This document shows, piece after piece, positions 1-64,000 of a stretch of DNA of 64,000 nt (positions are counted from its first letter, which is position 1; each line of letters opens with the position of its first letter). The notes beneath the pieces were generated by a model, which was not told the DNA's origin, did not search any database, and saw only the letters and a list, made by a program, of their open reading frames with translations. The position numbers and the translations under genes are program-made. This DNA is from a virus (taxonomy: Duplodnaviria; Caudoviricetes), in IMG/VR virus record IMGVR_UViG_3300028048_000063, positions 32,001 to 96,000 of that record; one strand, given 5' to 3'.

Positions 1-3000
1 TGCATAAAATAACGACCACTACTAGTTTGGTCTGCTCCAATAAATGGTATTGTAATGTTTGTTAAACCATAACAACCGCTTACACAAGAACCCCAAATAT
101 ACGTTAAAGTAGATGATGACAATATTAAGTTTTGAATATGAATACAATCATAGAACGCCCCATAATATATTTTTAAAGCACGTGTAATCTCAATTTGTGT
201 TAAACTATCAGGAATATAGTATGTTTCAGAATACACAGAAGTAGAAGAACCACCATCGTAATAAACTTGTGTTACAGGACTACTACCAGTGTAATTATTA
301 GTACCAAAAATATACCCAAACAAAGTAGATCTACTTGCGCTTTGTTCGTTTTTGTTTCCACCAACAAATGGTAATAATAACGTCGTAAGTTTGCCACACC
401 CATAGAAAATTCCTTCAGCTAGTGTAGTAAATGTGCCATCAAGTTTGACCGATGTAATTTCACTACAGTTATAAAACACATCAGAACCTACATTTGTTAA
501 GTTTGGTAAGTTAAATGCTGCAACCATTTTACTACAATTGTAAAACACCTTATTAGGTAATTGTGTGATATTATTATTTAAATGTGTCGTAGTATTACCT
601 ATTTCCATACCCACTATTTCACTACATCCTTCAAAAGCGCTTTCGCCAATGCTTGTTATATTTGGTAAATTAAAACTTGATGCTAATAAACCACAATTTT
701 TAAATATTCTTGGATTAATAGTTGTAATTGTAGAACTGATTGTCGCTGAAGGTATTTTAGCACATCCGTCAAAGGCGCCTTCTCCAATACTTGTCATATT
801 CAAATTAAATGAAGAAGTTAAATTCGAACATCCGTAGAAAGCTTCTGCAGGAATTACAGAAATTTTTTGACTATTTAATGTTACTGTAATTAAACTCGAA
901 CAATTATAAAATACTCGTGCCCCTAATGTTGTTACATTTGACAAAGTAAATTGTGAGGTAAGTAATGGACATTCAGCAAAAGCTTGTTCCTCGATATTTT
1001 CCAAATTATAGTTCGATATATCGATAGAAGTTAAATTTGAACAATGATAAAAAGTTTTTTTCCTAATTACAGTATGTACTCCGGCTATGGTTATTTCTTG
1101 GATATTTTGACAATTAGAGAAAGCTCCATACAACATTATTGAATTTGCTCCTGCTATATTTACGTATTTTAATGATGTTGGTATGTAATAATCTGCGGTT
1201 TGACTGTCTGACCATGCTTGTGTCGTAGGAGATAATGCACCTATATAACTAGTAGATCCAAAAATAACGCCAAACAAAGTATTGGCAGAAGCAGTAGAAG
1301 AACTTCTTTGAGTACCGACAAATGGTAACAATAATGTTTCAAGCTTACCACACCCATAAAAAGCGCCAGCTTCTAATGTCATAAATGTACCATCAAGTTT
1401 TAGTGATGTAATTTCACTGCAATTATTAAATACACCAGAACCAACAGTTGTTAAGTTATCTAAATAAAAATCAGATTCTAGTTTTTGGCAATTATAGAAA
1501 ACCTGATCTGGCAATGTTGTAATTAGTGTGTTCTTGTTTACACCATTGTGATCAGTATTAATATTGATAACTTCAATTTTTTCACAATTATAGAAAGCAC
1601 GTGCTCCAATATTAGCTAGATTAGGAAGTACAAAATCAGATTCTAATTTTACACAATTATAAAATACATTTTCTGGTAGTTTAGTAATATATGTATTGCT
1701 AATGCCATTTCCATGTGTGTCGATATTTGATATTAATTCACAATTGTAAAAAGCGCTTGCTCCTATTTTTGCTAACTTTGGTAACATAAAATTAGACGTA
1801 AGTTTAATACAATTATTAAAAGCGCCTGTACCTATACTTGTAAGATCATTTGAATTAGTAATTGATATAGTTGTTAATTTTTTACAGTTATCAAAAGCTC
1901 CTGATCCCACCCTTGTTAGGCTACTGTCAAAAACTACTTCAGTAAGATTTGTATATTTTAAGAATGATCCATCTGGTATAATACTATCATTTTTAATTGT
2001 AATTTTACGTATATCTGATGGAATATAATAATTAGATGAATATATCTCACCATTATCAGCATAGAATTTTAATGTTGATACGATATTATGATCAGTATCA
2101 ACAAGATTTTTACCAAATATATTACTAAATGGCACTGCGTATTCTTTTTTAGATATTCCTTCGGATATATTTTTATCGCTACTGCATGATGTTGTTATTG
2201 TTTGTAAGGCAGTATAATTACTTAAAGCACTTTGACAAATAAATTTTGTATATTCATTGATATCAACGCTATTAATATCTTTACGTTCTGGGTTTGTTGA
2301 TACCAAAATCATATATGGACTATTTCTACTACCGATATATCGCAATCCCTGGCCGTCTTCCGTTAATTGTAATTTATCACATTTTTCAAATGCTGAAGTA
2401 CCTACACTTTTTAATCTATTAGTTGTATCTGATAATGAAATTTTAATTAATTCTTTTTGATTGTAAAATGCGTATGGCTTGATTCTTGTAACTTCAGGTA
2501 TCTCTATATCTGTCTCTGTGCCTTCATAAGCGACAACAGATGATGTGTCATAATCTATCCCGCCATTACCATCTGATTGACCGTATATAATAAAATCTGA
2601 GTCTGTCTTTTTTAATACACCTTTATCCTTGTCTTGTGAGTCTAAGACAACCTCTGCTGCGTAATATCCAAGATATCCTAAAGTAGGACTTCCTAATAAC
2701 AAAGCAGCACTATCATCCACAGATTCTGCACCAAGATTTGGAGCATATACCTCAACAATATTAAAGCAACAAGCAAAACTATCTTCTTTAACAACTGTGT
2801 CTTTGTCGAAATATACTTCAATTTTTCTTAAGTTATTGCAATCATAAAAAGCTTGTTCTCCAATATACTTTACAGTAGCTGGGATCATAACCTTATTATT
2901 ATTAAAATCATCTGCATCGATATCTTCTACGATACCGAGGCTTCTACATTGCAAGAATGCTCGATCACCGATATATGCTAATTGACTGTTGGATGGATCA

Positions 3001-4298
3001 ATAACTATTCTTTTTAATTTTATACAGTTATTAAAAGCACCAGTGTCTATTTTTGTAACAGTGTTTGGGATAGTCGTAGTTTCCAATTCGTCGCAACTAG
3101 AACATATGTTTGCAGGAATTTCTGTTATACCACTACCGAAAGTAATTGACTTTAGACTCTTGCAATCCTCAAAGCATCTAGGCCCGATATATTTTACAGA
3201 ATCAGGAATAACTATATTAATAAGCTCTGCGCTATTTTTAAATGCTTCACTACCGATATATACAACAGTGTTTGGTATAGTAATTTCTGTTAAATTACAA
3301 TCATAAAAAGCATTATTTAAAATAAATTTTGTAGTATTAGCCAACTCACCATTGTAATTACCTAATATTGTTTTGTTTGTGTCTAGATATCCTTCGTGTT
3401 TAGTTTGTATATCTACAGCTACGGCTTGATAATTACCTGTCATTAATGTATTGACCGCTTCATCAACACCTATTAAAATTTTATTAGTAGCACCAAGATA
3501 TTTACCCATGCCATCTCTACTGATATTTAAATTACTACAACCAGAGAAAGCATCACGACCCACATAATTAATGTCAGCATTATTATTGATATTTACTGTC
3601 GTTATACTTAAATCGTTAATAAAAGCATAATCAGAAATATCACTGTTAATTAAAACAGTTGTAAATGGAGTATCTGATGTATTACATAAATTCTTACTAT
3701 AATATACAGGATTAGAATATTTTGATTCAAATTTAATCTGACCCCAATTTAGAATATTTGGCGTCCTTACCATTCCACCTTGTGTAAAACTACAATTTAA
3801 GAAAGCCCCGTTTTTAACCTCTTTAACGTTAGCTTTTAATGTAAGTTTTTGGAATCGGTAACATACAAACGTAAACGATTGAATGACTTGAGCATTAATC
3901 TGGATATCGGATCCAAAGTTTATAATCTGACAAGTACCCTGTTTAACGCTTAATGGGTTTGCATAATAGTTTTCAAATTCAATACTAGCCCATTCATCTA
4001 CTGTACCTAAATATTGTAAATTGGTAGTGATTTTACAGTGCTTAAAAACATCTTTTTGTATTTTTTTTAATTTTTTATTTAATGTTAAACTAAATAAAGT
4101 TGTATAACTTTGTCCTGTTGGTGGATCAAAAGCTCCGGAAGCGATGATTTCTGTGTTACTATTAATAGTAACCGATGTATGCTGTGGATCTAAGTTTTCA
4201 TACTTTTTAAGTATCAAATATAAATTATCAGATGTACCAAGATATGTATATTTTGCGTAACTTTCTTCAACCTCAGTTTCAATTAAAAGTTGATCCAT
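1..4298 (-). CDS. Very large BspA/LRR_5-type leucine-rich repeat protein (>1430 aa, 3' end beyond the window)
   Basis: Missing from the ORF track, apparently because it has no stop in the window. ATG at 4298 with GGAGG upstream; reads MDQLLIETEVEESYAKY... Contains repeats such as TIPNTVVYIGSEAFKN, IPDSVKYIGPRCFEDCKSL, IPNTVTKIDTGAFNNC. Same frame at the window edge (...ITIPFIGADQTSSGRYFM). Internal duplication of ~300-560 vs ~1250-1510. Confidence 0.88.
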   Translation of the reverse strand, partial: MDQLLIETEVEESYAKYTYLGTSDNLYLILKKYENLDPQHTSVTINSNTEIIASGAFDPPTGQSYTTLFSLTLNKKLKKIQKDVFKHCKITTNLQYLGTVDEWASIEFENYYANPLSVKQGTCQIINFGSDIQINAQVIQSFTFVCYRFQKLTLKANVKEVKNGAFLNCSFTQGGMVRTPNILNWGQIKFESKYSNPVYYSKNLCNTSDTPFTTVLINSDISDYAFINDLSITTVNINNNADINYVGRDAFSGCSNLNISRDGMGKYLGATNKILIGVDEAVNTLMTGNYQAVAVDIQTKHEGYLDTNKTILGNYNGELANTTKFILNNAFYDCNLTEITIPNTVVYIGSEAFKNSAELINIVIPDSVKYIGPRCFEDCKSLKSITFGSGITEIPANICSSCDELETTTIPNTVTKIDTGAFNNCIKLKRIVIDPSNSQLAYIGDRAFLQCRSLGIVEDIDADDFNNNKVMIPATVKYIGEQAFYDCNNLRKIEVYFDKDTVVKEDSFACCFNIVEVYAPNLGAESVDDSAALLLGSPTLGYLGYYAAEVVLDSQDKDKGVLKKTDSDFIIYGQSDGNGGIDYDTSSVVAYEGTETDIEIPEVTRIKPYAFYNQKELIKISLSDTTNRLKSVGTSAFEKCDKLQLTEDGQGLRYIGSRNSPYMILVSTNPERKDINSVDINEYTKFICQSALSNYTALQTITTSCSSDKNISEGISKKEYAVPFSNIFGKNLVDTDHNIVSTLKFYADNGEIYSSNYYIPSDIRKITIKNDSIIPDGSFLKYTNLTEVVFDSSLTRVGSGAFDNCKKLTTISITNSNDLTSIGTGAFNNCIKLTSNFMLPKLAKIGASAFYNCELISNIDTHGNGISNTYITKLPENVFYNCVKLESDFVLPNLANIGARAFYNCEKIEVININTDHNGVNKNTLITTLPDQVFYNCQKLESDFYLDNLTTVGSGVFNNCSEITSLKLDGTFMTLEAGAFYGCGKLETLLLPFVGTQRSSSTASANTLFGVIFGSTSYIGALSPTTQAWSDSQTADYYIPTSLKYVNIAGANSIMLYGAFSNCQNIQEITIAGVHTVIRKKTFYHCSNLTSIDISNYNLENIEEQAFAECPLLTSQFTLSNVTTLGARVFYNCSSLITVTLNSQKISVIPAEAFYGCSNLTSSFNLNMTSIGEGAFDGCAKIPSATISSTITTINPRIFKNCGLLASSFNLPNITSIGESAFEGCSEIVGMEIGNTTTHLNNNITQLPNKVFYNCSKMVAAFNLPNLTNVGSDVFYNCSEITSVKLDGTFTTLAEGIFYGCGKLTTLLLPFVGGNKNEQSASRSTLFGYIFGTNNYTGSSPVTQVYYDGGSSTSVYSETYYIPDSLTQIEITRALKIYYGAFYDCIHIQNLILSSSTLTYIWGSCVSGCYGLTNITIPFIGADQTSSGRYFM

Positions 4299-4337
4299 AT
4301 TTTTTCCTCCTATTTTTTTATTTTTTAATTTATATAT

Positions 4338-4365
4338 AAAAAACCATATTAGTTTTAATATGGTT
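4338..4365 (-). terminator. Intrinsic terminator after truncated dnaE
   Basis: AACCATATTA-AAAC-TAATATGGTT followed by TTTT on the minus strand, 12 nt after the stop. Confidence 0.65.
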
Positions 4366-4377
4366 GAATTTTTTTAT

Positions 4378-6768
4378 TTACTTATCTTGCAGCCCTTTTC
4401 TAAAGAAATCTTCTTTTAGTTTTATCAACTGCTTTTGTTGTTTTTTTGCTATAGCTTTACGGGCAGCATTTGCTTCGCCAAGCGTAAATCCACAGACCTG
4501 TGGATCCATTAATATCCTCATGAGAACTTCCTGGGAACCAGAAACACCGTTAGTACCTTGTAAATACTTTTTCATAATCTCTATCTCATCATCTGTAAGT
4601 CCTTCCTCGTACATCTCTAATAACCATGCCTCAGGATTATCTCTGAAACGCACATAACGATCGATAGGTTGTTCTATATCTTCTGTTTGTAGCCTCATGA
4701 TCGAGTTAACTTCTGCTAATTGCATAACATTTTCTGGTCTTGCTTTTTCAATACAAACAGCCCCAACCTGTGTATCAAATTGGAATAGATCACTAATCTT
4801 TCCTTCTGCTGCATTTTTCCACATCTGTGGATCCTTGTATTCAAGTACGTCTGGATGTATGTATTTATCATACGTTGCACGTAAACTTCCTTGCCATTCA
4901 ATTAAACCATCTCTTAATAAAAGCTCTAAGCATTTAGCTATTTTCGATTGTGCGTTTGTACGCAATACGTCCATTTTTAATGCACCCATATCATCAGAGT
5001 CATGCATATTAAATGCTGTAATCTTAACTTTATTAGGAGCTCTCATTAAACTGTTTTGAGCGAGATAACCATCATTAAAAACATATAATGCACTAGCATG
5101 TATACTTGCATTTGTAGGGATACCTTCAACCTTTCTAATAGCTTCGAACAAACCAGGATATGCTCTAATTTTATCTTCAAATCCTGCAACAGCTTCAAAA
5201 CCCTGCTCTTCGTCTCCATATAAACATTGATCTAAGGTATAAGAATTACCTCTATGAAAAGGCACAAGGGCTGCTAAAGCTTGCATTTCATCGCTATTAT
5301 ATCCAAGTCCTCTACCACAACATAAAATAGCTGAACGTAAGGACTCGGTCTTGAATGTTGCGCAGTTGAGAACATTATCTTCTCCGTAGGTTTTTTTAAG
5401 AAGTTCTGTAATATCTTTTGTTCTCTCTGGTTGGAAGTCTTCATCCACATCTGGAAGCTCTACTCTTTCTTTATTTAAGAAACGCCAATATGGAAGATCA
5501 TACTGTAAAGGATCTGCTTGAGTAATACCTAATAAATAATTAATATAGAAACCACAAGCGCTACCTCTGCCGACTCCACATAAGCTTACATTCCAAGCTA
5601 TGTCTACTATATTTTTTGTAAGATTTAGATAAGCACTTAGCTTTTGACCTAGACGTGTACTAATATAATCTAAAATGTCTAATTCGGTATTTATTCTATC
5701 TATTTTGATATCATCAAGTACTACATTCTTATTTTTAATACCCTGTTCGATTTGATACATTAAATATACATCTTGTTGGTCATCGCTCTCATAAAACTTC
5801 TTAATCATCGGATATTTTCCATTTTCGCAAAAGTTATATAATATTTGCGATAAAGTAAATTCAGGAATTTTAATTTTTGGAACGATAGTACCGTGTCTAA
5901 AATCAATATTTTCTATCTGATCGGCAATTTTACAAGTATTTTCAAAAGCTTTTTTGATTTGGTCTTCTGTTAATCCGCCAGCCATTAAAATAGTTTTCAT
6001 TTCATCTTCTGTCATGATATAAGTAAAACGATAAAACTTTTCAGTTTCACGATCTTTACTTTGTCTACTATTCAAGAAAGCTGAGTGAATACCAAAATCA
6101 TTTTTATCTAAATAATGACTATCTGTTGTAACGATATATGGAATGTCATAATGTTCCGCCATTTTAATTAATACACCGTTGACTTTAATTTGTTCTTCAT
6201 TATCTGATGGTTGTAATTCTAAAGAGAAATTATCTTTGCCGAAGACTTTAATACACCAACGTATAAACTCGTTTGCTTTACTTACGTCATGTTCTAAGAT
6301 TTTATTAGGTAAGAACCCACCCAAACAAGCTGTAGATCCAAAAATGTGTCCTGGGTTAGATCCTATAACCTTCTCGATATCTTGATATGTTGTTGGAACT
6401 CTCATAATGCCTTTTTCAAAATATCCACGTTCCCATGCGATAGAAGATAATTGTTTAAGTTGGTACCACCCTTCTAAATCTTTAGCCAATAAGATAAAAT
6501 GATAATACTTATTAGTATTACCTATCTCACTTTCATCAATAAGATAAATTTCATTTCCAAAAATAATCTTAAAATCTGGATTTGTGTCTTTAATTTTATC
6601 TTTCGTTTTAAGTATATCTATCGCTGAAGATAGAGCTTCATGGTCTGTAAAAGCTATACCAGAAAAACCAAGAGATATGGCTTTATTTACCATATCTTCT
6701 GGTCTGTTTATACTATCTAAAAAACGAATATTTGACGAATACGTGTGATTATGAAGTGATGTAAACAT
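4378..6768 (-). CDS. dnaE: DNA polymerase III alpha subunit (DnaE), N-terminal ~800 aa only
   Basis: PHP motifs HNHT, TDH, DSH; GRGS; catalytic PDVDED; SIHA; KMDVL. Ends just after RKAIAKK, without the GYxFxxxH motif or the HhH/OB region. Confidence 0.93.
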   Translation of the reverse strand: MFTSLHNHTYSSNIRFLDSINRPEDMVNKAISLGFSGIAFTDHEALSSAIDILKTKDKIKDTNPDFKIIFGNEIYLIDESEIGNTNKYYHFILLAKDLEGWYQLKQLSSIAWERGYFEKGIMRVPTTYQDIEKVIGSNPGHIFGSTACLGGFLPNKILEHDVSKANEFIRWCIKVFGKDNFSLELQPSDNEEQIKVNGVLIKMAEHYDIPYIVTTDSHYLDKNDFGIHSAFLNSRQSKDRETEKFYRFTYIMTEDEMKTILMAGGLTEDQIKKAFENTCKIADQIENIDFRHGTIVPKIKIPEFTLSQILYNFCENGKYPMIKKFYESDDQQDVYLMYQIEQGIKNKNVVLDDIKIDRINTELDILDYISTRLGQKLSAYLNLTKNIVDIAWNVSLCGVGRGSACGFYINYLLGITQADPLQYDLPYWRFLNKERVELPDVDEDFQPERTKDITELLKKTYGEDNVLNCATFKTESLRSAILCCGRGLGYNSDEMQALAALVPFHRGNSYTLDQCLYGDEEQGFEAVAGFEDKIRAYPGLFEAIRKVEGIPTNASIHASALYVFNDGYLAQNSLMRAPNKVKITAFNMHDSDDMGALKMDVLRTNAQSKIAKCLELLLRDGLIEWQGSLRATYDKYIHPDVLEYKDPQMWKNAAEGKISDLFQFDTQVGAVCIEKARPENVMQLAEVNSIMRLQTEDIEQPIDRYVRFRDNPEAWLLEMYEEGLTDDEIEIMKKYLQGTNGVSGSQEVLMRILMDPQVCGFTLGEANAARKAIAKKQQKQLIKLKEDFFRKGLQDK

Positions 6769-6803
6769 AACATTCCTCTTGTATTTATTATTTTTATACT
6801 AAT

Positions 6804-6832
6804 ATTATACTGGATATTATTCTAAAAATCAA
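6804..6832 (-). promoter_or_regulatory. Sigma-A-type promoter for dnaE
   Basis: TTGATT-17 nt-TATAAT. Confidence 0.8.
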
Positions 6833-7308
6833 CTATTTTGTTCAGGTTTATAATATGTTCTAAAAACTAATATATCGTCTTCTAAACTTTCATCAACACC
6901 TGGACAGAAGTTTAAAAAGTCTTGATTAAGACTATTTAAAACACGTGGGTTTAATTTTTTAGCATAATGTCTTTCGTTTTTCCCGTATGTTTTTGTGTCC
7001 CAGAATACATGATTATCTTGGTCTATGTCTAAGGAATATTCTGACCACATTGTTTCAATAAAATCTTTGATTTTTTGAAGTGTTTTAAAGTTACATGCCA
7101 AATTATCTAATGGAACGATATTCTTTCCTTCCTCTGCTTTATATTTTTCAATAAAATCAGTCATACCACATGCCCTATAAAAAGAGATCATGCTACAGAT
7201 AGGGATGTCATCAGCATCTTCTTTTCGCCAATCTTCTAGTTCATCAAAGTCGAGGTCGATTGTTGCTCTAACTTTTTCTTCAAATAATACTTTATCTTTT
7301 TCTTCCAT
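6829..7308 (-). CDS. Hypothetical protein (159 aa)
   Basis: ORF with GGAG SD, in the replication operon; no recognised motif. Confidence 0.75.
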   Translation of the reverse strand: MEEKDKVLFEEKVRATIDLDFDELEDWRKEDADDIPICSMISFYRACGMTDFIEKYKAEEGKNIVPLDNLACNFKTLQKIKDFIETMWSEYSLDIDQDNHVFWDTKTYGKNERHYAKKLNPRVLNSLNQDFLNFCPGVDESLEDDILVFRTYYKPEQNS

Positions 7309-7317
7309 AATATCTCC

Positions 7318-8313
7318 TTATAACTCGATCTTCTCTTCTTCTGTTTTATTTTGTGCTTGTTTCTTGAGTTCATGATTCATGATACTCTCGTGATTTTCCA
7401 TACCTCTCCATTTATGAGATACGGCGTGTGTCTTGTTCTCACGTGTCCATAAAGAATAATATGGGCATAAGTTTTTACCAGCCTCTGGTTGATTTGGATT
7501 TGTTGGACAGAAATTACACCAATGACATAGTGGTGATGGGTTTGGTTCGTAATTACCCGCATCAATACCTGTGAATATTTCGTCTAACTTTTTCATACCA
7601 CGCTGCATAAATCCTGGCGTACCAGCTTTTTGTTTTGTTTGACAGAATGGTAAATCATAAAAACATTCTATATCTTCATATGGAACATTTAATGTTGTAT
7701 GCAGAGCATAAACATATACTACAAATTGTAATGGTGTCACAAGCTCTGCGTCTTTAAATAACTTGCCCTTTGTTTTAATATCTTCTACGATGTATTTACC
7801 AGTGTTCTTATTATAGAAAATTCTATCAATAAAACCACTGAGAGTATAACCATTATACGTTACTGAGAAGAATTTTTCCATATCATAGACTTCTAAACCA
7901 GGATTATCTTTAATATAATTTTCTAATCTATAAATACCAAAGTTTAAATAATCCTCTACCTTTGTATTATAAGAAACGCCATTGTCATCTGGTTCGTAAA
8001 ATTCTTCCTTATATTTTTCTTTTAAGATGTTTATTCCATAAACACCGCCCTTTGTATCATATGGTGATGTCTTAGGAATATTGATGTTATAAAATTCGTC
8101 TTTCAATTGGTCATAGTTTATTTCTTCATGATTTTTTAAGCTTCTAGCTATGCTTTCTTCTATATAGTGCAATGTCGTACCTAAATCTGCTGCTAATGAA
8201 TCAACATTAACAAAATGACCGTCAAGGTATGAAAGCTTGTATTTCCATGCGCAGCTATTGTAAACGTTTAGTCGTGAATACGAATATTTAACTGGCTTTT
8301 TATATTCTGCCAT
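7318..8313 (-). CDS. PD-(D/E)xK exonuclease, RecB/Cas4/AddB-like, with probable Fe-S staple
   Basis: SYSRL..Y..C, GTTLH, GFIDRI, EDIKT, QFVVY, and C-terminal CHWCNFC. Confidence 0.88.
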   Translation of the reverse strand: MAEYKKPVKYSYSRLNVYNSCAWKYKLSYLDGHFVNVDSLAADLGTTLHYIEESIARSLKNHEEINYDQLKDEFYNINIPKTSPYDTKGGVYGINILKEKYKEEFYEPDDNGVSYNTKVEDYLNFGIYRLENYIKDNPGLEVYDMEKFFSVTYNGYTLSGFIDRIFYNKNTGKYIVEDIKTKGKLFKDAELVTPLQFVVYVYALHTTLNVPYEDIECFYDLPFCQTKQKAGTPGFMQRGMKKLDEIFTGIDAGNYEPNPSPLCHWCNFCPTNPNQPEAGKNLCPYYSLWTRENKTHAVSHKWRGMENHESIMNHELKKQAQNKTEEEKIEL

Positions 8314-9433
8314 GTTTCTTTCCTCCTTTTTTTATTTCTTCGTTATATGTGTATAACTTTATCCTATTATGATAAAGTTGTTCAAATATCTCTTTTCCAC
8401 AGTCTGTAGGCGAAGCTTTATATGGTGTTAAATGATCATAGTCCATAACTACGGATACATTAACATATGGCAATAAAGGTGATACTGTTTTTAATAATTT
8501 TTCTTCGTATTGTGTAGTATCCTCACTGCCTTTGCCACCCTCGAACTCTCTGTCATATCCGAGTACAATTTCTTCAACTCCTAAGTCTAATAATAAATTC
8601 ATTTGCTCCTTAGAAAATGAGGATCCACAAGTTGCTACTGCCCAACAATTCTCTACTCCATACATTGTAGCTAACTGTAAAACAGATTTTTCTGACTCTG
8701 CAACAAATGCCTTTTTAATTCGTGCAATTGTATCCTTATTTTCAAATAATCCAAATAAATTTTTACCAAGACTGTGCTTATATATATCTCCCTGTATAAT
8801 TACGGGCATATATTTCTTTCCAGCATCAACTTCGATAGGGTCGTAAGATCTTCCTCTGATACCAACTAATTCTCCATCAATATTCCTATGTGGGATTATA
8901 ACTTTGTGTAAAGCTGAGTCTACACGGATCCCATAATATCTCATAACATCCTTACTTATACCATCTTTAAGCCATTCTGTTGGGGCTGCTAATGGATAAA
9001 AATATTCCAATAGATTTTCGTGGATTGGTGGGATTGTTACGTCTTCTTTTTCAACTTTTGCATAGTCTTGAATTTTTTGAAAAATATCCCAATCGTCAGT
9101 TAATTCCGTACTTTCGACTTCTTCAAACCCTATTTCTCGCAAATTAAAGAACTTTACGATATAGTCTAAAGCTCCTTTAAAATCCGTATCTAAAGTGCTT
9201 TGAACTACCTCGAAAATGTCTGGACTTTTCCCACATGTATAGCAATGGAATAATTTAGTTTCTGGATAATAATATAACTTGTCTTCACTATCTCCTTTGT
9301 GACAAAGATAGGTATTAAATGTTGGATGTTCGTAACGGTCATACCCACATCTATCTGTTCCCTGTAAGAAGCAGCAAAGTTTGATAATATCTTCAGTTGT
9401 TAATCTTTCTTTGATTTTGTCTGACGTTAACAT
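8300..9433 (-). CDS. Phage DNA primase (Zn finger + TOPRIM)
   Basis: CH...FHCYTC zinc finger; IIPHRN..G..VGIRGR; TOPRIM ESEKS and GYDRE; directly follows the helicase. Confidence 0.9.
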   Translation of the reverse strand: MLTSDKIKERLTTEDIIKLCCFLQGTDRCGYDRYEHPTFNTYLCHKGDSEDKLYYYPETKLFHCYTCGKSPDIFEVVQSTLDTDFKGALDYIVKFFNLREIGFEEVESTELTDDWDIFQKIQDYAKVEKEDVTIPPIHENLLEYFYPLAAPTEWLKDGISKDVMRYYGIRVDSALHKVIIPHRNIDGELVGIRGRSYDPIEVDAGKKYMPVIIQGDIYKHSLGKNLFGLFENKDTIARIKKAFVAESEKSVLQLATMYGVENCWAVATCGSSFSKEQMNLLLDLGVEEIVLGYDREFEGGKGSEDTTQYEEKLLKTVSPLLPYVNVSVVMDYDHLTPYKASPTDCGKEIFEQLYHNRIKLYTYNEEIKKGGKKHGRI

Positions 9434-9445
9434 ATTCTCACCTCA

Positions 9446-12157
9446 TTAAAAATCAAAACCGATATCATCATCTTCATCCGAGGTACCTGTATAAGCATTC
9501 TCGAATTTCTCTTCCTTTGTACTATCTAATAAGATTTCAATGTTAGTATCTTCAATAGGAAGAATAATACCTTTACTATCTGTCACGAAGCAATCTGTCC
9601 ATTGGCATACGGATCTATCAAAGTATCCATATAATTTAATATTTTGATAACTACCTGCACGAACTTTATAAATATTAATAACAAAGTTTGGAGCAAGCTC
9701 AAATCCTCTAGCGCAATAACTATCAATAATCGACTGATCAATTTCTCTAACAGGCATAAGAATACAACCAACGTCTACCTTATCTGCTAATGATTTTGCA
9801 GATCTTAAATAAGATGCGTCTAGATCTTTAGCATTCTTATAATCACCTGATAATTGCGAAGCTGTCCATATATAAATACCCAATGTTTTAGCTGCATCTT
9901 TTAATGCAGATGAGAACATAAGTAAAATTTGGTCAGTTCTAAGTCCTTGTACTTTTGTTTGTCTAGCTGCAGATGATGTTATTTTTAAAGTTTCACCTAA
10001 GTAGTCAAATATTACATAATTGACGTTATATAATTGTTTGTATTTTTTAATAATGTTAATAATATCGTTAACATCATAATTGGTAATACTTACAAAATAT
10101 AGATTAGATTGTTCAATTAATTCTATAGCTCTATCAACTCTTTCTTCTTCTCCTGGGGCATATCTACCATCTTTGATATGGTTTTCAGGAACACCACCAA
10201 CGAAAGCCATCCACATTTGTTGACATTCATTTTCTTCTAACTCAGTGGAAATAACTAATACGGACTCTTGCATATTTGTCTTTATCCATGCCTGACGTTG
10301 TACGTCATAATATTCAGGTATAGCAAGATGGCAAGCTTCCGAATTACCGATACGTGTATTGTGCGTAACGATAAAATTCTCCGTCAAGAACAAGTGTTCG
10401 TTATTATCCACTAAGAAACAAGTCATGTCCTCCTGATATCCTAAATCCTCAATTTTAATCATTGGATTGCTTCTATGTTTGTGCGTACCTTTATTATTTT
10501 TAGACTTTTCATACCATGATTGCATTTTTTGGCGTTTTAAACTAAGTTTGAATAATCTATTTTTTAATTCAGGACTACCCATAATTTGTACTAAATATCC
10601 TATGTTAGTGGATTTATGAGTATCAACAAAAATAGATGTTGAGAACCCTAGACTTTGGGCTAATTCAGTAACATCATCTCTTAATTGAGGACTAATTGTA
10701 AAGAAAGATACTCTGCCTCTTTTATCAACACAGCCATCTGTATCTAATAACCCATTTAATAATTCAAATCTATTGTCAATACTATCTTCTAAATATACAC
10801 GCGGTATAAATTTAGTCTGGCTATTTGTATTAATAAGATCTGGATGTTCTTTTAGGGCGTCTCTCACCCAAACATTTTTACTTCCTTTTTTACGGTTAAT
10901 ATTAGAACTTATATCACTAAGATTGTTAAAACTAAAAGTCCATGCATAAGTAGTTTTATGTTTTTTAACTGACCAATTCATTGTGTTACCAATAATAGAA
11001 GGTAATTCTTCATTTGCAGAAGAAAATTCAAGCCCTTTATTAGATTCTTGTTCTTTAAGACAACCGTCTCCTAAAAGTAATCCTAGGATATATGGTGGTA
11101 AAAAGTGCTGTTTTGGGGAATACTCAAGAGCTTGTTGTTGTGGTACCAATATGGTGTATTCACCATTTTGACGTAACGGTTTGTCGTTCATAATCTCTTT
11201 TAAGGTCTTTGTATAAAATATCCTGTCTTCTACAGATTTGATACGCTGACCATTAGAATTATAACTCCACAAATGTTCATCACTACAACGACATGTTCTT
11301 CCGTCTCTAAAAGTTATTTGGTATACTTCTTGTTTACCTTGTGGATATACGCCCAATACTTTAGTAGGATGTCCTTTGGCATCAAATAAATAATCTCCAA
11401 CTTTAATATCTTGTACATTTTTCCATCCTACAGTAGTTGGTATTCTACTACTATTTGGTAACGCTTTGCCGTACCCACTTGGAGCTGACTCTAAGAATAA
11501 ACAACCTCTACGTTGCCCACGTACGATTGTTGTAAGCTTTGGAGAGACTAATGGTAAACCCATTTCAGGAGTTTGTTTAAATCTTTCTTTTAACTCTCTT
11601 AGTCCATCTCCAGCCTTATTTTCAACACGGTCGCTATTACTACCATATTTCTCTTTTGCTAGGATTATCTTTGTTTCTTCTTTCAATAAAATATCGTTTA
11701 TGCTTAAAGCATCAAAATTCTCATACATTCTAGCACTCTCTACTGGATCCACAATATCAGGATCATAGATATCTCGTGTATCAATTCCTTCAGCTTTTAA
11801 GTTATTTATTAAACTATATTTTTTTAGAGTTTGATAATAATAATCAAACTTCTTTTCATCATAAATATTGAGAGCATTCTGTATATACTCTACACCCTTG
11901 TTGTTGCAAAAAACTTTATACTGTACAGTATATTGTTTTAGAAATTGATCTATGTCTATATAGTCAATTTTTTCCATTCCCTTTTTCGCCAAATATTCGA
12001 TAGCCCCGAACAAAATCTTATGAAATTGTTCTGGAAAATCTTCTATTGAAAAGCTATAATTATTATTAGCAAACAATAATGGATTTTTAATTAGTGCCGC
12101 TAATACATGAATTATCGCTAATTTATTGGAAGCTGCATTGTTAACTTCTTGCGACAT
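9446..12157 (-). CDS. DnaB-like replicative helicase containing an intein
   Basis: Walker A APSGYGK/T split by an intein; ISTEL, IFDYL, ASQL, SAKSLADKVD and KVR motifs; acidic tail. Confidence 0.92.
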   Translation of the reverse strand: MSQEVNNAASNKLAIIHVLAALIKNPLLFANNNYSFSIEDFPEQFHKILFGAIEYLAKKGMEKIDYIDIDQFLKQYTVQYKVFCNNKGVEYIQNALNIYDEKKFDYYYQTLKKYSLINNLKAEGIDTRDIYDPDIVDPVESARMYENFDALSINDILLKEETKIILAKEKYGSNSDRVENKAGDGLRELKERFKQTPEMGLPLVSPKLTTIVRGQRRGCLFLESAPSGYGKALPNSSRIPTTVGWKNVQDIKVGDYLFDAKGHPTKVLGVYPQGKQEVYQITFRDGRTCRCSDEHLWSYNSNGQRIKSVEDRIFYTKTLKEIMNDKPLRQNGEYTILVPQQQALEYSPKQHFLPPYILGLLLGDGCLKEQESNKGLEFSSANEELPSIIGNTMNWSVKKHKTTYAWTFSFNNLSDISSNINRKKGSKNVWVRDALKEHPDLINTNSQTKFIPRVYLEDSIDNRFELLNGLLDTDGCVDKRGRVSFFTISPQLRDDVTELAQSLGFSTSIFVDTHKSTNIGYLVQIMGSPELKNRLFKLSLKRQKMQSWYEKSKNNKGTHKHRSNPMIKIEDLGYQEDMTCFLVDNNEHLFLTENFIVTHNTRIGNSEACHLAIPEYYDVQRQAWIKTNMQESVLVISTELEENECQQMWMAFVGGVPENHIKDGRYAPGEEERVDRAIELIEQSNLYFVSITNYDVNDIINIIKKYKQLYNVNYVIFDYLGETLKITSSAARQTKVQGLRTDQILLMFSSALKDAAKTLGIYIWTASQLSGDYKNAKDLDASYLRSAKSLADKVDVGCILMPVREIDQSIIDSYCARGFELAPNFVINIYKVRAGSYQNIKLYGYFDRSVCQWTDCFVTDSKGIILPIEDTNIEILLDSTKEEKFENAYTGTSDEDDDIGFDF
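10358..11464 (-). mobile_element. Class 3 (Ala1, WCT) intein with LAGLIDADG homing endonuclease, 369 aa
   Basis: Begins ALPNSSRIPT after GYGK and ends FIVTHN before T. Block B SDEHLW, block F MTCFLV. LAGLIDADG motifs LGLLLGDG and LNGLLDTDG. Confidence 0.9.
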
Positions 12158-12167
12158 TTTATATCTC

Positions 12168-12662
12168 CTATAAATCTTCTATTCTATAGTTAATTTTATC
12201 TCTTGGGTTGGTTTGTGTTTTTTGTAAATCTGATTGTTTAATAACGATTTTATTCTCTGGTACGTTTATATCTACAGTTTTATTTATTTCTTTAATTTTA
12301 TTCATTTGTAAAACGTATGCACGTGCGTTTTCATATTGATCTCTAATTGTGTATACAACACCACTGACACTGCCAGTATAACCACAGATCTCATAATAAT
12401 ACCATAAGGTATTCTTAATCCCTTTAAGTTTTTTACCATTGGCGAGTTCTCTATCGATACCCATAACAACTTCTTGAGGGATCTCAGAAATAGCAAACAA
12501 TTGTTTTATATATGTATAGAGTTCTTGTTTGTCTTGTTCTGTCTTTAATAATTCTTCCTGAATAGTTTGATAACAGGAGTAGCAATACCCTTTGCCTTCG
12601 TAGGTATACTTTAACCCTGTTATCTTATTCTTACAAGAATTGCATATGAAAACGTTAGCCAT
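12168..12662 (-). CDS. Zn-finger replication-module protein (position of SPbeta YorH)
   Basis: N-terminal CNSC...CYSC; immediately upstream of the helicase. Confidence 0.7.
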   Translation of the reverse strand: MANVFICNSCKNKITGLKYTYEGKGYCYSCYQTIQEELLKTEQDKQELYTYIKQLFAISEIPQEVVMGIDRELANGKKLKGIKNTLWYYYEICGYTGSVSGVVYTIRDQYENARAYVLQMNKIKEINKTVDINVPENKIVIKQSDLQKTQTNPRDKINYRIEDL

Positions 12663-13519
12663 TAAGCACCATATCCACCTTCAATTAATTTTTGATGTAT
12701 TGCTAATACTGTATCGTATTGATCTTGTGTGGCTGCATTACACTTAAATGTTGTATCTCCTGTCACAGCTTTTACAATTTCATTGTATTCAGCAATGCTC
12801 TTCTTTTGAGTGTTCATATTTTTAACCATTTTACCTATATCAGATATAAGGGTTTTTAAAGGTGTTTTCTCGGAACTTGAATTAGTTGTTGATACTGACT
12901 CTACTTTTGCTCCTGAGGCTGCTACAGGCTCTGAGGATTGATTCTCATCGTTTGTAGCTACTGTGTTGACCATCTTTTTAGCTACAGCGCCTGTTGTTGG
13001 TAATTTCCATGAGAAAACTTTAACATTAGTCTTAGCATTACAGATTTCAAGTTCTGTAATAACTCTTGTATCCTCATTATATGCAATGTGTGTTACAACA
13101 TACTTTGCATAAGGATCTGCTAAATAATATTTACCATTTCTTTCAACTGTACTAACGTCTGCCCAAATTAAAGGACTAGAATAGAGCTCTCTGCCTATGC
13201 CGAGACGGCTACAACAACGTTTGAAAGCATCAGATGCCTCAGCTTTCTTTTCGTTACCATCGCCTTGTTCAGACTCAATACCGCAGTCGCTTTTATAAAC
13301 AAAGTCTTGAGAAGCATCTTCTCTAATACCAATTTCACAGAATAAGTTGCCCTTAACCTCAAAATATCTATTAGTCCAATTCATTGGGCCAACAGCGGCA
13401 TCTAAAATTTTAGCATCTGTACGACTTGTCTTATACAAAAGCATAAGTGCGCCTGTTTTTGTTACTTGTTTGACTTTGACTTCAATGTCTTCTGATGTTA
13501 ATAGTGGAAAATTAATCAT
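12662..13519 (-). CDS. Rad52/Sak-family single-strand annealing protein
   Basis: LLYKTSRTD..ILD..VG..NW, LFCEIGI, KSDCG.E, K.EASDAFKR...GIGRELY. Confidence 0.85.
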   Translation of the reverse strand: MINFPLLTSEDIEVKVKQVTKTGALMLLYKTSRTDAKILDAAVGPMNWTNRYFEVKGNLFCEIGIREDASQDFVYKSDCGIESEQGDGNEKKAEASDAFKRCCSRLGIGRELYSSPLIWADVSTVERNGKYYLADPYAKYVVTHIAYNEDTRVITELEICNAKTNVKVFSWKLPTTGAVAKKMVNTVATNDENQSSEPVAASGAKVESVSTTNSSSEKTPLKTLISDIGKMVKNMNTQKKSIAEYNEIVKAVTGDTTFKCNAATQDQYDTVLAIHQKLIEGGYGA

Positions 13520-13551
13520 GTTTGGTTCCTCCTTATTTTCCGTTTGTTAAT

Positions 13552-13580
13552 ATTATACTGGATCATTTATTTTTTTTCAA
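13552..13580 (-). promoter_or_regulatory. Sigma-A-type promoter for the sak-helicase-primase operon
   Basis: TTGAAA-17 nt-TATAAT. Confidence 0.8.
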
Positions 13581-14216
13581 CTAGTTTTTATCTATATTTA
13601 AAAATTTTGAGTAAAAACTTTCTCCTAAGCTTGCTACTGGAATAAATCTTCCTTTTTCACCTGCTAAATGAATTACTCCTAATTTTAATTTTTCTTGATC
13701 AGATATATATCCTGATTGTACTGCCCCTCTTGCATATAAATTCAATTGAGCTGTGACGAGTTGACGGTGTATTGTTGATGTTGTCTTAAAGTCTGCTAAT
13801 GTTAATTCATTATTAACTGTACATAATAAATCAAAACGTCCTGCAGATACAGGGATATGGTTATCGTCATATAAGACTATGACCTTCTCTGTTAAGATAG
13901 GTTTGATCTTATATATTTCTTCTACAAAAGTAAAATAATTACTTGTTTCTTGATATGAAAAACTTAAAGGAATATCGGGACTTTCTTTACGCATCTCTAT
14001 CAATTCTTGTAATTCGTTATGAACGGCTGTGCCATAATCGGCGGCCCTCTTTAATACCTCTGGATTTACATTGGCATAAGGATTGCCATACACCTTTGAT
14101 AATAAAGTTGTAATACTTGGCAATTCCTTATCGTCAACGAAATACTGATGTGTCTCTGGATAAAAATCCACAGACACGCCAGTTGGTAATAGAAAAGTTT
14201 CTTTTTCTGTTATCAT
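13581..14216 (-). CDS. PD-(D/E)xK exonuclease (likely partner of Sak)
   Basis: H.Y....LPSITTLL, GTAVH, TEK, AGRFDLL, ADFKT, QLNLY. Confidence 0.85.
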   Translation of the reverse strand: MITEKETFLLPTGVSVDFYPETHQYFVDDKELPSITTLLSKVYGNPYANVNPEVLKRAADYGTAVHNELQELIEMRKESPDIPLSFSYQETSNYFTFVEEIYKIKPILTEKVIVLYDDNHIPVSAGRFDLLCTVNNELTLADFKTTSTIHRQLVTAQLNLYARGAVQSGYISDQEKLKLGVIHLAGEKGRFIPVASLGESFYSKFLNIDKN

Positions 14217-14221
14217 TAATT

Positions 14222-14611
14222 TTACTCCTTATTGAGTGGGGTTACTCTTAAAGACTCGCTAACAGAAGAAACTTTTACATATTGTTTATATAAGTCAGGA
14301 TTTTCTGTCTTAAAATCTTTAGTGTTAAATGTCTCTCTAGTAGTCTCTGGGATATATGTATATCTAATACCATTAGCCTCTAAACTACCTTCTCCAGATT
14401 CAAAATATTGATCCTTGAGACATGCTTTGATATTACTATCAATGTTCTTTTTTAAATCTTCTAAGTATTTTGTTACTGCAATAAGATTTAAATAGCTGTT
14501 ATTGAAATCTGCAGATACTAACATATCTTTGTCAATTTGAACATCTGCAAGACTTACAATACTGTTCATTTGTGTGTCGATGTTTACTGGTAAGTTTGTA
14601 TTTTCGCTCAT
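14222..14611 (-). CDS. Recombination-module hypothetical protein
   Basis: C-terminal RETFNTKDFKTENPDLYKQY resembles the tail of YqaJ-type phage recombination proteins. Confidence 0.6.
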   Translation of the reverse strand: MSENTNLPVNIDTQMNSIVSLADVQIDKDMLVSADFNNSYLNLIAVTKYLEDLKKNIDSNIKACLKDQYFESGEGSLEANGIRYTYIPETTRETFNTKDFKTENPDLYKQYVKVSSVSESLRVTPLNKE

Positions 14612-14626
14612 GATAATACCTCTTTT

Positions 14627-15568
14627 TTAGAAATCAAGATCATCTGCTGTCACAGTTTGCTTTTGCACTGGTTTACTTACCGGAGCTGTTGCTGCAGCCT
14701 TTTCACCGTTTGCTGTCATTTTTACTTCTCTTGCAGCTAATCCGTTCTTTACGAAGTCTAATGTGACGCTTCCTTCTTCGCCTTGATGGATAGGTGTCTT
14801 TGATCCACCCATAATTCTTCTTTCTCTAACAAAAGTTGTTTCGAATTGAGGAGTTGATGCACCTCTACCAAAGAATTCAGAATTATCGGATCCAGCAACT
14901 TGTGTACGTTCTTGAAGACTGATTAAATCACCTTTGATATTAACAGTGTCATAAATATTGTAATTTTTGCCGATATAATTTGCAATATTGTTTTCTGAAA
15001 CTGCAATAAAGTCAATCTTGTCAACAGATCCGTCATATTTTGGAAGTAATCCTTCAATAACAATTCTTCCTGTCTTCTTGCCGTTTTCATCTTCTTCGTC
15101 AGTCATTTTGTTAATGAAAATGTCTACGTCAAATTCTGCACATGGTGTAAATGGTGCGTCTGCTTTTGAGAAACCTGCTCTGAATCCTTTTAGTGTAACT
15201 AAAGAACGAACTCTTTCACCTGTTCTCGTTGCATATTCATCAAAACGTGCCATTGCCCAGATCTTGCTTGCTGCGTTTGCTGCCATGTTAAAATCTGCTT
15301 CTGGATTTTCTTTTAAGAAAGAAGCTACTGTAATTGTGTTATCTGGTAACAATTTTAATAAAGAAGCATAATCTTTTGAATCTTCACCACTTGCGGTTTT
15401 TTCTGCTACGTAGAATTGTACCTTGTGACTGCTTAAAGCATCTGTTGCGATAATTACAGAACCTCTAATAACTTGATCTCCTCTAGAGTTTACGATTTGT
15501 TCAAGATTGTTCTCTTTTAAGTATCCAACGATTTTTACTGTGTTTGTTTTTGTTTTCTTGTCTGCCAT
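14627..15568 (-). CDS. Phage single-stranded DNA-binding protein (probable double OB fold)
   Basis: N-terminal VKIVGYLKE, beta-rich body, acidic-aromatic tail DDLDF; heads the replication module. Confidence 0.75.
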   Translation of the reverse strand: MADKKTKTNTVKIVGYLKENNLEQIVNSRGDQVIRGSVIIATDALSSHKVQFYVAEKTASGEDSKDYASLLKLLPDNTITVASFLKENPEADFNMAANAASKIWAMARFDEYATRTGERVRSLVTLKGFRAGFSKADAPFTPCAEFDVDIFINKMTDEEDENGKKTGRIVIEGLLPKYDGSVDKIDFIAVSENNIANYIGKNYNIYDTVNIKGDLISLQERTQVAGSDNSEFFGRGASTPQFETTFVRERRIMGGSKTPIHQGEEGSVTLDFVKNGLAAREVKMTANGEKAAATAPVSKPVQKQTVTADDLDF

Positions 15569-15629
15569 AGTTTGTTACTCCTTTGTGTATTAATATTGAT
15601 TATTTGTGAAAGATTTCTCTTTCGATTAT

Positions 15630-15658
15630 ATTATATTGTATATTATTTCAAAAGTCAA
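15630..15658 (-). promoter_or_regulatory. Sigma-A-type promoter for the ssb operon
   Basis: TTGACT-17 nt-TATAAT, followed by a GAAAGA-GAAA-TCTTTC leader hairpin. Confidence 0.82.
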
Positions 15659-15675
15659 CAACAACTTTTAAAAAC

Positions 15676-16047
15676 TTATTTAATAGTTAGAGTTACTTGA
15701 TCGTTTAATGCATATTTAATTGAAGATACAGTTGATCCGCTATAAATAAAATACATCCATCCTACTTGATAAGTACCAGGATCTGATGTTAAAAAAGCTA
15801 ATTTAACTCCAGATAAACTTGGTTCTTCAGGTACTGTAGTCTCAGCAACTCCGTTTGTTAATAGAACCCACGCCGACCCATTTGATCTATACATTTCATT
15901 TGTGTCAGATAAAATATAGATTTTATTTGGATCAACTTCTGCTGGTATTAATCCAGCCCAATCTGGTCTATCTATAACCTCTGTTCGTGAAGAGACTGCG
16001 ATGTCTATTGCTTCACCTGTATGACTTGATGTATAAATTCCTGCCAT
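15676..16047 (-). CDS. Small tail-associated hypothetical protein
   Basis: Last gene of the tail operon; N-terminal YTSSHTGEAID motif of the kind seen in phage fibre/baseplate proteins. Confidence 0.55.
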   Translation of the reverse strand: MAGIYTSSHTGEAIDIAVSSRTEVIDRPDWAGLIPAEVDPNKIYILSDTNEMYRSNGSAWVLLTNGVAETTVPEEPSLSGVKLAFLTSDPGTYQVGWMYFIYSGSTVSSIKYALNDQVTLTIK

Positions 16048-16061
16048 AATTTTCCTCCTTT

Positions 16062-17315
16062 TTAACTTACCACGAATGGTAGGTTATTTAAATTACTAAA
16101 ACTAATACTCATTTGATTAGAAAAATCTAAAGAACACGACACCGATTGTAATAAGAATCGTTCATACGTAAGATTAAAGAAATCATCTGAGATCGTTATA
16201 ACATTATTAACCTCTAAAAATGGGTTAAATACTACATTAGCAGAAGTTGTACTTTTTAAGATTAATACTTGTCTAAGCTCATATTCTGCACGTTCGTCTG
16301 CTAATACTTGCGAATATATGTTTGCGTCATTAATAATATTGCCAGTCCTGTATCCAATCCTCTTTCCACATAATGGAGAGGCCGGATCGTCATTTTTTTT
16401 ATCAGAAAGATAAGTGCCATTTGACTCAGAGCTACCAATAACTATAACACGATTAATAATTGAATTATAATCTAAGCTAAAGTCTAATTGAGATATATCA
16501 CCTTTGGAAGTCTCAAAACTGTAAATAAGTGGTTTATCTTGATCTGTTGTAACTTCATTAATTGGTATATATACTAAATTACCATTAGAATTATAAAATA
16601 CTTCTGCCGATAATTGTGTTGCAATTTCTAACAACAATGAAGCAAAATTTTCTCCAGCATTTTTTGAAATTTTAGCTTGTGTCTTCTTACCATTAAAGCT
16701 TGAATGATATATTAGGTCTTGTGGATCAAGAACAGATCCGTTTCCCATATCTGTTCTTAATATATCATGAATTAAGCTTTGTATATCGGTCCCTGTGGGA
16801 ATTTCATAGGTTGAAGATAAAGTACCTGTGCTGCCTTCAAATAAAGAAAATTTGTCAGCAGCAGAAATACTTACTGTTCTAGATGACTCGGTCATAGAAG
16901 GGGTTATGCTATTAATAACAAAAACCCCTTTTTTAAACCAATAAATTACGTCATCTGAAACACGTAGCCCCATATCAAAACGTAATCTTGTCCCTGCCCA
17001 GAAGGTATTGATATTCGGAGTATATTTTCCATCATAATTATACAGCGTAAAGCTCAGAGATCTTCTTTGACCATTTTGATAATTTTCGCTATAACTTCCC
17101 CCAATACCTATATCTTCTAGTGGGATTTCATAATTTATAGTTTCATCTGGATATAGTACAAAGATCCTAAAACATGATGTAGTAATATTATTTTTTATTC
17201 CCCATTTAATTGTTTCTACATCGGTATCAAGACTTACCATACCACCTTTCTTTTCTGTAGTGACCAATACTGTGTCGCCACTAGCAGAACTAATATATTG
17301 TGTAATTGCGTTCAT
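16062..17315 (-). CDS. Tail/baseplate hub-like protein
   Basis: Downstream of the TMP; hub-like features (RRSLSFTL, KKGVFVI, FYNSNGNLV, NRVIVIG, A.ERAEYEL, PFLEVNNVI). Confidence 0.65.
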   Translation of the reverse strand: MNAITQYISSASGDTVLVTTEKKGGMVSLDTDVETIKWGIKNNITTSCFRIFVLYPDETINYEIPLEDIGIGGSYSENYQNGQRRSLSFTLYNYDGKYTPNINTFWAGTRLRFDMGLRVSDDVIYWFKKGVFVINSITPSMTESSRTVSISAADKFSLFEGSTGTLSSTYEIPTGTDIQSLIHDILRTDMGNGSVLDPQDLIYHSSFNGKKTQAKISKNAGENFASLLLEIATQLSAEVFYNSNGNLVYIPINEVTTDQDKPLIYSFETSKGDISQLDFSLDYNSIINRVIVIGSSESNGTYLSDKKNDDPASPLCGKRIGYRTGNIINDANIYSQVLADERAEYELRQVLILKSTTSANVVFNPFLEVNNVITISDDFFNLTYERFLLQSVSCSLDFSNQMSISFSNLNNLPFVVS

Positions 17316-17341
17316 AAATCACTACTCCTTTATTATTTTTA

Positions 17342-20300
17342 TTATTTATGATATGGGGAAGACCACTCAGGTAACCCAATATTTGCTTTAATCTTGCTAT
17401 CATTATCTGTATAATCGCCGTAAATAATAATATTATCTACGGTATCAACTTGTCGCCATTCAAAACTGACGGTGTCTGGTGTCTTGTAAATGAAATTTTG
17501 TGGAGTTGTTGAATTACTAATTAATTGTACTATCCAAGAACGTCCTTTAATATCTCTTAATAATTTTGGATTTTTAGAATAACAGAAATCATACCACTGT
17601 TCAAGCATTTTGGCTTTTTCATTAGATGATAAAGGTATAATTCTACTCTTACCCAAACGTTCTGTATAAGCTACTTTGGAACTTAATATTAATTCGCTAC
17701 CTATAAGCGCTGAAACAGATCCAGATTCATAATTTTTATTACCAAAACCAAATTTAGAGAAACGACCTAGCGTAGCGAATTCTTCTTTACTTATGTTTTG
17801 TGTTTGAGAACCTGTTTCTAAATTATATTTAAATAGCCAAATGTTGTTATTATCAACTTTATACTGTTTCTTAATAATTGGTGCGTCTATATCTATTTCT
17901 TCAGGTATTAACTCAGCAATAGACCAACACTCCCAATGTTCATGTACTGGAGCTCCTGTACCAACAGAGGTATCTTCATTACCAGGCGCCAAATATCCAG
18001 CGTAGGTATTATCTTGTACTATTCTGAAATTATCTTTAGTACGCCAAATTTGACCTTCAAAATTTGCATATGTTTGTTCAGTCGTATCTAAACCATATTC
18101 TAGTGTTTTAGAAGTTGTAGGATAAATAATATATTGATATGAGCGATCATTAGCTATATTAAAATCTCTAAACCATTGTCTGTTATCAGATATCAACACA
18201 GGTTGCCACTGTCCTTTATATGTTCTAAAGGCTTCTGTAAGTGTGAATGTTCCATCAGTATATCCGCCAGTACTTACATCTCCAACTTGAGGAGGATTAA
18301 ATTGATAAGTATGTGTTGTATCTTTATCTATGTACACATAGGACTGATTTAATGGTACAGGTGTATCATAGTGATAAATTGGGCCACTTGTTTTATTCAT
18401 ATAACATAATCCATCTTCTGGATTGTAATAACACTCTATTTGGTGACCAGGGTTTTGATATACATCATATTCTCGTCTATAAATGCTATACAAATAAATA
18501 TTGTCTTCGTCTTCTTTCGTAAATTTAGATTCTTTATAATGTACAATATTTGAATGTGTTGAACAATCATATGTAACTGTAAATTCGCCACCTTCATGAA
18601 TAAAACTAGAGATCACACCAGGATTAATTTCAAGGATTAATTCATATGTAATTATATCTCCAAAATTGTTTTCTACCAATAATACTGCACGATAAATTAC
18701 ATCTTCAGCTAAATCATTAGATAACCCAAAGAAAACGACGCCCATATCTTTATCATAACGTTTACCTGTATCTTGTACAATATTACCATCTTCATCATAC
18801 AAAATCCATTGATAGCTTTCCCAAGCAGATTGTCCTAAACCATTATAAACACCCTGCAATTTAACTGATCTTCCTGTTACGATTGCTTGTGCTTTATAAT
18901 CTACTGTTAATAAATTTTTTGTACCACCCTCTTGATCATAGACTAAAAATTCTAATGAAGCAGGATCTGTATATTGTGGTCTTACATAGAAATAAAAACT
19001 ACCCCCGACAATACGCAAATCACTGTATGACTCATTATTTTTCTTTAGAGTAATATATGGAGTTTGATATGAATAAAATGGATTTTCGTCAGATGTTTTA
19101 AAGAAAGATCTAATATCATATGTCCAAGGTATTGTATCATCATCTTTTTTATACGAAGCTAATGTTAGTGGAGATGCTAATTCATTATGAGTAATATAGA
19201 AAATTTTATCGTTGAAGCTTTTTATAGTAATCCATCTAGTAGGATCCGTTGGATCACCTTCTGTAGTATATTGTACAGTTTTATTATTTAGTAAAGCTAG
19301 CTTCATATTGTTTTGTAAAGTTTTCCATGGTGATATAAAAGTTTTTGTGGATGTATTATATAACACAACAGCTGTATGTAAATCCCAACTTTCTACTATG
19401 GAATTGTCACTAACTTTTAATACATCTTCCTTGTATTGATCCCCATCTAAAATATAATAATATCCATTTTCTATAGAGGTAATATTTTTTAAAGTATAGG
19501 TATTGTTAGATACTGTGTCTACCGTACCATACTTTTTGTCTTGATATAATATTGTATCACCAACACGAATTGTTTTACCGTCTACTACTAAATTATCATG
19601 AGTATCACCTGAAGTACTATTATTATCATATAAATTAAAAGTTTTAGTTAATTTTTGTGGAAATAGTAATGCAGGTTTTTCTTGTGTGAAATATAATAAA
19701 CTTGTACCAGATGTAGTATTATTAATATCCCATAATGTGCCGCCAGCAGAAGCCAACGACTGCATATTCATATTACGGCTATCGTTTGTACCATTTTGAC
19801 AATAAATAACCTTACCTAAATAATTTGCCCATTGATTATAACCATTAACTCTTTTTAAACACCACTTAGTCTCAGGATCTGAAACTCCAGGCGTTTCTGA
19901 TTGTACGGTAATTGCGTTGATCTGATAGACACCATTTTCATATTTACGGTTTTGTTTTGCTAACAAAATTAAATCGCCATCATTAATTAAATTTACATAG
20001 CTTTGATTATTTATATTGGTGATATCTATAGTAATATAACGGTTTGTAACACTAACTGTTTTATCTGAGGCATCAATTGTCCAGGCTTTCCATTTTTGAT
20101 TTAACAATCTCTCTTCTTCTTGTGTACCAGTTGTCTCGATCGTATATCCAGTAAAATCTACGTTTTCATTAAAACAAAAATTAACAATATCTGTATCTAA
20201 AATTTCATTAGGATTAGAAGAATACTTAAAGAATTGACAATACTTGGCATTAGTTGGATTTATATCGGCCGTTGTTAATGTATCTTCACGTGGGTATACA

Positions 20301-21499
20301 TGTCCATATACAGAATCATATGTCTTAATATATGTACGTGTACCGCCAGACATTATAGCTATAGGAGCTGTACCAGATACTTCGATATATTTCCCTTGTA
20401 ATACTACAGGAGCATTGTCAATACCTTCTGGTAAATAGATTTCACCATTTGCATCATCATCACTGCTAGCTATTTGTATACGGTTTGGTGTAGTTCCCAT
20501 AATTTTACCTGAAGATAGCGTCATATCAAGCCACTCTGGGTTTACATCACTATATATAATAGATTTTGCATCAATATGCTCATCGTCAGATATGGAGTTA
20601 CCCTGATATAAAGTAATTTCCCACTTATAAGTACTATTGTTAGAATCTAATAATACTATATTATTATTAGAAATATCTTTCCATGTACCACCTGTCGAAC
20701 TTTTAATATATATAATATGATTAGATCCATCTTGTGTAATTTGATATGTATAATTATGTAGAGTTTTGCCTTTAGTTAATGTGATTTGCTTTTCCATTGT
20801 AGGTACATTAATCTTAACAAGTTTAGTGGTCATGTCTACTGTTGTGGAATTTAGATGACCAGTAACTTCATATAGACCAGAAATATCAACATTGGCATTA
20901 TTAATTTCTTTACTACCAAGTACGAGAACAACCTCTCCAATCAAAATGGATTCACTATCAAGCATAATATTATTAGCTTTAATGTCTTCTGCACTTGCAT
21001 CTGGCCAACTGTATGTCAATGTTTCTGTAGTGGTATCATAATCCCAATATTGTATGTCGTCCATCTTTGTATCAAGACCTGTTTCCGTTTCTGAAGCAAT
21101 CACATGATCTGCTAAATATTTTGGTTGATAATAAACTGCGTTGTAAGAACTTAACACTTTATTATCTGCACTTTGGAAAAATGGTATTCTTAAAGTTGTA
21201 CCATTTAATCCAGAGTTTATAGTTAATTTTTCTGAATCGTACCCCAACGATGAAATTTTTAGCTCATCAACTGGACTAATATATCCTTCTATAGCTTCGC
21301 CATTTTCATCAACAGGGAATACTTGTTTATTGTCACTAGATAAAATCCTAATTTTATATCCAGTAATTTCCGTATTTGAGCTATCTATTTGACAAGTTAG
21401 AAATTGAACTGGTTGTGACGTATAATCTTTATATTGTGCAGTTCTAATATCTATACTATTCAAAAATGGGTAGCATAATGTTGCTTTATATACTGCCAT
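17342..21499 (-). CDS. Large distal tail/baseplate protein (1385 aa)
   Basis: First gene after the TMP; beta-rich with FN3-like segments; C-terminal PKLLRDIKGRSWIV. Confidence 0.65.
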   Translation of the reverse strand: MAVYKATLCYPFLNSIDIRTAQYKDYTSQPVQFLTCQIDSSNTEITGYKIRILSSDNKQVFPVDENGEAIEGYISPVDELKISSLGYDSEKLTINSGLNGTTLRIPFFQSADNKVLSSYNAVYYQPKYLADHVIASETETGLDTKMDDIQYWDYDTTTETLTYSWPDASAEDIKANNIMLDSESILIGEVVLVLGSKEINNANVDISGLYEVTGHLNSTTVDMTTKLVKINVPTMEKQITLTKGKTLHNYTYQITQDGSNHIIYIKSSTGGTWKDISNNNIVLLDSNNSTYKWEITLYQGNSISDDEHIDAKSIIYSDVNPEWLDMTLSSGKIMGTTPNRIQIASSDDDANGEIYLPEGIDNAPVVLQGKYIEVSGTAPIAIMSGGTRTYIKTYDSVYGHVYPREDTLTTADINPTNAKYCQFFKYSSNPNEILDTDIVNFCFNENVDFTGYTIETTGTQEEERLLNQKWKAWTIDASDKTVSVTNRYITIDITNINNQSYVNLINDGDLILLAKQNRKYENGVYQINAITVQSETPGVSDPETKWCLKRVNGYNQWANYLGKVIYCQNGTNDSRNMNMQSLASAGGTLWDINNTTSGTSLLYFTQEKPALLFPQKLTKTFNLYDNNSTSGDTHDNLVVDGKTIRVGDTILYQDKKYGTVDTVSNNTYTLKNITSIENGYYYILDGDQYKEDVLKVSDNSIVESWDLHTAVVLYNTSTKTFISPWKTLQNNMKLALLNNKTVQYTTEGDPTDPTRWITIKSFNDKIFYITHNELASPLTLASYKKDDDTIPWTYDIRSFFKTSDENPFYSYQTPYITLKKNNESYSDLRIVGGSFYFYVRPQYTDPASLEFLVYDQEGGTKNLLTVDYKAQAIVTGRSVKLQGVYNGLGQSAWESYQWILYDEDGNIVQDTGKRYDKDMGVVFFGLSNDLAEDVIYRAVLLVENNFGDIITYELILEINPGVISSFIHEGGEFTVTYDCSTHSNIVHYKESKFTKEDEDNIYLYSIYRREYDVYQNPGHQIECYYNPEDGLCYMNKTSGPIYHYDTPVPLNQSYVYIDKDTTHTYQFNPPQVGDVSTGGYTDGTFTLTEAFRTYKGQWQPVLISDNRQWFRDFNIANDRSYQYIIYPTTSKTLEYGLDTTEQTYANFEGQIWRTKDNFRIVQDNTYAGYLAPGNEDTSVGTGAPVHEHWECWSIAELIPEEIDIDAPIIKKQYKVDNNNIWLFKYNLETGSQTQNISKEEFATLGRFSKFGFGNKNYESGSVSALIGSELILSSKVAYTERLGKSRIIPLSSNEKAKMLEQWYDFCYSKNPKLLRDIKGRSWIVQLISNSTTPQNFIYKTPDTVSFEWRQVDTVDNIIIYGDYTDNDSKIKANIGLPEWSSPYHK

Positions 21500-21530
21500 A
21501 TTTTTTCCTCCTTTTTATATTTTTTTTAAA

Positions 21531-21658
21531 TATTTAAGATGAAAAAATTGTAATATTAATATTCTCATCTTAAATAAAAATATTACAATATATTTACACT
21601 ACAATATTCTTATTTAAGATAAGAATATTTTATTACCAAAGGGCATGAAGCCCTTTGG
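21531..21658. repeat. Cluster of inverted repeats between the TMP and baseplate genes
   Basis: Interleaved pairs 21531-42/21565-76 and 21547-57/21579-89; hairpins at 21603-21629 and CCAAAGGGC-N5-GCCCTTTGG at 21636-21658. Confidence 0.75.
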
Positions 21659-21674
21659 ATTTTTCGTTCATTAT

Positions 21675-24600
21675 TTATGATCTACGCATATTTTTTGTTA
21701 AATTTGCTCTAGTCTTAATTGAATCAACAAACGCCTCAGCATCGAAAGATCCGTCAGCAGTTACGTTCATTGTAAGTGAATTAATATTAAATGATTCATC
21801 TACAACATCAGCTTGACTTGAGCCAATATGATCTGGCATAATTGATGGTCCAATGAGACGTAAAATTGCAGGAGCAACTTCGCCAAGAGCCCACAAATTC
21901 TTAGTAATATCAGCAGGAACTATACCTGTACGAGATGGCAAAGCTGTTATGGTACCAGAAGGAGTAATAATCGCTTCTGTACCAAGCTCATTAATTAATG
22001 ATGTTTGAATTCCATTAATTCCTAATGTTCCATATTTGTGTTCTTTAGCTGTATCTGAATGAACTAATCCGCCAGAAACCCAGTCAGTACCAACATTTTT
22101 TGCAACCTTGAGAGCAGTGTAAGAACCATCAGAATTTACTAATACATATTCATGACCACCAAGCATACCCCCAATAATCAGTTGTTGACCAGATGTTAAA
22201 GATACGTCTTGAGATAATTGCTTAAATAATTTTTCTGGGGTTCTGAGGTTCTTATAATCTTTCCACATATTGCGTCCTTTATAACCAGCAACCTCTTTTA
22301 AGTTATAATGGTTGACTGTCCCGTCTGCATTTAAAACAAAGGCAATTGCATTTTCCTCTGTTTGGAACCCATTTCCACCAGACCAAGCATCAGCACCACC
22401 ACCATGATCTTGAAAAATATCTTGGACAATCCAATTTGCAATACTTGTTGCTTCATTTTGCTCTGAATCGTAAAGTGTACGAACCCAATCCCCTTTATCT
22501 CCTAAATTATAAACAGTTGCATCATATTTTTCTAATCCAGTAGTTTGCGTTTTAGCACTACCTGCATTAATTACAGAAGCTTTCTCTCCTGGCTGTTTTC
22601 CAAAAGTAGATGTTAATCCTTCTGTTTCACTGTAAGAAATGTTGCTATATTGATCTTTATTTCCTTGATATTGATTTATAGCCGCAGCTTGGATTTGATT
22701 CATTGTTCCACCTAAAGATTCTGCCTTTTTTGCTTGTTTTTGATATTTCAACAATGCATCAGCAGTGCCAGTGTTTTCATACTCTAAAAGTAATTTTGCA
22801 GCCTCGTCAACTGCTTTGTTAGCTTGTTCTTCTTGTGTACCGAATTTATCTTCGAGCATATCTGATAGCTTTTTTACAGAACCTTGTGTTGCAGCTGATG
22901 CGCTAGCAAGTCCTGTCATATTGTTTTGGAAGCCACCTTCACCAGATTTAAGTATATATTCTTCAAAAGCTTCGCTTTCTTTACGTTGTAACTCTAAAGT
23001 TTGCTCTGCGTACATATTATCCCACTGATCTTTAATTGTTTGTAAAATATTGGTTTGCTGTTCAAGCATTGAGATTTGCTTATTTTGTTGTACATTTTCT
23101 AGATCTTCTTGAGCTTTAGCGATAGCGCCTTGGTCGGCTTCATATACGAAACCAACACCCGCTCTATACACACGTTGTTTTTCATTAAGAGCATTGTCTA
23201 GTCGTAATTGTGCTTCTATTAATTGATTTTGATATTCTCTTTGTTTATTTATTTCTTGTAAAGCTGATTTTTGAGCTTCTAAGTTAGACAATTGTTTTTC
23301 TAATTCTTTACTCTGTGTCTCTGCATATCTTTGTAAAAATTCTTTGTAGGCATCAGAAACAATATTATACTCATCACCAACTTCTTTAATAATTTGTTTA
23401 AGCTCTGTGACTCCAGATACACTTTCATCATATCCTAAGACTCTGTCCCACAATTTTTGTAAATTTTCTGCACCAATTGTTTCTATTAAATCTTCAATAT
23501 CTTGTGCTTTCTTAGCATCTGTTTCTCTTATTTTATTAATGCCAGACTTAATAGTGGCGTACCCTACATCGTCCTTAGTCTTTAATTCTTCATAGAAAGC
23601 GCTGGAATTCATAAGTTCACTAAATTGAGAATTGAATCCAGCCTCAATTAAACCACCAATCTTTTTCATAATTTGTTCCATTAATCGAGGAGTATCTGAC
23701 ATGTATGCGATAAGCTCTGGATATTTAGATACCAATTCACTCATCCATTTAGTAGCAGACTTTGTACTATCTGCAATTTCAGACATTAAAGAACCGTATT
23801 CTTCAATAGAAGTTACGTCTTCTGTTGTTGATTGTAAAATTTCAGATAATTTTAGCATTCCTTGAGAACTTTCCATGCTCGCAAGTTCGTCAACAGACAC
23901 ACCTAACGCATTTGCAAAGTTTTGTAAACGACGTTGTACATATTCGTCTGCTGCGTCTTGACGTAATGTTTCAGACAACGTATATGCTTTACCAGAAAGG
24001 ACTTTTTCAAAACCTTCGTCTGCTGCAGAAAGCTCAGACTCAATCATCTGTTTAGCATATTCTGTAACATCCCCGGCTGGATTATCTTTATCTGTAAACG
24101 TATAATATCCTTGTAAAGCACCACTTTCTAATAATTGATCAGCGACTAATTTAATAATAGTAGAGGCTCCAATATTCTTTTTTTGTTCATCAGATAATTC
24201 ATCTATAAAAGATCCAACTCCCGCTAAACGTTCTTCTTCTGTAGCTAATCTCCATTGATTTGTTTGTGAGTCTTTAATAAATTGAGCTTGTGCTATTGCT
24301 TCTCTTGTTCTTTCTTTATTAGTAGTTTTAATATTTTGTAATATCATAGAAGTTGTATCAGATATTACTGAAAGCATTTCATCAACGCTAGTTAGACGAG
24401 CCTCTGCCCCTTCTACTTTATTATCAATATCTTGTAATATTTGATTACGTTCGTTTCTAAGATCTTCTTCTTTTTCAAAAACATTTTTAGCATTCCATTC
24501 TTGGAATTCCTCTTCTTGTTTTTTAGCAATAGCTGCTTCTGTCTCTTTAGTTCCGATAGCTGCGCTACCAACAGTACTTAAGACAGCACCGCCAGCTAAA

Positions 24601-27600
24601 AGACCTGCCCCAAGCAATGCGCCGACACCCGTCGCCATTAAAGCTGTGCCTACTGCCATCATAGCCGCACCACCTACAGTAGCTGCTACTGTGCCTCCGT
24701 GGTTTTTACCACTTAAAGCATCTGCTTTACCTTCGTTGGAAAGTCCTGTAGCAGAGTCATATCCTTTTTGACCTTTTCTATATGCAAGATACTTATTTTT
24801 ACTTATATCAGTATTTTGTTGCTTGTATAATGCGGCTTCCCTTGCTTTAGCATTCGCTTCATTTTCTGTTTGTAATTGTGCTATTTTTAGCCTTCTAGCA
24901 GCATCTTTTCTCTCTTTTTCGTTACCGTTTTCATATTTATCTAATAAAGAATATACTGTTTCTCCTCCTAACTTTTGTTGTATTTTAAGACGAGCTTCTT
25001 GATTATCTTCATTATATAATGTTGATGTAATTGCTTCTATGGCTTCTCTCATTTTTTCTGAACTAAAGTTATCGTTAGAAGCAATATCAGATAATGTATT
25101 AACGCTACCTGAAATATCTTTCATAGCTGAAACAATTTTAGATGATTTTTCGGCTAATGTATCCATGCTGTCTTTGACGCGATCAATAGATGCCATTACT
25201 TTTTGAGCATGGGCTTCGCCAATAATCTGGCCCACAACAGGAACTAAAGTTGTCCATGCTTGAGCGATTTTACCACCTTGCTTACGTGCTGCTTCACTAG
25301 ATTGTACATCCTTCCCTTCTGCGTTTTTATGTGTCTGTCCAATCATTTGATATGCTGTCCATCCAGCCATAACTTGATTAAGAGCAATAGATGCGCCAGC
25401 TACAGCTGCACCTGCAGCAGCACCGCCACCACCAGCTTTAGCTACGCCTTTAGAGAAATTGGCTGATACTTTACCACGGAAGGTATTTGGAGATAATGCT
25501 TTTGAAGCTTTACCTGGTCCAATAGATCCAACAGATGCTGGCTGTTGCATATTCCAAATTTGGCTAGCTTTTTTAAGATCTCTATTTTTTAATAATGCTC
25601 CCCATGCACGAATTTTTCTAGTACGATATAATTGATTCTCTTTTGCAGTATTAGCATATTGTGTATTATAACGATCAATATCTGTCGCTGTTAAATTAGA
25701 CAAATCACCTTTTTCTTTTGCTGCTAATGTATCATTAAATTTAGATTGATAATATGCTTTAGCATGATCAGAAGGTGTACCTTTTTCTAAATCAGAATAA
25801 TATTGCAATTTAGAATCAAATACGCTATTAACAAGAGTGTTGTTTTTAGCACCAGTGCCCATATTTAATCCGGTTGAAACTACAGCGCCTGTATTATTAA
25901 CATTGTTAGCTTGCCCACCTGTGCCTAGGAAACCTCGAATACGTTGTTGTAATTTTTGACGCATTGTTAACGTATTATTCGATCCGCCACTTGTTAAACG
26001 TTTGGCTAAGACACCAGCTTCTCCTCTTAAGAACATTCTCATCTTGCTACCAAAATTTAAACCTTGAGGAAGATCTGATATTCTACCAAAAACATCTTTT
26101 CCTAAAATTTTATTTAATCCTTTAGCGATAAATGATTTGCCAGATAATGCTCTGAAGTTTTGTATAGTAAAGAAGATATTAACTAAATGCTTAATTAATT
26201 TTGGTAATAACTCGACAAGTTTAGTGCCAAATTTTACTATTTTTGTTAATAATTCATTGACCTCAGATCTGTTCATGAAGTCTTGCAATGCCGCGGTAAA
26301 TGAGTTTTTAGCTGCTTCAAAAGATTCTTGGTATGCATTACCATACTTCTTTTCAGCAGTACCTTTAGAATTTTCTGAAACTTCTAATAAATCTTCATAT
26401 TTATCCCAGTTTTGTAATAATGTTACGAAAGCTTCTTGTTGTCTAATACCAGCAAAAGCGGTAGCAACGGCTTTTTGAGAAACTCTATCTAGGGTTCCCC
26501 ATTTTTCTGCAATCTCACCTAAAACTTCGTCGAAATCTTTAAATTCAAGGTTACTCTTTCTAATAGAGATACCGAGTTTATTTAAAACTCTTTCAACATC
26601 GTTGATATTTACACTTTCATCTGAAGATTCAGAATCGACATTTAATTTACCATAAGCACCAGCTTTAACATTACCATAACGTGAAATAATAGTTTTTAAA
26701 GCCTGACCAGCACTTGATCCTGACATCTGTGTTACGTCAGAAATTGTTGCTACATATGCAGCAGCTTGGTCGATGTTTACACCTGCCAAACTACCTAAGT
26801 TAGCAAATTGTGCTAAACCTTGTGCAATTTCACCAGCAGATGTTGCTGCCTTCATATCAATAGCTGTTAATTTATCAACAACATCCATTGATTCAGAAGC
26901 TTGTAACTTGAACCCCTTCAACGCACTTGTTAAGCTTTGTGTTGCTGTAGAAGCATCCATCATACCTAACTTGCTTAAATACATTGAGGATTTAACAAGA
27001 TCAAGAACTTCTGCAGTCTCATAACCCTGTCTCAACCATTCTACAGCACTACTTGCAACTTCTGTTGTTGTTGCCCCTATAGCTTTACCAAGGTTTGCAT
27101 ACTCTGTAATTAAAGCTCTCGTACTTGTTTTACTATCACCAGTAACGATTCGCAAATTTGCCATAACTTTATCAAGAGCTATAGCTTGAGCGATTAACTT
27201 AGATATACTTTGTATTAATCTCCTTAAAACCATATGGAGACCATAGCCTTTGGCTAATCCAGCTACAGTTGCGCCGATTTTGCCTTCAAAACGATCAATG
27301 ACACCAGGTTTATTATTTAAGACTTTTAGTCTTTCACTATATAACAACCTAGCTTTATCTTCTTCTAAAGCATTTTGATCGTCTTTGCCTTCATGCTTAG
27401 ATTGTAATTCATAATTTTGTTTTTCTTGCTCTGCAACTTCAAGACGAGCTTGTAATTCTTCACGTTCGATTTGTAATAATCTTCTCTGTGTAGGATCTGT
27501 CGTTCTATTATAACTTTCAGTATTTTTATCTAAATTAAATAATGCTTCATAATATCCACCGTATGCCTTGAAAGCTGCTGATTGACGCTGTGTTTTTCCT

Positions 27601-30600
27601 TGTGCTATACCTAATTTAGTAAGTCCTTCTGCTGTTTGATCAACATATGCAGCATTTGGGGCACTCTTTTGAATATTATCGAGAATATTTTGTAATCTAG
27701 TTTTTTCTGCTTGTGTTAAACCTTTCTTAGTAGCTAAAACTTTTTGAATATTCTTTTGATAGCTATCGATATAGTTATTGATTTCTGTGTCTAGTGTATT
27801 CTTTATATTATTTAACTCTAACTCTAGTCTACTTCTCTCTTCTGGGCCTAGTATAGCATTCTCATCATTTAATTGTTTATCAATAATAGCATATCGTTGC
27901 TCAAGACTTGATTTTTGACTGTATAGTTCTTGTAAATCACTTAAGTTATCATATACACCCTGTTTCTTTTGTAATGCTTGGATAGTTTTTAATTTTTGTT
28001 TATATGTTTTAAAACTAGTAGTATCTCCACCGAGCGACTTATCTCCATATATAGCTTCTTCTCTGTCTATTATAACTTGATTTAAAGCAATTGCATCAGA
28101 TAGCGCTGTGATTTGTTCATCTATCTCACTAGTATCACGCCCATTCTTAGCTAAGCCTGTTTGTTTAATTTTTAATTCGTCTAACGCTTTTTGATATTTT
28201 ATATTTTCTTTTTGCGCTTTAAACCACTTATTTAGGCCGAATGTTCCTTGTCTGTGTTGTTGCTTCCAGTCATTATCTGTTGAGCTATTTATTACAGTAT
28301 TAAATCGTTGTTTAAACGTATCAAAGTCGTCAGTCATTAAAGAATGAACCAAAATTCCTGCATCTTTATCGCTTAAACCTATTTCTGTAAAACTCTTAAT
28401 CATATCTTGCTGTGAAGCAAATTTCCCCGCTCTAACGATACCTAAAGCTTCTAAAATACCATTAGTACCTTTGTTAGTGAAGAAATTATCACGCAACTGT
28501 GTTAACTCTGTTTGTTCCTCTGGGGTGATTGTATGATCCGCTTTTTTATCTTCTAAAGCGTTCATTCTTAATGCATCGTTTCTGTATTTCACCATAGCTT
28601 TATGGGCCGCTAATTGCTGAGCTTTTAATTGCGTTGTGGTACCGCTTCCTTGTGATGATACAGATGTAATATATTGTTGAACGTGTTGTAATGCTTGGAT
28701 TTGTTCTGCTTCGTCTTTATAAATAGCACTACTAGGATTTTTACGCATTCTGGCGAATATCTCTTGAACGAAAGGATCTTGAATGGCTCTCTTAAGATCT
28801 ACACGACTAGCTTCTGTAATACCAGTCATTGCACCTTTATTTAAGAATATTTCAATATCGTCTGCCAATCCAGCCATTGTTAAAATTTCTTGTACTGTCT
28901 TAGCATCTCCACCATTTAATGTATATAACGCTTCCCAGATATCGGCACCTTTACCAACTGATTTTCCATCAGTATAACCTCTGAAGCTACCTTTTGCGCC
29001 AAAAAGCGAGTCAAGAAGTTTTTGGTTCTTTTGAGTAATATGTCCTTTACCTGTCCTGGTATCAGTTCGAATTTTACGTAAAACAGATTTTTCTTGATTT
29101 GTTAATGTTTCTTCTAAGATACCTTGCAATCCAGTAGCCATAGAAGCATAGAACATTGTTTGTAAAATATTAGTTCCGGTCGGAGCCCCGGCTTTATTGG
29201 CAGTTTTAATATCCCCAATACTCCAAATTAATCTACCAGTTTGCTCAGCTTTAACCTGCGTTTGTAATTTATCTAAAACTTGTTTTTCATCTTTAGATAA
29301 TTTACTCTTATCTACACTAGCTAACGCTTTTTCTAAATTATCTCTTGATAAATTTTCAGTATCGCCAGGTACCCACTGATAAGCAGCAGCTTCTGCCGCC
29401 AATGATTGCCAATATGTTGAGCCAACATCTCGTCTCCCCCAACCAAAAATAGAATTATCAATACGGCCATAGCCTCTACCATAATCTGTTAAAGCCCCTA
29501 TCAGTCCAACTTCAGAACTAAACTTAGCATTTTTCAATGCCTTAGCGTCAATTGTTGTCCTACCTCCTTGGGTTTTAGTTAAACCAAGAGCTCTAATAGT
29601 ATTCACGGCTAATGATAAACCTAATTTTTTAAGATCATTTTCTGCATCTAAAAGATCAGAAGCCACACCAGTTGGATTATATCTCCTCATGACGTCAAAA
29701 TATTTTTTTATTTGTACGCCAGCACCACCATGGTCTTCTTTATCTTTTTGATTGGGTTTTTTATTCCACTTTGTGTTTAAAGTGGTACCAATCTTTTCAT
29801 TTAATTTCGTAACTTCATCATCCGTAATTGTATCAAAAAGACCTTTACTAAATATATCCATTAATTCAGCTGGACTTTCTAAAAGATCTTGTGCAATTTT
29901 ATGAGCAATATTACCTTTTTCAATAATTCTAAATGTATTTAAATATTGCTTTTGTGCTTCTAATGAACCAAAATCTAAATTTTTATCAACAATATCTCTG
30001 GTTTGTGCTTCATAATCGTAATGATTTTTGTTGTAATAATATGGTAATGTATTACCTAAAATACGAGTAGGGGTTAAAGCGCTCTTATCAAAATCGAAAC
30101 TCCCACCTTTAGCAGCAAAACCTTTATATGCTGCCATGGTATTTAATCCCATACTTCTACGATTAAATAATTGTTCAGTAGCTTGTTTATTTATTTCGTT
30201 TAATTCTAATTCTTGCTGTTTAAGACTTACGGAATCTAAATAGTCTTGTGTAAACCAGAACGTTTTACCATCGTCTGATATGATCGCCCCATTAGCAATC
30301 ATCTTTTGAATTTGCTCGTCAGTAAATCGACCATTTGGTCCAGCTGCTTTACCAACATTAAAAAACGTATTTTCTGAAGCTTTATAAATTGTAGCAGCTT
30401 TTGGTAAAATAGCACGCTTGTTAGCCCATATGTCGGTTAAAGATGCGGCCTTAATTGTTTTACCATTTTCACCTAAAATAGATATTGGATTTTTCTTTAA
30501 TGCACTATTTAAATAATCTACAGCATTGCCTATACTGTTTTCTGTTATTTTAATATTACTTAAAGCTTTTTCTGCTTTCTTTGGATCTATAAATTCATGT

Positions 30601-33600
30601 TGATCATTCATCTTTAGATCAGGCAATATACTCTTTAATGTATTACCATCTAACCCAAAAATGCTACCTAAACCGTTTAAATACCCTGTCTGATCTTGAA
30701 ATTTTTCGGCCAATAATAACATTTCAGCAATTGGCAAAATTCCCAATCTGGTTTGAGCTTGATCGTCCCCGAATAATCCTAATCTACCGCTTTTAAAAAT
30801 CCCAGCTTTTTGTGCTTTTTTAATAATGTTCTTAACTTTTGCACCGCTATCCCATGTGTTTTTATCATTGATTGCGGCGTATAAATCTGATAACTGACTT
30901 TCGAATCCAATTGCTTCATCTGCTGACATCTTTTTTGCAGATATACTCGCTTGTTCAAATATACTTAAAAAATGCCCTAATAAGTTTGATGCCGCAGAGA
31001 ACTTACTTTCTTCTGCCGTGCCCCATGACGATGACTTATCATGCATAGCATTCATGAATCCTTGACGAACATTACTAAACATACCAACATATGCCTTACC
31101 AGTCTTAGTTAAAATAACATCTCGTGCCTGGTCTTCTTCTGATGGGAATAAGTCCTCTAATGTTTTTTTATCTGGTGTCTTAGGACGTCCTTCGTTAAAT
31201 AAACGTTCGTATGCAGTCAATCTTGCTACAGTATCTTGCATAGCTTTTACTTTATCAAGCTGACCCGCACCAACAAGTGCACCAACAAGTGTGTCTCCAT
31301 CAAAGTCTGCGTTTAATAATCTAATTAAAGATTCATCACCGCCTACTATACTATGTTTTTCTTTACCCCATAAAGGGTTAACTAACAATTTTGCAGCTAA
31401 AACGTCTTTATCACCTAATAAACTTGGATATCTATTAAGCAAAACAGCTAAACCTCTAGATAAACTTTGGTCTGTACCTTTACCAAGAGTTATGCTATCA
31501 ATAATTTTATTTTTTAGCCAGCCTTGTTGAGATCTTACTAATCGTTTGTCAAATCCTTCTTTATCCTTATTTTCTTCTACAAATTTTTGTAATCCTGTGT
31601 CCATTTGGGCTTGTACTTCTTCTTTTGTTAAACCCATAATGTCCATATAGTAAGCCATTAATTGATCTGACCATCCTTCAACTTCACCTTCTGCTGGACT
31701 AAGAAGTTGATTCATCATATGTCTGGAGACAACTATAGCATTCTTTGTATATGCCTGTAAATTTGCATTTACATCTATAGGAACGCCAGCTTGTTGTGCT
31801 TGCGCTTGTCTCTGCATTATCTTATCATAATCAATTGTTGCAAAGTCAATAACTTTTCCTTGGAAGGAATGTCCTAAAGCAACTTTAGTAGCTTGGTCAT
31901 ATGTAGAAGAATCTTTTAATGTCAATTGTTCTAATTCTTTATCACGAAGTTCTTGAACTTTTTCTGCTGCTTTTGTTGCTATTTCTTTTCTATTTGTTCC
32001 AGCTACGCCGTTATTTTTAAGGTCAGCAACAAAATTATTAATAAAACTATAAATTCCAGGACCTGTTGCACCCAAATTAACTACGTCACCAACAGCATCT
32101 TTCCTAATATCGAAATCAAATGCTGGCAACAATAAGAAGTCATTTGCTATGGCTGTCTCATTATTTGGGAACATCATATTATCCCCGGCTTTAACTGCTA
32201 CAGGAATATATTTTGCGCCAGCTTGCATTTCAGCAATCTTTATTAATTGCTCTTTTGTATATTTATTATTTCCATAAGTATCTGTCTTTTCTAGATCAGC
32301 AACTTTTTGGTCAATATAAGCTTGCCCACCAGCTCGTTCTATCAATTCTTGTCGCTCTACGTCAGATAAATTTAAGAATGCTTCTTCTTGTTTTTTTCTA
32401 ATATCGTATAATAATGTTCCTGTAATTTTGTCTAACTTTGGTAATTTAGAATCTTGCGATTGTATTTCTTCACTATATACACCGTTTTTAATATCTTGTG
32501 CTAATTTAGTTATGTTTATATTCTTTAAAAATTCATCATTAATATCGTAAATAATTCCATGTCTGGCTCTAATACTACTTTCATTTGTGTCAATATCTTC
32601 TGCCATTTCTTGGATCATATTATGATATTCAAGCATTCCATCATATCTTTTACGGGATATCTCTGTGTCTCTAGATTTATCTCTGTAATACTTTCTCAAA
32701 TCACCCATATCTACATCAGATAATTGTTCTGTGAGATTAATCAAAGACATTAAGGAATTAAATTCACGATATCCATATCTAACAGGCATACCACCTTTAG
32801 ATAAAGGCATACCATATTTTTTACCAGCGTGTCCCATTAACATATATGAAAGGAATGCGTCGTCTGCATTTTCAATTCCAATAGTATTTTGGAGACCACT
32901 GTTAATAATATTAAACCATTGTTCAGGATTTAATGATATTGGTTTATCATTTTGTGTATATTTATAAGCAGAAGTACCGTTATAGGCTGTAGAAAAAGCC
33001 TCCATAAAAGCTGGGAAATATTTTTTAAATACTCCTCTAGCTGCAATTGCTTCTGGGCCAGACTGTTCAACGACTGTACCGTTTCCTACTTTATATAATG
33101 CATCCCAAGCATCTTGTAGTGCAGTTGATCCTTTGACAGTCAATCTTCGTTTAATTTCGTTAATAAAACCAGCAGGAGTTCTGTCTGAAGCAATAAATTC
33201 ACCCTTATCATTCTTTTCGGTGAGCATACGGCCATAAGCATCCCACATAGCTCCGATTGCAGAGTTGACTACATTTTTACTTTCTACGGCTTCTTTGTCT
33301 ATAATACCAGTAATGCTTTTGTTCATGTAAAAATCATCACTATGCCCACGAACTCGTGCAAGATATGGTAGTAATTCATTTAAATTAATAGAAGTACCTG
33401 TAGCACGTACTGTTGTACCTGGGGCAACATATTTCATACTTTGAGCACTATGTTTCCCATTATATCCTTGTAAAATACCAAAACTTGTGACACCAGAATC
33501 TTTATCAATATTACCAGCCAGCCAATCATTAACAAATGCGTCAATTTGATCCTCATATCTTTTCTTTTTAGTATTATATGTTGGTCTACCCAAACCGCTA

Positions 33601-35213
33601 CCAAAACTTAAAACATCTGCGCTAGGATTATATGTTTCTAAATCTGAAACATGTTGTTGCATAGCTTGTCTTACAGCTTTTTTAAGTAAAGCATCATCGC
33701 TTAGTTTGCTAGTATTATGTGCTTTTAATTTTTCAAATTTTAATTTAATAGCTTCATTGGCTAAAGATTTCGCAATAACACTACTTGCAGCAATTTCTTG
33801 TGCACGTTCTTGATCTAATATAATACCACCATTTTGTATACTAAGTACCAACTCTTTTTGTGCACGTTTTAATCTACTACTTAAAGCATTATATGCTGCT
33901 GGATCTAAAGCCTTGTCAACTGCGTCTCTCTGTTTAGTTAAATCGGCAACTCGCGCCTCTAAAGCATCATGCAATTCTTTTTGTGTAGCTTGAATAAATC
34001 TTGTAGTATCATATGCTTTTGAGTCTGGGTTTACTCCTAATCCACTTTGCTCTCTTTGTGTTAAAAATTTAGCTCCTTTTGTGAAAGCTTTTGAATTTTT
34101 ATCATTAAAGAAATTTTGTTCTGTTAATGTTGTCTGATATCCTTTTCTACTCTGTTTTGGTAGTAAGAAATTTAACATATGTGGCACATTATTTAAATAT
34201 GCCATAGTTAAACCATTAGAGTCAGAAACTGGACCATAGACTAAGTCCATTTTTGCTAATTGACCTAATGTATTTAATACAGGTACAGCCAATCTATAAT
34301 CATTTAGAATTGGCTTAAACTTACTATTACGTTTAATAATTTCATACCCCTTTTTAACACCAGAGGCAGATACAATTAACCCCATCTCGTTTAACAAACG
34401 AGTAGCTTGATCTTTTTTTACAGCTTGTTCAGCAAAGCTACCCTTGCCAGCATAATATTTATCAAGTATACCTTTAAAGAGATCTCCTAAATAAACGCCA
34501 GATTTTATAACGTCTTGTCTTTGTTGGCTTCCTTCTATCTTCATTGCGTCTTCTAGATCTCTCATTGTGGAAGCGTTATATTGAGACATAGCACTACCAA
34601 CATTTATAGCATTTTGAGTGCTGGTATTCATAATACGTTTAAGATCTTTTAATCCTTGGGCTGCTTGTACTTTATTTGCGGACTTAATCATCTTAATAGC
34701 TTCAATATTTTTTTCATATTGAAATTCTTGTAAGATATTATTAAGTGCGACTTCTGTGGCTCCTAATAATTTTAAGTTTCCTTCACCATCTGTTGCTGCT
34801 TGTAAAAGATTATTTCTTTGTTGGTTATTAAAATAAATAGTACCATGAGTATCTATTGGTAAGTTCCAAACTTGCTCTTTGATGCCCAATTTATTATAAA
34901 AGTCTTGATCACCATAAGGAAGAGGAACGAGTTGTAACATTGTGTTGTTTCCAACTTTTTGTGTTCTAACATTTACATCAATCCCGGCATCGTTTAATAT
35001 ATGTAGTACTTCTTCAAGCTTTGCTTTTGCAGATCCGCTACCACGCGTATCTAGTGCTTTTGTTATTATATCGATTTGCGATGAAGTACGTCCAGTATAT
35101 TTGGTCATATCTGTTGCTTTGTCTAAAGCATTTGTACCTTCGAGCGCTTGTCGTATCTCTGGATGTTTCCTAAATAGATCTTCTAGATCTCTATAATTTT
35201 CATTTTCTATCAT
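21675..35213 (-). CDS. Giant tape measure protein fused to an N-terminal two-barrel RNA polymerase and a PD-(D/E)xK nuclease-like domain (4512 aa)
   Basis: NRYPSL (aa 1260) and NADFDGD (aa 1301-1307). Nuclease-like GNIAH/GRID/DIKT/QxxxY at aa ~1767-2022. TP901-type TMP core at aa ~2680-2980 (GATTTEVASSAVEWLRQGY...VVDKLTAID...AGQALKTIISR). Gly/Ala hydrophobic segments, coiled coils and a TMP-type C-terminus (INELGTEAII). Confidence 0.88.
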   Translation of the reverse strand: MIENENYRDLEDLFRKHPEIRQALEGTNALDKATDMTKYTGRTSSQIDIITKALDTRGSGSAKAKLEEVLHILNDAGIDVNVRTQKVGNNTMLQLVPLPYGDQDFYNKLGIKEQVWNLPIDTHGTIYFNNQQRNNLLQAATDGEGNLKLLGATEVALNNILQEFQYEKNIEAIKMIKSANKVQAAQGLKDLKRIMNTSTQNAINVGSAMSQYNASTMRDLEDAMKIEGSQQRQDVIKSGVYLGDLFKGILDKYYAGKGSFAEQAVKKDQATRLLNEMGLIVSASGVKKGYEIIKRNSKFKPILNDYRLAVPVLNTLGQLAKMDLVYGPVSDSNGLTMAYLNNVPHMLNFLLPKQSRKGYQTTLTEQNFFNDKNSKAFTKGAKFLTQREQSGLGVNPDSKAYDTTRFIQATQKELHDALEARVADLTKQRDAVDKALDPAAYNALSSRLKRAQKELVLSIQNGGIILDQERAQEIAASSVIAKSLANEAIKLKFEKLKAHNTSKLSDDALLKKAVRQAMQQHVSDLETYNPSADVLSFGSGLGRPTYNTKKKRYEDQIDAFVNDWLAGNIDKDSGVTSFGILQGYNGKHSAQSMKYVAPGTTVRATGTSINLNELLPYLARVRGHSDDFYMNKSITGIIDKEAVESKNVVNSAIGAMWDAYGRMLTEKNDKGEFIASDRTPAGFINEIKRRLTVKGSTALQDAWDALYKVGNGTVVEQSGPEAIAARGVFKKYFPAFMEAFSTAYNGTSAYKYTQNDKPISLNPEQWFNIINSGLQNTIGIENADDAFLSYMLMGHAGKKYGMPLSKGGMPVRYGYREFNSLMSLINLTEQLSDVDMGDLRKYYRDKSRDTEISRKRYDGMLEYHNMIQEMAEDIDTNESSIRARHGIIYDINDEFLKNINITKLAQDIKNGVYSEEIQSQDSKLPKLDKITGTLLYDIRKKQEEAFLNLSDVERQELIERAGGQAYIDQKVADLEKTDTYGNNKYTKEQLIKIAEMQAGAKYIPVAVKAGDNMMFPNNETAIANDFLLLPAFDFDIRKDAVGDVVNLGATGPGIYSFINNFVADLKNNGVAGTNRKEIATKAAEKVQELRDKELEQLTLKDSSTYDQATKVALGHSFQGKVIDFATIDYDKIMQRQAQAQQAGVPIDVNANLQAYTKNAIVVSRHMMNQLLSPAEGEVEGWSDQLMAYYMDIMGLTKEEVQAQMDTGLQKFVEENKDKEGFDKRLVRSQQGWLKNKIIDSITLGKGTDQSLSRGLAVLLNRYPSLLGDKDVLAAKLLVNPLWGKEKHSIVGGDESLIRLLNADFDGDTLVGALVGAGQLDKVKAMQDTVARLTAYERLFNEGRPKTPDKKTLEDLFPSEEDQARDVILTKTGKAYVGMFSNVRQGFMNAMHDKSSSWGTAEESKFSAASNLLGHFLSIFEQASISAKKMSADEAIGFESQLSDLYAAINDKNTWDSGAKVKNIIKKAQKAGIFKSGRLGLFGDDQAQTRLGILPIAEMLLLAEKFQDQTGYLNGLGSIFGLDGNTLKSILPDLKMNDQHEFIDPKKAEKALSNIKITENSIGNAVDYLNSALKKNPISILGENGKTIKAASLTDIWANKRAILPKAATIYKASENTFFNVGKAAGPNGRFTDEQIQKMIANGAIISDDGKTFWFTQDYLDSVSLKQQELELNEINKQATEQLFNRRSMGLNTMAAYKGFAAKGGSFDFDKSALTPTRILGNTLPYYYNKNHYDYEAQTRDIVDKNLDFGSLEAQKQYLNTFRIIEKGNIAHKIAQDLLESPAELMDIFSKGLFDTITDDEVTKLNEKIGTTLNTKWNKKPNQKDKEDHGGAGVQIKKYFDVMRRYNPTGVASDLLDAENDLKKLGLSLAVNTIRALGLTKTQGGRTTIDAKALKNAKFSSEVGLIGALTDYGRGYGRIDNSIFGWGRRDVGSTYWQSLAAEAAAYQWVPGDTENLSRDNLEKALASVDKSKLSKDEKQVLDKLQTQVKAEQTGRLIWSIGDIKTANKAGAPTGTNILQTMFYASMATGLQGILEETLTNQEKSVLRKIRTDTRTGKGHITQKNQKLLDSLFGAKGSFRGYTDGKSVGKGADIWEALYTLNGGDAKTVQEILTMAGLADDIEIFLNKGAMTGITEASRVDLKRAIQDPFVQEIFARMRKNPSSAIYKDEAEQIQALQHVQQYITSVSSQGSGTTTQLKAQQLAAHKAMVKYRNDALRMNALEDKKADHTITPEEQTELTQLRDNFFTNKGTNGILEALGIVRAGKFASQQDMIKSFTEIGLSDKDAGILVHSLMTDDFDTFKQRFNTVINSSTDNDWKQQHRQGTFGLNKWFKAQKENIKYQKALDELKIKQTGLAKNGRDTSEIDEQITALSDAIALNQVIIDREEAIYGDKSLGGDTTSFKTYKQKLKTIQALQKKQGVYDNLSDLQELYSQKSSLEQRYAIIDKQLNDENAILGPEERSRLELELNNIKNTLDTEINNYIDSYQKNIQKVLATKKGLTQAEKTRLQNILDNIQKSAPNAAYVDQTAEGLTKLGIAQGKTQRQSAAFKAYGGYYEALFNLDKNTESYNRTTDPTQRRLLQIEREELQARLEVAEQEKQNYELQSKHEGKDDQNALEEDKARLLYSERLKVLNNKPGVIDRFEGKIGATVAGLAKGYGLHMVLRRLIQSISKLIAQAIALDKVMANLRIVTGDSKTSTRALITEYANLGKAIGATTTEVASSAVEWLRQGYETAEVLDLVKSSMYLSKLGMMDASTATQSLTSALKGFKLQASESMDVVDKLTAIDMKAATSAGEIAQGLAQFANLGSLAGVNIDQAAAYVATISDVTQMSGSSAGQALKTIISRYGNVKAGAYGKLNVDSESSDESVNINDVERVLNKLGISIRKSNLEFKDFDEVLGEIAEKWGTLDRVSQKAVATAFAGIRQQEAFVTLLQNWDKYEDLLEVSENSKGTAEKKYGNAYQESFEAAKNSFTAALQDFMNRSEVNELLTKIVKFGTKLVELLPKLIKHLVNIFFTIQNFRALSGKSFIAKGLNKILGKDVFGRISDLPQGLNFGSKMRMFLRGEAGVLAKRLTSGGSNNTLTMRQKLQQRIRGFLGTGGQANNVNNTGAVVSTGLNMGTGAKNNTLVNSVFDSKLQYYSDLEKGTPSDHAKAYYQSKFNDTLAAKEKGDLSNLTATDIDRYNTQYANTAKENQLYRTRKIRAWGALLKNRDLKKASQIWNMQQPASVGSIGPGKASKALSPNTFRGKVSANFSKGVAKAGGGGAAAGAAVAGASIALNQVMAGWTAYQMIGQTHKNAEGKDVQSSEAARKQGGKIAQAWTTLVPVVGQIIGEAHAQKVMASIDRVKDSMDTLAEKSSKIVSAMKDISGSVNTLSDIASNDNFSSEKMREAIEAITSTLYNEDNQEARLKIQQKLGGETVYSLLDKYENGNEKERKDAARRLKIAQLQTENEANAKAREAALYKQQNTDISKNKYLAYRKGQKGYDSATGLSNEGKADALSGKNHGGTVAATVGGAAMMAVGTALMATGVGALLGAGLLAGGAVLSTVGSAAIGTKETEAAIAKKQEEEFQEWNAKNVFEKEEDLRNERNQILQDIDNKVEGAEARLTSVDEMLSVISDTTSMILQNIKTTNKERTREAIAQAQFIKDSQTNQWRLATEEERLAGVGSFIDELSDEQKKNIGASTIIKLVADQLLESGALQGYYTFTDKDNPAGDVTEYAKQMIESELSAADEGFEKVLSGKAYTLSETLRQDAADEYVQRRLQNFANALGVSVDELASMESSQGMLKLSEILQSTTEDVTSIEEYGSLMSEIADSTKSATKWMSELVSKYPELIAYMSDTPRLMEQIMKKIGGLIEAGFNSQFSELMNSSAFYEELKTKDDVGYATIKSGINKIRETDAKKAQDIEDLIETIGAENLQKLWDRVLGYDESVSGVTELKQIIKEVGDEYNIVSDAYKEFLQRYAETQSKELEKQLSNLEAQKSALQEINKQREYQNQLIEAQLRLDNALNEKQRVYRAGVGFVYEADQGAIAKAQEDLENVQQNKQISMLEQQTNILQTIKDQWDNMYAEQTLELQRKESEAFEEYILKSGEGGFQNNMTGLASASAATQGSVKKLSDMLEDKFGTQEEQANKAVDEAAKLLLEYENTGTADALLKYQKQAKKAESLGGTMNQIQAAAINQYQGNKDQYSNISYSETEGLTSTFGKQPGEKASVINAGSAKTQTTGLEKYDATVYNLGDKGDWVRTLYDSEQNEATSIANWIVQDIFQDHGGGADAWSGGNGFQTEENAIAFVLNADGTVNHYNLKEVAGYKGRNMWKDYKNLRTPEKLFKQLSQDVSLTSGQQLIIGGMLGGHEYVLVNSDGSYTALKVAKNVGTDWVSGGLVHSDTAKEHKYGTLGINGIQTSLINELGTEAIITPSGTITALPSRTGIVPADITKNLWALGEVAPAILRLIGPSIMPDHIGSSQADVVDESFNINSLTMNVTADGSFDAEAFVDSIKTRANLTKNMRRS

Positions 35214-35241
35214 ACAACTTTTCCTCCTTTATAGACTAAAT

Positions 35242-35270
35242 AAAAAGCCGCTTTTATTCGTAGCGGCTTT
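35242..35270 (-). terminator. Intrinsic terminator just upstream of the TMP gene
   Basis: AAAGCCGCT-N9-AGCGGCTTT-TT. Confidence 0.7.
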
Positions 35271-35301
35271 CTTCATATTTTTATTATTATTTATATATAT
35301 T

Positions 35302-35748
35302 TTATTTTTGATCATCATCTTTTCCTCCTAGTGCATATTTACGATCTATAATATCGTCAATAATATAACAAAAATCGTATTCAGGGAAACCATTAAAGCT
35401 TCCTCCTCCATATTCTTTGCCTTCAAAGACCATGAAATACTGTTGTCCATAGTCATCGTCATATACAGGCACACATAGACCTCTATATTCAAGCATCCTT
35501 ATAGGAGGTTGATCCTGATACAAAAATTCTTTTTCTTCTTCTTTTGTTGCTTCCCTCATAATAGGTTTGAAGTCATCACAATAATACATCTTCATATCTT
35601 CAAACCATTTGTGTACTGCTTCATAATAACCTTCCCAGTACTCTTTCGACGTCTTGTAGAAAGATAGAGTTTTTGGCTCTGTCATTCTTTTTATGTAGTC
35701 GAGTTGGTGTTCGTAGTCACCTAATAAATTTTCAAAATTAAATTCCAT
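35302..35748 (-). CDS. Hypothetical acidic/aromatic protein (148 aa)
   Basis: Start re-called to ATG 35748 (MEFNFENL) with AGGAG SD; the track's longer start runs through a terminator. Confidence 0.7.
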   Translation of the reverse strand: MEFNFENLLGDYEHQLDYIKRMTEPKTLSFYKTSKEYWEGYYEAVHKWFEDMKMYYCDDFKPIMREATKEEEKEFLYQDQPPIRMLEYRGLCVPVYDDDYGQQYFMVFEGKEYGGGSFNGFPEYDFCYIIDDIIDRKYALGGKDDDQK

Positions 35749-35781
35749 AACTCTATCTCCTTTTTTAATTATTTTTATTCT

Positions 35782-35816
35782 AAAAAAATGGTGCCCGCCT
35801 ATGTGACGAACACCAT
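35782..35816 (-). terminator. Intrinsic terminator
   Basis: ATGGTGTTCGTC-N5-GGCGGGCACCAT-TTTTTT; the G-U pairs work on the minus-strand RNA. Confidence 0.75.
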
Positions 35817-35824
35817 GTAATTTT

Positions 35825-36091
35825 TTACCAAGCAATTATAATTGTGTCATCGAAGCTTTCATCATCTGCCATTGGATCAGATGTGACAATATATCCATCT
35901 GCTTTAAGATCGTCTATAATAGACTTTCTTACTTCTGAATCTGTGTCCCAGAAACTCCATCTAGTTCTGTTACGTCCTTCGTTAGCACATTCTCTAATTT
36001 CTCTGTAAATGTGATTTTTTAATGCTTGTGATGCAAGCATTCTTGTTCTTGCTTCTGCTGCTGTTAAGTAGCTTCTTGTTGTTTCTCCCAT
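35825..36091 (-). CDS. Hypothetical protein (88 aa)
   Basis: SD AGGAG; ends L...GY.V...I.W like many small phage proteins. Confidence 0.7.
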   Translation of the reverse strand: MGETTRSYLTAAEARTRMLASQALKNHIYREIRECANEGRNRTRWSFWDTDSEVRKSIIDDLKADGYIVTSDPMADDESFDDTIIIAW

Positions 36092-36155
36092 AACGTTTCT
36101 CCTGCTCTAAAGGGCTAATATACTTATGGCTATATCGCGAACCCTGTTAATTATA

Positions 36156-36599
36156 TTATTTCTTCCAACCGCCAGAGAAGTAGTCAAAAAGATCTCTAAC
36201 CATCTCACCAAATCCAAAGGCCTTTTCAAATTCAGAATCTGGATCAATTGTAATCTTTGTGTCACCATCTGTGTCGGCTGCAAGTATTTCTTCTACTTTA
36301 TCATCTTTCTTATAATACTTATCAGAATATAAGAAATCATCTTCTTTTTCTTTTAACTTATCGTAATTATCGACCCCGTATAATTCAATAAAGTCTGCCT
36401 TCATGTCATCATATTTAAGCTCTGCTTTTGCGATCTTTTCTGCAGCTTCTCTTCTGATTTTATTAATATTATCGCAGGCATCTAATAATTCTTTAAAATC
36501 TTTGTTCATTTGTTCCTCGCCTTCTAATATGGCTTCTGCTTTTAATAGTTCTTCTTCTGTTTTGTAAAATTGTTTTGTTTTTTCTGAATAGTATAACAT
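36156..36599 (-). CDS. Hypothetical protein (147 aa, coiled coil)
   Basis: GGAGG SD; begins YYSEKTKQFYKTEEEL. Confidence 0.72.
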   Translation of the reverse strand: MLYYSEKTKQFYKTEEELLKAEAILEGEEQMNKDFKELLDACDNINKIRREAAEKIAKAELKYDDMKADFIELYGVDNYDKLKEKEDDFLYSDKYYKKDDKVEEILAADTDGDTKITIDPDSEFEKAFGFGEMVRDLFDYFSGGWKK

Positions 36600-36645
36600 T
36601 TTTCATTCCTCCGTTCTGTTTATTTGTTTGTTTATGTAGGTAAGA

Positions 36646-36728
36646 TGGTGAGTCCAGGAGTCCCCGGCGTCCTGGTTCTCTAGTCATATAAACTAGCGTT
36701 CTTAGGGAGATATTTAAACTAACCCACC
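36646..36728 (-). ncRNA. Non-canonical tRNA or tRNA-like RNA (anticodon position ATA)
   Basis: GGTGGGT-TA-GTTT[AAATATCTCCCTAA]GAAC-G-CTAGT[TTATATG]ACTAG-AGAA-CCAGG[ACGCCGGGGACT]CCTGG-ACTCACC-A. All four stems pair, but there is no GG in the D loop, no TTC in the T loop and no encoded CCA. Confidence 0.7.
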
Positions 36729-36742
36729 AGATTACTATTAAT

Positions 36743-36771
36743 ATTATACTGTATATAAAGTTGAAAGTCAA
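36743..36771 (-). promoter_or_regulatory. Sigma-A-type promoter driving the tRNA-like RNA and small-gene island
   Basis: TTGACT-17 nt-TATAAT; -10 box ends 14 nt before the cloverleaf. Confidence 0.85.
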
Positions 36772-36790
36772 CTAGAATTTTCAAATTGAT

Positions 36791-36823
36791 AAAAGTAGGG
36801 GCGGAAAAATCCACCCCTACTTT
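36791..36823 (-). terminator. Intrinsic terminator after the SipW-type protein gene
   Basis: AAAGTAGGGG...CCCCTACTTT-T. Confidence 0.75.
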
Positions 36824-36954
36824 GGTTACCCATAAAATACTCTTACTAATGCTTATTGCCCTCTTATGTAACAGTATCGATAATCCACTATGCTTTTTGC
36901 CCTATATGTAAATTATCTACATTTATATTTTTTAATGGAAAAAAGTTTTAGTTA

Positions 36955-37950
36955 TTATGCTTCTGTCATGACGCCGTTATCCCATGCGTAAAGTTGATCA
37001 TCTGCGTAGTCAAAGAAAATCTTAACGTCTGCACCTGTACCTGCGTTAGCAATAATACATGCGTCATCTGTTCCTTCGATCCAAACAATCAATTTAACTT
37101 GAATAAGATCTTCAAATGGTGTCATAGCTGTTGCACTATCATAGAGTGGTACAATATAATACCAATCACCAGCAGCAACTGTGTGGTGTTCATCAAGAGT
37201 TGATCCAGCTGCGGATACATATGTTCCTGCTGTAACAGTCCCTGTGAAGTTGTTAGATTGTACTTTCCCTGGGTATGCACTCATACCTCTATTTGCGATT
37301 GTATCTGTAATGACAGTTTCAGATGTACCGTCATAGATAGCGAGATAGAAGTGGATAGCTGCTGCCATCTTAATTTGAGTACTTGCTGTTGGTACGATTT
37401 GAAGTGTGAGATAAGCTTGTTTTACACTGTTTGCATTAGAAGCTGTTACTGCTAAATCGAAATCGATATAGTCTTTTTGAACTTCTGCTGCCGCAACAGA
37501 ACTTGTATCTACAACGCTTGCGTCTCCGTTAGCCTTATACCAACTATTTGCTGCGATTGTTGTGCTAGCTGCTGAACCTGTGCCAGAAATGGCTGTTGTT
37601 GTATAGCTGACTGCTTTGCTTGCTCCTATTGTCATGTCAATGTTTTGGCCTGCGTTTTCTGGATCTTGAATTTGGAAATTAAGATTTGTACCCATATAAG
37701 AGTCTCCATTCCATTTTGATCCGTCCCAAACAACATCACCGTATCTATAATCAGTGTATTGTCTTGAAGCTTGAGCTGTTGTTGTGCCTAAAGCACCAAT
37801 AATCAAACCATCAGCTGCTGTGGCTTCTAAACGGATAGATTCTACAGTTGCGCTTGCTGTAGCACTAAACCATGCATAGGTTGCGGTAGTTAAAGATACT
37901 GCTAACACTAGTACCATAACTATCGTTGCGATTGTTAAACTTTTCTTCAT
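36955..37950 (-). CDS. Secreted protein with SipW-type signal peptide (TasA/CalY-like)
   Basis: MKKSLTIATIVMVLVLAVSLTTATYAWF; Ala/Thr beta-rich body; C-terminal VKLIVWIEGTD. Confidence 0.75.
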   Translation of the reverse strand: MKKSLTIATIVMVLVLAVSLTTATYAWFSATASATVESIRLEATAADGLIIGALGTTTAQASRQYTDYRYGDVVWDGSKWNGDSYMGTNLNFQIQDPENAGQNIDMTIGASKAVSYTTTAISGTGSAASTTIAANSWYKANGDASVVDTSSVAAAEVQKDYIDFDLAVTASNANSVKQAYLTLQIVPTASTQIKMAAAIHFYLAIYDGTSETVITDTIANRGMSAYPGKVQSNNFTGTVTAGTYVSAAGSTLDEHHTVAAGDWYYIVPLYDSATAMTPFEDLIQVKLIVWIEGTDDACIIANAGTGADVKIFFDYADDQLYAWDNGVMTEA

Positions 37951-38038
37951 AATTTTATCCCCTTGTTTTTTTATTATACGAGAATATTTCTATCCTCGTA
38001 TTTTTTTATTTACAAAATTGAATAAAAATTATATTTGT

Positions 38039-39238
38039 TTAATTTTTTTGATATAAATAATAATTAAAGTTTGGATCGTATTCGTTATTAAGATTGTCAA
38101 TAATATCTCTAAAATATGGATAATCTGTAGCTTTAGCTTTTTCTATGAAATATTTATTTGCTTGAGCTTCAGCAACAGTTTCTCCACAATTGTTTACAGA
38201 CTCAAAAAAGTCACCCTTATAATAATAATTATCTGCAGGACATTCTTCACAACTATGTATAATAGGACATCCTTGACATTGATAATTGTTATGTGCAGAG
38301 ATTCTATTTAAAAAATCTGTGACAAAATCCATATCTAATGTTTTATTGAAAATATTTCCAATTGGCCTATATTTATCTTGTAAACTTGATTCAGATAATC
38401 TAAAACAATTATATAAGTTACCATATACGTCTATAGCTATCTGTACACCTGTCATTCCGCAACTTGAATATTCTTTAACTGAATTATAATTATACGTAAA
38501 AGGAGTTATAATAAAAGGAATTTTATTATCAAGTATCCAATCTGCAACCTTAATTAACTCATTTTTATATTGCTCACACTCTACAGGTGTAATTTCTTGT
38601 GTAATATCTAGATTCATTCTTGCTCTTTGATATCCTAATGAATATAAATATTTACAAGAATCTAAAATATATTTGAAAGTTTCTGGCGTAAATGTCATTT
38701 TACTGTTTGGGACGTCACCTATTCTTTCTTTCTCTGCTTTTACAGCTCTATCTACATCATAAAAACTCGGCCTACCATCTTTATATCTTCTGCACTTATC
38801 ATGACATTCTTCACATCCGTCTATTGTGATTGGGGCAGAGATCTTTTCTTTATATTTATTCAAAAAATGTTGTACATCTTCGTTAAAATATGTTGTACCA
38901 TTTGTCTCTAATACTATACGGGTTTTATAAAACCATTTTACTAAACGGTGTTTAGCACACTCTCTAAACCAATAATCCGTTATAGATTCTACTAAATCCA
39001 TATACAATGTTATCTCTCCACCAATAAAATCTAGCTCCACTTCTGTATCGTTATCAATTTCATTGTTTTGTTCGAAATAAGGTCGTAAAAAACTTTCGCC
39101 TGTTGTTTTATATGATATAACTTCGTCTATGAGTTTTGTGGCCGTTGTAAGTTGTATGACTTTATTTTTTTTAAATTCATAACAATAGGTACATGCCATA
39201 TTGCATTCTTCTGTTATATGAAAAGTTACTCTAAACAT
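38039..39238 (-). CDS. Radical SAM/SPASM peptide or protein maturase (resembles the CXXX-repeat-target family)
   Basis: CNMACTYC, FIGGE, TNG, ITIDG...HD..R; SPASM CG...GNLYNC and CQGC-x5-CEEC...C. Confidence 0.9.
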   Translation of the reverse strand: MFRVTFHITEECNMACTYCYEFKKNKVIQLTTATKLIDEVISYKTTGESFLRPYFEQNNEIDNDTEVELDFIGGEITLYMDLVESITDYWFRECAKHRLVKWFYKTRIVLETNGTTYFNEDVQHFLNKYKEKISAPITIDGCEECHDKCRRYKDGRPSFYDVDRAVKAEKERIGDVPNSKMTFTPETFKYILDSCKYLYSLGYQRARMNLDITQEITPVECEQYKNELIKVADWILDNKIPFIITPFTYNYNSVKEYSSCGMTGVQIAIDVYGNLYNCFRLSESSLQDKYRPIGNIFNKTLDMDFVTDFLNRISAHNNYQCQGCPIIHSCEECPADNYYYKGDFFESVNNCGETVAEAQANKYFIEKAKATDYPYFRDIIDNLNNEYDPNFNYYLYQKN

Positions 39239-39563
39239 TTATAGTATCCTCCTCATCTTTTAAATAAACTTCTATATCACCATTAACTCGACCATGAATA
39301 TAAATAATTTTATAATCAATTAAATTATCGCCATAATAAAAGATCATAAGATTATGTATTCTGTCTAAATTATTGTTTATTCGATTGACACAATTCTCTC
39401 TTTCTGCAATCAAATCTGAAATAATATTATCTATACATAAATCCGCATATTCTTCTTGTGTTAAAGCATTTACTAAATCTGTTGTTACATCTATGTTATA
39501 AATATCTTGTTCACAAAAATCATTGATTAAATCATTTGTCATTTTGTATATAACTGTCTTCAT
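39231..39563 (-). CDS. Small acidic accessory protein of the rSAM operon
   Basis: Overlaps the rSAM start by 8 nt. ATG 39563 with a G-rich SD (track start 39569). Size and position match CXXX-repeat modification accessory proteins. Confidence 0.6.
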   Translation of the reverse strand: MKTVIYKMTNDLINDFCEQDIYNIDVTTDLVNALTQEEYADLCIDNIISDLIAERENCVNRINNNLDRIHNLMIFYYGDNLIDYKIIYIHGRVNGDIEVYLKDEEDTINV

Positions 39564-39574
39564 ACACACCCCCC

Positions 39575-40186
39575 CTATTGTCCAGACGACCTTCTACATG
39601 TAACATATATACAGGTACTGCCGCCCTTTGAAGATTTGCCACAAGTTGTTACAGCTGAACAAGTACTACAACTAGAAGAAGAACCACAAGTTGTTGTAGC
39701 ACTACATGTGCCGCAAGTACGACCAGATGCTCTATATTCTATTGTTGTTGCTCCAGATACAGTCACAGATGTTGTCGAAGTATTATTTACATATGGATAT
39801 ACATAAAAAGTATAACTACCAGCTGTGTATGAAATATAACTTGGCATCGTTAAAACGTCTCCGTAGTGGGCTGTAAATGTCCATGAAGCAGCAGCCCCTG
39901 ATGCTGTTGTGCTCCAGCTTTCAGAACTATGAGTAGAATTTGTGACTGTCAACGTGCCAAAATATTCAGGGGCGTATGTTCCTGTTAAGGAAACCGTAAT
40001 TGTATATTTCTCTTGAAGAATGGTATAGATAGTACTTGACCCAGTTCTGTAAGAAGAATCAATGGCGCCTGTGACAACAGACAGTGTACAATCATACCCT
40101 GAACTGTTAGCTGGCGTATAATTTGAAGATGCTTGGTTTAGATTAACAGCATAATCTTGACTACTATTTTTTGTATAATATGACAT
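39575..40186 (-). CDS. Ser/Thr/Tyr-rich beta protein with Cys-repeat C-terminus (putative rSAM substrate)
   Basis: C-terminus TCGTCSATTTCGSSSSCSTCSAVTTCGKSSKGGSTCIYVTCRRSSGQ (8 Cys). Start re-called to ATG 40186. Confidence 0.75.
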   Translation of the reverse strand: MSYYTKNSSQDYAVNLNQASSNYTPANSSGYDCTLSVVTGAIDSSYRTGSSTIYTILQEKYTITVSLTGTYAPEYFGTLTVTNSTHSSESWSTTASGAAASWTFTAHYGDVLTMPSYISYTAGSYTFYVYPYVNNTSTTSVTVSGATTIEYRASGRTCGTCSATTTCGSSSSCSTCSAVTTCGKSSKGGSTCIYVTCRRSSGQ

Positions 40187-40187
40187 A

Positions 40188-40592
40188 TTAATCACCAACC
40201 TTTTCTTCGAGCTTTTTAACTCTATCTTCTAAATTATCATTACGCTTAATCTCTTCTTTTAATGCACCTATTAACCAGTAAATTAATTTAGTTTCATTAA
40301 TTGAATAAAAACCATCATCATTAATATAAATCATAGACTTTAAGTATTCGTTTGGTAATATTTGTTCTAATTCTTGTGCGATTATACCTATAATTAAATT
40401 TTTATCTTTATCACACTTAAAATTAAATTCTTTAAGTATAATTTTATCTAAAATTTCTTTGAAATTAATATCCTTAACTTCTTTAATATTTTCCTTTAAT
40501 TCTTTGTCTGACGTTGAATAGAAATTAACTGCAGTAATTTTTCCTGTTGAAGTTAAATCTCCATTCACTATTGTGCTGCCTAAAATTGCCAT
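40188..40592 (-). CDS. Peptidase S74 / tail-fibre intramolecular chaperone domain protein
   Basis: TSDKELKENI, GIIAQELEQI, YSINETKLI..LIGALKE, C-terminal coiled coil. Confidence 0.85.
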   Translation of the reverse strand: MAILGSTIVNGDLTSTGKITAVNFYSTSDKELKENIKEVKDINFKEILDKIILKEFNFKCDKDKNLIIGIIAQELEQILPNEYLKSMIYINDDGFYSINETKLIYWLIGALKEEIKRNDNLEDRVKKLEEKVGD

Positions 40593-40594
40593 AG

Positions 40595-42514
40595 TTAATT
40601 CTCCTTTATTTCTCTAGTTTCTAAGAAACCATTTTTTAATAATCTATTTGTTGTGCTACTAACTCTTATATATACTAACTGCCATCCATAGCATTGTTGT
40701 CCATTGTAACTTGGTATATATCCAGTTCCCCAGTACGAACAAATACCACAACCAAACCAGTTACCATTCGATGTATTAGCAAAGCACATTTTACAATTAC
40801 TTGCATTATACCAATACATACCAGCATAACTATTTGTTGTTGTTGCAGATATTCTAGTTACATTTGTTCCAACTTTTGCAGGATTAACATCGTCCCAAGT
40901 TGCATTAAATGGATTTTTATTTTGTTTCCATCTATATCGTTCAAAGCCTCCCCCAACACTAGTTTGGTGTTGAACCATAAACTCATACCAGCCACTTTCT
41001 GGTCTATTTACGACATTGATCAAACCAAAATTACTCCATTTATCTATTGCTTGCGAGTTTAATGTCGTAAAATCACCACTGTTACTAAACACACCATTTG
41101 CTACATTATGGATACAAATAGGTAGCCAAGTGGATCCATCTTCTAATGTAACAGTTTCATACAAACTTGATGTTTTGATAGACCCTGTCTTTAAAAAACT
41201 CGTTTTTGTTAAAGTGGTATCTTCTTCTACAATATTACAGTAAATACCCCCTTTATTGTCAACACTTTCTCTTACCTGGTATAAGGCTGTTATGTCTGTC
41301 TGCGCTAAAGCAGTTGCATAAACCCTAAGATCAGATACTTGCCCGTTAAACCAGTTAGCTCCACTACAACGTATACCGAGCCTCATTTCTCTTGATCCAA
41401 AATCAGATCCAAATGATCCACTTTGCGTTCCTTTAGATACTCCGTTTATATATAATGTTGCATTTGTAGATGTCATAGTAACTACTACATGATACCATGT
41501 ACCAGTAGTGAATCCACAAGTAGAGGCACTCCATGTGTAAGAGCCTCCAGCAGAACTATAACATTGTAATCCATATGTTGTACCGCCATACATTGGTTGT
41601 GTCCCTGTCTCCCCAGAAGGAGCTCTATTATCTATAATATGGTAAGAGCCAGTGCTCCCAAATTTTAGCCAGCAAGCATATGTCATTGCAGTTGTTAGTG
41701 GAATACTTCTATATACATAATTACTACTACCATTAAATGAAGCGCTTCTTCTTCCAATGTTTGTTGTTGTGCTGTAACTAACGCTACCTGATCCATTATG
41801 TCTAAGACCACTCGAATCGGTTAGATCTTCTGTATTAAAAGTATAATGTAATATTAATCCTCTAGCAAGTTCTTTTATTTCCTTTGTAGATAATGTATGA
41901 TTATATGCTCTTAAATCATTTATATAACCATTTAATTTATAGTTATCATAAACACCATTACCGCTAGCATTGGCGAAAGACCAACACCCAATCATAAAAT
42001 AGTCTGCAGGTGTAGACATGCCAGTATATGCATGTGATCCATCTAAATTACCGTTGACATATAACCTAATAGTACTGCCATCATATGTATAGCAAAGATG
42101 GTACCAAGTGTTCGCTTGTAATAAAGTAGAACCACAATAAGTATTATATGTTCTTGAGCTCCCGTTACCAGTATTTACACTCAAATAGCCAGTAGTAGAA
42201 GACACGTATTTAATTGTCATCCCCATACCTACATTACTTGGGTATCTGTGCTGCCCTGCAATAGATCCACCAAGAGAACTATCACTGCTCAAACTACTGA
42301 ACTTAACCCACGCACATATAGATTGATTTTGACCTAAAGTGACTGTATTGTTAGAAACATATCCACCACTAGAATAAGATGTGTTGCCATAACAACATAC
42401 TGTTACCTTACCCGCATTGGTTAAACTAGAACCACTTAAACTAGTAAAATTTAAATTTGAAGTTCCATAATTAATTATACTATTATTCAAGGGAAGCCAT
42501 ATTACTAAACTCAT
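40595..42514 (-). CDS. LamG/concanavalin-A-like domain virion protein (two LamG domains plus C-terminal domain)
   Basis: WYHLCYTYDGSTIRLYVNG...NGYINDLRAYNHTLS and WYHVVVT...LYING...FNGQVSDLRVYATAL. ATG 42514 with GGAGG. Confidence 0.88.
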   Translation of the reverse strand: MSLVIWLPLNNSIINYGTSNLNFTSLSGSSLTNAGKVTVCCYGNTSYSSGGYVSNNTVTLGQNQSICAWVKFSSLSSDSSLGGSIAGQHRYPSNVGMGMTIKYVSSTTGYLSVNTGNGSSRTYNTYCGSTLLQANTWYHLCYTYDGSTIRLYVNGNLDGSHAYTGMSTPADYFMIGCWSFANASGNGVYDNYKLNGYINDLRAYNHTLSTKEIKELARGLILHYTFNTEDLTDSSGLRHNGSGSVSYSTTTNIGRRSASFNGSSNYVYRSIPLTTAMTYACWLKFGSTGSYHIIDNRAPSGETGTQPMYGGTTYGLQCYSSAGGSYTWSASTCGFTTGTWYHVVVTMTSTNATLYINGVSKGTQSGSFGSDFGSREMRLGIRCSGANWFNGQVSDLRVYATALAQTDITALYQVRESVDNKGGIYCNIVEEDTTLTKTSFLKTGSIKTSSLYETVTLEDGSTWLPICIHNVANGVFSNSGDFTTLNSQAIDKWSNFGLINVVNRPESGWYEFMVQHQTSVGGGFERYRWKQNKNPFNATWDDVNPAKVGTNVTRISATTTNSYAGMYWYNASNCKMCFANTSNGNWFGCGICSYWGTGYIPSYNGQQCYGWQLVYIRVSSTTNRLLKNGFLETREIKEN

Positions 42515-42524
42515 ATATACCTCC

Positions 42525-44111
42525 TTAGAATACAAAATCTATAGACTCAGTTGATGTATTATATTGCATTGTAGCTTTAGCTGTCCCCGAAGATGTAATT
42601 CTATACTTATCACTATCTAATTGTCCAGCTGCGCTTGATAAAACAACATAATTCGCACTTCTACCACCGGACGTACTAGAGTTTAAAGTAATTTTTCTAC
42701 TGCCACTTGTTGTAATGGCACTAGTACTATCTATCGATAACCCTGTTCCAGCAGTTGTGATAGTTACACTTGTAACAGTACCATTAGCATAATTATTTGG
42801 GTTACTTGCTAAATAATATTGACTATGAGTATGGTTCTTAGAAACAGCAACTCCATCAGTATCTGTTGCGCCATTCATGTCTCCAGTAGCTAGCTTAACA
42901 TGGCCGTAGTTAGCGGTTGTGCCAGCACCATAGGTGGTAGCAGAAGAAGCGTGTGAAGTAGGTGTTCTGCTATTACTTAATCTACTATCATTACCAACGC
43001 AAACTGAGGTCGCACTCGTTCCTGTAGGTACATATAAATCATTAACTCCTGTACCTGTACCTATTTTTAAACCAGAACTATAGCTTGGTGTGTGATAATA
43101 GTTTGTATCAACCCCTCCTGCTAATACTTCTGTCATAGTTTTGGTAGTGGTTCCATCAGTTAAACCTGCTGCTCGTAAATTACCAGCTAAATATTCATTT
43201 CCAGACCAATCTAATGTTCTTGCATTTGAACGAGCAGATGAAGTTCCATTACCAACTATTTCTACATAAGTATCAGCTGTATCTTCTATATTATACTTAC
43301 CACCTACATGCTGATATTGTGAAGATGCAACAGTGCTAAAACCTTCGGCATGAGAACCTTGGCCTGAAGCAATAGTACCAGAACCTTCAGCATGAGAATT
43401 AGGACCTGACGCGAAAGTATTATACCCTTCGGCGTGTGCTCCGCCATTTGATGCTATTGTACGATCACCTTCGGCGTGAGATAATCCATAGGCTGCGCCA
43501 TTACATATATATACTGTGGCACTTGATAGCGCAGAGCTAGACAGGGTTGATGACACAGTTATTGTAGTACCCGTACCAGAAACAGTGTTAACTCTTGCAA
43601 CTTTTTTATTTGTGCCACTCCCATATGATAATATCGTGCCAACTTTTGGTGCAACACCAGAAGCAATAGTATAGCTTGTAGTATTTGCATCTCCAGTGAG
43701 TTTAAATGTAGAACTAGTAGATTTACCATATCCTTCTGCATGGCCACCATCAAGAGCAGTTGTCCCCGTACCTTCAGCATGTGAGTAATTACCAAAAGCT
43801 CCTGTAATATATCCTTCTGCTAAAGAATAACTTCCGGCAGCAGTATTACTACTACCTAATGTTGTACTGTAACTACCAACAGTAGTCATCATAGCTCTAT
43901 TCATACTTAAACTACCAGTACCGATCGCATCAGCTTTATTCATTTTTGTGGATATATCTGGAATTTGGCTTGTTAAAGCAATCGTCGAATCTGCGGTTAA
44001 TGTAGGCAAAACCGCTTCATATCCGTTATTTTGCAATCTTTCTGGAATAATTTCGTAATCTGTTACTCCATCTGGATTTATTTTTTTAATTTTATTTGTA
44101 GGTAAAGCCAT
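42525..44111 (-). CDS. Tail fibre with YadA/Hep-Hag-like (SHAEG) head repeats
   Basis: Repeated xSHAEGxxTxA; RLSNSRTPTSHAS...YGHVKL fibre motif. Confidence 0.82.
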   Translation of the reverse strand: MALPTNKIKKINPDGVTDYEIIPERLQNNGYEAVLPTLTADSTIALTSQIPDISTKMNKADAIGTGSLSMNRAMMTTVGSYSTTLGSSNTAAGSYSLAEGYITGAFGNYSHAEGTGTTALDGGHAEGYGKSTSSTFKLTGDANTTSYTIASGVAPKVGTILSYGSGTNKKVARVNTVSGTGTTITVSSTLSSSALSSATVYICNGAAYGLSHAEGDRTIASNGGAHAEGYNTFASGPNSHAEGSGTIASGQGSHAEGFSTVASSQYQHVGGKYNIEDTADTYVEIVGNGTSSARSNARTLDWSGNEYLAGNLRAAGLTDGTTTKTMTEVLAGGVDTNYYHTPSYSSGLKIGTGTGVNDLYVPTGTSATSVCVGNDSRLSNSRTPTSHASSATTYGAGTTANYGHVKLATGDMNGATDTDGVAVSKNHTHSQYYLASNPNNYANGTVTSVTITTAGTGLSIDSTSAITTSGSRKITLNSSTSGGRSANYVVLSSAAGQLDSDKYRITSSGTAKATMQYNTSTESIDFVF

Positions 44112-44126
44112 AAATCTCCCTCCTTA

Positions 44127-44348
44127 TTAAAGCATTAAAGTATCTTCGACAACTTCTCCTTTAATTAAAAAAGGAAGATCGTTTACCGTATGTATACCAT
44201 CACCAAGTTTTATTTTTGGCGAATTATTTTCGAAATCATAAACTATTATTGTAAAAATATTTGGGATATAATTTACCGCCTTTTCCCAATTTTGAGGCGT
44301 GTCCACCTTTACGATGGCGTTTGATTTTTCCATAATTTTCTCCTCCAT
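44127..44348 (-). CDS. Small protein resembling the N-terminal domain of phage hyaluronidase/fibre proteins
   Basis: DT..NW...KIKLGDG...VNDLPF. Confidence 0.65.
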   Translation of the reverse strand: MEEKIMEKSNAIVKVDTPQNWEKAVNYIPNIFTIIVYDFENNSPKIKLGDGIHTVNDLPFLIKGEVVEDTLML

Positions 44349-44423
44349 TTCAAGATATAACGCTTATCTTTTCAAAGCGTGCAAGATAAGAGGAGCCATT
44401 TCTGACTCCTCTTTTTAAATTGT

Positions 44424-45497
44424 TTAAGAAACTGTAACTTCGACAGTTTTGCTTGTCTTTGTTAATGATACAGTACCTGTAGCTGTACCAGTTGAATCAA
44501 TTGTAGCTTCAGTACCAGTGAATGTAGCTGAGTTAACTGTAGCTTTATCATATGTAACGCCTGTGATAAGTGCGTTTGTAGCTTTTGTACCAGTGAATTC
44601 TGGTGTACTTGCAGAAGCAGAAACTCCTGTGAGAACAGTCTTTTTCTCAAAGGTTGGTAAAGTAACAGCTGTTGGTGTGTTTGCTGTAAATGTATCTGCA
44701 CCGTGAGTTGCAGGTGTAAAGCTATCTGTGCCTTGTGTGAATGATCCTGCTGAGAAACTGAAAGTTAGAACTTCATTAGTTACAGTTGCTGACCATGTTG
44801 GTGCAACAAAACTATCGTCTCCTTGTTTGAATGATCCACCACTAAAGCTTCCTCTTGTGAAGCTTGCAGCTGTACCTGCTGTAACTGATCCAGTGGTTTT
44901 CTCACTATAAACATCTGTTGATGTTGGATCTACTGTTATAGTTGGTGCTGAAACACTACCTGCTGGTGTATAATCTGCTTTGGTTAAATTTGCAGCAGTT
45001 GCTGTTTGTGTCAATGTAACTGCGACACTACCTGCTGGTGTATATGTAGCACTAACACTAGCTGCACCGTTTGTAAAGCTTGCACTATCTGCTGTCGTTA
45101 CAGATCCACTACCAGAAGCAGTATCTTTATATGCTAAATCACCAAGGTTGCTAATATCTGCATCAGTATCACCAAGTTTTTCCCAAATCCAAGCTGGTGT
45201 AGCTGTACTACCTTCATTAACTGGGATATACTCATCGTATATATCCTTAGGTAAAGTTTGCTTTGATGGCACTAAATAAATATTTGATTTATCTGCATCT
45301 ACAGCTGCTAAAGTACCAGTAATTTCTGTAGAACCGTCCATCCACTTTACACCAACTGGTGTGTCAGCAGCAGATGTACATTTGTGGAATGTAACACCTT
45401 GAAGTTGCTCTATCATATTTCTGGCTTCAGCGTCTTTAATAACATAAGTAGTGTTATCACCAGGCAACTTTACTTGTGAAATATAAGTATTTGGCAT
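44424..45497 (-). CDS. Thr/Ala-rich fibre-like structural protein
   Basis: Y.IKDAEAR start; YTPAGSV and FTG repeats; lies in the fibre cluster. Confidence 0.65.
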   Translation of the reverse strand: MPNTYISQVKLPGDNTTYVIKDAEARNMIEQLQGVTFHKCTSAADTPVGVKWMDGSTEITGTLAAVDADKSNIYLVPSKQTLPKDIYDEYIPVNEGSTATPAWIWEKLGDTDADISNLGDLAYKDTASGSGSVTTADSASFTNGAASVSATYTPAGSVAVTLTQTATAANLTKADYTPAGSVSAPTITVDPTSTDVYSEKTTGSVTAGTAASFTRGSFSGGSFKQGDDSFVAPTWSATVTNEVLTFSFSAGSFTQGTDSFTPATHGADTFTANTPTAVTLPTFEKKTVLTGVSASASTPEFTGTKATNALITGVTYDKATVNSATFTGTEATIDSTGTATGTVSLTKTSKTVEVTVS

Positions 45498-45549
45498 TTT
45501 GCCCTCCTTTAAAGATTTTTAATCCTAAATAAAATTATAGTTTTATATA

Positions 45550-46005
45550 TTAATTAACTGAGAAGATCAAAACCTCATTTGATCTACTACAACTAACTTT
45601 ATTATTCCAACGGTCACGTTCCCCATCTTGGATATGAACATTGGTATTATTTATATGTTGTTCTAATGCAGGATCAATTATCACACTATATTGATAAGCT
45701 TTCGTTGCAATAGTAACATTAATAATTTGTGTATTACCTTGATATAAGATATCTGTTACATATCTTCTTATGGTATTATCTTTATAAGCTAGTTTATAAT
45801 AACAATTATTATATATAATCTGGCTTAATGTGCTTTTTCTTAAGTTTTCGAACGTCTCGTCATCAAACACTCCAGAAGCTTCCGTAATAGTGACGTCTGA
45901 TGCAGCGATCGGTCCGATTTCTTGTTCGATTTGGTCTATTCGTTTATTGGCTGCTTCAACTTGTTGAATACTATTCGCAGCCATTCCTCTCGCTAAAACA
46001 TCCAT
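45550..46005 (-). CDS. Fibre-cluster protein (151 aa)
   Basis: DVLARGMA N-terminus shared with 54041..54628; HINNTNVHI...ER..WN motif. Confidence 0.6.
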   Translation of the reverse strand: MDVLARGMAANSIQQVEAANKRIDQIEQEIGPIAASDVTITEASGVFDDETFENLRKSTLSQIIYNNCYYKLAYKDNTIRRYVTDILYQGNTQIINVTIATKAYQYSVIIDPALEQHINNTNVHIQDGERDRWNNKVSCSRSNEVLIFSVN

Positions 46006-46019
46006 AAAATAACTCCTTT

Positions 46020-46046
46020 AATGAGAGAGGTATTCCCCCTCTCATT
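46020..46046 (-). terminator. Probable terminator hairpin
   Basis: AATGAGAG...CTCTCATT stem after the 1146-aa fibre gene. Confidence 0.55.
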
Positions 46047-46055
46047 TATGTTTGA

Positions 46056-49000
46056 TTAATTATATTTTCTTAAATAACTTGTTGAGAAATATACCATACT
46101 TGACGAACTTATAGTTGTACTTGCTAGGAAATAAAGCCATTGACCATCATGGAATATATATCCTACAGGATCGTTTGTTGTAAAATTATATGCTGTACAA
46201 AGATAATCGGTATCGGTCTTAATTTGTGATCCCCAATTAGCAAGGATTTGAATTGACTTATTGGAGTCATATATTGGTATATCCGCACCAGATCCAGCAT
46301 ATACATATGCAATATGATATGTAGTGCCAGCTGTTATATTAGAAGCAGTAAAACGTCCAGTTAAGTGAATAGAGTCATTTGCTCGCGCGAAGCGAAGTGT
46401 GCAATCACTTGAATGAGAATCCCCATTGTAATCTTGCAATTCGCCTGTGCTTACAAAATTTATACCATTAACTGGTGCATATGGAGTTGGTGTATTGGTT
46501 AAATCATTATAATTACCTGTCTTTGCAACAGTTGCTAATTGCTCATCTGTTGTTAGTGTACCATTTGTTGATGGTAAATTTACTGTAATATCACTATTTG
46601 ATTGATTTACTAAAGTCGTATGATTAATTTTCATACTACCTGTAATATATTCATTACCAGACCAATCTAATGTACGAGCATTAGATCTTGCGGAACTTGT
46701 ACCATTACCAACAATTTCAATATAATTACCATATCCAGTACCTCTCGATAATGGATCTGTTGTTACGTCTGATATGTTGTATTCTCCAAAAACATGTTGA
46801 GAAACAGCTTTTGCCTCATTATGCTTACCTTCTACATGGGACGCTTCTCCAGAAGCAATGTTGTTTTCGCCTTCTACATGAGAAGCTTTACCAGAAGCTT
46901 CATGCTGTAATACGCAACCCAACCACTGACTGCTAGAGTAAGCTTCATTAAGTCTCCATCCTGCTTGAAATTCATCTGCACTTGCGATTGTTATGGAATT
47001 TGATGTTTTGCTTTCAACGTAGAATAGAGGACAAATATCAGAACTATTTCTATATGTTGGTACTATAAATTTGGTTCCAACATCCAATATAGTTAAATCT
47101 GAAGATGAAACATTGAATGTAGCACCTGTTTTTGTAACTTGCATACTAAATTGATCAACAGACATACCTTCGCTATGAGAACATTCTCCAGATGCGATAG
47201 AATATCCGCCTTCTGAATGAGATCCTATTCCCTTAGCGATGGTGTTTTGACCTTCGCTGTGAGAATAATTTCCAGAACTTAATCCATAATATCCTTCTGT
47301 GTGAGAAGCTAGACCAACACTATTTGTATATTGTCCTTCTGCATGAGAGTCAGCGCCGACCGCTTTTGTTTGTTCTCCCTCACTATGTGAGTCGCTGCCT
47401 ATAGCAATTGTTTTATATCCTTCTGCATGAGAATAACTTCCAGATGCCCCAGAGCATCCCTCTGAGAACCCATATGCCCCAGCTGTAGATTTAAAATAAT
47501 GTACGTTTTGAGGATTTGTTCCTAAAGTTTTATCAACAGTAACTGTAACTTCAGCATACCATCCCATTGATTGAGATGTTCTTGTTAATACTTTAGCATA
47601 GTCGCCAGTATCTTTGACATATAAATAATCTCCTACTGCTACGTCAGAAATAGGATTGCTGTATGATGCGGTGATAACATAAGTTGTACCAGAACCGCTT
47701 AAACTACCATAGCTGTCATCGTCTGCTGGTATTAAGTTAGGACCAACGGATATACTGCCATCACCAAGAGTTATAGAAGCTTTTGTTAATGCAATAGAGT
47801 CTTTACCAACGCTTTTGCCTTGATTTAATATTATTAAACTATATCTGTTATTTTCATATTTATAAATATTATTATCGTGTTTATAATATTTTCCATCTTC
47901 TGGCTGTGGACTATAACTTATAGTAGCCGTTCCTACGAAATTACCATTCCAGTCAGGACTTGTTGTCACAATAGAAGCACCATCGACTGTATAATAATAG
48001 CTTGATGAATCAGTTGGTAAATAGAAATCTCCATGAACGTCTACATTGGACTGGAATCCGCCAGAGTTACTATTATATATTGTGAAACCTTGATATGGAG
48101 TACGTATCATAAATTTGTAAGCATCATTATCGTACTGATCAAATATTGCTTCAAAAGTAAGATGTTCGTTTGGGTTGGTGGACATCTCTGCGCTCATTAA
48201 TACTACAGAATAATTGCTACTGTCCACAGTATTTTCTAGCATTTCTAACAATTCTGCTGCTTTTGATCTATCAAAATGTATCGCATCGCCTTGATGAATT
48301 TGTTCTTGGTCTGTATATGCATGTATTGTATACACAGTCTCTTGATTTATGATCGGTTTATTGTCTAAATCATCATAATCTGTAACACCCTCGATTTGGA
48401 TATTTCCGGACCCTAAAATAGATTCATTATTAATAGTTTTAATATTGGTACCTGAAACTAATGTGTCCTGTTTTCCAGATAAATCTTGTTGCGTTGCAAC
48501 CACAGATGTGTCGATAGAAAATTCATCTCCACTTAAAGATAAGCCATTGCCAGCGGCGTATGTTGAATCTGTCGCAGAAATTACATTATTATTAATCTCA
48601 ATATTATTACCAGCAGTTAACACATCCTGTTTACCTGTTAAATCGTTTTGTGTAGCTACAACTGTAGTATCTATATTAAATTCTGTGCCTTTTAGTGATA
48701 AACCAGTACCTGCTGTATATGTTGTATCTGTGGCTGAAATCTCATTATTACTATCTATAGTAATATTTGCGCCTGCTGTTAATACATCTTGCTTGCCTTG
48801 TAAATCAGATTGAGTTGCAATAACTGAAGTATCAACACTAAATTCTGTACCATCGAGTGACAAACCAGTCCCTGCTGTATAAGTTGTATCTGCAGCTGAA
48901 ATTCTACCACTATTACTAATAGTAATATTATTTCCGGCTATTAATGGTATTTGCCATGATTTCCAACCACTTACATCATTACCATTATTCCAATATGTAT

Positions 49001-49496
49001 ATTCCCAATGATATGGTGCTACACTTCCTGACGTTAAAGTTAATCTAATAACTTTGTTTCCAGCTGTTGTTGCAATAATATCTACGACAACATCTGCATT
49101 CATTAATCCTATAGCTGGAAAATCACTAAATGTAACACCGCCGAGATAAGCCATACCTACAACAGCACTTACATCAGCATTAACATCATCACAAAATTCT
49201 TTTGTAGTTCCGTTGGTTTTCCAATTTGGATTGAATGTTTGATATGTAGTAACCGATAAATCTCCAGAACCAAGTACAGATTCTCCATTAATGGTTTTAA
49301 TATTCTCACCGCTTACTAACTCGTCTTGTTTTCCAGATATCTCTGATATTTCACTCATGATACTAGGATCAAGTTTAGTATCGGTAACTGCGCCATCAGC
49401 TATTTTACTAGTAGTAACAGCACCATTATTAAGATGTTCAGAATCTATATATTGTTCTGCACCAATTTCTTGGTTACCATAATAAATTTTTGCCAT
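46056..49496 (-). CDS. Long tail fibre (KQDxLxAG stalk repeats and SHAEG head repeats)
   Basis: Three ~54-aa DTTYTAG..LSL.G.EF..DT.V.ATQ.DL.GKQD repeats; many SHxEG repeats; shares EIVGNGTSSARSNARTLDWSGNEY with 42525..44111. Confidence 0.83.
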   Translation of the reverse strand: MAKIYYGNQEIGAEQYIDSEHLNNGAVTTSKIADGAVTDTKLDPSIMSEISEISGKQDELVSGENIKTINGESVLGSGDLSVTTYQTFNPNWKTNGTTKEFCDDVNADVSAVVGMAYLGGVTFSDFPAIGLMNADVVVDIIATTAGNKVIRLTLTSGSVAPYHWEYTYWNNGNDVSGWKSWQIPLIAGNNITISNSGRISAADTTYTAGTGLSLDGTEFSVDTSVIATQSDLQGKQDVLTAGANITIDSNNEISATDTTYTAGTGLSLKGTEFNIDTTVVATQNDLTGKQDVLTAGNNIEINNNVISATDSTYAAGNGLSLSGDEFSIDTSVVATQQDLSGKQDTLVSGTNIKTINNESILGSGNIQIEGVTDYDDLDNKPIINQETVYTIHAYTDQEQIHQGDAIHFDRSKAAELLEMLENTVDSSNYSVVLMSAEMSTNPNEHLTFEAIFDQYDNDAYKFMIRTPYQGFTIYNSNSGGFQSNVDVHGDFYLPTDSSSYYYTVDGASIVTTSPDWNGNFVGTATISYSPQPEDGKYYKHDNNIYKYENNRYSLIILNQGKSVGKDSIALTKASITLGDGSISVGPNLIPADDDSYGSLSGSGTTYVITASYSNPISDVAVGDYLYVKDTGDYAKVLTRTSQSMGWYAEVTVTVDKTLGTNPQNVHYFKSTAGAYGFSEGCSGASGSYSHAEGYKTIAIGSDSHSEGEQTKAVGADSHAEGQYTNSVGLASHTEGYYGLSSGNYSHSEGQNTIAKGIGSHSEGGYSIASGECSHSEGMSVDQFSMQVTKTGATFNVSSSDLTILDVGTKFIVPTYRNSSDICPLFYVESKTSNSITIASADEFQAGWRLNEAYSSSQWLGCVLQHEASGKASHVEGENNIASGEASHVEGKHNEAKAVSQHVFGEYNISDVTTDPLSRGTGYGNYIEIVGNGTSSARSNARTLDWSGNEYITGSMKINHTTLVNQSNSDITVNLPSTNGTLTTDEQLATVAKTGNYNDLTNTPTPYAPVNGINFVSTGELQDYNGDSHSSDCTLRFARANDSIHLTGRFTASNITAGTTYHIAYVYAGSGADIPIYDSNKSIQILANWGSQIKTDTDYLCTAYNFTTNDPVGYIFHDGQWLYFLASTTISSSSMVYFSTSYLRKYN

Positions 49497-49524
49497 GTAT
49501 TTTAACCTCCTTTTAAGATTTTAA

Positions 49525-49629
49525 AATTTTTTACTCCTTGTTAAAAATAAACATAAACTTAATAACAAGGAGTAAAAAATTCCAAGTTATAAGTTTGTAA
49601 ACGAGGAGAGGCGGAGAGACCTCTCCTCG
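49525..49629 (-). promoter_or_regulatory. Structured leader: GC hairpin + ATAACTTGG + 19-bp inverted repeat
   Basis: Hairpin 49602-49629; IR 49525-43/49563-81 with a TTATGTTTATTTT loop; near-copy at 55018-55133. Confidence 0.65.
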
Positions 49630-49658
49630 CACTTATTTAGTTGTATAAAAGATCTATT

Positions 49659-49868
49659 TTATTTAATCTTAGGAAAATGTGGGAAGATAGATTTCTTCTC
49701 TGCTTCGACATCTGTAATTTCATATAAATCCTCAGAATAATCGCCAAAGACACAATTAACTAATTCATTATTTTTTAGATCTTTAAATTTGTAATATTTG
49801 TTTGTTTCATTGTCATAACATTTTGTAAGTGTGACCTTAAAAATTTTATCTTTTACTATTCTTTTCAT
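49659..49868 (-). CDS. Hypothetical protein (69 aa)
   Basis: GAGGTG SD; follows the LRR fibre gene. Confidence 0.6.
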   Translation of the reverse strand: MKRIVKDKIFKVTLTKCYDNETNKYYKFKDLKNNELVNCVFGDYSEDLYEITDVEAEKKSIFPHFPKIK

Positions 49869-49880
49869 ATATCCACCTCA

Positions 49881-50744
49881 TTATAAAGTTATATCGCCAT
49901 CACTGCAATGAATTGTTGTAAGCACACTTGGGTCACACCAGTCAGTGCCAAAAGTAATATTTCCCCATTCAGCCATTGTTCCTGTGTAGGTTAAACTTGA
50001 TAAATTTGAACAGCCAGAGAATGCATTCCAGCCAATAGATGTTACACTGTTTGGTATACGTACATATGACAAATAGCTACAACTATCAAAACTCCAGTCC
50101 TCTATTCCTGTTATATTATCTGGGAGCACGATAGTATCCAAAGCGCTACAGGCTTGAAACATACTACTACTAATTTTAGGTATTGTACACTTATCCATGT
50201 ATACGTTTGTTAAATTGGTACATCCTTGAAATATATGAGTACCAAATTGCCCATTTTGAATTACACAGGCTCCAAAGTCAACACTTTGTAAATTAGGACA
50301 ATTTTGAAAAGCGTATGATCCTATACTTTCAATACTATCTGGAATAGTAATACTAGTAAAATTAGTTCTGTTTTTAGCAGCTGCCATTTCAATTCTACGA
50401 CATTCACTACGTATTGTTTCTGTATTTAAATTTAATAAAGTATAATAACTATTTCCTTCTGCAGGCATATACATATTTACATTGCCCCAGCTTCCAACTA
50501 AATTTGGGGCTACATTAACAGAAACCTCGCTATATCCAGCACAAGAATCGCTGCTGGCATAATATGTCCCATTCTCTGATATAGATTTAGTATAAATTGG
50601 TACATTTACATATACGGAATTATATCCATCATATCCGCTACCTTCTGGTGTATATGTGTGTTCATTTTCTGTGGCGTTTAAATCTGTTAATTTGGCCCCG
50701 CCACCTGTTACAATCATAGGATTTTTAACTAATACATTACTCAT
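49881..50744 (-). CDS. Fibre-cluster protein with BspA-type leucine-rich repeats
   Basis: N-terminal NGTY...GYSEVSVNV fibre repeats; IPDSIESIGSYAFQNC and IPNSVTSIGWNAFSGCSNL. Confidence 0.85.
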   Translation of the reverse strand: MSNVLVKNPMIVTGGGAKLTDLNATENEHTYTPEGSGYDGYNSVYVNVPIYTKSISENGTYYASSDSCAGYSEVSVNVAPNLVGSWGNVNMYMPAEGNSYYTLLNLNTETIRSECRRIEMAAAKNRTNFTSITIPDSIESIGSYAFQNCPNLQSVDFGACVIQNGQFGTHIFQGCTNLTNVYMDKCTIPKISSSMFQACSALDTIVLPDNITGIEDWSFDSCSYLSYVRIPNSVTSIGWNAFSGCSNLSSLTYTGTMAEWGNITFGTDWCDPSVLTTIHCSDGDITL

Positions 50745-50745
50745 A

Positions 50746-53700
50746 TTAAATATCCCCCTCTGTTATTTTAATATATACATCACCACCAATGGCATCTTTA
50801 TCGATACAATAGAAATAAAGATATATATCATCTCCTCCGTTTTGAATATGAGCACTTTGAAGAACTAATCCACTTTGTGCAAACATAACTGGGTTATTAT
50901 TTACCAATTCAAATACATAGTTTTTATTGTCATCAAGATCAAAACTAAAGTCTTTATTTGATTTGCTAAGATATTTTTGTGCTTGATCTTGGAATGGACT
51001 TGTAGCACCTTCGCTAAAGTCAGATGAGCTTAGATATATCCTTAATTTATTTGCTGCTGGTATTTCAGAAGCTGTAATTAATGCCTCTAATTCACCATTA
51101 ATAACCTTACTTAATGCACCAATAGATGCTGGTGTAAATGAAGCAAATGCAAACGTATTTAAGAAGCTCTGTACATCACTAGGTATAGATAGAGTTACAG
51201 CGAAAGGCATTTGCATAATACCTTCGGATGATAAGTAGTCTGTGCTTGTATTCCACTCACCCTCAGGTGATCCTTCTTGCATATAAAGACTCATTTCTTC
51301 TATATCTTCTATCATTGACATAAATATTCCAGCTGTACTAATTTCTATTGGAGCCATACAAATGAGTTCCATTTTTTCATCTCCAAGGTTAGCCCATAAA
51401 TCTTGAATATAATATGTATATTCTTCGCCCATATTAAATGAGAAATGAAGTAATGTCTTTTGATTGAATGGTATTAAACCTACAGCAACGATATCACCAG
51501 CTTGTGGGTTTTCTGGAGGTGTTTCGCCCTCTATAGGTGTATATGTCTTTTCAACCCATTCACCTGAAACATATTGTTTAAGCAAATATGTCATAACACA
51601 GAACCAATACATACCCTCTGTTGGCTCACTTGGTTCACTTTCTTCGGTAACTTGTACAGATAATTGTTCCCAACTTGAACCATTATATATTAAGAAATCA
51701 GGAGCACCTTCAAAAGAAATATAGAATGTATGATCTGGTACAATTTCTGTTGTTGTAATATTTGGATCTGATGTAATATCAAAAGCTATTGAAGATGTAG
51801 AAAGACCGTCACTTAAATATTCTTTACTTTCCTCTATATCTGCTTCTTTGTAATATTGTCCTTCAACAAAAGGAATGGATGCACTCTTAAGGTTATCTGC
51901 CCACCAAGATGTATGGTATAAGGATTGTATTGTATCATCGCTATCTAATTCTTCTGGGTTACCATTATATATACCTGTAGACTTCATCCAACCAGATTGA
52001 ATACCATATCGTAAATAGTCACCTGTTGAATAAAGGTATGCAGATATATCACTTGAGCCGTCGCTAAAAGCCCTCCAACCAAGTATTGCCAACAATTTAT
52101 TATCATCTTCAGGCTTCATGAGCATGATATATAAACTAGAATCTTCATGCCCAGTATATGCTAACATAACCATTGATTCTCTATATTCGTTTTTGAATAA
52201 TTTTGCTTGTGAGCCACCATCAAACATATATGTCAAGCCATAAACATTTGTTGTAGAAACTAATTGCCAATCACTTCCATCATATTGATATAAATTTTGT
52301 GTATCATTTGTATCATACCAGAATTGATCTTGTTGTGGATCGCTTGGTCGACTTCCTGTTTGTGGAGAGAACTCGTTCATAGATCCAGATGTATAATAAT
52401 AGAAATTATAATCATCTCTCTCTGGGTTCGGTGTCTTAGCTACCTTATAATAATTTCCGTCAGAAATAGTTATCATATTTGAACATGTAATCCAACTGTT
52501 TCCGAGATACTTCTTTAAAGTACCATTGTCGTACCAATAATCATAATTTTGTGGATCAGCTGGCTCAGAATCGGTATATGTTAATTCACGTACTTTGTAT
52601 CTTATTTTGTCTGCGTCTTGATCTGGTGAATAATTATCCCAGTCATAATTATCAATGTCGGTTAAACGTGTAGATGCGTCTATACATAACTTGTTTAATT
52701 TTGTTCCTACTTCAAAAGCACTAATTTCTGTTTCTGGTACTTCTTTAAATGGAGCGTTCTCTAACTCAAAATAGTCAGATGTGCCTGAACCGCCGCCAAT
52801 ATCTTGAGCAGAAAAGCTAACTCCAGGCTCTCTTTCACCCTCTTTACCAATTTGTATAGAAAGTAGCTTTTGTGCGCCTTCACCCATAAATATTACTGTA
52901 GAGAACATTACCGTATCATATCCTGGCATAGACATTTTTGTTATTTTTGGTGCATACAAAGGTTGTATAACATCTTGTCCACCTTCTTCTCCAACTTTAA
53001 TATTTACTTTAATAAAAGAAATTTCTGTATTTACTGCTTCTTCAAATTCTTCTGTAGTAATACTTAATTCACCAATAGGTTCAAGCGTCTCACCACTTAT
53101 AACACCGATTGTTTCTATTACAGCAACACCCTCACCTGGTGCACCGCTTCCGTCTATAGCTTTATATTCTTCTCCGTCATAGAAATAGATCTTGCCAGAG
53201 ATATATTGAGATGCGGCTGCAGTTCCAACAATTATTCCATTCCAAGATGGTGGGTTAGTATCTGTTATTGTATTAATAGTTCTTTCACTTGAACTAGAAA
53301 TATTTATAGTATAATCACCATTAGCATCTAAATTATGCCAACCAGCAGTTGCTAAATCTGGCATATCTTCTGACATATAAATAACATCAAAATCACCTAA
53401 TGCTCCAGTATCGCTAAGAACAAATACCCCGTATACACCATTATCTGTAAATCCATATATTAAAGGTGATTCTTCACTAGAACCTGCCATTAACAATCCT
53501 TCCTCATATTGCGTCCAATCAACATTTTGTAAGAATGTTAATAATTGACTTTCTTTGCTTGTATCAAAGTGTATCTTATCTCCATTAGAAAGTGTTTGTC
53601 CTATTGTTAATGCTTCAAGTCCACTACCTTCACCCGTGTGTCTGTAGTAAGTATTAGCGACAGGTGTAAAGCCAACTGCTTCTAAATCTTGATTGATAAT

Positions 53701-54012
53701 TGGTTTGTTATCTAAATCGTTGTAATCATCGACACCAAGCTCTCCTACAACACTGATTACACCGTTTGTAATATCAATATTTGTACCAGCGGTATATGTT
53801 GTATCTGTTGCACTAATAACACCGTTACTAATATCAATATTAGAGCCCGCTGTTAATGTATCTTGTTTTCCTGCTAAGGCTGTAAATACAGCGCCGCCTT
53901 CAACAGGATTGACGCTATTTTCAACTACACTACTATCTATAGCTTCAATTCTTGCGTCTTGAATGTCTTTTAAGACACTATCTTTTTTAATTTTATTTAT
54001 AAAATTACTCAT
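50746..54012 (-). CDS. Acidic tail fibre / receptor-binding protein (1088 aa)
   Basis: KQDTLTAGSNIDI and DY.DLDNKPIINQ shared with 46056..49496; WYD...LYQYDGSDW fibre motifs. Confidence 0.72.
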   Translation of the reverse strand: MSNFINKIKKDSVLKDIQDARIEAIDSSVVENSVNPVEGGAVFTALAGKQDTLTAGSNIDISNGVISATDTTYTAGTNIDITNGVISVVGELGVDDYNDLDNKPIINQDLEAVGFTPVANTYYRHTGEGSGLEALTIGQTLSNGDKIHFDTSKESQLLTFLQNVDWTQYEEGLLMAGSSEESPLIYGFTDNGVYGVFVLSDTGALGDFDVIYMSEDMPDLATAGWHNLDANGDYTINISSSSERTINTITDTNPPSWNGIIVGTAAASQYISGKIYFYDGEEYKAIDGSGAPGEGVAVIETIGVISGETLEPIGELSITTEEFEEAVNTEISFIKVNIKVGEEGGQDVIQPLYAPKITKMSMPGYDTVMFSTVIFMGEGAQKLLSIQIGKEGEREPGVSFSAQDIGGGSGTSDYFELENAPFKEVPETEISAFEVGTKLNKLCIDASTRLTDIDNYDWDNYSPDQDADKIRYKVRELTYTDSEPADPQNYDYWYDNGTLKKYLGNSWITCSNMITISDGNYYKVAKTPNPERDDYNFYYYTSGSMNEFSPQTGSRPSDPQQDQFWYDTNDTQNLYQYDGSDWQLVSTTNVYGLTYMFDGGSQAKLFKNEYRESMVMLAYTGHEDSSLYIMLMKPEDDNKLLAILGWRAFSDGSSDISAYLYSTGDYLRYGIQSGWMKSTGIYNGNPEELDSDDTIQSLYHTSWWADNLKSASIPFVEGQYYKEADIEESKEYLSDGLSTSSIAFDITSDPNITTTEIVPDHTFYISFEGAPDFLIYNGSSWEQLSVQVTEESEPSEPTEGMYWFCVMTYLLKQYVSGEWVEKTYTPIEGETPPENPQAGDIVAVGLIPFNQKTLLHFSFNMGEEYTYYIQDLWANLGDEKMELICMAPIEISTAGIFMSMIEDIEEMSLYMQEGSPEGEWNTSTDYLSSEGIMQMPFAVTLSIPSDVQSFLNTFAFASFTPASIGALSKVINGELEALITASEIPAANKLRIYLSSSDFSEGATSPFQDQAQKYLSKSNKDFSFDLDDNKNYVFELVNNNPVMFAQSGLVLQSAHIQNGGDDIYLYFYCIDKDAIGGDVYIKITEGDI

Positions 54013-54040
54013 GTTGTTTTCCTTCCTCCTTTAAATATTT

Positions 54041-54628
54041 TTAAATAAATTCTACTACTTCACCATTAAATTCACCACCGTGGACTAACACTAATGTTGT
54101 ACCATCAAAGTAATCATCTTCTGGATCTTTAGAAAGAACAAGTGTTTCACCATCAAAGTGTTGTGGATTATCAATAATATAAAGATAGCCTTGATATTTA
54201 TTAGCAGGCTCTTCTTTTAAAGTTACAATCTTAATAATTCCACTATCGTTATCACTAACTGGTGCTACATTGAGTCCTTCGACTCTTGTTTGGATTCCCG
54301 CATAAATTGCTTTATTTTGTACAGGGTTTTCTGATGTTGGACTTAATTCAGGATCGATACTATCCGTCATTTGTAACCATTGATCTGTACCCTCATATGT
54401 GGTCCATACATATTCTGCACCACTTGGTACAGTACCACTACTACCTTGGTACTTAACGGTATACATATCACCTAATTCTGCGTCGTTAGGTAATTCGTTG
54501 TAGTAATCTACAACACCCTTATAAGAAACGCCCCTTGGTAACGCATCTATACGAGCATTTGCTAAATTTGCGGCAGCAAGGCCGCTCCCGGCCAAACCTC
54601 TGGCAATAATATCTACTCCACTAGCCAT
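54041..54628 (-). CDS. Fibre-cluster protein (195 aa)
   Basis: YKGVV....LP.DAELGDMYTV and SPTSENPVQNKAI fibre motifs. Confidence 0.65.
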   Translation of the reverse strand: MASGVDIIARGLAGSGLAAANLANARIDALPRGVSYKGVVDYYNELPNDAELGDMYTVKYQGSSGTVPSGAEYVWTTYEGTDQWLQMTDSIDPELSPTSENPVQNKAIYAGIQTRVEGLNVAPVSDNDSGIIKIVTLKEEPANKYQGYLYIIDNPQHFDGETLVLSKDPEDDYFDGTTLVLVHGGEFNGEVVEFI

Positions 54629-54629
54629 A

Positions 54630-55007
54630 TTACGCCTCCGCTACACCTGTAATTACTGCCTCTCCTTCTATTGAGCTAACAACAACTCTTACTCTTGCAT
54701 TTCCATTAATACCAATAGCATAAATACCATTTGAAGTGATCTCAGATAATACTTGGAATCCACTCATGTTAATAATTGCTAATGGTGTCCATGAACATTC
54801 TTCGTCTGTCATTGTTTCGCCATTTGGTTTAATGATATTTACACATCCTTCTACACTAAGCGCAATGCTTGTAGCTCCGCTAACTTCAAGTGTTAATGTG
54901 CTAAAACCATTATTTCGGAAAGGTTCACTTGTCCCCGCTGCTGATACTGGTGTTTTCACAGAATCAAAGAAAGGGAAAATTTGTTTGTCTGTTCTGATAC
55001 TTGGCAT
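54630..55007 (-). CDS. Small beta-rich structural protein (125 aa)
   Basis: First gene of the fibre operon; strong SD. Confidence 0.6.
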   Translation of the reverse strand: MPSIRTDKQIFPFFDSVKTPVSAAGTSEPFRNNGFSTLTLEVSGATSIALSVEGCVNIIKPNGETMTDEECSWTPLAIINMSGFQVLSEITSNGIYAIGINGNARVRVVVSSIEGEAVITGVAEA

Positions 55008-55017
55008 TTTTCATTCC

Positions 55018-55133
55018 TCCTTGTTAAAAATTAAAAAATAAACATAATAATAACAAGGAAGTTAGAACAAAACCCCAAGTTATTATTGCCAGGGGACGAA
55101 GCATGTAAAACAAACACACTCACGCCCCGTCCC
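55018..55133 (-). promoter_or_regulatory. Structured leader of the fibre operon; inverted repeat overlaps the SD
   Basis: 13-bp G-U-containing hairpin at 55093-55133; ATAACTTGG; TCCTTGTTA...TAACAAGGA overlapping AAGGAGG. Confidence 0.65.
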
Positions 55134-55215
55134 GTTATTTTTGTCTAATTAAATTTTATTTTTTTGTTTACCAAATAAAAGCTTCATTTTATTCGATATC
55201 GAACAGTGTGTTCGA

Positions 55216-55791
55216 TTATTTTTTGAAATCAGAGATATTTCTTCTCTTAAATTTTTCTGATACGTAATCATATTCTACTAAGCCATTAAAGATAACTTTT
55301 CCAGGAATTTTATATTTAATAAGATAATCTTTATTATAGTCATCTATAGCTTCCTGCATAGTATTAAACCCAGGATAAATTTTAGTATAATCATTAACAT
55401 ACCATTTTCCATCTAAACAGAAAATTAAAATACAATGTCCATCTGTAATTTTAGATGGTGTTACTGTTAAAAGATAACATTCAATACCGCTGTTGTATAA
55501 ACAATGATAAACTAGCGAATGAAAACCATCACAGTCATCTTTTAATGGTTGCTCTAAATAAGTCGCGTAATTTTGTGGTGGAGGCACGATTGCATCTCCT
55601 AATTGATCAATACCATCAGCTGTCCATATAAAGCTGTTATATAATCTTACAACTAAACTCTTTACTTCTTGTAATGTGCCGGCTTTATCTATTGACTGTG
55701 TACCTATATTAGATTTAATACATTTTTTAAATCTATAATTACTCCACCAACACCACCAACTAATTATTAAATTTCCAAAAAATTCTATCAT
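55216..55791 (-). CDS. Transglutaminase-like cysteine protease fold protein
   Basis: DDCDGF...GHCILIF...WYVND (candidate Cys-His-Asp triad). Confidence 0.6.
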   Translation of the reverse strand: MIEFFGNLIISWWCWWSNYRFKKCIKSNIGTQSIDKAGTLQEVKSLVVRLYNSFIWTADGIDQLGDAIVPPPQNYATYLEQPLKDDCDGFHSLVYHCLYNSGIECYLLTVTPSKITDGHCILIFCLDGKWYVNDYTKIYPGFNTMQEAIDDYNKDYLIKYKIPGKVIFNGLVEYDYVSEKFKRRNISDFKK

Positions 55792-55792
55792 A

Positions 55793-56248
55793 TTATTTCT
55801 CCTGTAATCTGTAAGTGATATCTTTTACTTCTTTGTTTGTTATTTTTAATAATCTTTGATTTGTTGTTGGTTTATTTAATGGTCCTTTATCTTCTTGATA
55901 TGATCCATATTTATAATAATCGAGATATCTTAATAAACGATCATCTATTTCGTCATCACCACTATACATAGCAACTTTAAGATCAAAAGCAGTATGAATA
56001 TAATTTGTTAAATAAACAATATCATTATGGCTTGAATCCCCACCCATGAATAACACACAAGTAATGTCTGGGTGTTTTTTTATTAAATTCCACATTTCTT
56101 CAAACGTCAATTCTGTACCAATATCTTCTCTTAAATATGCAGAGTGACAATTTTCGCATCTATGTGGACAATTAGTTATATTGATAGCTAAAGAGATCTC
56201 ATCTGGGATCTCTTGAAAAACTATCGCTGTATCATAATATTTAAGCAT
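55793..56248 (-). CDS. nrdG: Anaerobic RNR activating enzyme
   Basis: CPHRCENCHS, FMGGD, TTNQR; overlaps the nrdD stop. Confidence 0.93.
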   Translation of the reverse strand: MLKYYDTAIVFQEIPDEISLAINITNCPHRCENCHSAYLREDIGTELTFEEMWNLIKKHPDITCVLFMGGDSSHNDIVYLTNYIHTAFDLKVAMYSGDDEIDDRLLRYLDYYKYGSYQEDKGPLNKPTTNQRLLKITNKEVKDITYRLQEK

Positions 56249-58163
56249 CGCAATTTTCTCCTGTAGCGTAATACCTTTTGCTTGCCTCTATTTGTCTAAC
56301 CTCACTGAAGTTAGAAATTCTCTTTAAATAACCAATAATCCTTGTTGCGTAATCTAAATTTTTAGAGCCACAAACTGGGCACTCCTTCAACATACGCTTA
56401 TCAATATGACCACAATCATTACAAATTGTATTAGGAATATTAAAGGTAAAATATGAACATCCAGATTTAATAGCAATATCCATGAGCTTTCTATATTGCT
56501 CTTTTGATAAATGTTCAGAAAGGTTACAATGGTAAGCTGATCCACCGTCTAAATTTCCTATGAAATCTTTACCTTGCAAATACATTTTTGTAATAGGATC
56601 GTATGTCTCGTCTTCAACTGGATAAAAATAAGAATTATACAAGTTTCTACCTTCTGGTACCCAATATCCTGCTTTTTTATCCCAATTGTATAACTTTGCA
56701 CCTGCATTTTCACCTGGAACCTGCTCCGTATTCAGACGAATGTGTTCAGTACGATGTTCGGCATTTCTTTCTTTAATTGTATTCAAAATGTCTTTTGTAT
56801 ATTGTTTATATCCTTCATTATCTGGTTTAATTTCTATACCCTTATATTCTTTTGGTATATACTCGTCGACAGTTTTTAAGAATTCGGCGCCCTCGACCAG
56901 ACCTGAGAACCCACATGTTAAATACTGTTTGTCTAAATCAATAAATCCAGCTGTATATACTGTTAATAATCCAGCATTATACATATCCCAAAGATGGTCA
57001 TTCCATGCTTCGAGGTATTTATGTACTCGATCTACAATTATAGTGATATATTCAGAAAGAGACTTTCTATTCCTCTTATACTTCACATTAACCTCCTCAT
57101 TGAACCAATTTTGAACAATTCTGTTAATGTTAAGTGTAATAACTTTTTTGGATCCAGTCTCTACTCCACCAGCACCTAACGTGTATGAGAAAACGTTTTC
57201 TTCAATAGCATTTTTTAATCTGCAACAACTTGAAAGAGCGTCTGCAGAATCGCTGTTATATAAGAAGAAGCTGTGTCCCTCACTCCACATCTCAGCAGTG
57301 AAATCAGCCATTTCTTCATCGACATATTTATGAGTATCTTTATCCCACAATAAATTCATTGTTTCAACTGGGAAAGTAATAACTTCTTTAGTTCTTTCTT
57401 TATTGAACCATTTCATAAACATCTTTTGAAGTTCTTTTGTTGTTTCCCAACAAGGCTCATCTCCATCTGGGAATATAAAATCCTTAAAGATAGAATTAAA
57501 ATATCCTTTATCAAAATATGCAATGTTTGTAAAAGGAGATTGATATCCTCTAGCTGCTGCTGGTTGGTTTACACAATATACAAATTCTTGAAACAAATCT
57601 TCTACGATATGTCTAACTGTAACTTGATTATTACCAATATTCCAAACTGGCTCATCTAAATGATCCATATAATCTGCGCCATAGTCATTTCTAAGGAAAT
57701 GATCTAAATATGGTAAAAACTCAGGAACAGCGACTGCACCTGCAAATTGACCTGCGATCAAGAAAATTAAATTACATAATCCTCCAATAAAGCTGCTTGC
57801 GTGCTTTGGTGGTCCTGACGTTCCACCTAATCTCTTTAATCCATCAAGTAAGAATGGATATAGAGATATAGCTACACAGTAAGGCATTATACTGGTTTCG
57901 TCATGACTATAAATGATATGATTTTTAAGATCGTCATCGAATTGATCACACAATTCTTGACCATATTTTTCTAATAAATATTTTTTTGTAATAGCCCTAT
58001 TTATATCAATAAAATCAGGCTTTGATAATTCAGTAGACATTGTTGCTATATTTTTACTTACAACATTAGCATTAGCATCTACTTGACTACCTGTTGCTGC
58101 ATTGCTTGCCTTTTTATAGTTATCTATAAACTTTAACTTTTTTTCTAATACTCTAGAATCCAT
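56241..58163 (-). CDS. nrdD: Class III anaerobic ribonucleoside-triphosphate reductase (no ATP cone)
   Basis: IYSHD, PYC, QFAGAVA, TFPV, SSCCRL, PGEN; Zn site CNDC...CPVC; glycyl radical loop RIIGYL. Confidence 0.95.
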   Translation of the reverse strand: MDSRVLEKKLKFIDNYKKASNAATGSQVDANANVVSKNIATMSTELSKPDFIDINRAITKKYLLEKYGQELCDQFDDDLKNHIIYSHDETSIMPYCVAISLYPFLLDGLKRLGGTSGPPKHASSFIGGLCNLIFLIAGQFAGAVAVPEFLPYLDHFLRNDYGADYMDHLDEPVWNIGNNQVTVRHIVEDLFQEFVYCVNQPAAARGYQSPFTNIAYFDKGYFNSIFKDFIFPDGDEPCWETTKELQKMFMKWFNKERTKEVITFPVETMNLLWDKDTHKYVDEEMADFTAEMWSEGHSFFLYNSDSADALSSCCRLKNAIEENVFSYTLGAGGVETGSKKVITLNINRIVQNWFNEEVNVKYKRNRKSLSEYITIIVDRVHKYLEAWNDHLWDMYNAGLLTVYTAGFIDLDKQYLTCGFSGLVEGAEFLKTVDEYIPKEYKGIEIKPDNEGYKQYTKDILNTIKERNAEHRTEHIRLNTEQVPGENAGAKLYNWDKKAGYWVPEGRNLYNSYFYPVEDETYDPITKMYLQGKDFIGNLDGGSAYHCNLSEHLSKEQYRKLMDIAIKSGCSYFTFNIPNTICNDCGHIDKRMLKECPVCGSKNLDYATRIIGYLKRISNFSEVRQIEASKRYYATGENCDA

Positions 58164-58165
58164 AA

Positions 58166-58399
58166 TTACTCTCCTTGCTTAATAGGTGGTTTGAATTGAT
58201 TGATCCAATCCATCATAGGCTTACCTTGTAATATTTGTCCATCAACCTCGATAGCAGGTGTATGAGAAATTCCTTTCTCCTTCATCTCTTCAACACTTAA
58301 GCAAGAATTGTATTCTACTTTATATTTGTCAAGCAACATTCCAACCATTCTACATTGAGGACATGTTGCTGTATGATAAAATGTAATCTTATCTTCCAT
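58166..58399 (-). CDS. Glutaredoxin/NrdH-like redoxin
   Basis: CPQC and TPAIEVDG; directly upstream of nrdD. Confidence 0.85.
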   Translation of the reverse strand: MEDKITFYHTATCPQCRMVGMLLDKYKVEYNSCLSVEEMKEKGISHTPAIEVDGQILQGKPMMDWINQFKPPIKQGE

Positions 58400-58415
58400 A
58401 ATCTATATCTCCTTA

Positions 58416-59135
58416 TTATTTCTCTAATACTAATACATTACAGAACCCAGATTTATAGACACAACCATCTAAGCCAACAATTTTTTCTCCTATATATGTA
58501 GAATTATCGTTATTATCCGCAGGGGCGCCATCTAAGGCCGTGCGAAAGTCAGATGTCTTCCAATGACCACAGACAATTATCTTGTCTTCTGGTACTGTGC
58601 AGACCTGGATCATCTTCCATGGACATGCTAAAGTAGCACTCATCCATGCATAAAAAGACGCATCTCTCCAATTTTCGCGGCAATAAAACCCCTCATATGG
58701 AATCCAAGAATGAACAAATAATAAGTTGTCGCATTCCCAATAATTAACCCACTCGTCACTAAATATCCATTGCACTACTCCTGTATTAATAAAAGGTTGT
58801 ACTAATGAATTAAACTTTAGTCCTGGATAAAAATTTTTTACAAATTGTTCTATAGTATTCGCTGTGCCGTTATTTATATCGGCAGATAATAAATATCCTC
58901 TTTCTGTAATTGCTTTTAAAAAGAACTCGTGATTACCACGAATTAATACACGTCTATTTTTAGGTATAGAACGTAGAAACCTATATACTTTTACACACTC
59001 AGATCCACGGTCAAATATATCGCCAAGAACAACTAAAATACTATTCTCGTCTGTCTTACGATACCCTGCTTTACGCAGGGCAGAGCGCATTTCTTTATAA
59101 TGACCATGAATGTCAGAAATTATAAAATATCTCAT
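58416..59135 (-). CDS. Calcineurin-like metallophosphoesterase
   Basis: SDIHG, GDIFDRG, RGNHE, GHW. Confidence 0.9.
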   Translation of the reverse strand: MRYFIISDIHGHYKEMRSALRKAGYRKTDENSILVVLGDIFDRGSECVKVYRFLRSIPKNRRVLIRGNHEFFLKAITERGYLLSADINNGTANTIEQFVKNFYPGLKFNSLVQPFINTGVVQWIFSDEWVNYWECDNLLFVHSWIPYEGFYCRENWRDASFYAWMSATLACPWKMIQVCTVPEDKIIVCGHWKTSDFRTALDGAPADNNDNSTYIGEKIVGLDGCVYKSGFCNVLVLEK

Positions 59136-59899
59136 TGTTCTTCATCGTCTGGTTTAATATCTGTGATATGATTTAATTTTTTATCAAGATCTTCACCTAT
59201 CTTACTATATTTAGCTTCGTCTTGTGCCAATCCTTCTTCGACTTCTTTTGCGGCTAATTCACCTAAAGTTTGTTGAAGTTCATCACCGCCATTGTTCATA
59301 ACATCAACCGCAAGTAGCCCTTTGATCATATCTGGAGTAAATTGATTTTTAACATCTTTAAGTGTTTCGATCCACTTATTATACTCTGCATCATTAAGAA
59401 TAGATGCTGTTTGAATTAAACGATATGCATTAGAAACATTGATCATATTGTCAATATAAGAGCAGAAACGTTGATAGTCTTTTGAACAGACATTTAAAAT
59501 GGTGTCTGCAAGTCCGTATATGTAACAATAGTCATAAGCAACAAAAGTTTGATCTAAAATACCTATATCATTATCAATATTGATAACATATGATAATAAT
59601 CCTTTGAACATCTTATCAATTTCTAACACACTTGCTGCACCACTTGAGTCTAATTCGTCAATTAAATCTTTAGCTATAGTAATTGCAATAGTTGTCTTTT
59701 CTTGTAATGGTAAAAAATCTCGAATTTGCAATTGACTTAAAAATGCTTTAATAGCTAAATCATTTTCTTCTGTCGGATCATCTTCAAAAGTAAGACATAA
59801 AGTAAGATATTGATTTAAAGATAAAAGATCTTCCTCCTGTTCGCTTTTTTCTGTTACTTCAATATTTTGTTCTTCTGTATTTTTAATTTCTTCTTCCAT
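59132..59899 (-). CDS. Acidic hypothetical protein (possible tail assembly chaperone)
   Basis: Helical acidic ORF in the tail module; function inferred from position only. Confidence 0.55.
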   Translation of the reverse strand: MEEEIKNTEEQNIEVTEKSEQEEDLLSLNQYLTLCLTFEDDPTEENDLAIKAFLSQLQIRDFLPLQEKTTIAITIAKDLIDELDSSGAASVLEIDKMFKGLLSYVINIDNDIGILDQTFVAYDYCYIYGLADTILNVCSKDYQRFCSYIDNMINVSNAYRLIQTASILNDAEYNKWIETLKDVKNQFTPDMIKGLLAVDVMNNGGDELQQTLGELAAKEVEEGLAQDEAKYSKIGEDLDKKLNHITDIKPDDEEQ

Positions 59900-59901
59900 T
59901 T

Positions 59902-60912
59902 TTATTCTCCTTTTACCTCAGTATTTTTTATAAAATTTGTAAAAAATTCACCCAAAATTTCTTCTGCTGGAATATCTGAATAAATCTTGATCATGTCAGA
60001 ATTCGCCCATCCGAATATTTGAGTAATAACATCGTCTGGTAATTTCATACGTTTTAAATACGTACAGAAAAAATGACGACTAGAGTGAGCATAGTAATCA
60101 ATGCCAAATATTTTTGAAATTTTAGCTGCAAAACTATTTGCTGTTGATACTGTAGCTGGGACGTATTCACCATCTTTTTTTGTTACAAACAATGAATCCA
60201 TCACTATTCCTTTTTCTTCTCTTTCTTTTAACCAAAGGTTTAAGAAAGGCTGAAACAATTCTTTGATTACATATTTCTTAATAATCTTCCCTCGTTTCCC
60301 TTGTCCTTTTGATCTTATTTCTGGGGTACAATACATATACCCATCAAATACTTCTCTTTCTGGAGTAAAGAAATTTACCTTCATTTGCAACAACTCAGCT
60401 TTTCTACTACCAGAAGCGCATGCTAAAGCCAAATAACATGCAATTTGATATTCTTTTTCTTCAACAAGTTTTTCCAAAATTTCTGTCATTTGTTGGTTAG
60501 AAATTACAGTCTTTTCTCTAACTGTTGCAATCTTTACAGGCTCAAGCGCACGTAATTGATTATGAAACTGTGGATATACATCTTCATATAATAACTCTAT
60601 CTCCGAAGATAAACTACTTAGCACAGATTTCAACGAAGCAATACGATTGGCACTCATACCTAAATCTCTACACCAACCAAAATAATAAACAAAGTCACGA
60701 CGTTTTAGATCAACAAAAAACTTGTCGTCATTTTCATCGTAATTCCAACAAAAAAATACTTTTAACCATTCTTCATATTGATGAATTGTTTGAGGACTCT
60801 TATCGTTAGATTTACAGTATTTTATAAAATCATTGACTAATTGCTTATTTTCTTTAGAAACTTCATCCCAACTTGATGTAATATTATCGTTATATACTGT
60901 CGATCTTCCCAT
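59902..60912 (-). CDS. Tyrosine recombinase (phage integrase family)
   Basis: GSRKAEL (R), SKG (K), HSSRH, FGW...IY catalytic residues. Confidence 0.9.
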   Translation of the reverse strand: MGRSTVYNDNITSSWDEVSKENKQLVNDFIKYCKSNDKSPQTIHQYEEWLKVFFCWNYDENDDKFFVDLKRRDFVYYFGWCRDLGMSANRIASLKSVLSSLSSEIELLYEDVYPQFHNQLRALEPVKIATVREKTVISNQQMTEILEKLVEEKEYQIACYLALACASGSRKAELLQMKVNFFTPEREVFDGYMYCTPEIRSKGQGKRGKIIKKYVIKELFQPFLNLWLKEREEKGIVMDSLFVTKKDGEYVPATVSTANSFAAKISKIFGIDYYAHSSRHFFCTYLKRMKLPDDVITQIFGWANSDMIKIYSDIPAEEILGEFFTNFIKNTEVKGE

Positions 60913-60933
60913 TACATCCTCCTATAATCCTTT

Positions 60934-61605
60934 TTAAGCCCTTGTAAGCCCCTGTAAACGCTTTATCTCCTCTAAACAAGCATCTATACTATGTTGAGCC
61001 TTAAGTTCTTTACAGTGCTTTTTAACGGCTTTTATTTCTTCTGTTAAATCTTTGTTCCATTTTATATCTATGAATGTTTTTGCTAACATAATAGCGTCAG
61101 ATTCATCAAAAGATATATCTGTAAATCCATAGGTATTTTTTATATATGTCTGTATATCTTGCTTTTCAACTTTATGTTTATTATCCCAATTCATTAAATG
61201 TCTGAGATAAGCATGAGTTGAAATAGGATATACACCAACATAATCATAAACAGCTATGTTGTGTGAATAAGTATAATAGTCCAACATAGCATGACTTTTT
61301 GCTAATGCAATAAAAGTCTGTACAGTTGAGGATCCACCACGTAATTGCACTGGCATAGCCTCTTTATATACTAAAATATCATTAAGATTAATTCCTAGTG
61401 ATGATAATGAGTTAAAGAACGTATCTAACTCTGCGTATAAAGCAGCTACTCCAAGTTCATGATCCTTGTTAACTTTTAAGACTTTTGTTTGTATAGGAAT
61501 ATTTTTACTTAAATCCCAAATACATACACCAGTTATACGACTAGCTAAGTCAAACATTATAAGATATTTATAATTATCAAGATTTTTATGAAACTTAATT
61601 TCCAT
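60934..61605 (-). CDS. RuvC-like Holliday junction resolvase
   Basis: MFDLASRITG, VYKE, DESDAI acidic motifs. Confidence 0.75.
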   Translation of the reverse strand: MEIKFHKNLDNYKYLIMFDLASRITGVCIWDLSKNIPIQTKVLKVNKDHELGVAALYAELDTFFNSLSSLGINLNDILVYKEAMPVQLRGGSSTVQTFIALAKSHAMLDYYTYSHNIAVYDYVGVYPISTHAYLRHLMNWDNKHKVEKQDIQTYIKNTYGFTDISFDESDAIMLAKTFIDIKWNKDLTEEIKAVKKHCKELKAQHSIDACLEEIKRLQGLTRA

Positions 61606-61606
61606 C

Positions 61607-61906
61607 TTAATCCTGTGTTGCGATTGCTACTTCTTCAGCTCCTGGGGCAACTTTGCAACAAATAAATGAATTAGCTAAATTATTTTGAATTTTATAAACA
61701 TAACAATATTCACCTGGTGTAAAATTAAATTTTGTCATGTTTGGTACATTATAAATGACTGAAGTTTTGTCTGGAATGACATACACATTATAGTGGTTTG
61801 CATCAACTTGAGATGTCACTTCACACAATATTGTACAGTCTAATTTATTAAGTTCTTGTTGGATGATGTCACGAATGACATCGACCATCTTATCAGCTGC
61901 ACTCAT
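61607..61906 (-). CDS. Small OB-fold-like tail/baseplate protein
   Basis: N-terminal helix followed by a beta region (Y.V...NVPN...F.PGE). Confidence 0.5.
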   Translation of the reverse strand: MSAADKMVDVIRDIIQQELNKLDCTILCEVTSQVDANHYNVYVIPDKTSVIYNVPNMTKFNFTPGEYCYVYKIQNNLANSFICCKVAPGAEEVAIATQD

Positions 61907-61929
61907 GATATCCTCCTTGTAGTAATGAT

Positions 61930-61959
61930 AAAAAACCCTTCACCATTGCTAGTGAAGGG
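61930..61959 (-). terminator. Intrinsic terminator
   Basis: CCCTTCAC-N8-GTGAAGGG-TTTTTT. Confidence 0.78.
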
Positions 61960-61966
61960 CAAAAAA

Positions 61967-62203
61967 TTACTTTTCCTCTTCTACTTCTTGTTCTACAACT
62001 TCTTCTGCAGCTTCTTCTGCGATTGGTTCTACAACTAAGTATTGTCTGTTTTGAGGCTTTTTACCTTTCTTTTTTGTTTTTGCCTCTTCTTCAGCAGCCT
62101 TTTTTGCTGCTTCTTCTGCTGCTGCACGAGCTGCTGCTTCTGCTGCTCTTCTTTTTCTTGTTGCTGCATTCTTTTTCAATAATTCTGCTTTTGTAATTGT
62201 CAT
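61967..62203 (-). CDS. Low-complexity Ala/Glu/Lys protein (78 aa)
   Basis: AGGAGG SD; basic N-terminus and acidic C-terminus. Confidence 0.65.
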   Translation of the reverse strand: MTITKAELLKKNAATRKRRAAEAAARAAAEEAAKKAAEEEAKTKKKGKKPQNRQYLVVEPIAEEAAEEVVEQEVEEEK

Positions 62204-62224
62204 GTTAACTATCCTCCTAACTAA

Positions 62225-62608
62225 TTACTTATTGTTTTTGAGTGTATATAATACTGACTCGATTTTCTCTCCTAACCATTTCTCTATATCACCAAAATTA
62301 GATTCTATATATGATTTAAGTTCATCGGTTAGTTGTCCTTTAATTATTGCTAAAGCTTTATCTTTTGCTTTTGCTTGTGCCTCTGCATCGAACTTTCCGT
62401 CCTTCTTTAAAGCTTCTACAAATTCTTGGTACACTGTTTTTACTGCATCTGTAACTATTGTTGTAACTTTTGTTAAGAACATAGCTAAATTTTTATCTTT
62501 AATTTTAGTATTCAACCAGTTGGTTAATACTACTACACCCCAACTAACTAAACCTGTTACAACAATTCCAAGAGCAGATAATAAAATATTTAAAACTTCT
62601 TGTGGCAT
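62225..62608 (-). CDS. Putative holin (LL-H-like)
   Basis: Single N-terminal TM helix; AVKTVYQEFVEALKK...IESVLYTLK. Confidence 0.65.
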   Translation of the reverse strand: MPQEVLNILLSALGIVVTGLVSWGVVVLTNWLNTKIKDKNLAMFLTKVTTIVTDAVKTVYQEFVEALKKDGKFDAEAQAKAKDKALAIIKGQLTDELKSYIESNFGDIEKWLGEKIESVLYTLKNNK

Positions 62609-62667
62609 AATGTTTCTCCTTTTAAAAAATTAATCTACCCCAGTCATTGGGGTGAACATAATACTTA

Positions 62668-62734
62668 GAGTATTATTATAAAATGACCAATAAAACAGTA
62701 ATTTTATAATAATACTCGGCGAGCCGAAGCTCGC
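62668..62734 (-). promoter_or_regulatory. 17-bp inverted repeat plus cUUCGg hairpin upstream of the holin
   Basis: GAGTATTATTATAAAAT (62668-84) pairs with 62701-17; GCGAGC-TTCG-GCTCGC at 62719-34. Confidence 0.6.
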
Positions 62735-62751
62735 TTCGTATTATTTTTGTG

Positions 62752-62895
62752 TTATTTTTTACTAGCAGTACAATTTTCTGTTTTATCGATCGTATATTGA
62801 TGCGATTGTGTACAGTATTGTTGATACATACACTTCTTCTTGGTTAACTTACACGTATAACCAGTCTTTTTGCTGCCAGTTAAATATTTACACAT
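62752..62895 (-). CDS. Small Cys-rich protein (47 aa), below the ORF-track cut-off
   Basis: AGGGGA SD; MCKYLTGSKKTGYTCKLTKKKCMYQQYCTQSHQYTIDKTENCTASKK; fills the gap after the tail tube gene. Confidence 0.65.
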   Translation of the reverse strand: MCKYLTGSKKTGYTCKLTKKKCMYQQYCTQSHQYTIDKTENCTASKK

Positions 62896-62907
62896 ATTGA
62901 TCCCCTA

Positions 62908-63990
62908 TTATGCTGCTACGATCTTAACTGTATCTGTGAGATCTTCATATGCAACTGTAATATCATAACCAACAGCTGCTGCTTTAAACTTACCCTCTGA
63001 ATCTAATGCGTCTTCTGTATCATTATAGGTAAATGTTACATCTGCATTATCAAGTTTAACAAGTTTTCCACTTTCTCTTTCAGCATAAACAATTGGTGTT
63101 GAACCAGCTACTAAACAGTCTTCATCAATAATAAGTGCTTTATAATCTGAAACTTCACGATCATAAATAACTTCAATGATTCTTAAGAGTTTTCCACCAA
63201 CAGAGTCACATTCTAATGATTCAGATGCAAGTGCGATACCTGCGAGTGACATTGTTTGGTTGGAGCTCATGTTCATTGAGAATTCTTGTGCACCATTAAG
63301 TTGGAAACGTGGTACTTCGAAAGTGATTGTGCCTGCTTCTTTACCTTGAGAAGCTGCACATGAGTCTCCTGCAAAAATAGGAGCTGTGATGATTAAGTAT
63401 AACTCTTGTGGAACGATAAGAGTTTGAATTTCAGCTGAAACTGCCTTGCTGTCTTCTGCTAAATAACGAACACAGTAATTTGCATTTTGTTCTAATCCTG
63501 CTGCTGAAGCTTCTTCTGCTGTGAAAGAACCTACATACTTGTCACCAGATTTTGTACAGCTTGCGAGATTGATTGAATGCCAATCATCTGTTCCTTCTTT
63601 TGCGAACCAAATTGTAATTGGGTCGCTGTCAAGACATGCAACTGGTAATGCAAGAGCTTGTCTTGCAAGACTGAAAGTATTGTCTCCTTCGTATGTACAT
63701 TTATCTGTGAAATATGCCTTTTGGTCATCGTCACTCATGTAAACACCAAGTTGTGCTTCGAGGTATTCGTGTTTCCATTGAATATCTGTTAAGTTGATTT
63801 CAACGTTTGTGTCATGATAGAAAGAGAATTGGATAGGTGCTCCTGTACCACCACGAATATCGTCTTTTGTTGTACTAATATTTAATCCAGAGTCTGTTAA
63901 TGTTTTTGAGACAAAAGCTAATTCAAATTTACCGTCAACAATACGGAAAGCTTCTGCCTTACCAACTGAACCTAAAAAATATTTTGCCAT
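62908..63990 (-). CDS. Major tail tube protein
   Basis: FLGSVG.A, SKTLTDSG...DIRGG.G, VPRFQLNG...FSM pattern of SPbeta-like tail tube proteins; heads the tail module. Confidence 0.7.
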   Translation of the reverse strand: MAKYFLGSVGKAEAFRIVDGKFELAFVSKTLTDSGLNISTTKDDIRGGTGAPIQFSFYHDTNVEINLTDIQWKHEYLEAQLGVYMSDDDQKAYFTDKCTYEGDNTFSLARQALALPVACLDSDPITIWFAKEGTDDWHSINLASCTKSGDKYVGSFTAEEASAAGLEQNANYCVRYLAEDSKAVSAEIQTLIVPQELYLIITAPIFAGDSCAASQGKEAGTITFEVPRFQLNGAQEFSMNMSSNQTMSLAGIALASESLECDSVGGKLLRIIEVIYDREVSDYKALIIDEDCLVAGSTPIVYAERESGKLVKLDNADVTFTYNDTEDALDSEGKFKAAAVGYDITVAYEDLTDTVKIVAA

Positions 63991-64000
63991 AGTTTTCTCC

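Follow-up and report, generated by a model that had tools for sequence, protein, structure and literature searches.

A candidate RecB-family PD-(D/E)xK nuclease domain between the putative RNA polymerase and the tape measure region of a giant phage protein

The window, a 64,000-nucleotide stretch of phage DNA, encodes on its minus strand a giant protein in which a putative two-barrel RNA polymerase is followed by a nuclease-like domain and then by a tape measure protein. We consider it probable that the middle segment is a diverged, insert-expanded RecB-family PD-(D/E)xK domain, and that it acts as a working metal-dependent nuclease leaving the virion with the polymerase. Judged by sequence, the domain is of the Pfam PDDEXK_1 type and lacks an iron-sulfur cluster; as a DNA-cutting domain it is apparently diverged yet intact. 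Because polymerase, nuclease and tape measure are all in one chain, the nuclease would exit the virion along with the other two, and the phage thus probably injects it together with its polymerase. The principal features of the giant ORF, P0001, are:

21675-35213, minus strand: P0001, 4,512 aa, uninterrupted
31293..31313, minus strand: NADFDGD (aa 1301-1307), metal-binding motif of a beta-prime-type double-psi barrel in the putative virion RNA polymerase
29094..30095, minus strand: predicted RecB-family PD-(D/E)xK domain (~aa 1707-2040, both inserts included), placed by hhalign to compact domains of relatives and by sliding windows
26451..27095, minus strand: tape-measure core, Pfam PF10145 (PhageMin_Tail), aa 2707-2921, E = 7.6e-30

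P0001 is also matched by PHROG tape-measure families, and it carries the DxDGD two-barrel motif and a tape-measure domain in the same polypeptide, the combination by which a tape-measure-fused virion RNA polymerase is recognized. Over aa 1200-1400 the sole Pfam match was RNA_pol_Rpb1_2, below the cut-off (E = 0.012). NADFDGD is invariant in P0002 and P0003, the only two close homologues of P0001, and in the alignment of these sequences polymerase conservation stops near aa 1500.

The original prediction had placed six motifs of the RecB/Cas4 series in this region (LTPTRI, KGNIAH, SEVGL, GRID, GDIKT and LQTMFYA), all of which were located at the residues it had given:

30060..30074, minus strand: N-terminal motif TPTRI, aa 1714-1718 (LTPTRI, aa 1713-1718, window 30077-30060); SPTGI/TPTGI in relatives, SYS in the stand-alone nuclease
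29901..29915, minus strand: motif I helix GNIAH, aa 1767-1771 (KGNIAH, aa 1766-1771)
29502..29516, minus strand: SEVGL, aa 1900-1904, predicted strand beta1, in which E1901 is conserved; counterpart of SEIGF in relative L144
29457..29468, minus strand: motif II GRID, aa 1916-1919, with D1919 as putative catalytic residue; counterpart of L144 GKID
29202..29216, minus strand: motif III GDIKT, aa 2000-2004, with D2001 and K2003 as putative catalytic residues
29148..29162, minus strand: motif IV QTMFY, aa 2018-2022, the QxxxY motif that marks RecB-family members (LQTMFYA, aa 2017-2023, Q2018 and Y2022, window 29165-29145)

The putative catalytic set therefore comprises H1771, E1901, D1919, D2001, K2003 and Q2018/Y2022. 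Motif II (h-D) is followed by motif III ((D/E)-x-K), and Q2018/Y2022 follow K2003 by 15 residues with a G-x2-h-H helix upstream, as is characteristic of the family. All motif residues are invariant in P0002 and P0003 despite a three-way identity of 17-23%. When more distant relatives were included, H, D, DxK and QxxxY were kept in nine of nine sequences from four lineages, and the G and H of motif I were likewise invariant (9/9). Such a series seldom arises by chance; the pattern G-x-h-D ... h-x-[DE]-h-K-[ST] ... Q-x3-Y appeared in 6 of 2,000 composition-preserving shuffles of P0001, and in none of 2,000 once the G-x2-h-H helix motif was added. Among the 59 window ORFs of at least 100 aa, only the giant ORF and a stand-alone nuclease contained the RecB series. 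D1981 (VLDKL), offered as an alternative motif II by a MAFFT alignment, was rejected; the three homologues have D, E or A there, and the site belongs to a helix predicted with confidence.

Direct searches with the domain itself were negative. Pfam, run on the whole of P0001 and on sub-segments, gave no nuclease match to the domain even at E up to 10, and the window's own sequence falls short of the gathering cut-off for PDDEXK_1 (22 bits); in a six-frame search of the phage genome the PDDEXK_1 model matched only stand-alone nucleases and not the giant's domain, and the A1 profile, applied to the same genome, matched only the domain itself. PHROGs returned nothing for the nuclease domain from the whole protein or its sub-segments. 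No match to the domain was found among PDB sequences by phmmer or by a three-sequence profile, nor did phmmer with the polymerase part match any; an exhaustive phmmer search of 1.84 billion representatives with aa 1660-2160 yielded the self-match only. Nothing was recovered by tblastn of the nuclease domain and of aa 1-1660 against GenBank phages, by running the three-sequence profile on proteins 696-2,000 aa long, or by searching viral, metagenome and genome contigs with either the domain or the polymerase alignment. The best score in an Atlas feature search was 0.75, which is uninformative.

Two helical inserts account for this silence, since they split the match to the PDDEXK_1 model and kept all direct family searches from detecting the domain:

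29535..29858, minus strand: insert 1, aa 1786-1893, helical; contains the block EDHGGxGxQI, which is invariant
29244..29438, minus strand: insert 2, aa 1926-1990, helical, in the beta2-beta3 hairpin, lineage-specific

Insert 1 is about 60 aa longer than the corresponding segment of the relatives. An insert of roughly 80 aa between D and DxK had been predicted, and 81 residues indeed separate GRID and GDIKT; the motif II-III gap is 75-85 aa in P0001-P0003 versus 12-21 in relatives. Among the giants compared, both large inserts are present in the P0001-P0003 lineage alone. With 81 residues inserted into its catalytic hairpin, the domain might have impaired activity. Structure prediction was informative chiefly for these insertions. 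AlphaFold gave a mean pLDDT of 36 from the single sequence and 57.6 from the three sequences, an alignment that was kept free of nuclease-family sequences because adding them would have been circular; in the latter model the motif-bearing strands, which would build the predicted alpha-beta-beta-beta-alpha-beta core and bring D1919, D2001 and K2003 together, were below 50 and confidence was confined to the helical inserts. Insert 1 was all helical (pLDDT 56-91 per 10-residue block, mostly above 70), and helices were modelled over aa 1940-1989 of insert 2 (pLDDT 73-89). With the three-sequence model, Foldseek found nothing in PDB that had an E of 0.001 or below, and Foldseek and VIA returned just generic helical matches, to the inserts.

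The domain was recovered only through positional homologues. Distant RNAP-tape-measure relatives were collected from IMG/VR with the tape-measure core segment (PF10145, aa 2707-2921), and in six of them (L126, L128-L131 and L144) the stretch from the DxDGD motif to the tape-measure core contains a compact form of the domain, matching its position in the window. A further relative, L127, has neither polymerase motif nor nuclease. The L144 copy passes Pfam PDDEXK_1 (27.7 bits against the cut-off of 22, E = 3.2e-6), and PDDEXK_1 accounts for 24 of the 30 Atlas clusters closest to it; for the L126 copy PDDEXK_1 is the top Pfam match but sub-threshold (E = 0.0024, 18.3 bits). These compact modules share position, motifs and significant profile similarity with the window's domain; they differ in having a normal hairpin of 12-21 residues and in being ~110-130 residues shorter.

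In hhalign comparisons with the compact domains, the unaltered halves of the window's domain each gave a significant score (N-terminal, P = 3.9e-4; C-terminal, P = 3.8e-4). For the domain with insert 2 removed P was 6.7e-5, and with both inserts removed it was 1.3e-7 (probability 94%, 155 columns, all motifs paired), this last value resting on excision of aa 1786-1893 and 1926-1990 at borders set by the analyst. The corresponding score was 55, against a shuffle maximum of 20.3. When windows were slid along P0001, the best four of 59 all fell within aa 1587-2106, and when the proteins were compared over their whole length, the best four local matches came in collinear order (RNAP twice, nuclease, tape-measure core). 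The predicted RecB/Cas4-type PD-(D/E)xK assignment is accordingly upheld by way of the relatives, of which L144 passes the family model and all align in their motifs, and not from the window's sequence alone. A practical lesson is that a domain masked by inserts can be reached via positional homologues.

A stand-alone nuclease of the same phage served as comparator:

7318..8313, minus strand: stand-alone PDDEXK_1 nuclease, 331 aa, with a Cys cluster, Pfam E = 7e-21

The RecB series is present in 120 of 120 homologues of this enzyme, and its spacing is close to that of the window's domain, the distance from E to G-x-h-D being 15 in each and that from K to Q being 15 in the domain versus 16. The series had been predicted to recur in stand-alone nucleases of the window, in the plural; this held for 7318-8313, whereas the second candidate, 13581-14216, gave just a weak sub-threshold match. 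Direct similarity was faint: hhalign of the domain against the stand-alone family yielded P = 0.001-0.03, with the candidate windows only marginally best among 59; BLASTP against the stand-alone nuclease gave E = 97, and an HMM of its family found no match in the three giants P0001-P0003. Profile similarity to accepted family members was thus seen both with the relatives that include L144 and with the stand-alone family. More broadly, the window's domain resembles RecB/AddB/Cas4-type nucleases (PF12705) in motif order and near-equal spacing, from the S/T-P-S/T start through the G-x2-h-H helix, the beta1 E, G-x-h-D and h-h-D-h-K-T to QxxxY. It differs from them in being an internal part of a predicted virion protein of 4,512 aa, where they are separate proteins, and in its 81-residue beta2-beta3 insert and enlarged helical region before beta1. 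The four-cysteine iron-sulfur cluster of the Cas4/AddB subgroup is also absent; neither the domain nor the remainder of P0001 contains a cysteine, and the relatives' domains have none.

A domain homologous to RecB need not cut, and an unlikely alternative, though the strongest of three, is that this one now binds DNA or serves as a scaffold, holding the entering DNA by the polymerase or spacing the polymerase from the tape-measure core. The large helical insert in the beta2-beta3 catalytic hairpin, together with the second, enlarged insert, would suit such a role, as would divergence beyond detection by any family model and the occurrence of Q, in all three homologues, at the position after the motif I histidine that is E in many members. 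Against this, the active-site H, D, DxK and QxxxY are invariant in nine sequences from four lineages, in surroundings of 20-30% identity, and such residues are usually lost from dead domains. An active nuclease might instead act on RNA, processing, trimming or terminating transcripts of the fused polymerase. PD-(D/E)xK domains can act as RNases in viral polymerases, the endonuclease attached to the influenza virus and bunyavirus polymerases offering an analogy, and in these giants the domain always adjoins the polymerase, L127 being without both. We regard this as improbable, since the motif set, QxxxY included, is that of the RecB/Cas4/AddB group, whose characterised members, to our knowledge, act on DNA, and since bacterial messages offer no caps to snatch.

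The least credible reading is that the region is no nuclease, a long polymerase tail being conceivable; some 700 residues follow the DFDGD motif in crAss-like virion polymerases, and the domain gave neither a direct family match nor a usable structural model. The motif series is, however, rare in shuffles and both collinear and invariant across lineages, the homology to a Pfam-validated domain reached P = 1.3e-7, polymerase conservation ends near aa 1500, and no such series occurs in the crAss polymerases recovered from IMG/VR or in gp96 of Thermus phage P23-45, so that on sequence evidence this reading is largely refuted. An IMG/VR scan for NADFDGDT gave 119 loci, mostly crAss-type virion polymerases, and the nuclease motif series was found in none of the NADFDGDT loci recovered; the domain HMM matched none of 29 complete crAss-type polymerases. 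With hhalign, the N-terminal 2,400 aa of P0001 gave a sole match to crAss-type polymerases, beta-subunit-like and limited to aa 320-366 (P = 4e-5), and these proteins therefore cannot set the C-terminal border of the polymerase.

Taking the domain as an active DNA nuclease, our preferred guess, a tentative one that would claim a minority share of the options for an active enzyme, is that it resects or nicks entering DNA to provide a single-stranded template. The tape measure would open a channel and the nuclease would act at the DNA entry site, resecting or nicking the leading end of the entering phage genome; the single strand so exposed would be the template for the fused two-barrel polymerase. 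This idea derives from gp66 of crAss-like phage phi14:2, which in vitro transcribes single-stranded or denatured DNA and not double-stranded DNA (bioRxiv 10.1101/2020.03.07.982082). It is possible, if rather doubtful, that the cargo at the N-terminus of the tape measure is a self-contained unit that makes and transcribes its own template, with the nuclease as functional partner of the polymerase. If template-making were true, it would account for the repeated occurrence of the nuclease beside the polymerase in several giant tape measure proteins that are unrelated to one another, and it would bear on the question of how transcription of a double-stranded genome is begun by virion polymerases with a preference for single-stranded DNA. 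As the chief alternative, the domain may attack host or competing DNA; if its target is host DNA, it would be an enzyme weapon that enters together with the first millimetres of the phage genome.

Tape measure proteins have long been regarded as passive rulers and channel formers. Work on P23-45 published in 2024 showed that a tape measure can bring a working polymerase into the cell, its gp96 being an RNAP-tape-measure fusion proposed to transcribe the first genes while DNA enters (Chaban et al., PMC10770324). That a nuclease is conserved between polymerase and ruler, both in P0001 and in at least three further lineages, suggests that these giants are multi-enzyme injection devices. The original prediction had known of no RNAP-nuclease-TMP fusion; the RNAP-tape-measure part of that claim is superseded by gp96, whereas the nuclease does not figure in that paper (PMC10770324), and no description of the full arrangement of RNAP, nuclease and tape measure was found in the searchable literature. 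The giant virion-packaged polymerases of crAss-like phages (phi14:2 gp66) and N4 are similarly delivered with DNA but are unfused to a tape measure. In both P0001 and gp96 a DFDGD-type two-barrel polymerase is joined N-terminally to a giant tape measure protein; RecB motifs are nowhere in gp96, and BLASTP between the two found only an eight-residue DFDGDTLV match (E = 3.9). From these comparisons the architecture appears to be analogous or very distantly related, not that of one family. P23-45 gp96 works without a nuclease domain. P23-45 also belongs to an unrelated phage lineage with an unrelated host; here, the genes neighbouring the giant ORF are SPbeta-like.

P0001, the giant ORF product of a window that belongs to a 150-kb IMG/VR virus record, combines a putative two-barrel RNA polymerase with a nuclease domain and a tape measure protein, arranged as follows.

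Window 21675-35213, minus strand: giant ORF encoding P0001, 4,512 aa, uninterrupted
P0001, C-terminal 60%: tape measure protein, assigned from Pfam and PHROG matches
P0001 about aa 1707-2040, minus strand: RecB-type nuclease domain
P0001 from aa 1713, minus strand: LTPTRI
P0001 from aa 1766, minus strand: KGNIAH
P0001 from aa 1900, minus strand: SEVGL, with E1901
P0001 from aa 1916, minus strand: GRID, with D1919
P0001 from aa 2000, minus strand: GDIKT, with D2001 and K2003
P0001 from aa 2017, minus strand: LQTMFYA, with Q2018 and Y2022

The Pfam match is to PhageMin_Tail, at aa 2707-2921 (E = 7.6e-30); PHROG families of tape measure proteins extend over aa 2346-4288. Upstream of this part, an exact NADFDGD, preceded by LLNRYPSL, was located at aa 1301-1307; the sole Pfam match within aa 1200-1400 was to the beta-prime catalytic domain RNA_pol_Rpb1_2, at a sub-threshold E of 0.012. 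Only two close homologues, P0002 (4,580 aa) and P0003 (4,426 aa), were retrieved from a protein collection of 5.8 billion clusters. The lineage looks SPbeta-like from the genes on the P0003 contig, where YorF and YorH families and a DnaB helicase lie downstream of the giant ORF; SPbeta itself encodes its polymerase, YonO, and its tape measure in separate genes.

All six motifs of the original prediction were found at the residues it had named. A generic RecB series pattern, derived from the stand-alone nuclease family independently of P0001, was present in 120/120 members of that family; it turned up in 6 of 2,000 shuffled versions of P0001, and in none of 2,000 once the motif I helix was required. 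Among the 59 long ORFs of the window, the series was restricted to P0001 and the stand-alone nuclease (331 aa, PDDEXK_1; 7318-8313, minus strand), with which it had been said to be shared. Because the series is rare in shuffles, limited to 2 of 59 ORFs, and invariant in all six motifs across a domain stretch only 17-23% identical in the three-way alignment of P0001-P0003, it is real and beyond chance.

Direct searches with the domain stretch yielded no match in Pfam, PHROGs, PDB sequences or a phage database, and phmmer, run exhaustively against 1.84 billion representatives, returned only the self-match; an HMM from the stand-alone nuclease family likewise gave no match to it. Comparison of the domain with that family by hhalign was collinear through all motifs (P = 0.023; P = 0.001-0.005 with the inserts removed), and in sliding windows the candidate windows were the best of 59, by a narrow margin. 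AlphaFold2 reached a pLDDT of 36 from one sequence and a mean of 57.6 from three, with two inserts modelled as confident helices and the motif-bearing aa 1899-1933 and 1990-2037 below 50; Foldseek and VIA produced generic helical matches only.

The identity of the domain was settled, at the level of sequence homology, through its positional homologues. With the conserved tape-measure core (aa 2640-2960) as query, IMG/VR yielded L126 (4,123 aa), L128-L131 (3,771-3,801 aa) and L127 (2,697 aa), and a second hop from L128 recovered L144 (33% identity). The polymerase-bearing giants (L126, L128-L131 and L144) are 41-56% identical to P0001 in the core, have the C-terminal region in common and carry DxDGD at aa 1230-1303; the catalytic region of L131 aligns with P0001 1246-1478 (E = 5e-5). 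Every one of them holds a compact, textbook RecB series between DxDGD and the core, which in L144 reads LSPTGI ... GTLAH ... SEIGF ... GGKIDALY ... VGDYKTG ... QAQMY. The L144 segment scores above the Pfam PDDEXK_1 cut-off (27.7 bits vs 22; E = 3.2e-6) and the 30 Atlas clusters nearest to it include 24 with PDDEXK_1, which is also the top Pfam match of the L126 segment (E = 0.0024).

MAFFT E-INS-i by itself, given eight sequences, brought motif I (G and H), motif III (D-x-K) and motif IV (Q-x3-Y) into shared columns across all eight. The untouched three-sequence alignment gave two independent collinear local hhalign matches to the compact domains, one in the motif III-IV half (P = 3.8e-4) and one in the TPTRI half (P = 3.9e-4). 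Sliding windows over the whole of P0001 placed the best four of 59 within aa 1587-2106 (scores 35.2, 33.6, 28.0 and 20.3; next 17.3; mean 14.5). Removal of insert 2 (aa 1926-1990) gave P = 6.7e-5, and removal of insert 1 (aa 1786-1893) as well gave P = 1.3e-7 (hhalign probability 94%, 155 columns). One caveat is that the borders of the inserts were set by us; significance was already reached with nothing removed. The insert-free match paired TPTRI/SPTGI, GNIAH/GTLAH, SEVGL/SEIGF, GRID/GKID, GDIKT/GDYKT and QTMFY/QAQMY; in 40 column shuffles, which control for composition, the top score was 20.3 against 55 observed. When the N-terminal 2,760 residues were compared with the relatives at whole length, the four best local matches were collinear, with P = 1.4e-14 for the tape-measure core, 3.8e-6 for the polymerase catalytic site, 0.011 for a second polymerase block and 0.029 for nuclease motifs III-IV.

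Motif spacings agree with those of the family: from E1901 to G1916 (15 residues) the distance equals that in the stand-alone nuclease, and K2003 to Q2018 spans 15 residues vs 16. The motif II-III gap measures 75-85 residues in P0001-P0003 vs 12-21 in relatives, which bears out the insert of ~80 aa anticipated between D and DxK; given this difference, the predicted helical insert in the catalytic hairpin is an acquisition of the P0001-P0003 lineage. The helical region before beta1 is also ~60 residues longer in these three proteins than in relatives. Inside insert 1 lies an invariant EDHGGxGxQI block (aa 1826-1835; window 29709-29738), which matched no family and has no equivalent in the compact relatives.

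The domain contains no cysteines, nor does P0001 in all its 4,512 aa, and since both lack them the domain is, judged by its residues, not of the Cas4/AddB iron-sulfur type. The related giants of ~3,800-4,100 residues contain none (L128-L131) or one (L126). The stand-alone nuclease resembles Cas4/AddB-type iron-sulfur nucleases in that its cysteines are conserved, namely C21 and those of a PLCxxC...LCPY group at the C terminus; it has >500 homologues, mostly from large uncultured phage contigs. More than one stand-alone nuclease had been proposed for the window, and this one was confirmed; a second, the 211-aa ORF at 13581-14216 (minus strand), is not established because its PDDEXK_1 match is weak, partial and below cut-off (E = 0.004, 13 bits).

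Surveying tape measure homologues, as originally suggested, located the domain in 9/9 polymerase-bearing sequences from four lineages, the distant giants having compact copies. The relative L127 (L127:6554-14644; core 41% identical) had neither the DxDGD polymerase motif nor the nuclease; in this tape measure family, the two cargo modules occur together or not at all. An HMM of the domain matched neither P23-45 gp96 nor 29 complete crAss-type virion polymerases, and the RecB motif series was absent from all crAss-type ORFs recovered.

The claim that no RNAP-nuclease-TMP triple fusion is known stands in part: full-text literature searches found no description of a nuclease within a tape-measure-fused polymerase, but the RNAP-tape-measure fusion is already published for P23-45 gp96 (Chaban et al. 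2024, PMC10770324), in a report that makes no mention of a nuclease. Unlike P0001, gp96 lacks the RecB motifs, and sequence similarity between the two is limited to DFDGD. The combination is undescribed, the nuclease family and the kind of fusion are both known, and the form in the window is unusually decorated.

Homology and a catalytic set kept under strong divergence argue for an active enzyme; a dead, structural domain is unlikely, and a role in RNA processing somewhat less likely still. As nuclease, polymerase and tape measure form one chain, the nuclease would leave the virion together with the polymerase at infection, in parallel with the proposal for gp96 (PMC10770324). Our preferred view is that the nuclease would act on DNA where it enters; as one attractive option, the entering genome might be resected or nicked to yield a single-stranded template. 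In vitro, gp66, a virion polymerase of the crAss-like type, transcribes ssDNA or denatured DNA, but not dsDNA (bioRxiv 10.1101/2020.03.07.982082). The main alternative is that the same delivered enzyme would attack host or competitor DNA.

Two further observations concern the tape-measure core. Residues 2701-2900 (window about 26514-27112) are 87-95% identical across P0001-P0003 at once, and 88-97% between P0001 and P0003 alone, whereas the remaining protein is mostly about 10-55% identical; this disparity suggests recent exchange of the segment or extreme constraint. At L144:7250-8100, the tape measure frame ends at a TAA directly after ...ANEWLN, within the conserved core, and downstream of the stop a Cys-rich ORF (CDFCGK...CCQNCRK) runs in a different frame; the break may represent an intron or homing-endonuclease insertion.

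Follow-up and report, generated by a model that had tools for sequence, protein, structure and literature searches.

The CXXX-repeat system, which comprises a TIGR04115 maturase, a TIGR04116 associated protein and TIGR04114/TIGR04117 targets, is common in gut phage contigs, where its targets are large and in some cases carry ALK/LTK Gly-rich or discoidin domains, and where its genes follow the order target, helper of about 100 aa and enzyme, with coupled starts. In the SCIFF system (thermocellin), the ranthisynthase CteB, which harbors an N-terminal RRE (residues 1-97), forms a thioether between Cys and the C-gamma of Thr, its substrate being a leader-bearing peptide of some 50 aa; the SCIFF core, like the tail described below, lies at a C-terminus, spans about 45 residues and abounds in Ser, Thr and Cys. 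Covalently stabilised exposed fibres or shells are also known from the isopeptide and ester bonds of Gram-positive pilins and from the chainmail of the HK97 capsid, whose bonds are autocatalytic. PapB installs small rings repeatedly along a substrate that is itself built of repeats (PMC9413430, PMC12373016), and its product freyrasin is a ranthipeptide with Cys-X3-Asp thioethers. Finally, the QhpD/QhpC and CrpC/CrpA pairs are examples of SPASM enzymes that place thioethers in a protein whose Cys are C-terminal and whose N-terminal portion is conserved (PMC13692751). As proposed here for a phage, the crosslinked substrates of these two pairs are proteins and not peptides, but the pairs belong to other families, come from cells instead of viruses, and depend on an RRE in both cases. 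Literature searches on the CXXX-repeat system, its maturase family TIGR04115, and SPASM enzymes in connection with phages and tails returned nothing relevant.

We analysed a stretch of 64,000 nucleotides (hereafter the window) from a ~150-kb phage genome (150,079 bp), in which the gene order of the CXXX-repeat system is found again at the end of the fibre operon. An earlier note on this DNA had described a tightly coupled four-gene run at this place (38039-40592), and all four ORFs were found on the minus strand: a stand-alone S74 chaperone of the intramolecular type (40188..40592, 134 aa; PF13884, E=6e-11), a target protein (39575-40186, 203 aa, its real start being the ATG at 40186), a helper (39231..39563, 110 aa, ATG at 39563) and a radical SAM/SPASM enzyme (38039..39238, 399 aa). 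The spacers measure 1 nt between S74 and target and 11 nt between target and helper, and the helper and enzyme ORFs overlap by 8 nt. The S74 ORF has its own Shine-Dalgarno sequence (AAGGAG, 8 nt 5' of the ATG), the preceding ORF stopping at TAA, and a GGGGGG Shine-Dalgarno sequence lies in front of the helper ATG. Besides PF13884, the S74 ORF matches many PHROG tail-fibre C-termini; it stands at the end of the fibre genes and belongs to the context, outside the swapped block described below. Upstream, the fibre genes (40595..44111, minus strand) encode two proteins, one fibre-like (528 aa) and one (646 aa) in which a LamG domain occurs twice (PF13385, E=3e-41); their PHROG families are labelled virion structural or tail. 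Another lineage, L001, has a single fibre of 1,267 aa, whose N-terminus matches that of the 528-aa protein and whose C-terminus is homologous to the S74 ORF. The absence of a visible exporter or short precursor, already remarked upon in the earlier note, holds: no peptidase or transporter/exporter family is present among the neighbouring genes, and no short Cys-rich ORF of at least 20 aa fits within the cassette. The system is in this respect unlike a RiPP in the strict sense, with neither short leader precursor nor protease nor exporter, and with substrates of 186 to more than 1,315 aa in the clade. The phage also encodes NrdD and NrdG, so the radical SAM enzyme would act in an anaerobic cytoplasm.

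The enzyme is a complete radical SAM/SPASM protein, and the families to which it comes closest are the CXXX-repeat maturases, PapB, QhpD and the SCIFF maturase. The CX3CX2C cluster motif (C12/C16/C19), the GGE motif (73-75) and the seven SPASM Cys (C260/278/321/324/330/333/351) are invariant both in its clade and in the CXXX-repeat clade, and its SPASM signature is complete and twitch-free (TIGR04085, 31.3 bits versus a cutoff of 27). The comparison with the CXXX-repeat families suggested in the earlier note did not place the locus among them: the enzyme matches TIGR04115 over its full length with 191.9 bits versus a cutoff of 350, and the target has neither CXXX spacing nor a match to TIGR04114/TIGR04117. 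Members of the window clade score 167-225 bits with TIGR04115, whereas canonical phage enzymes score 341-521 bits, and they lack the canonical N-terminal extension of about 30 aa. Judged by the NCBIfam cutoff, the enzyme falls outside the CXXX-repeat maturases, and its sequence places it instead in a monophyletic sister clade (SH-aLRT 100 for the clade and 91 for its pairing with the CXXX-repeat clade). The second-best family is PapB (NF047865, 116 bits over the full length, cutoff 340); lower scores were obtained with QhpD (TIGR03906, 76 bits), the SCIFF maturase (TIGR03974, 57 bits, cutoff 425), the anSME family (TIGR03942, 52.5 bits, cutoff 349) and TIGR04463 (42 bits), and the enzyme stays below every curated maturase-family cutoff, a point against the explanation proposed below. 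Among solved structures, CteB (5WGG/5WHY, E=1e-32) comes closest, followed by anSME (E=2e-15). The aligned part covers CteB residues 98-437 only, and just 11 residues precede CX3CX2C in the phage enzyme, which unlike CteB harbors no RRE. It is the only SPASM enzyme of the genome. A tblastn search with it matched only three unannotated faecal phage contigs, no cultured phage was found with the cassette, and at the nucleotide level the region had no megablast match among 50,697 phage records.

The presumed substrate is the Cys-rich C-terminal tail of the target (residues 161-203; 39578..39706, minus strand). Its sequence is as the earlier note had read it, with two repeats plus TCIYVTC and eight Cys, seven of them after Thr: C-G-T-C-S-A-T-T-T-C-G, C-S-T-C-S-A-V-T-T-C-G and T-C-I-Y-V-T-C follow in this order, which corresponds to two C-x2-C-S-A-x3-C-G units and a terminal C-x4-C-RRSSGQ. 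These Cys, with spacings of 2, 5, 5, 2, 5, 9 and 4, lie in residues 161-200 (41-residue span), and a ninth is present at residue 33. The short tail is unlike the long (CXXX)n arrays, with a Cys at every fourth residue, of the canonical targets; the targets of the window and of lineages L002, L006 and L172 gave no match to TIGR04114/TIGR04117 at E up to 1-10, versus five of six canonical controls. The Cys density of the tail is far beyond chance: Cys makes up 1.25% of coding-strand frames, no other coding segment in the window reaches 6 Cys per 45 aa, and none elsewhere in the whole genome is Cys-dense. The other Cys-dense frames of the genome are antisense or non-coding, and were rejected as extra substrates because they represent antisense junk. 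In the homologues, the unit C-x2-C-[SN]-[AS]-x3-C and a terminal C-x3-4-C-[RAS][RK] are kept, with 2 to 13 Cys. The Thr preceding Cys is an unconserved feature (7/8 in the window target versus 3/8 in the homologues of L168 and L170). Residues 161-203 contain zero Asp and zero Glu; the Cys-X3-Asp/Glu acceptor pattern of PapB-type systems is absent, and the tail offers no Asp/Glu acceptor of the PapB or QhpD kind, an observation that counts against the explanation proposed below.

No confident structure was obtained with AF2 for the Cys tail. The preceding residues (about 58-160; 39707..40015, minus strand) are predicted to form a beta-sandwich domain (pLDDT 76-94 in 10-residue blocks) resembling CnaB/pilin-type adhesin sandwiches, with VIA Z-scores of 8.2 to 5u6f and 7-8 to Gram-positive pilins, a level that unrelated models reach as well, and with weak matches in BFVD to tail-collar-fibre domains. 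These fold matches are of a generic adhesin-sandwich kind, and their background level counts against the explanation given below. The domain is repeated in larger target homologues (464-921 aa). Relatives of the target are rare, with only 6 among 1.84 billion representatives, one of which consists of spurious Ig repeats; a PDB sequence search gave no match, and nucleotide searches with the large targets of L171 and L002 returned nothing. The N-terminal segment of about 57 aa (40016..40186, minus strand; pLDDT <50) is conserved and goes with the fibre genes: 55 of residues 1-57 are identical in the sister phage L168, and the same N-terminus is present in L001, L170, L166 and L167, all with an S74 fibre upstream. 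We infer that it is probably the part that docks on the fibre.

The helper has the size, position and start-stop coupling of the canonical CXXX-repeat associated proteins. Homology to them is not demonstrable: hhalign gives an alignment that is colinear over 99 columns and weak (probability 5%, E 0.007), and the TIGR04116 model does not match the helper, while matching only 1 of 17 canonical phage helpers either. It belongs to no Pfam, NCBIfam or PHROG family, a word-based search found only 4 close relatives, and the ESM Atlas gave no usable match. The AF2 model (pLDDT 90) consists of one beta strand, a helical hairpin and then a beta hairpin, with no significant PDB match in fold or sequence. 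An assignment as RRE was dropped because nothing beyond helical-hairpin matches at background level came out of Foldseek, VIA and PDB sequence searches; compared with the PqqD-like RRE, made of a winged helix and a three-stranded sheet, the sheet and helices of the helper are differently ordered. The helper is present in 9 of the 13 examined lineages of the enzyme clade and absent in 4, which, like its want of a recognisable RRE fold, speaks against the explanation given below.

These 13 lineages were compared using loci in viral contigs retrieved by an alignment-based search. In every one of them the gene directly upstream of the enzyme ends in a Cys-bearing stretch (2-13 Cys), the proteins ranging from 186 to more than 1,315 aa. 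The objection, foreseen in the earlier note, that homologous enzymes might occur without Cys-rich neighbours therefore fails. Likewise, the enzyme has a Cys-dense neighbour (median 359 aa) in all 77 viral-contig loci of the canonical sister clade. Two lineages have 2 Cys only, so extensive stapling would not be universal, which counts against the explanation given below. The predicted neighbourhood of tail genes was also found, an S74-ended fibre gene lying directly upstream of the target in 6 lineages, and in L002 the target itself occupies the fibre slot.

Comparison with L168 revealed an exchange within this locus. The flanking genes are 89-100% identical between the two phages (98.5% for the S74 ORF), whereas the target, helper and enzyme are only 64-68% identical. 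Starting in the fibre genes, DNA identity stays at 93% as far as about 39993; the upstream breakpoint lies here, some 64 codons into the target gene. The downstream breakpoint, at about 38000, is just beyond the enzyme stop, and high identity is back at 37975. From this identity gap and the positions of the breakpoints, it follows that the distal part of the target, the helper and the enzyme are exchanged between phages as a single cassette. Being inherited and swapped together, they make it probable that the phage cross-links a tail-fibre-associated protein enzymatically. The RiPP-type crosslinked fibre protein put forward in the earlier note is thus upheld in part, as regards the pairing of the enzyme with a Cys-bearing C-terminus and the tail-module context, to which the block exchange is added; membership in the CXXX-repeat system is not supported.

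The explanation that best fits the whole, to which we give slightly better than even credence, is a three-part late tail-fibre module in which the enzyme would cross-link the Cys tail. Expressed together with the late tail-fibre genes, the module would consist of the distal end of a fibre-appended beta-sandwich protein with its disordered Cys-rich tail, the small helper and the RRE-less enzyme. In the anaerobic host cytoplasm, the enzyme would cleave SAM, strip one of the tail residues of a hydrogen atom and bond a Cys sulfur to the carbon; the resulting thioether rings would most likely be ranthionines or sactionines. The tail tip would then be held covalently, proof against reduction and proteases, where disulfides cannot form. 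The helper probably hands the tail to the enzyme, substituting for the missing RRE, and the N-terminal 57 residues probably dock the protein onto the fibre. Such a module would share with the pilins, whose CnaB domains the sandwich resembles, the logic of covalent stabilisation, but unlike the autocatalytic bonds of pilins and HK97 it would depend on a dedicated oxygen-sensitive enzyme encoded with its substrate. The swaps would resemble host-range module exchange. More tentatively, and at somewhat less than even confidence, we suggest that phages of anaerobes use a dedicated radical SAM enzyme to staple, by thioethers, the distal tip of a fibre-associated adhesin, the tip, helper and enzyme forming a host-range cassette. 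The exchange suggests co-evolution of enzyme and tip, of relevance for host-range prediction and the engineering of stable receptor-binding proteins.

By analogy with PapB, CteB, QhpD and CrpC, the modification is most likely a thioether. In PapB the substrate is a repeat peptide, while here it would be a folded protein of a phage tail module. It is unlikely that the pair is right and the chemistry another, such as conversion of Cys to formylglycine as by anSME, epimerisation, methylation, or C-C or C-O links. SPASM enzymes perform all these reactions, the CXXX family and its sister clade are uncharacterised, anSME is the second-best solved match, and the conserved C-S-A is reminiscent of the sulfatase motif C-x-[PA]-x-R. 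However, the tail C-S-A-x-T is without the Arg of that motif (C/S-x-P/A-x-R), the top matches (TIGR04115 relatives, PapB, QhpD and CteB) are all thioether formers scoring well above anSME, and multiple Cys are the sole constant feature of the substrates. An equally improbable alternative concerns the destination of the modified protein, which could be a late non-structural factor of fibre assembly or a stapled product released at lysis with an anti-competitor or signalling function. RiPP maturases normally yield secreted bioactive peptides, genes right after fibre genes often code for assembly chaperones, and it is the gene context that suggests a place for the target in the virion. Yet the target has no signal peptide and no protease or exporter nearby, the largest targets contain repeated adhesin-like sandwiches, that of L002 takes the place of the fibre, and an N-terminus co-varying with the fibre genes joined to a swapped distal part is the pattern of receptor-binding proteins. 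Most improbable is a Zn or Fe-S knuckle that folds unmodified while the enzyme acts elsewhere, as the zinc-ribbon-like spacing C161-x2-C164 ... C176-x2-C179 would allow, given that CxxC pairs are unconserved across the enzyme clade (L166 and L167 retain a single C-x4-C with the enzyme still directly adjacent), that target, helper and enzyme are swapped jointly, and that the genome has no second Cys-rich candidate.

If enzymatic cross-linking of the target is true, RiPP-type radical chemistry would gain a second role, in building virus particles within an anaerobic, reducing cell, and would be used structurally instead of as an antibiotic. The target would be the first known case of a virion protein crosslinked by an enzyme and not autocatalytically, adding an enzymatic step to phage tail-fibre maturation and accounting for the frequency of SPASM enzymes in gut phages. 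For enzymologists, the lineages would provide a natural substrate series, from a minimal 2-Cys tail without helper up to 13-Cys tails with helper.

Downstream of the enzyme, a 331-aa protein was rejected as a member of the system, being unconserved in the other lineages and outside the swapped block. Scans for promoter and terminator signals remained at chance level. A candidate for the operon end is an 11-bp hairpin (37976..38001, minus strand; RNA fold -18.3 kcal/mol, z = -5.9), which has no U-tract after it and adjoins the downstream breakpoint of the swapped block.

The contig is a 150,079-bp phage genome, and the window is gene-dense and low in GC (about 33%), with nearly all of its genes on the minus strand. 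Read 5' to 3', an operon on this strand contains, in this order, a 528-aa fibre-like protein (42525-44111), a protein of 646 aa bearing two LamG domains (40595-42535; PF13385, E=3e-41), a stand-alone S74 chaperone of 134 aa (40188-40592; PF13884, E=6e-11), a 203-aa Cys-tailed protein (39575-40186, ATG at 40186; hereafter the target), a 110-aa helper (39231-39563) and a 399-aa radical SAM/SPASM enzyme (38039-39238). Spacing in the final four-gene run is tight: 1 nt between S74 and target, 11 nt between target and helper, and an 8-nt overlap of helper and enzyme. On the downstream side, the target-helper-enzyme cassette is followed by small genes and a tape-measure protein of 4,512 aa; on the upstream side are further fibre-like proteins, LRR proteins of the BspA type, and NrdD and NrdG, which together make up the anaerobic ribonucleotide reductase. 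These neighbours therefore place the cassette in the tail module of a phage that infects an anaerobe. One of the BspA-type LRR proteins is encoded at 49881-50744 (PF13306, E=2e-32), and in lineages L002 and L004 the cassette likewise has LRR proteins at its flanks. The gene directly after the cassette codes for a 331-aa protein without family match (36955-37950), kept in the sister phage L168, in L169 and in the contig of the closest relative (P0002), but not in other lineages; its N-terminal signal, with T-Y-A-W-F-S-A, resembles SipW/TasA-class signal peptides.

The tail of the target (residues 161-203) contains eight cysteines in exactly the arrangement given by the earlier note: C-x-T-C-S-A-x-T-T-C-G twice, then T-C-I-Y-V-T-C at the end. 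Against a Cys share of 1.25% in the coding-strand frames of the window, no coding segment there other than this tail reaches 6 Cys per 45 residues, and the tail is also the only Cys-dense coding segment of the whole genome, where other such frames were rejected as antisense junk. A single SPASM enzyme and a single candidate substrate are present in the genome. An acidic 533-aa frame beyond the window (C1:102684-104282) repeats E-C-G-H-C-E-E and C-P-D-C, a different type of Cys motif. An AF2 model of the target gives a confident beta-sandwich at residues 58-160, with both flanks lacking a confident model; the resemblance of this sandwich to CnaB or pilin-type adhesin domains (Z 8.2 and 7-8) is only suggestive. 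The family is tiny, with six matches among 1.84 billion representatives. Five are relatives, four of them from the loci analysed here or matching such loci, and each of these adjoins an enzyme of the same clade; the sixth was discarded as a spurious Ig-repeat match.

The enzyme carries the CX3CX2C cluster (C12, C16, C19), a GGE motif and seven SPASM cysteines, all invariant in 51 relatives. The comparison with CXXX-repeat maturases proposed in the earlier note gave a full-length match to TIGR04115 that stays below the curated cutoff (191.9 bits, cutoff 350); scores were lower for PapB (116, cutoff 340), QhpD (76, cutoff 453) and the SCIFF maturase (57, cutoff 425). Canonical phage enzymes beside true (CXXX)n proteins reach 341-521 bits with TIGR04115, and the window's relatives 167-225 bits. 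In a maximum-likelihood tree, the window enzyme and 19 relatives form one clade (SH-aLRT 100, long stem), sister to the canonical maturases (support 91). This clade is rare, with about 17 clusters in a 5.8-billion-protein collection and 3 of 80 viral loci among the matches listed. Among solved structures the nearest is that of CteB, which forms Cys-to-Thr thioethers (E=1e-32); CteB is aligned only from residue 98 onward, so its N-terminal RiPP recognition element has no counterpart here. Most enzymes of the clade also harbor an extra C-x2-C-H-x2-C (C142, C145, C149; residues 142-149, window 38793-38816), which may be an additional metal site; canonical maturases have Asn and Leu at its first two positions.

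Thirteen lineages from this clade were compared: that of the window, L168, L170, L001, L002, L004, L006, L007, L166, L167, L171, L172 and L173. In all 13, the protein encoded directly 5' of the enzyme or its helper has a Cys-bearing stretch at its C-terminus; the refuting case named in the earlier note, an enzyme without Cys-rich neighbours, did not turn up among them. These proteins are 186 to more than 1,315 aa long, with Cys counts between 2 (L166, L167) and 13 (L001). The closer relatives keep one to three copies of C-x2-C-[SN]-[AS]-x3-C and, at the terminus, C-x3-4-C with basic residues and Gly after it; conservation does not extend to the Thr preceding each Cys. The pair persists in the recoded lineages L167 (TAG=Q) and L171 (TGA=W), whose genes are read only with these codes. 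In the canonical sister clade, a Cys-dense protein (median 359 aa) lies beside the enzyme in 77 of 77 viral-contig loci among the matches listed, some with ALK/LTK Gly-rich or discoidin domains or similarity to tail proteins. For example, a glycine-rich ALK/LTK domain is strongly matched (PF12810, E=2e-96) in an 827-aa CXXX-repeat phage protein (L073:2624-5107), and the CXXX protein of L042 combines a discoidin-like domain with similarity to tail proteins.

Gene order is the same in L168, and the flanking proteins are 89-100% identical (amino-acid identity, window as reference): 97% for a 151-aa protein, 99% for a 357-aa protein, 89% for the 528-aa fibre, 98% for the LamG protein and 98.5% for the S74 chaperone on one side, and 95%, 100% and 91% for the 331-, 147- and 88-aa proteins on the other. 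The target, helper and enzyme share 63.5%, 64.5% and 68.3%. DNA identity is 93% between 44200 and 39993, a point some 64 codons inside the target gene; it then collapses, and is back at 92% from 37975, directly beyond the enzyme stop; target residues 1-57 are nearly identical. The Cys tail, helper and enzyme have been exchanged as a block with the sandwich domain. Receptor-binding proteins show such a pattern, with an attachment end that is conserved and a distal end that is exchangeable, and here the maturation genes are shown to travel with the distal end of the target. A very stable 11-bp hairpin (37976-38001, z = -5.9; A-runs, no U-tract) lies 3' of the enzyme gene, at the downstream recombination breakpoint of the swapped block.

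In six of the 13 lineages, an S74-ended fibre gene lies directly 5' of the target. L001 encodes its fibre as one protein of 1,267 aa, whose N-terminus matches the 528-aa ORF of the window and whose C-terminus matches the stand-alone S74 ORF; in L002, a Cys-tailed 920-aa protein fills the fibre slot itself. In the window the fibre appears as three ORFs (528 aa, 646 aa with LamG, 134 aa with S74; 40188-44111), a split kept in L168 at 98% identity. A Shine-Dalgarno of its own precedes the S74 ORF, in which about 27 residues come before an SDKELKENI-type motif; an S74 chaperone working in trans would be unusual.

Enzymatic thioether stapling is the most likely reading: in the anaerobic cytoplasm, the enzyme would staple the predicted substrate tail of a protein appended to the fibre. 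SPASM enzymes acting on protein substrates have been published for QhpD and, in 2026, for CrpC/CrpA (PMC13692751), and PapB shows that enzymes of this type accept rings in varied contexts (PMC12373016). Rival readings are a different radical chemistry on the same substrate and a modified product that does not belong to the virion. In a third, the tail binds metal and has nothing to do with the enzyme, which fits poorly with the two-Cys lineages and the cassette exchange. The literature library that was searched yielded no publication about CXXX systems or about SPASM enzymes in phage tail modules. Compared with canonical CXXX cassettes, the window's clade has another target design, and it includes a natural minimal form with two Cys and no helper.

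For the helper, AF2 predicts with high confidence (pLDDT 90) a beta strand followed by a helical hairpin and then a beta hairpin, with no match above background in the PDB. Its profile aligns end to end, not significantly, with canonical phage-cassette helpers, which themselves rarely match the canonical associated protein TIGR04116. A presenting or chaperone role is plausible; the helper is dispensable for the system, being absent from L166, L167, L171 and L173 (4 of 13 lineages).
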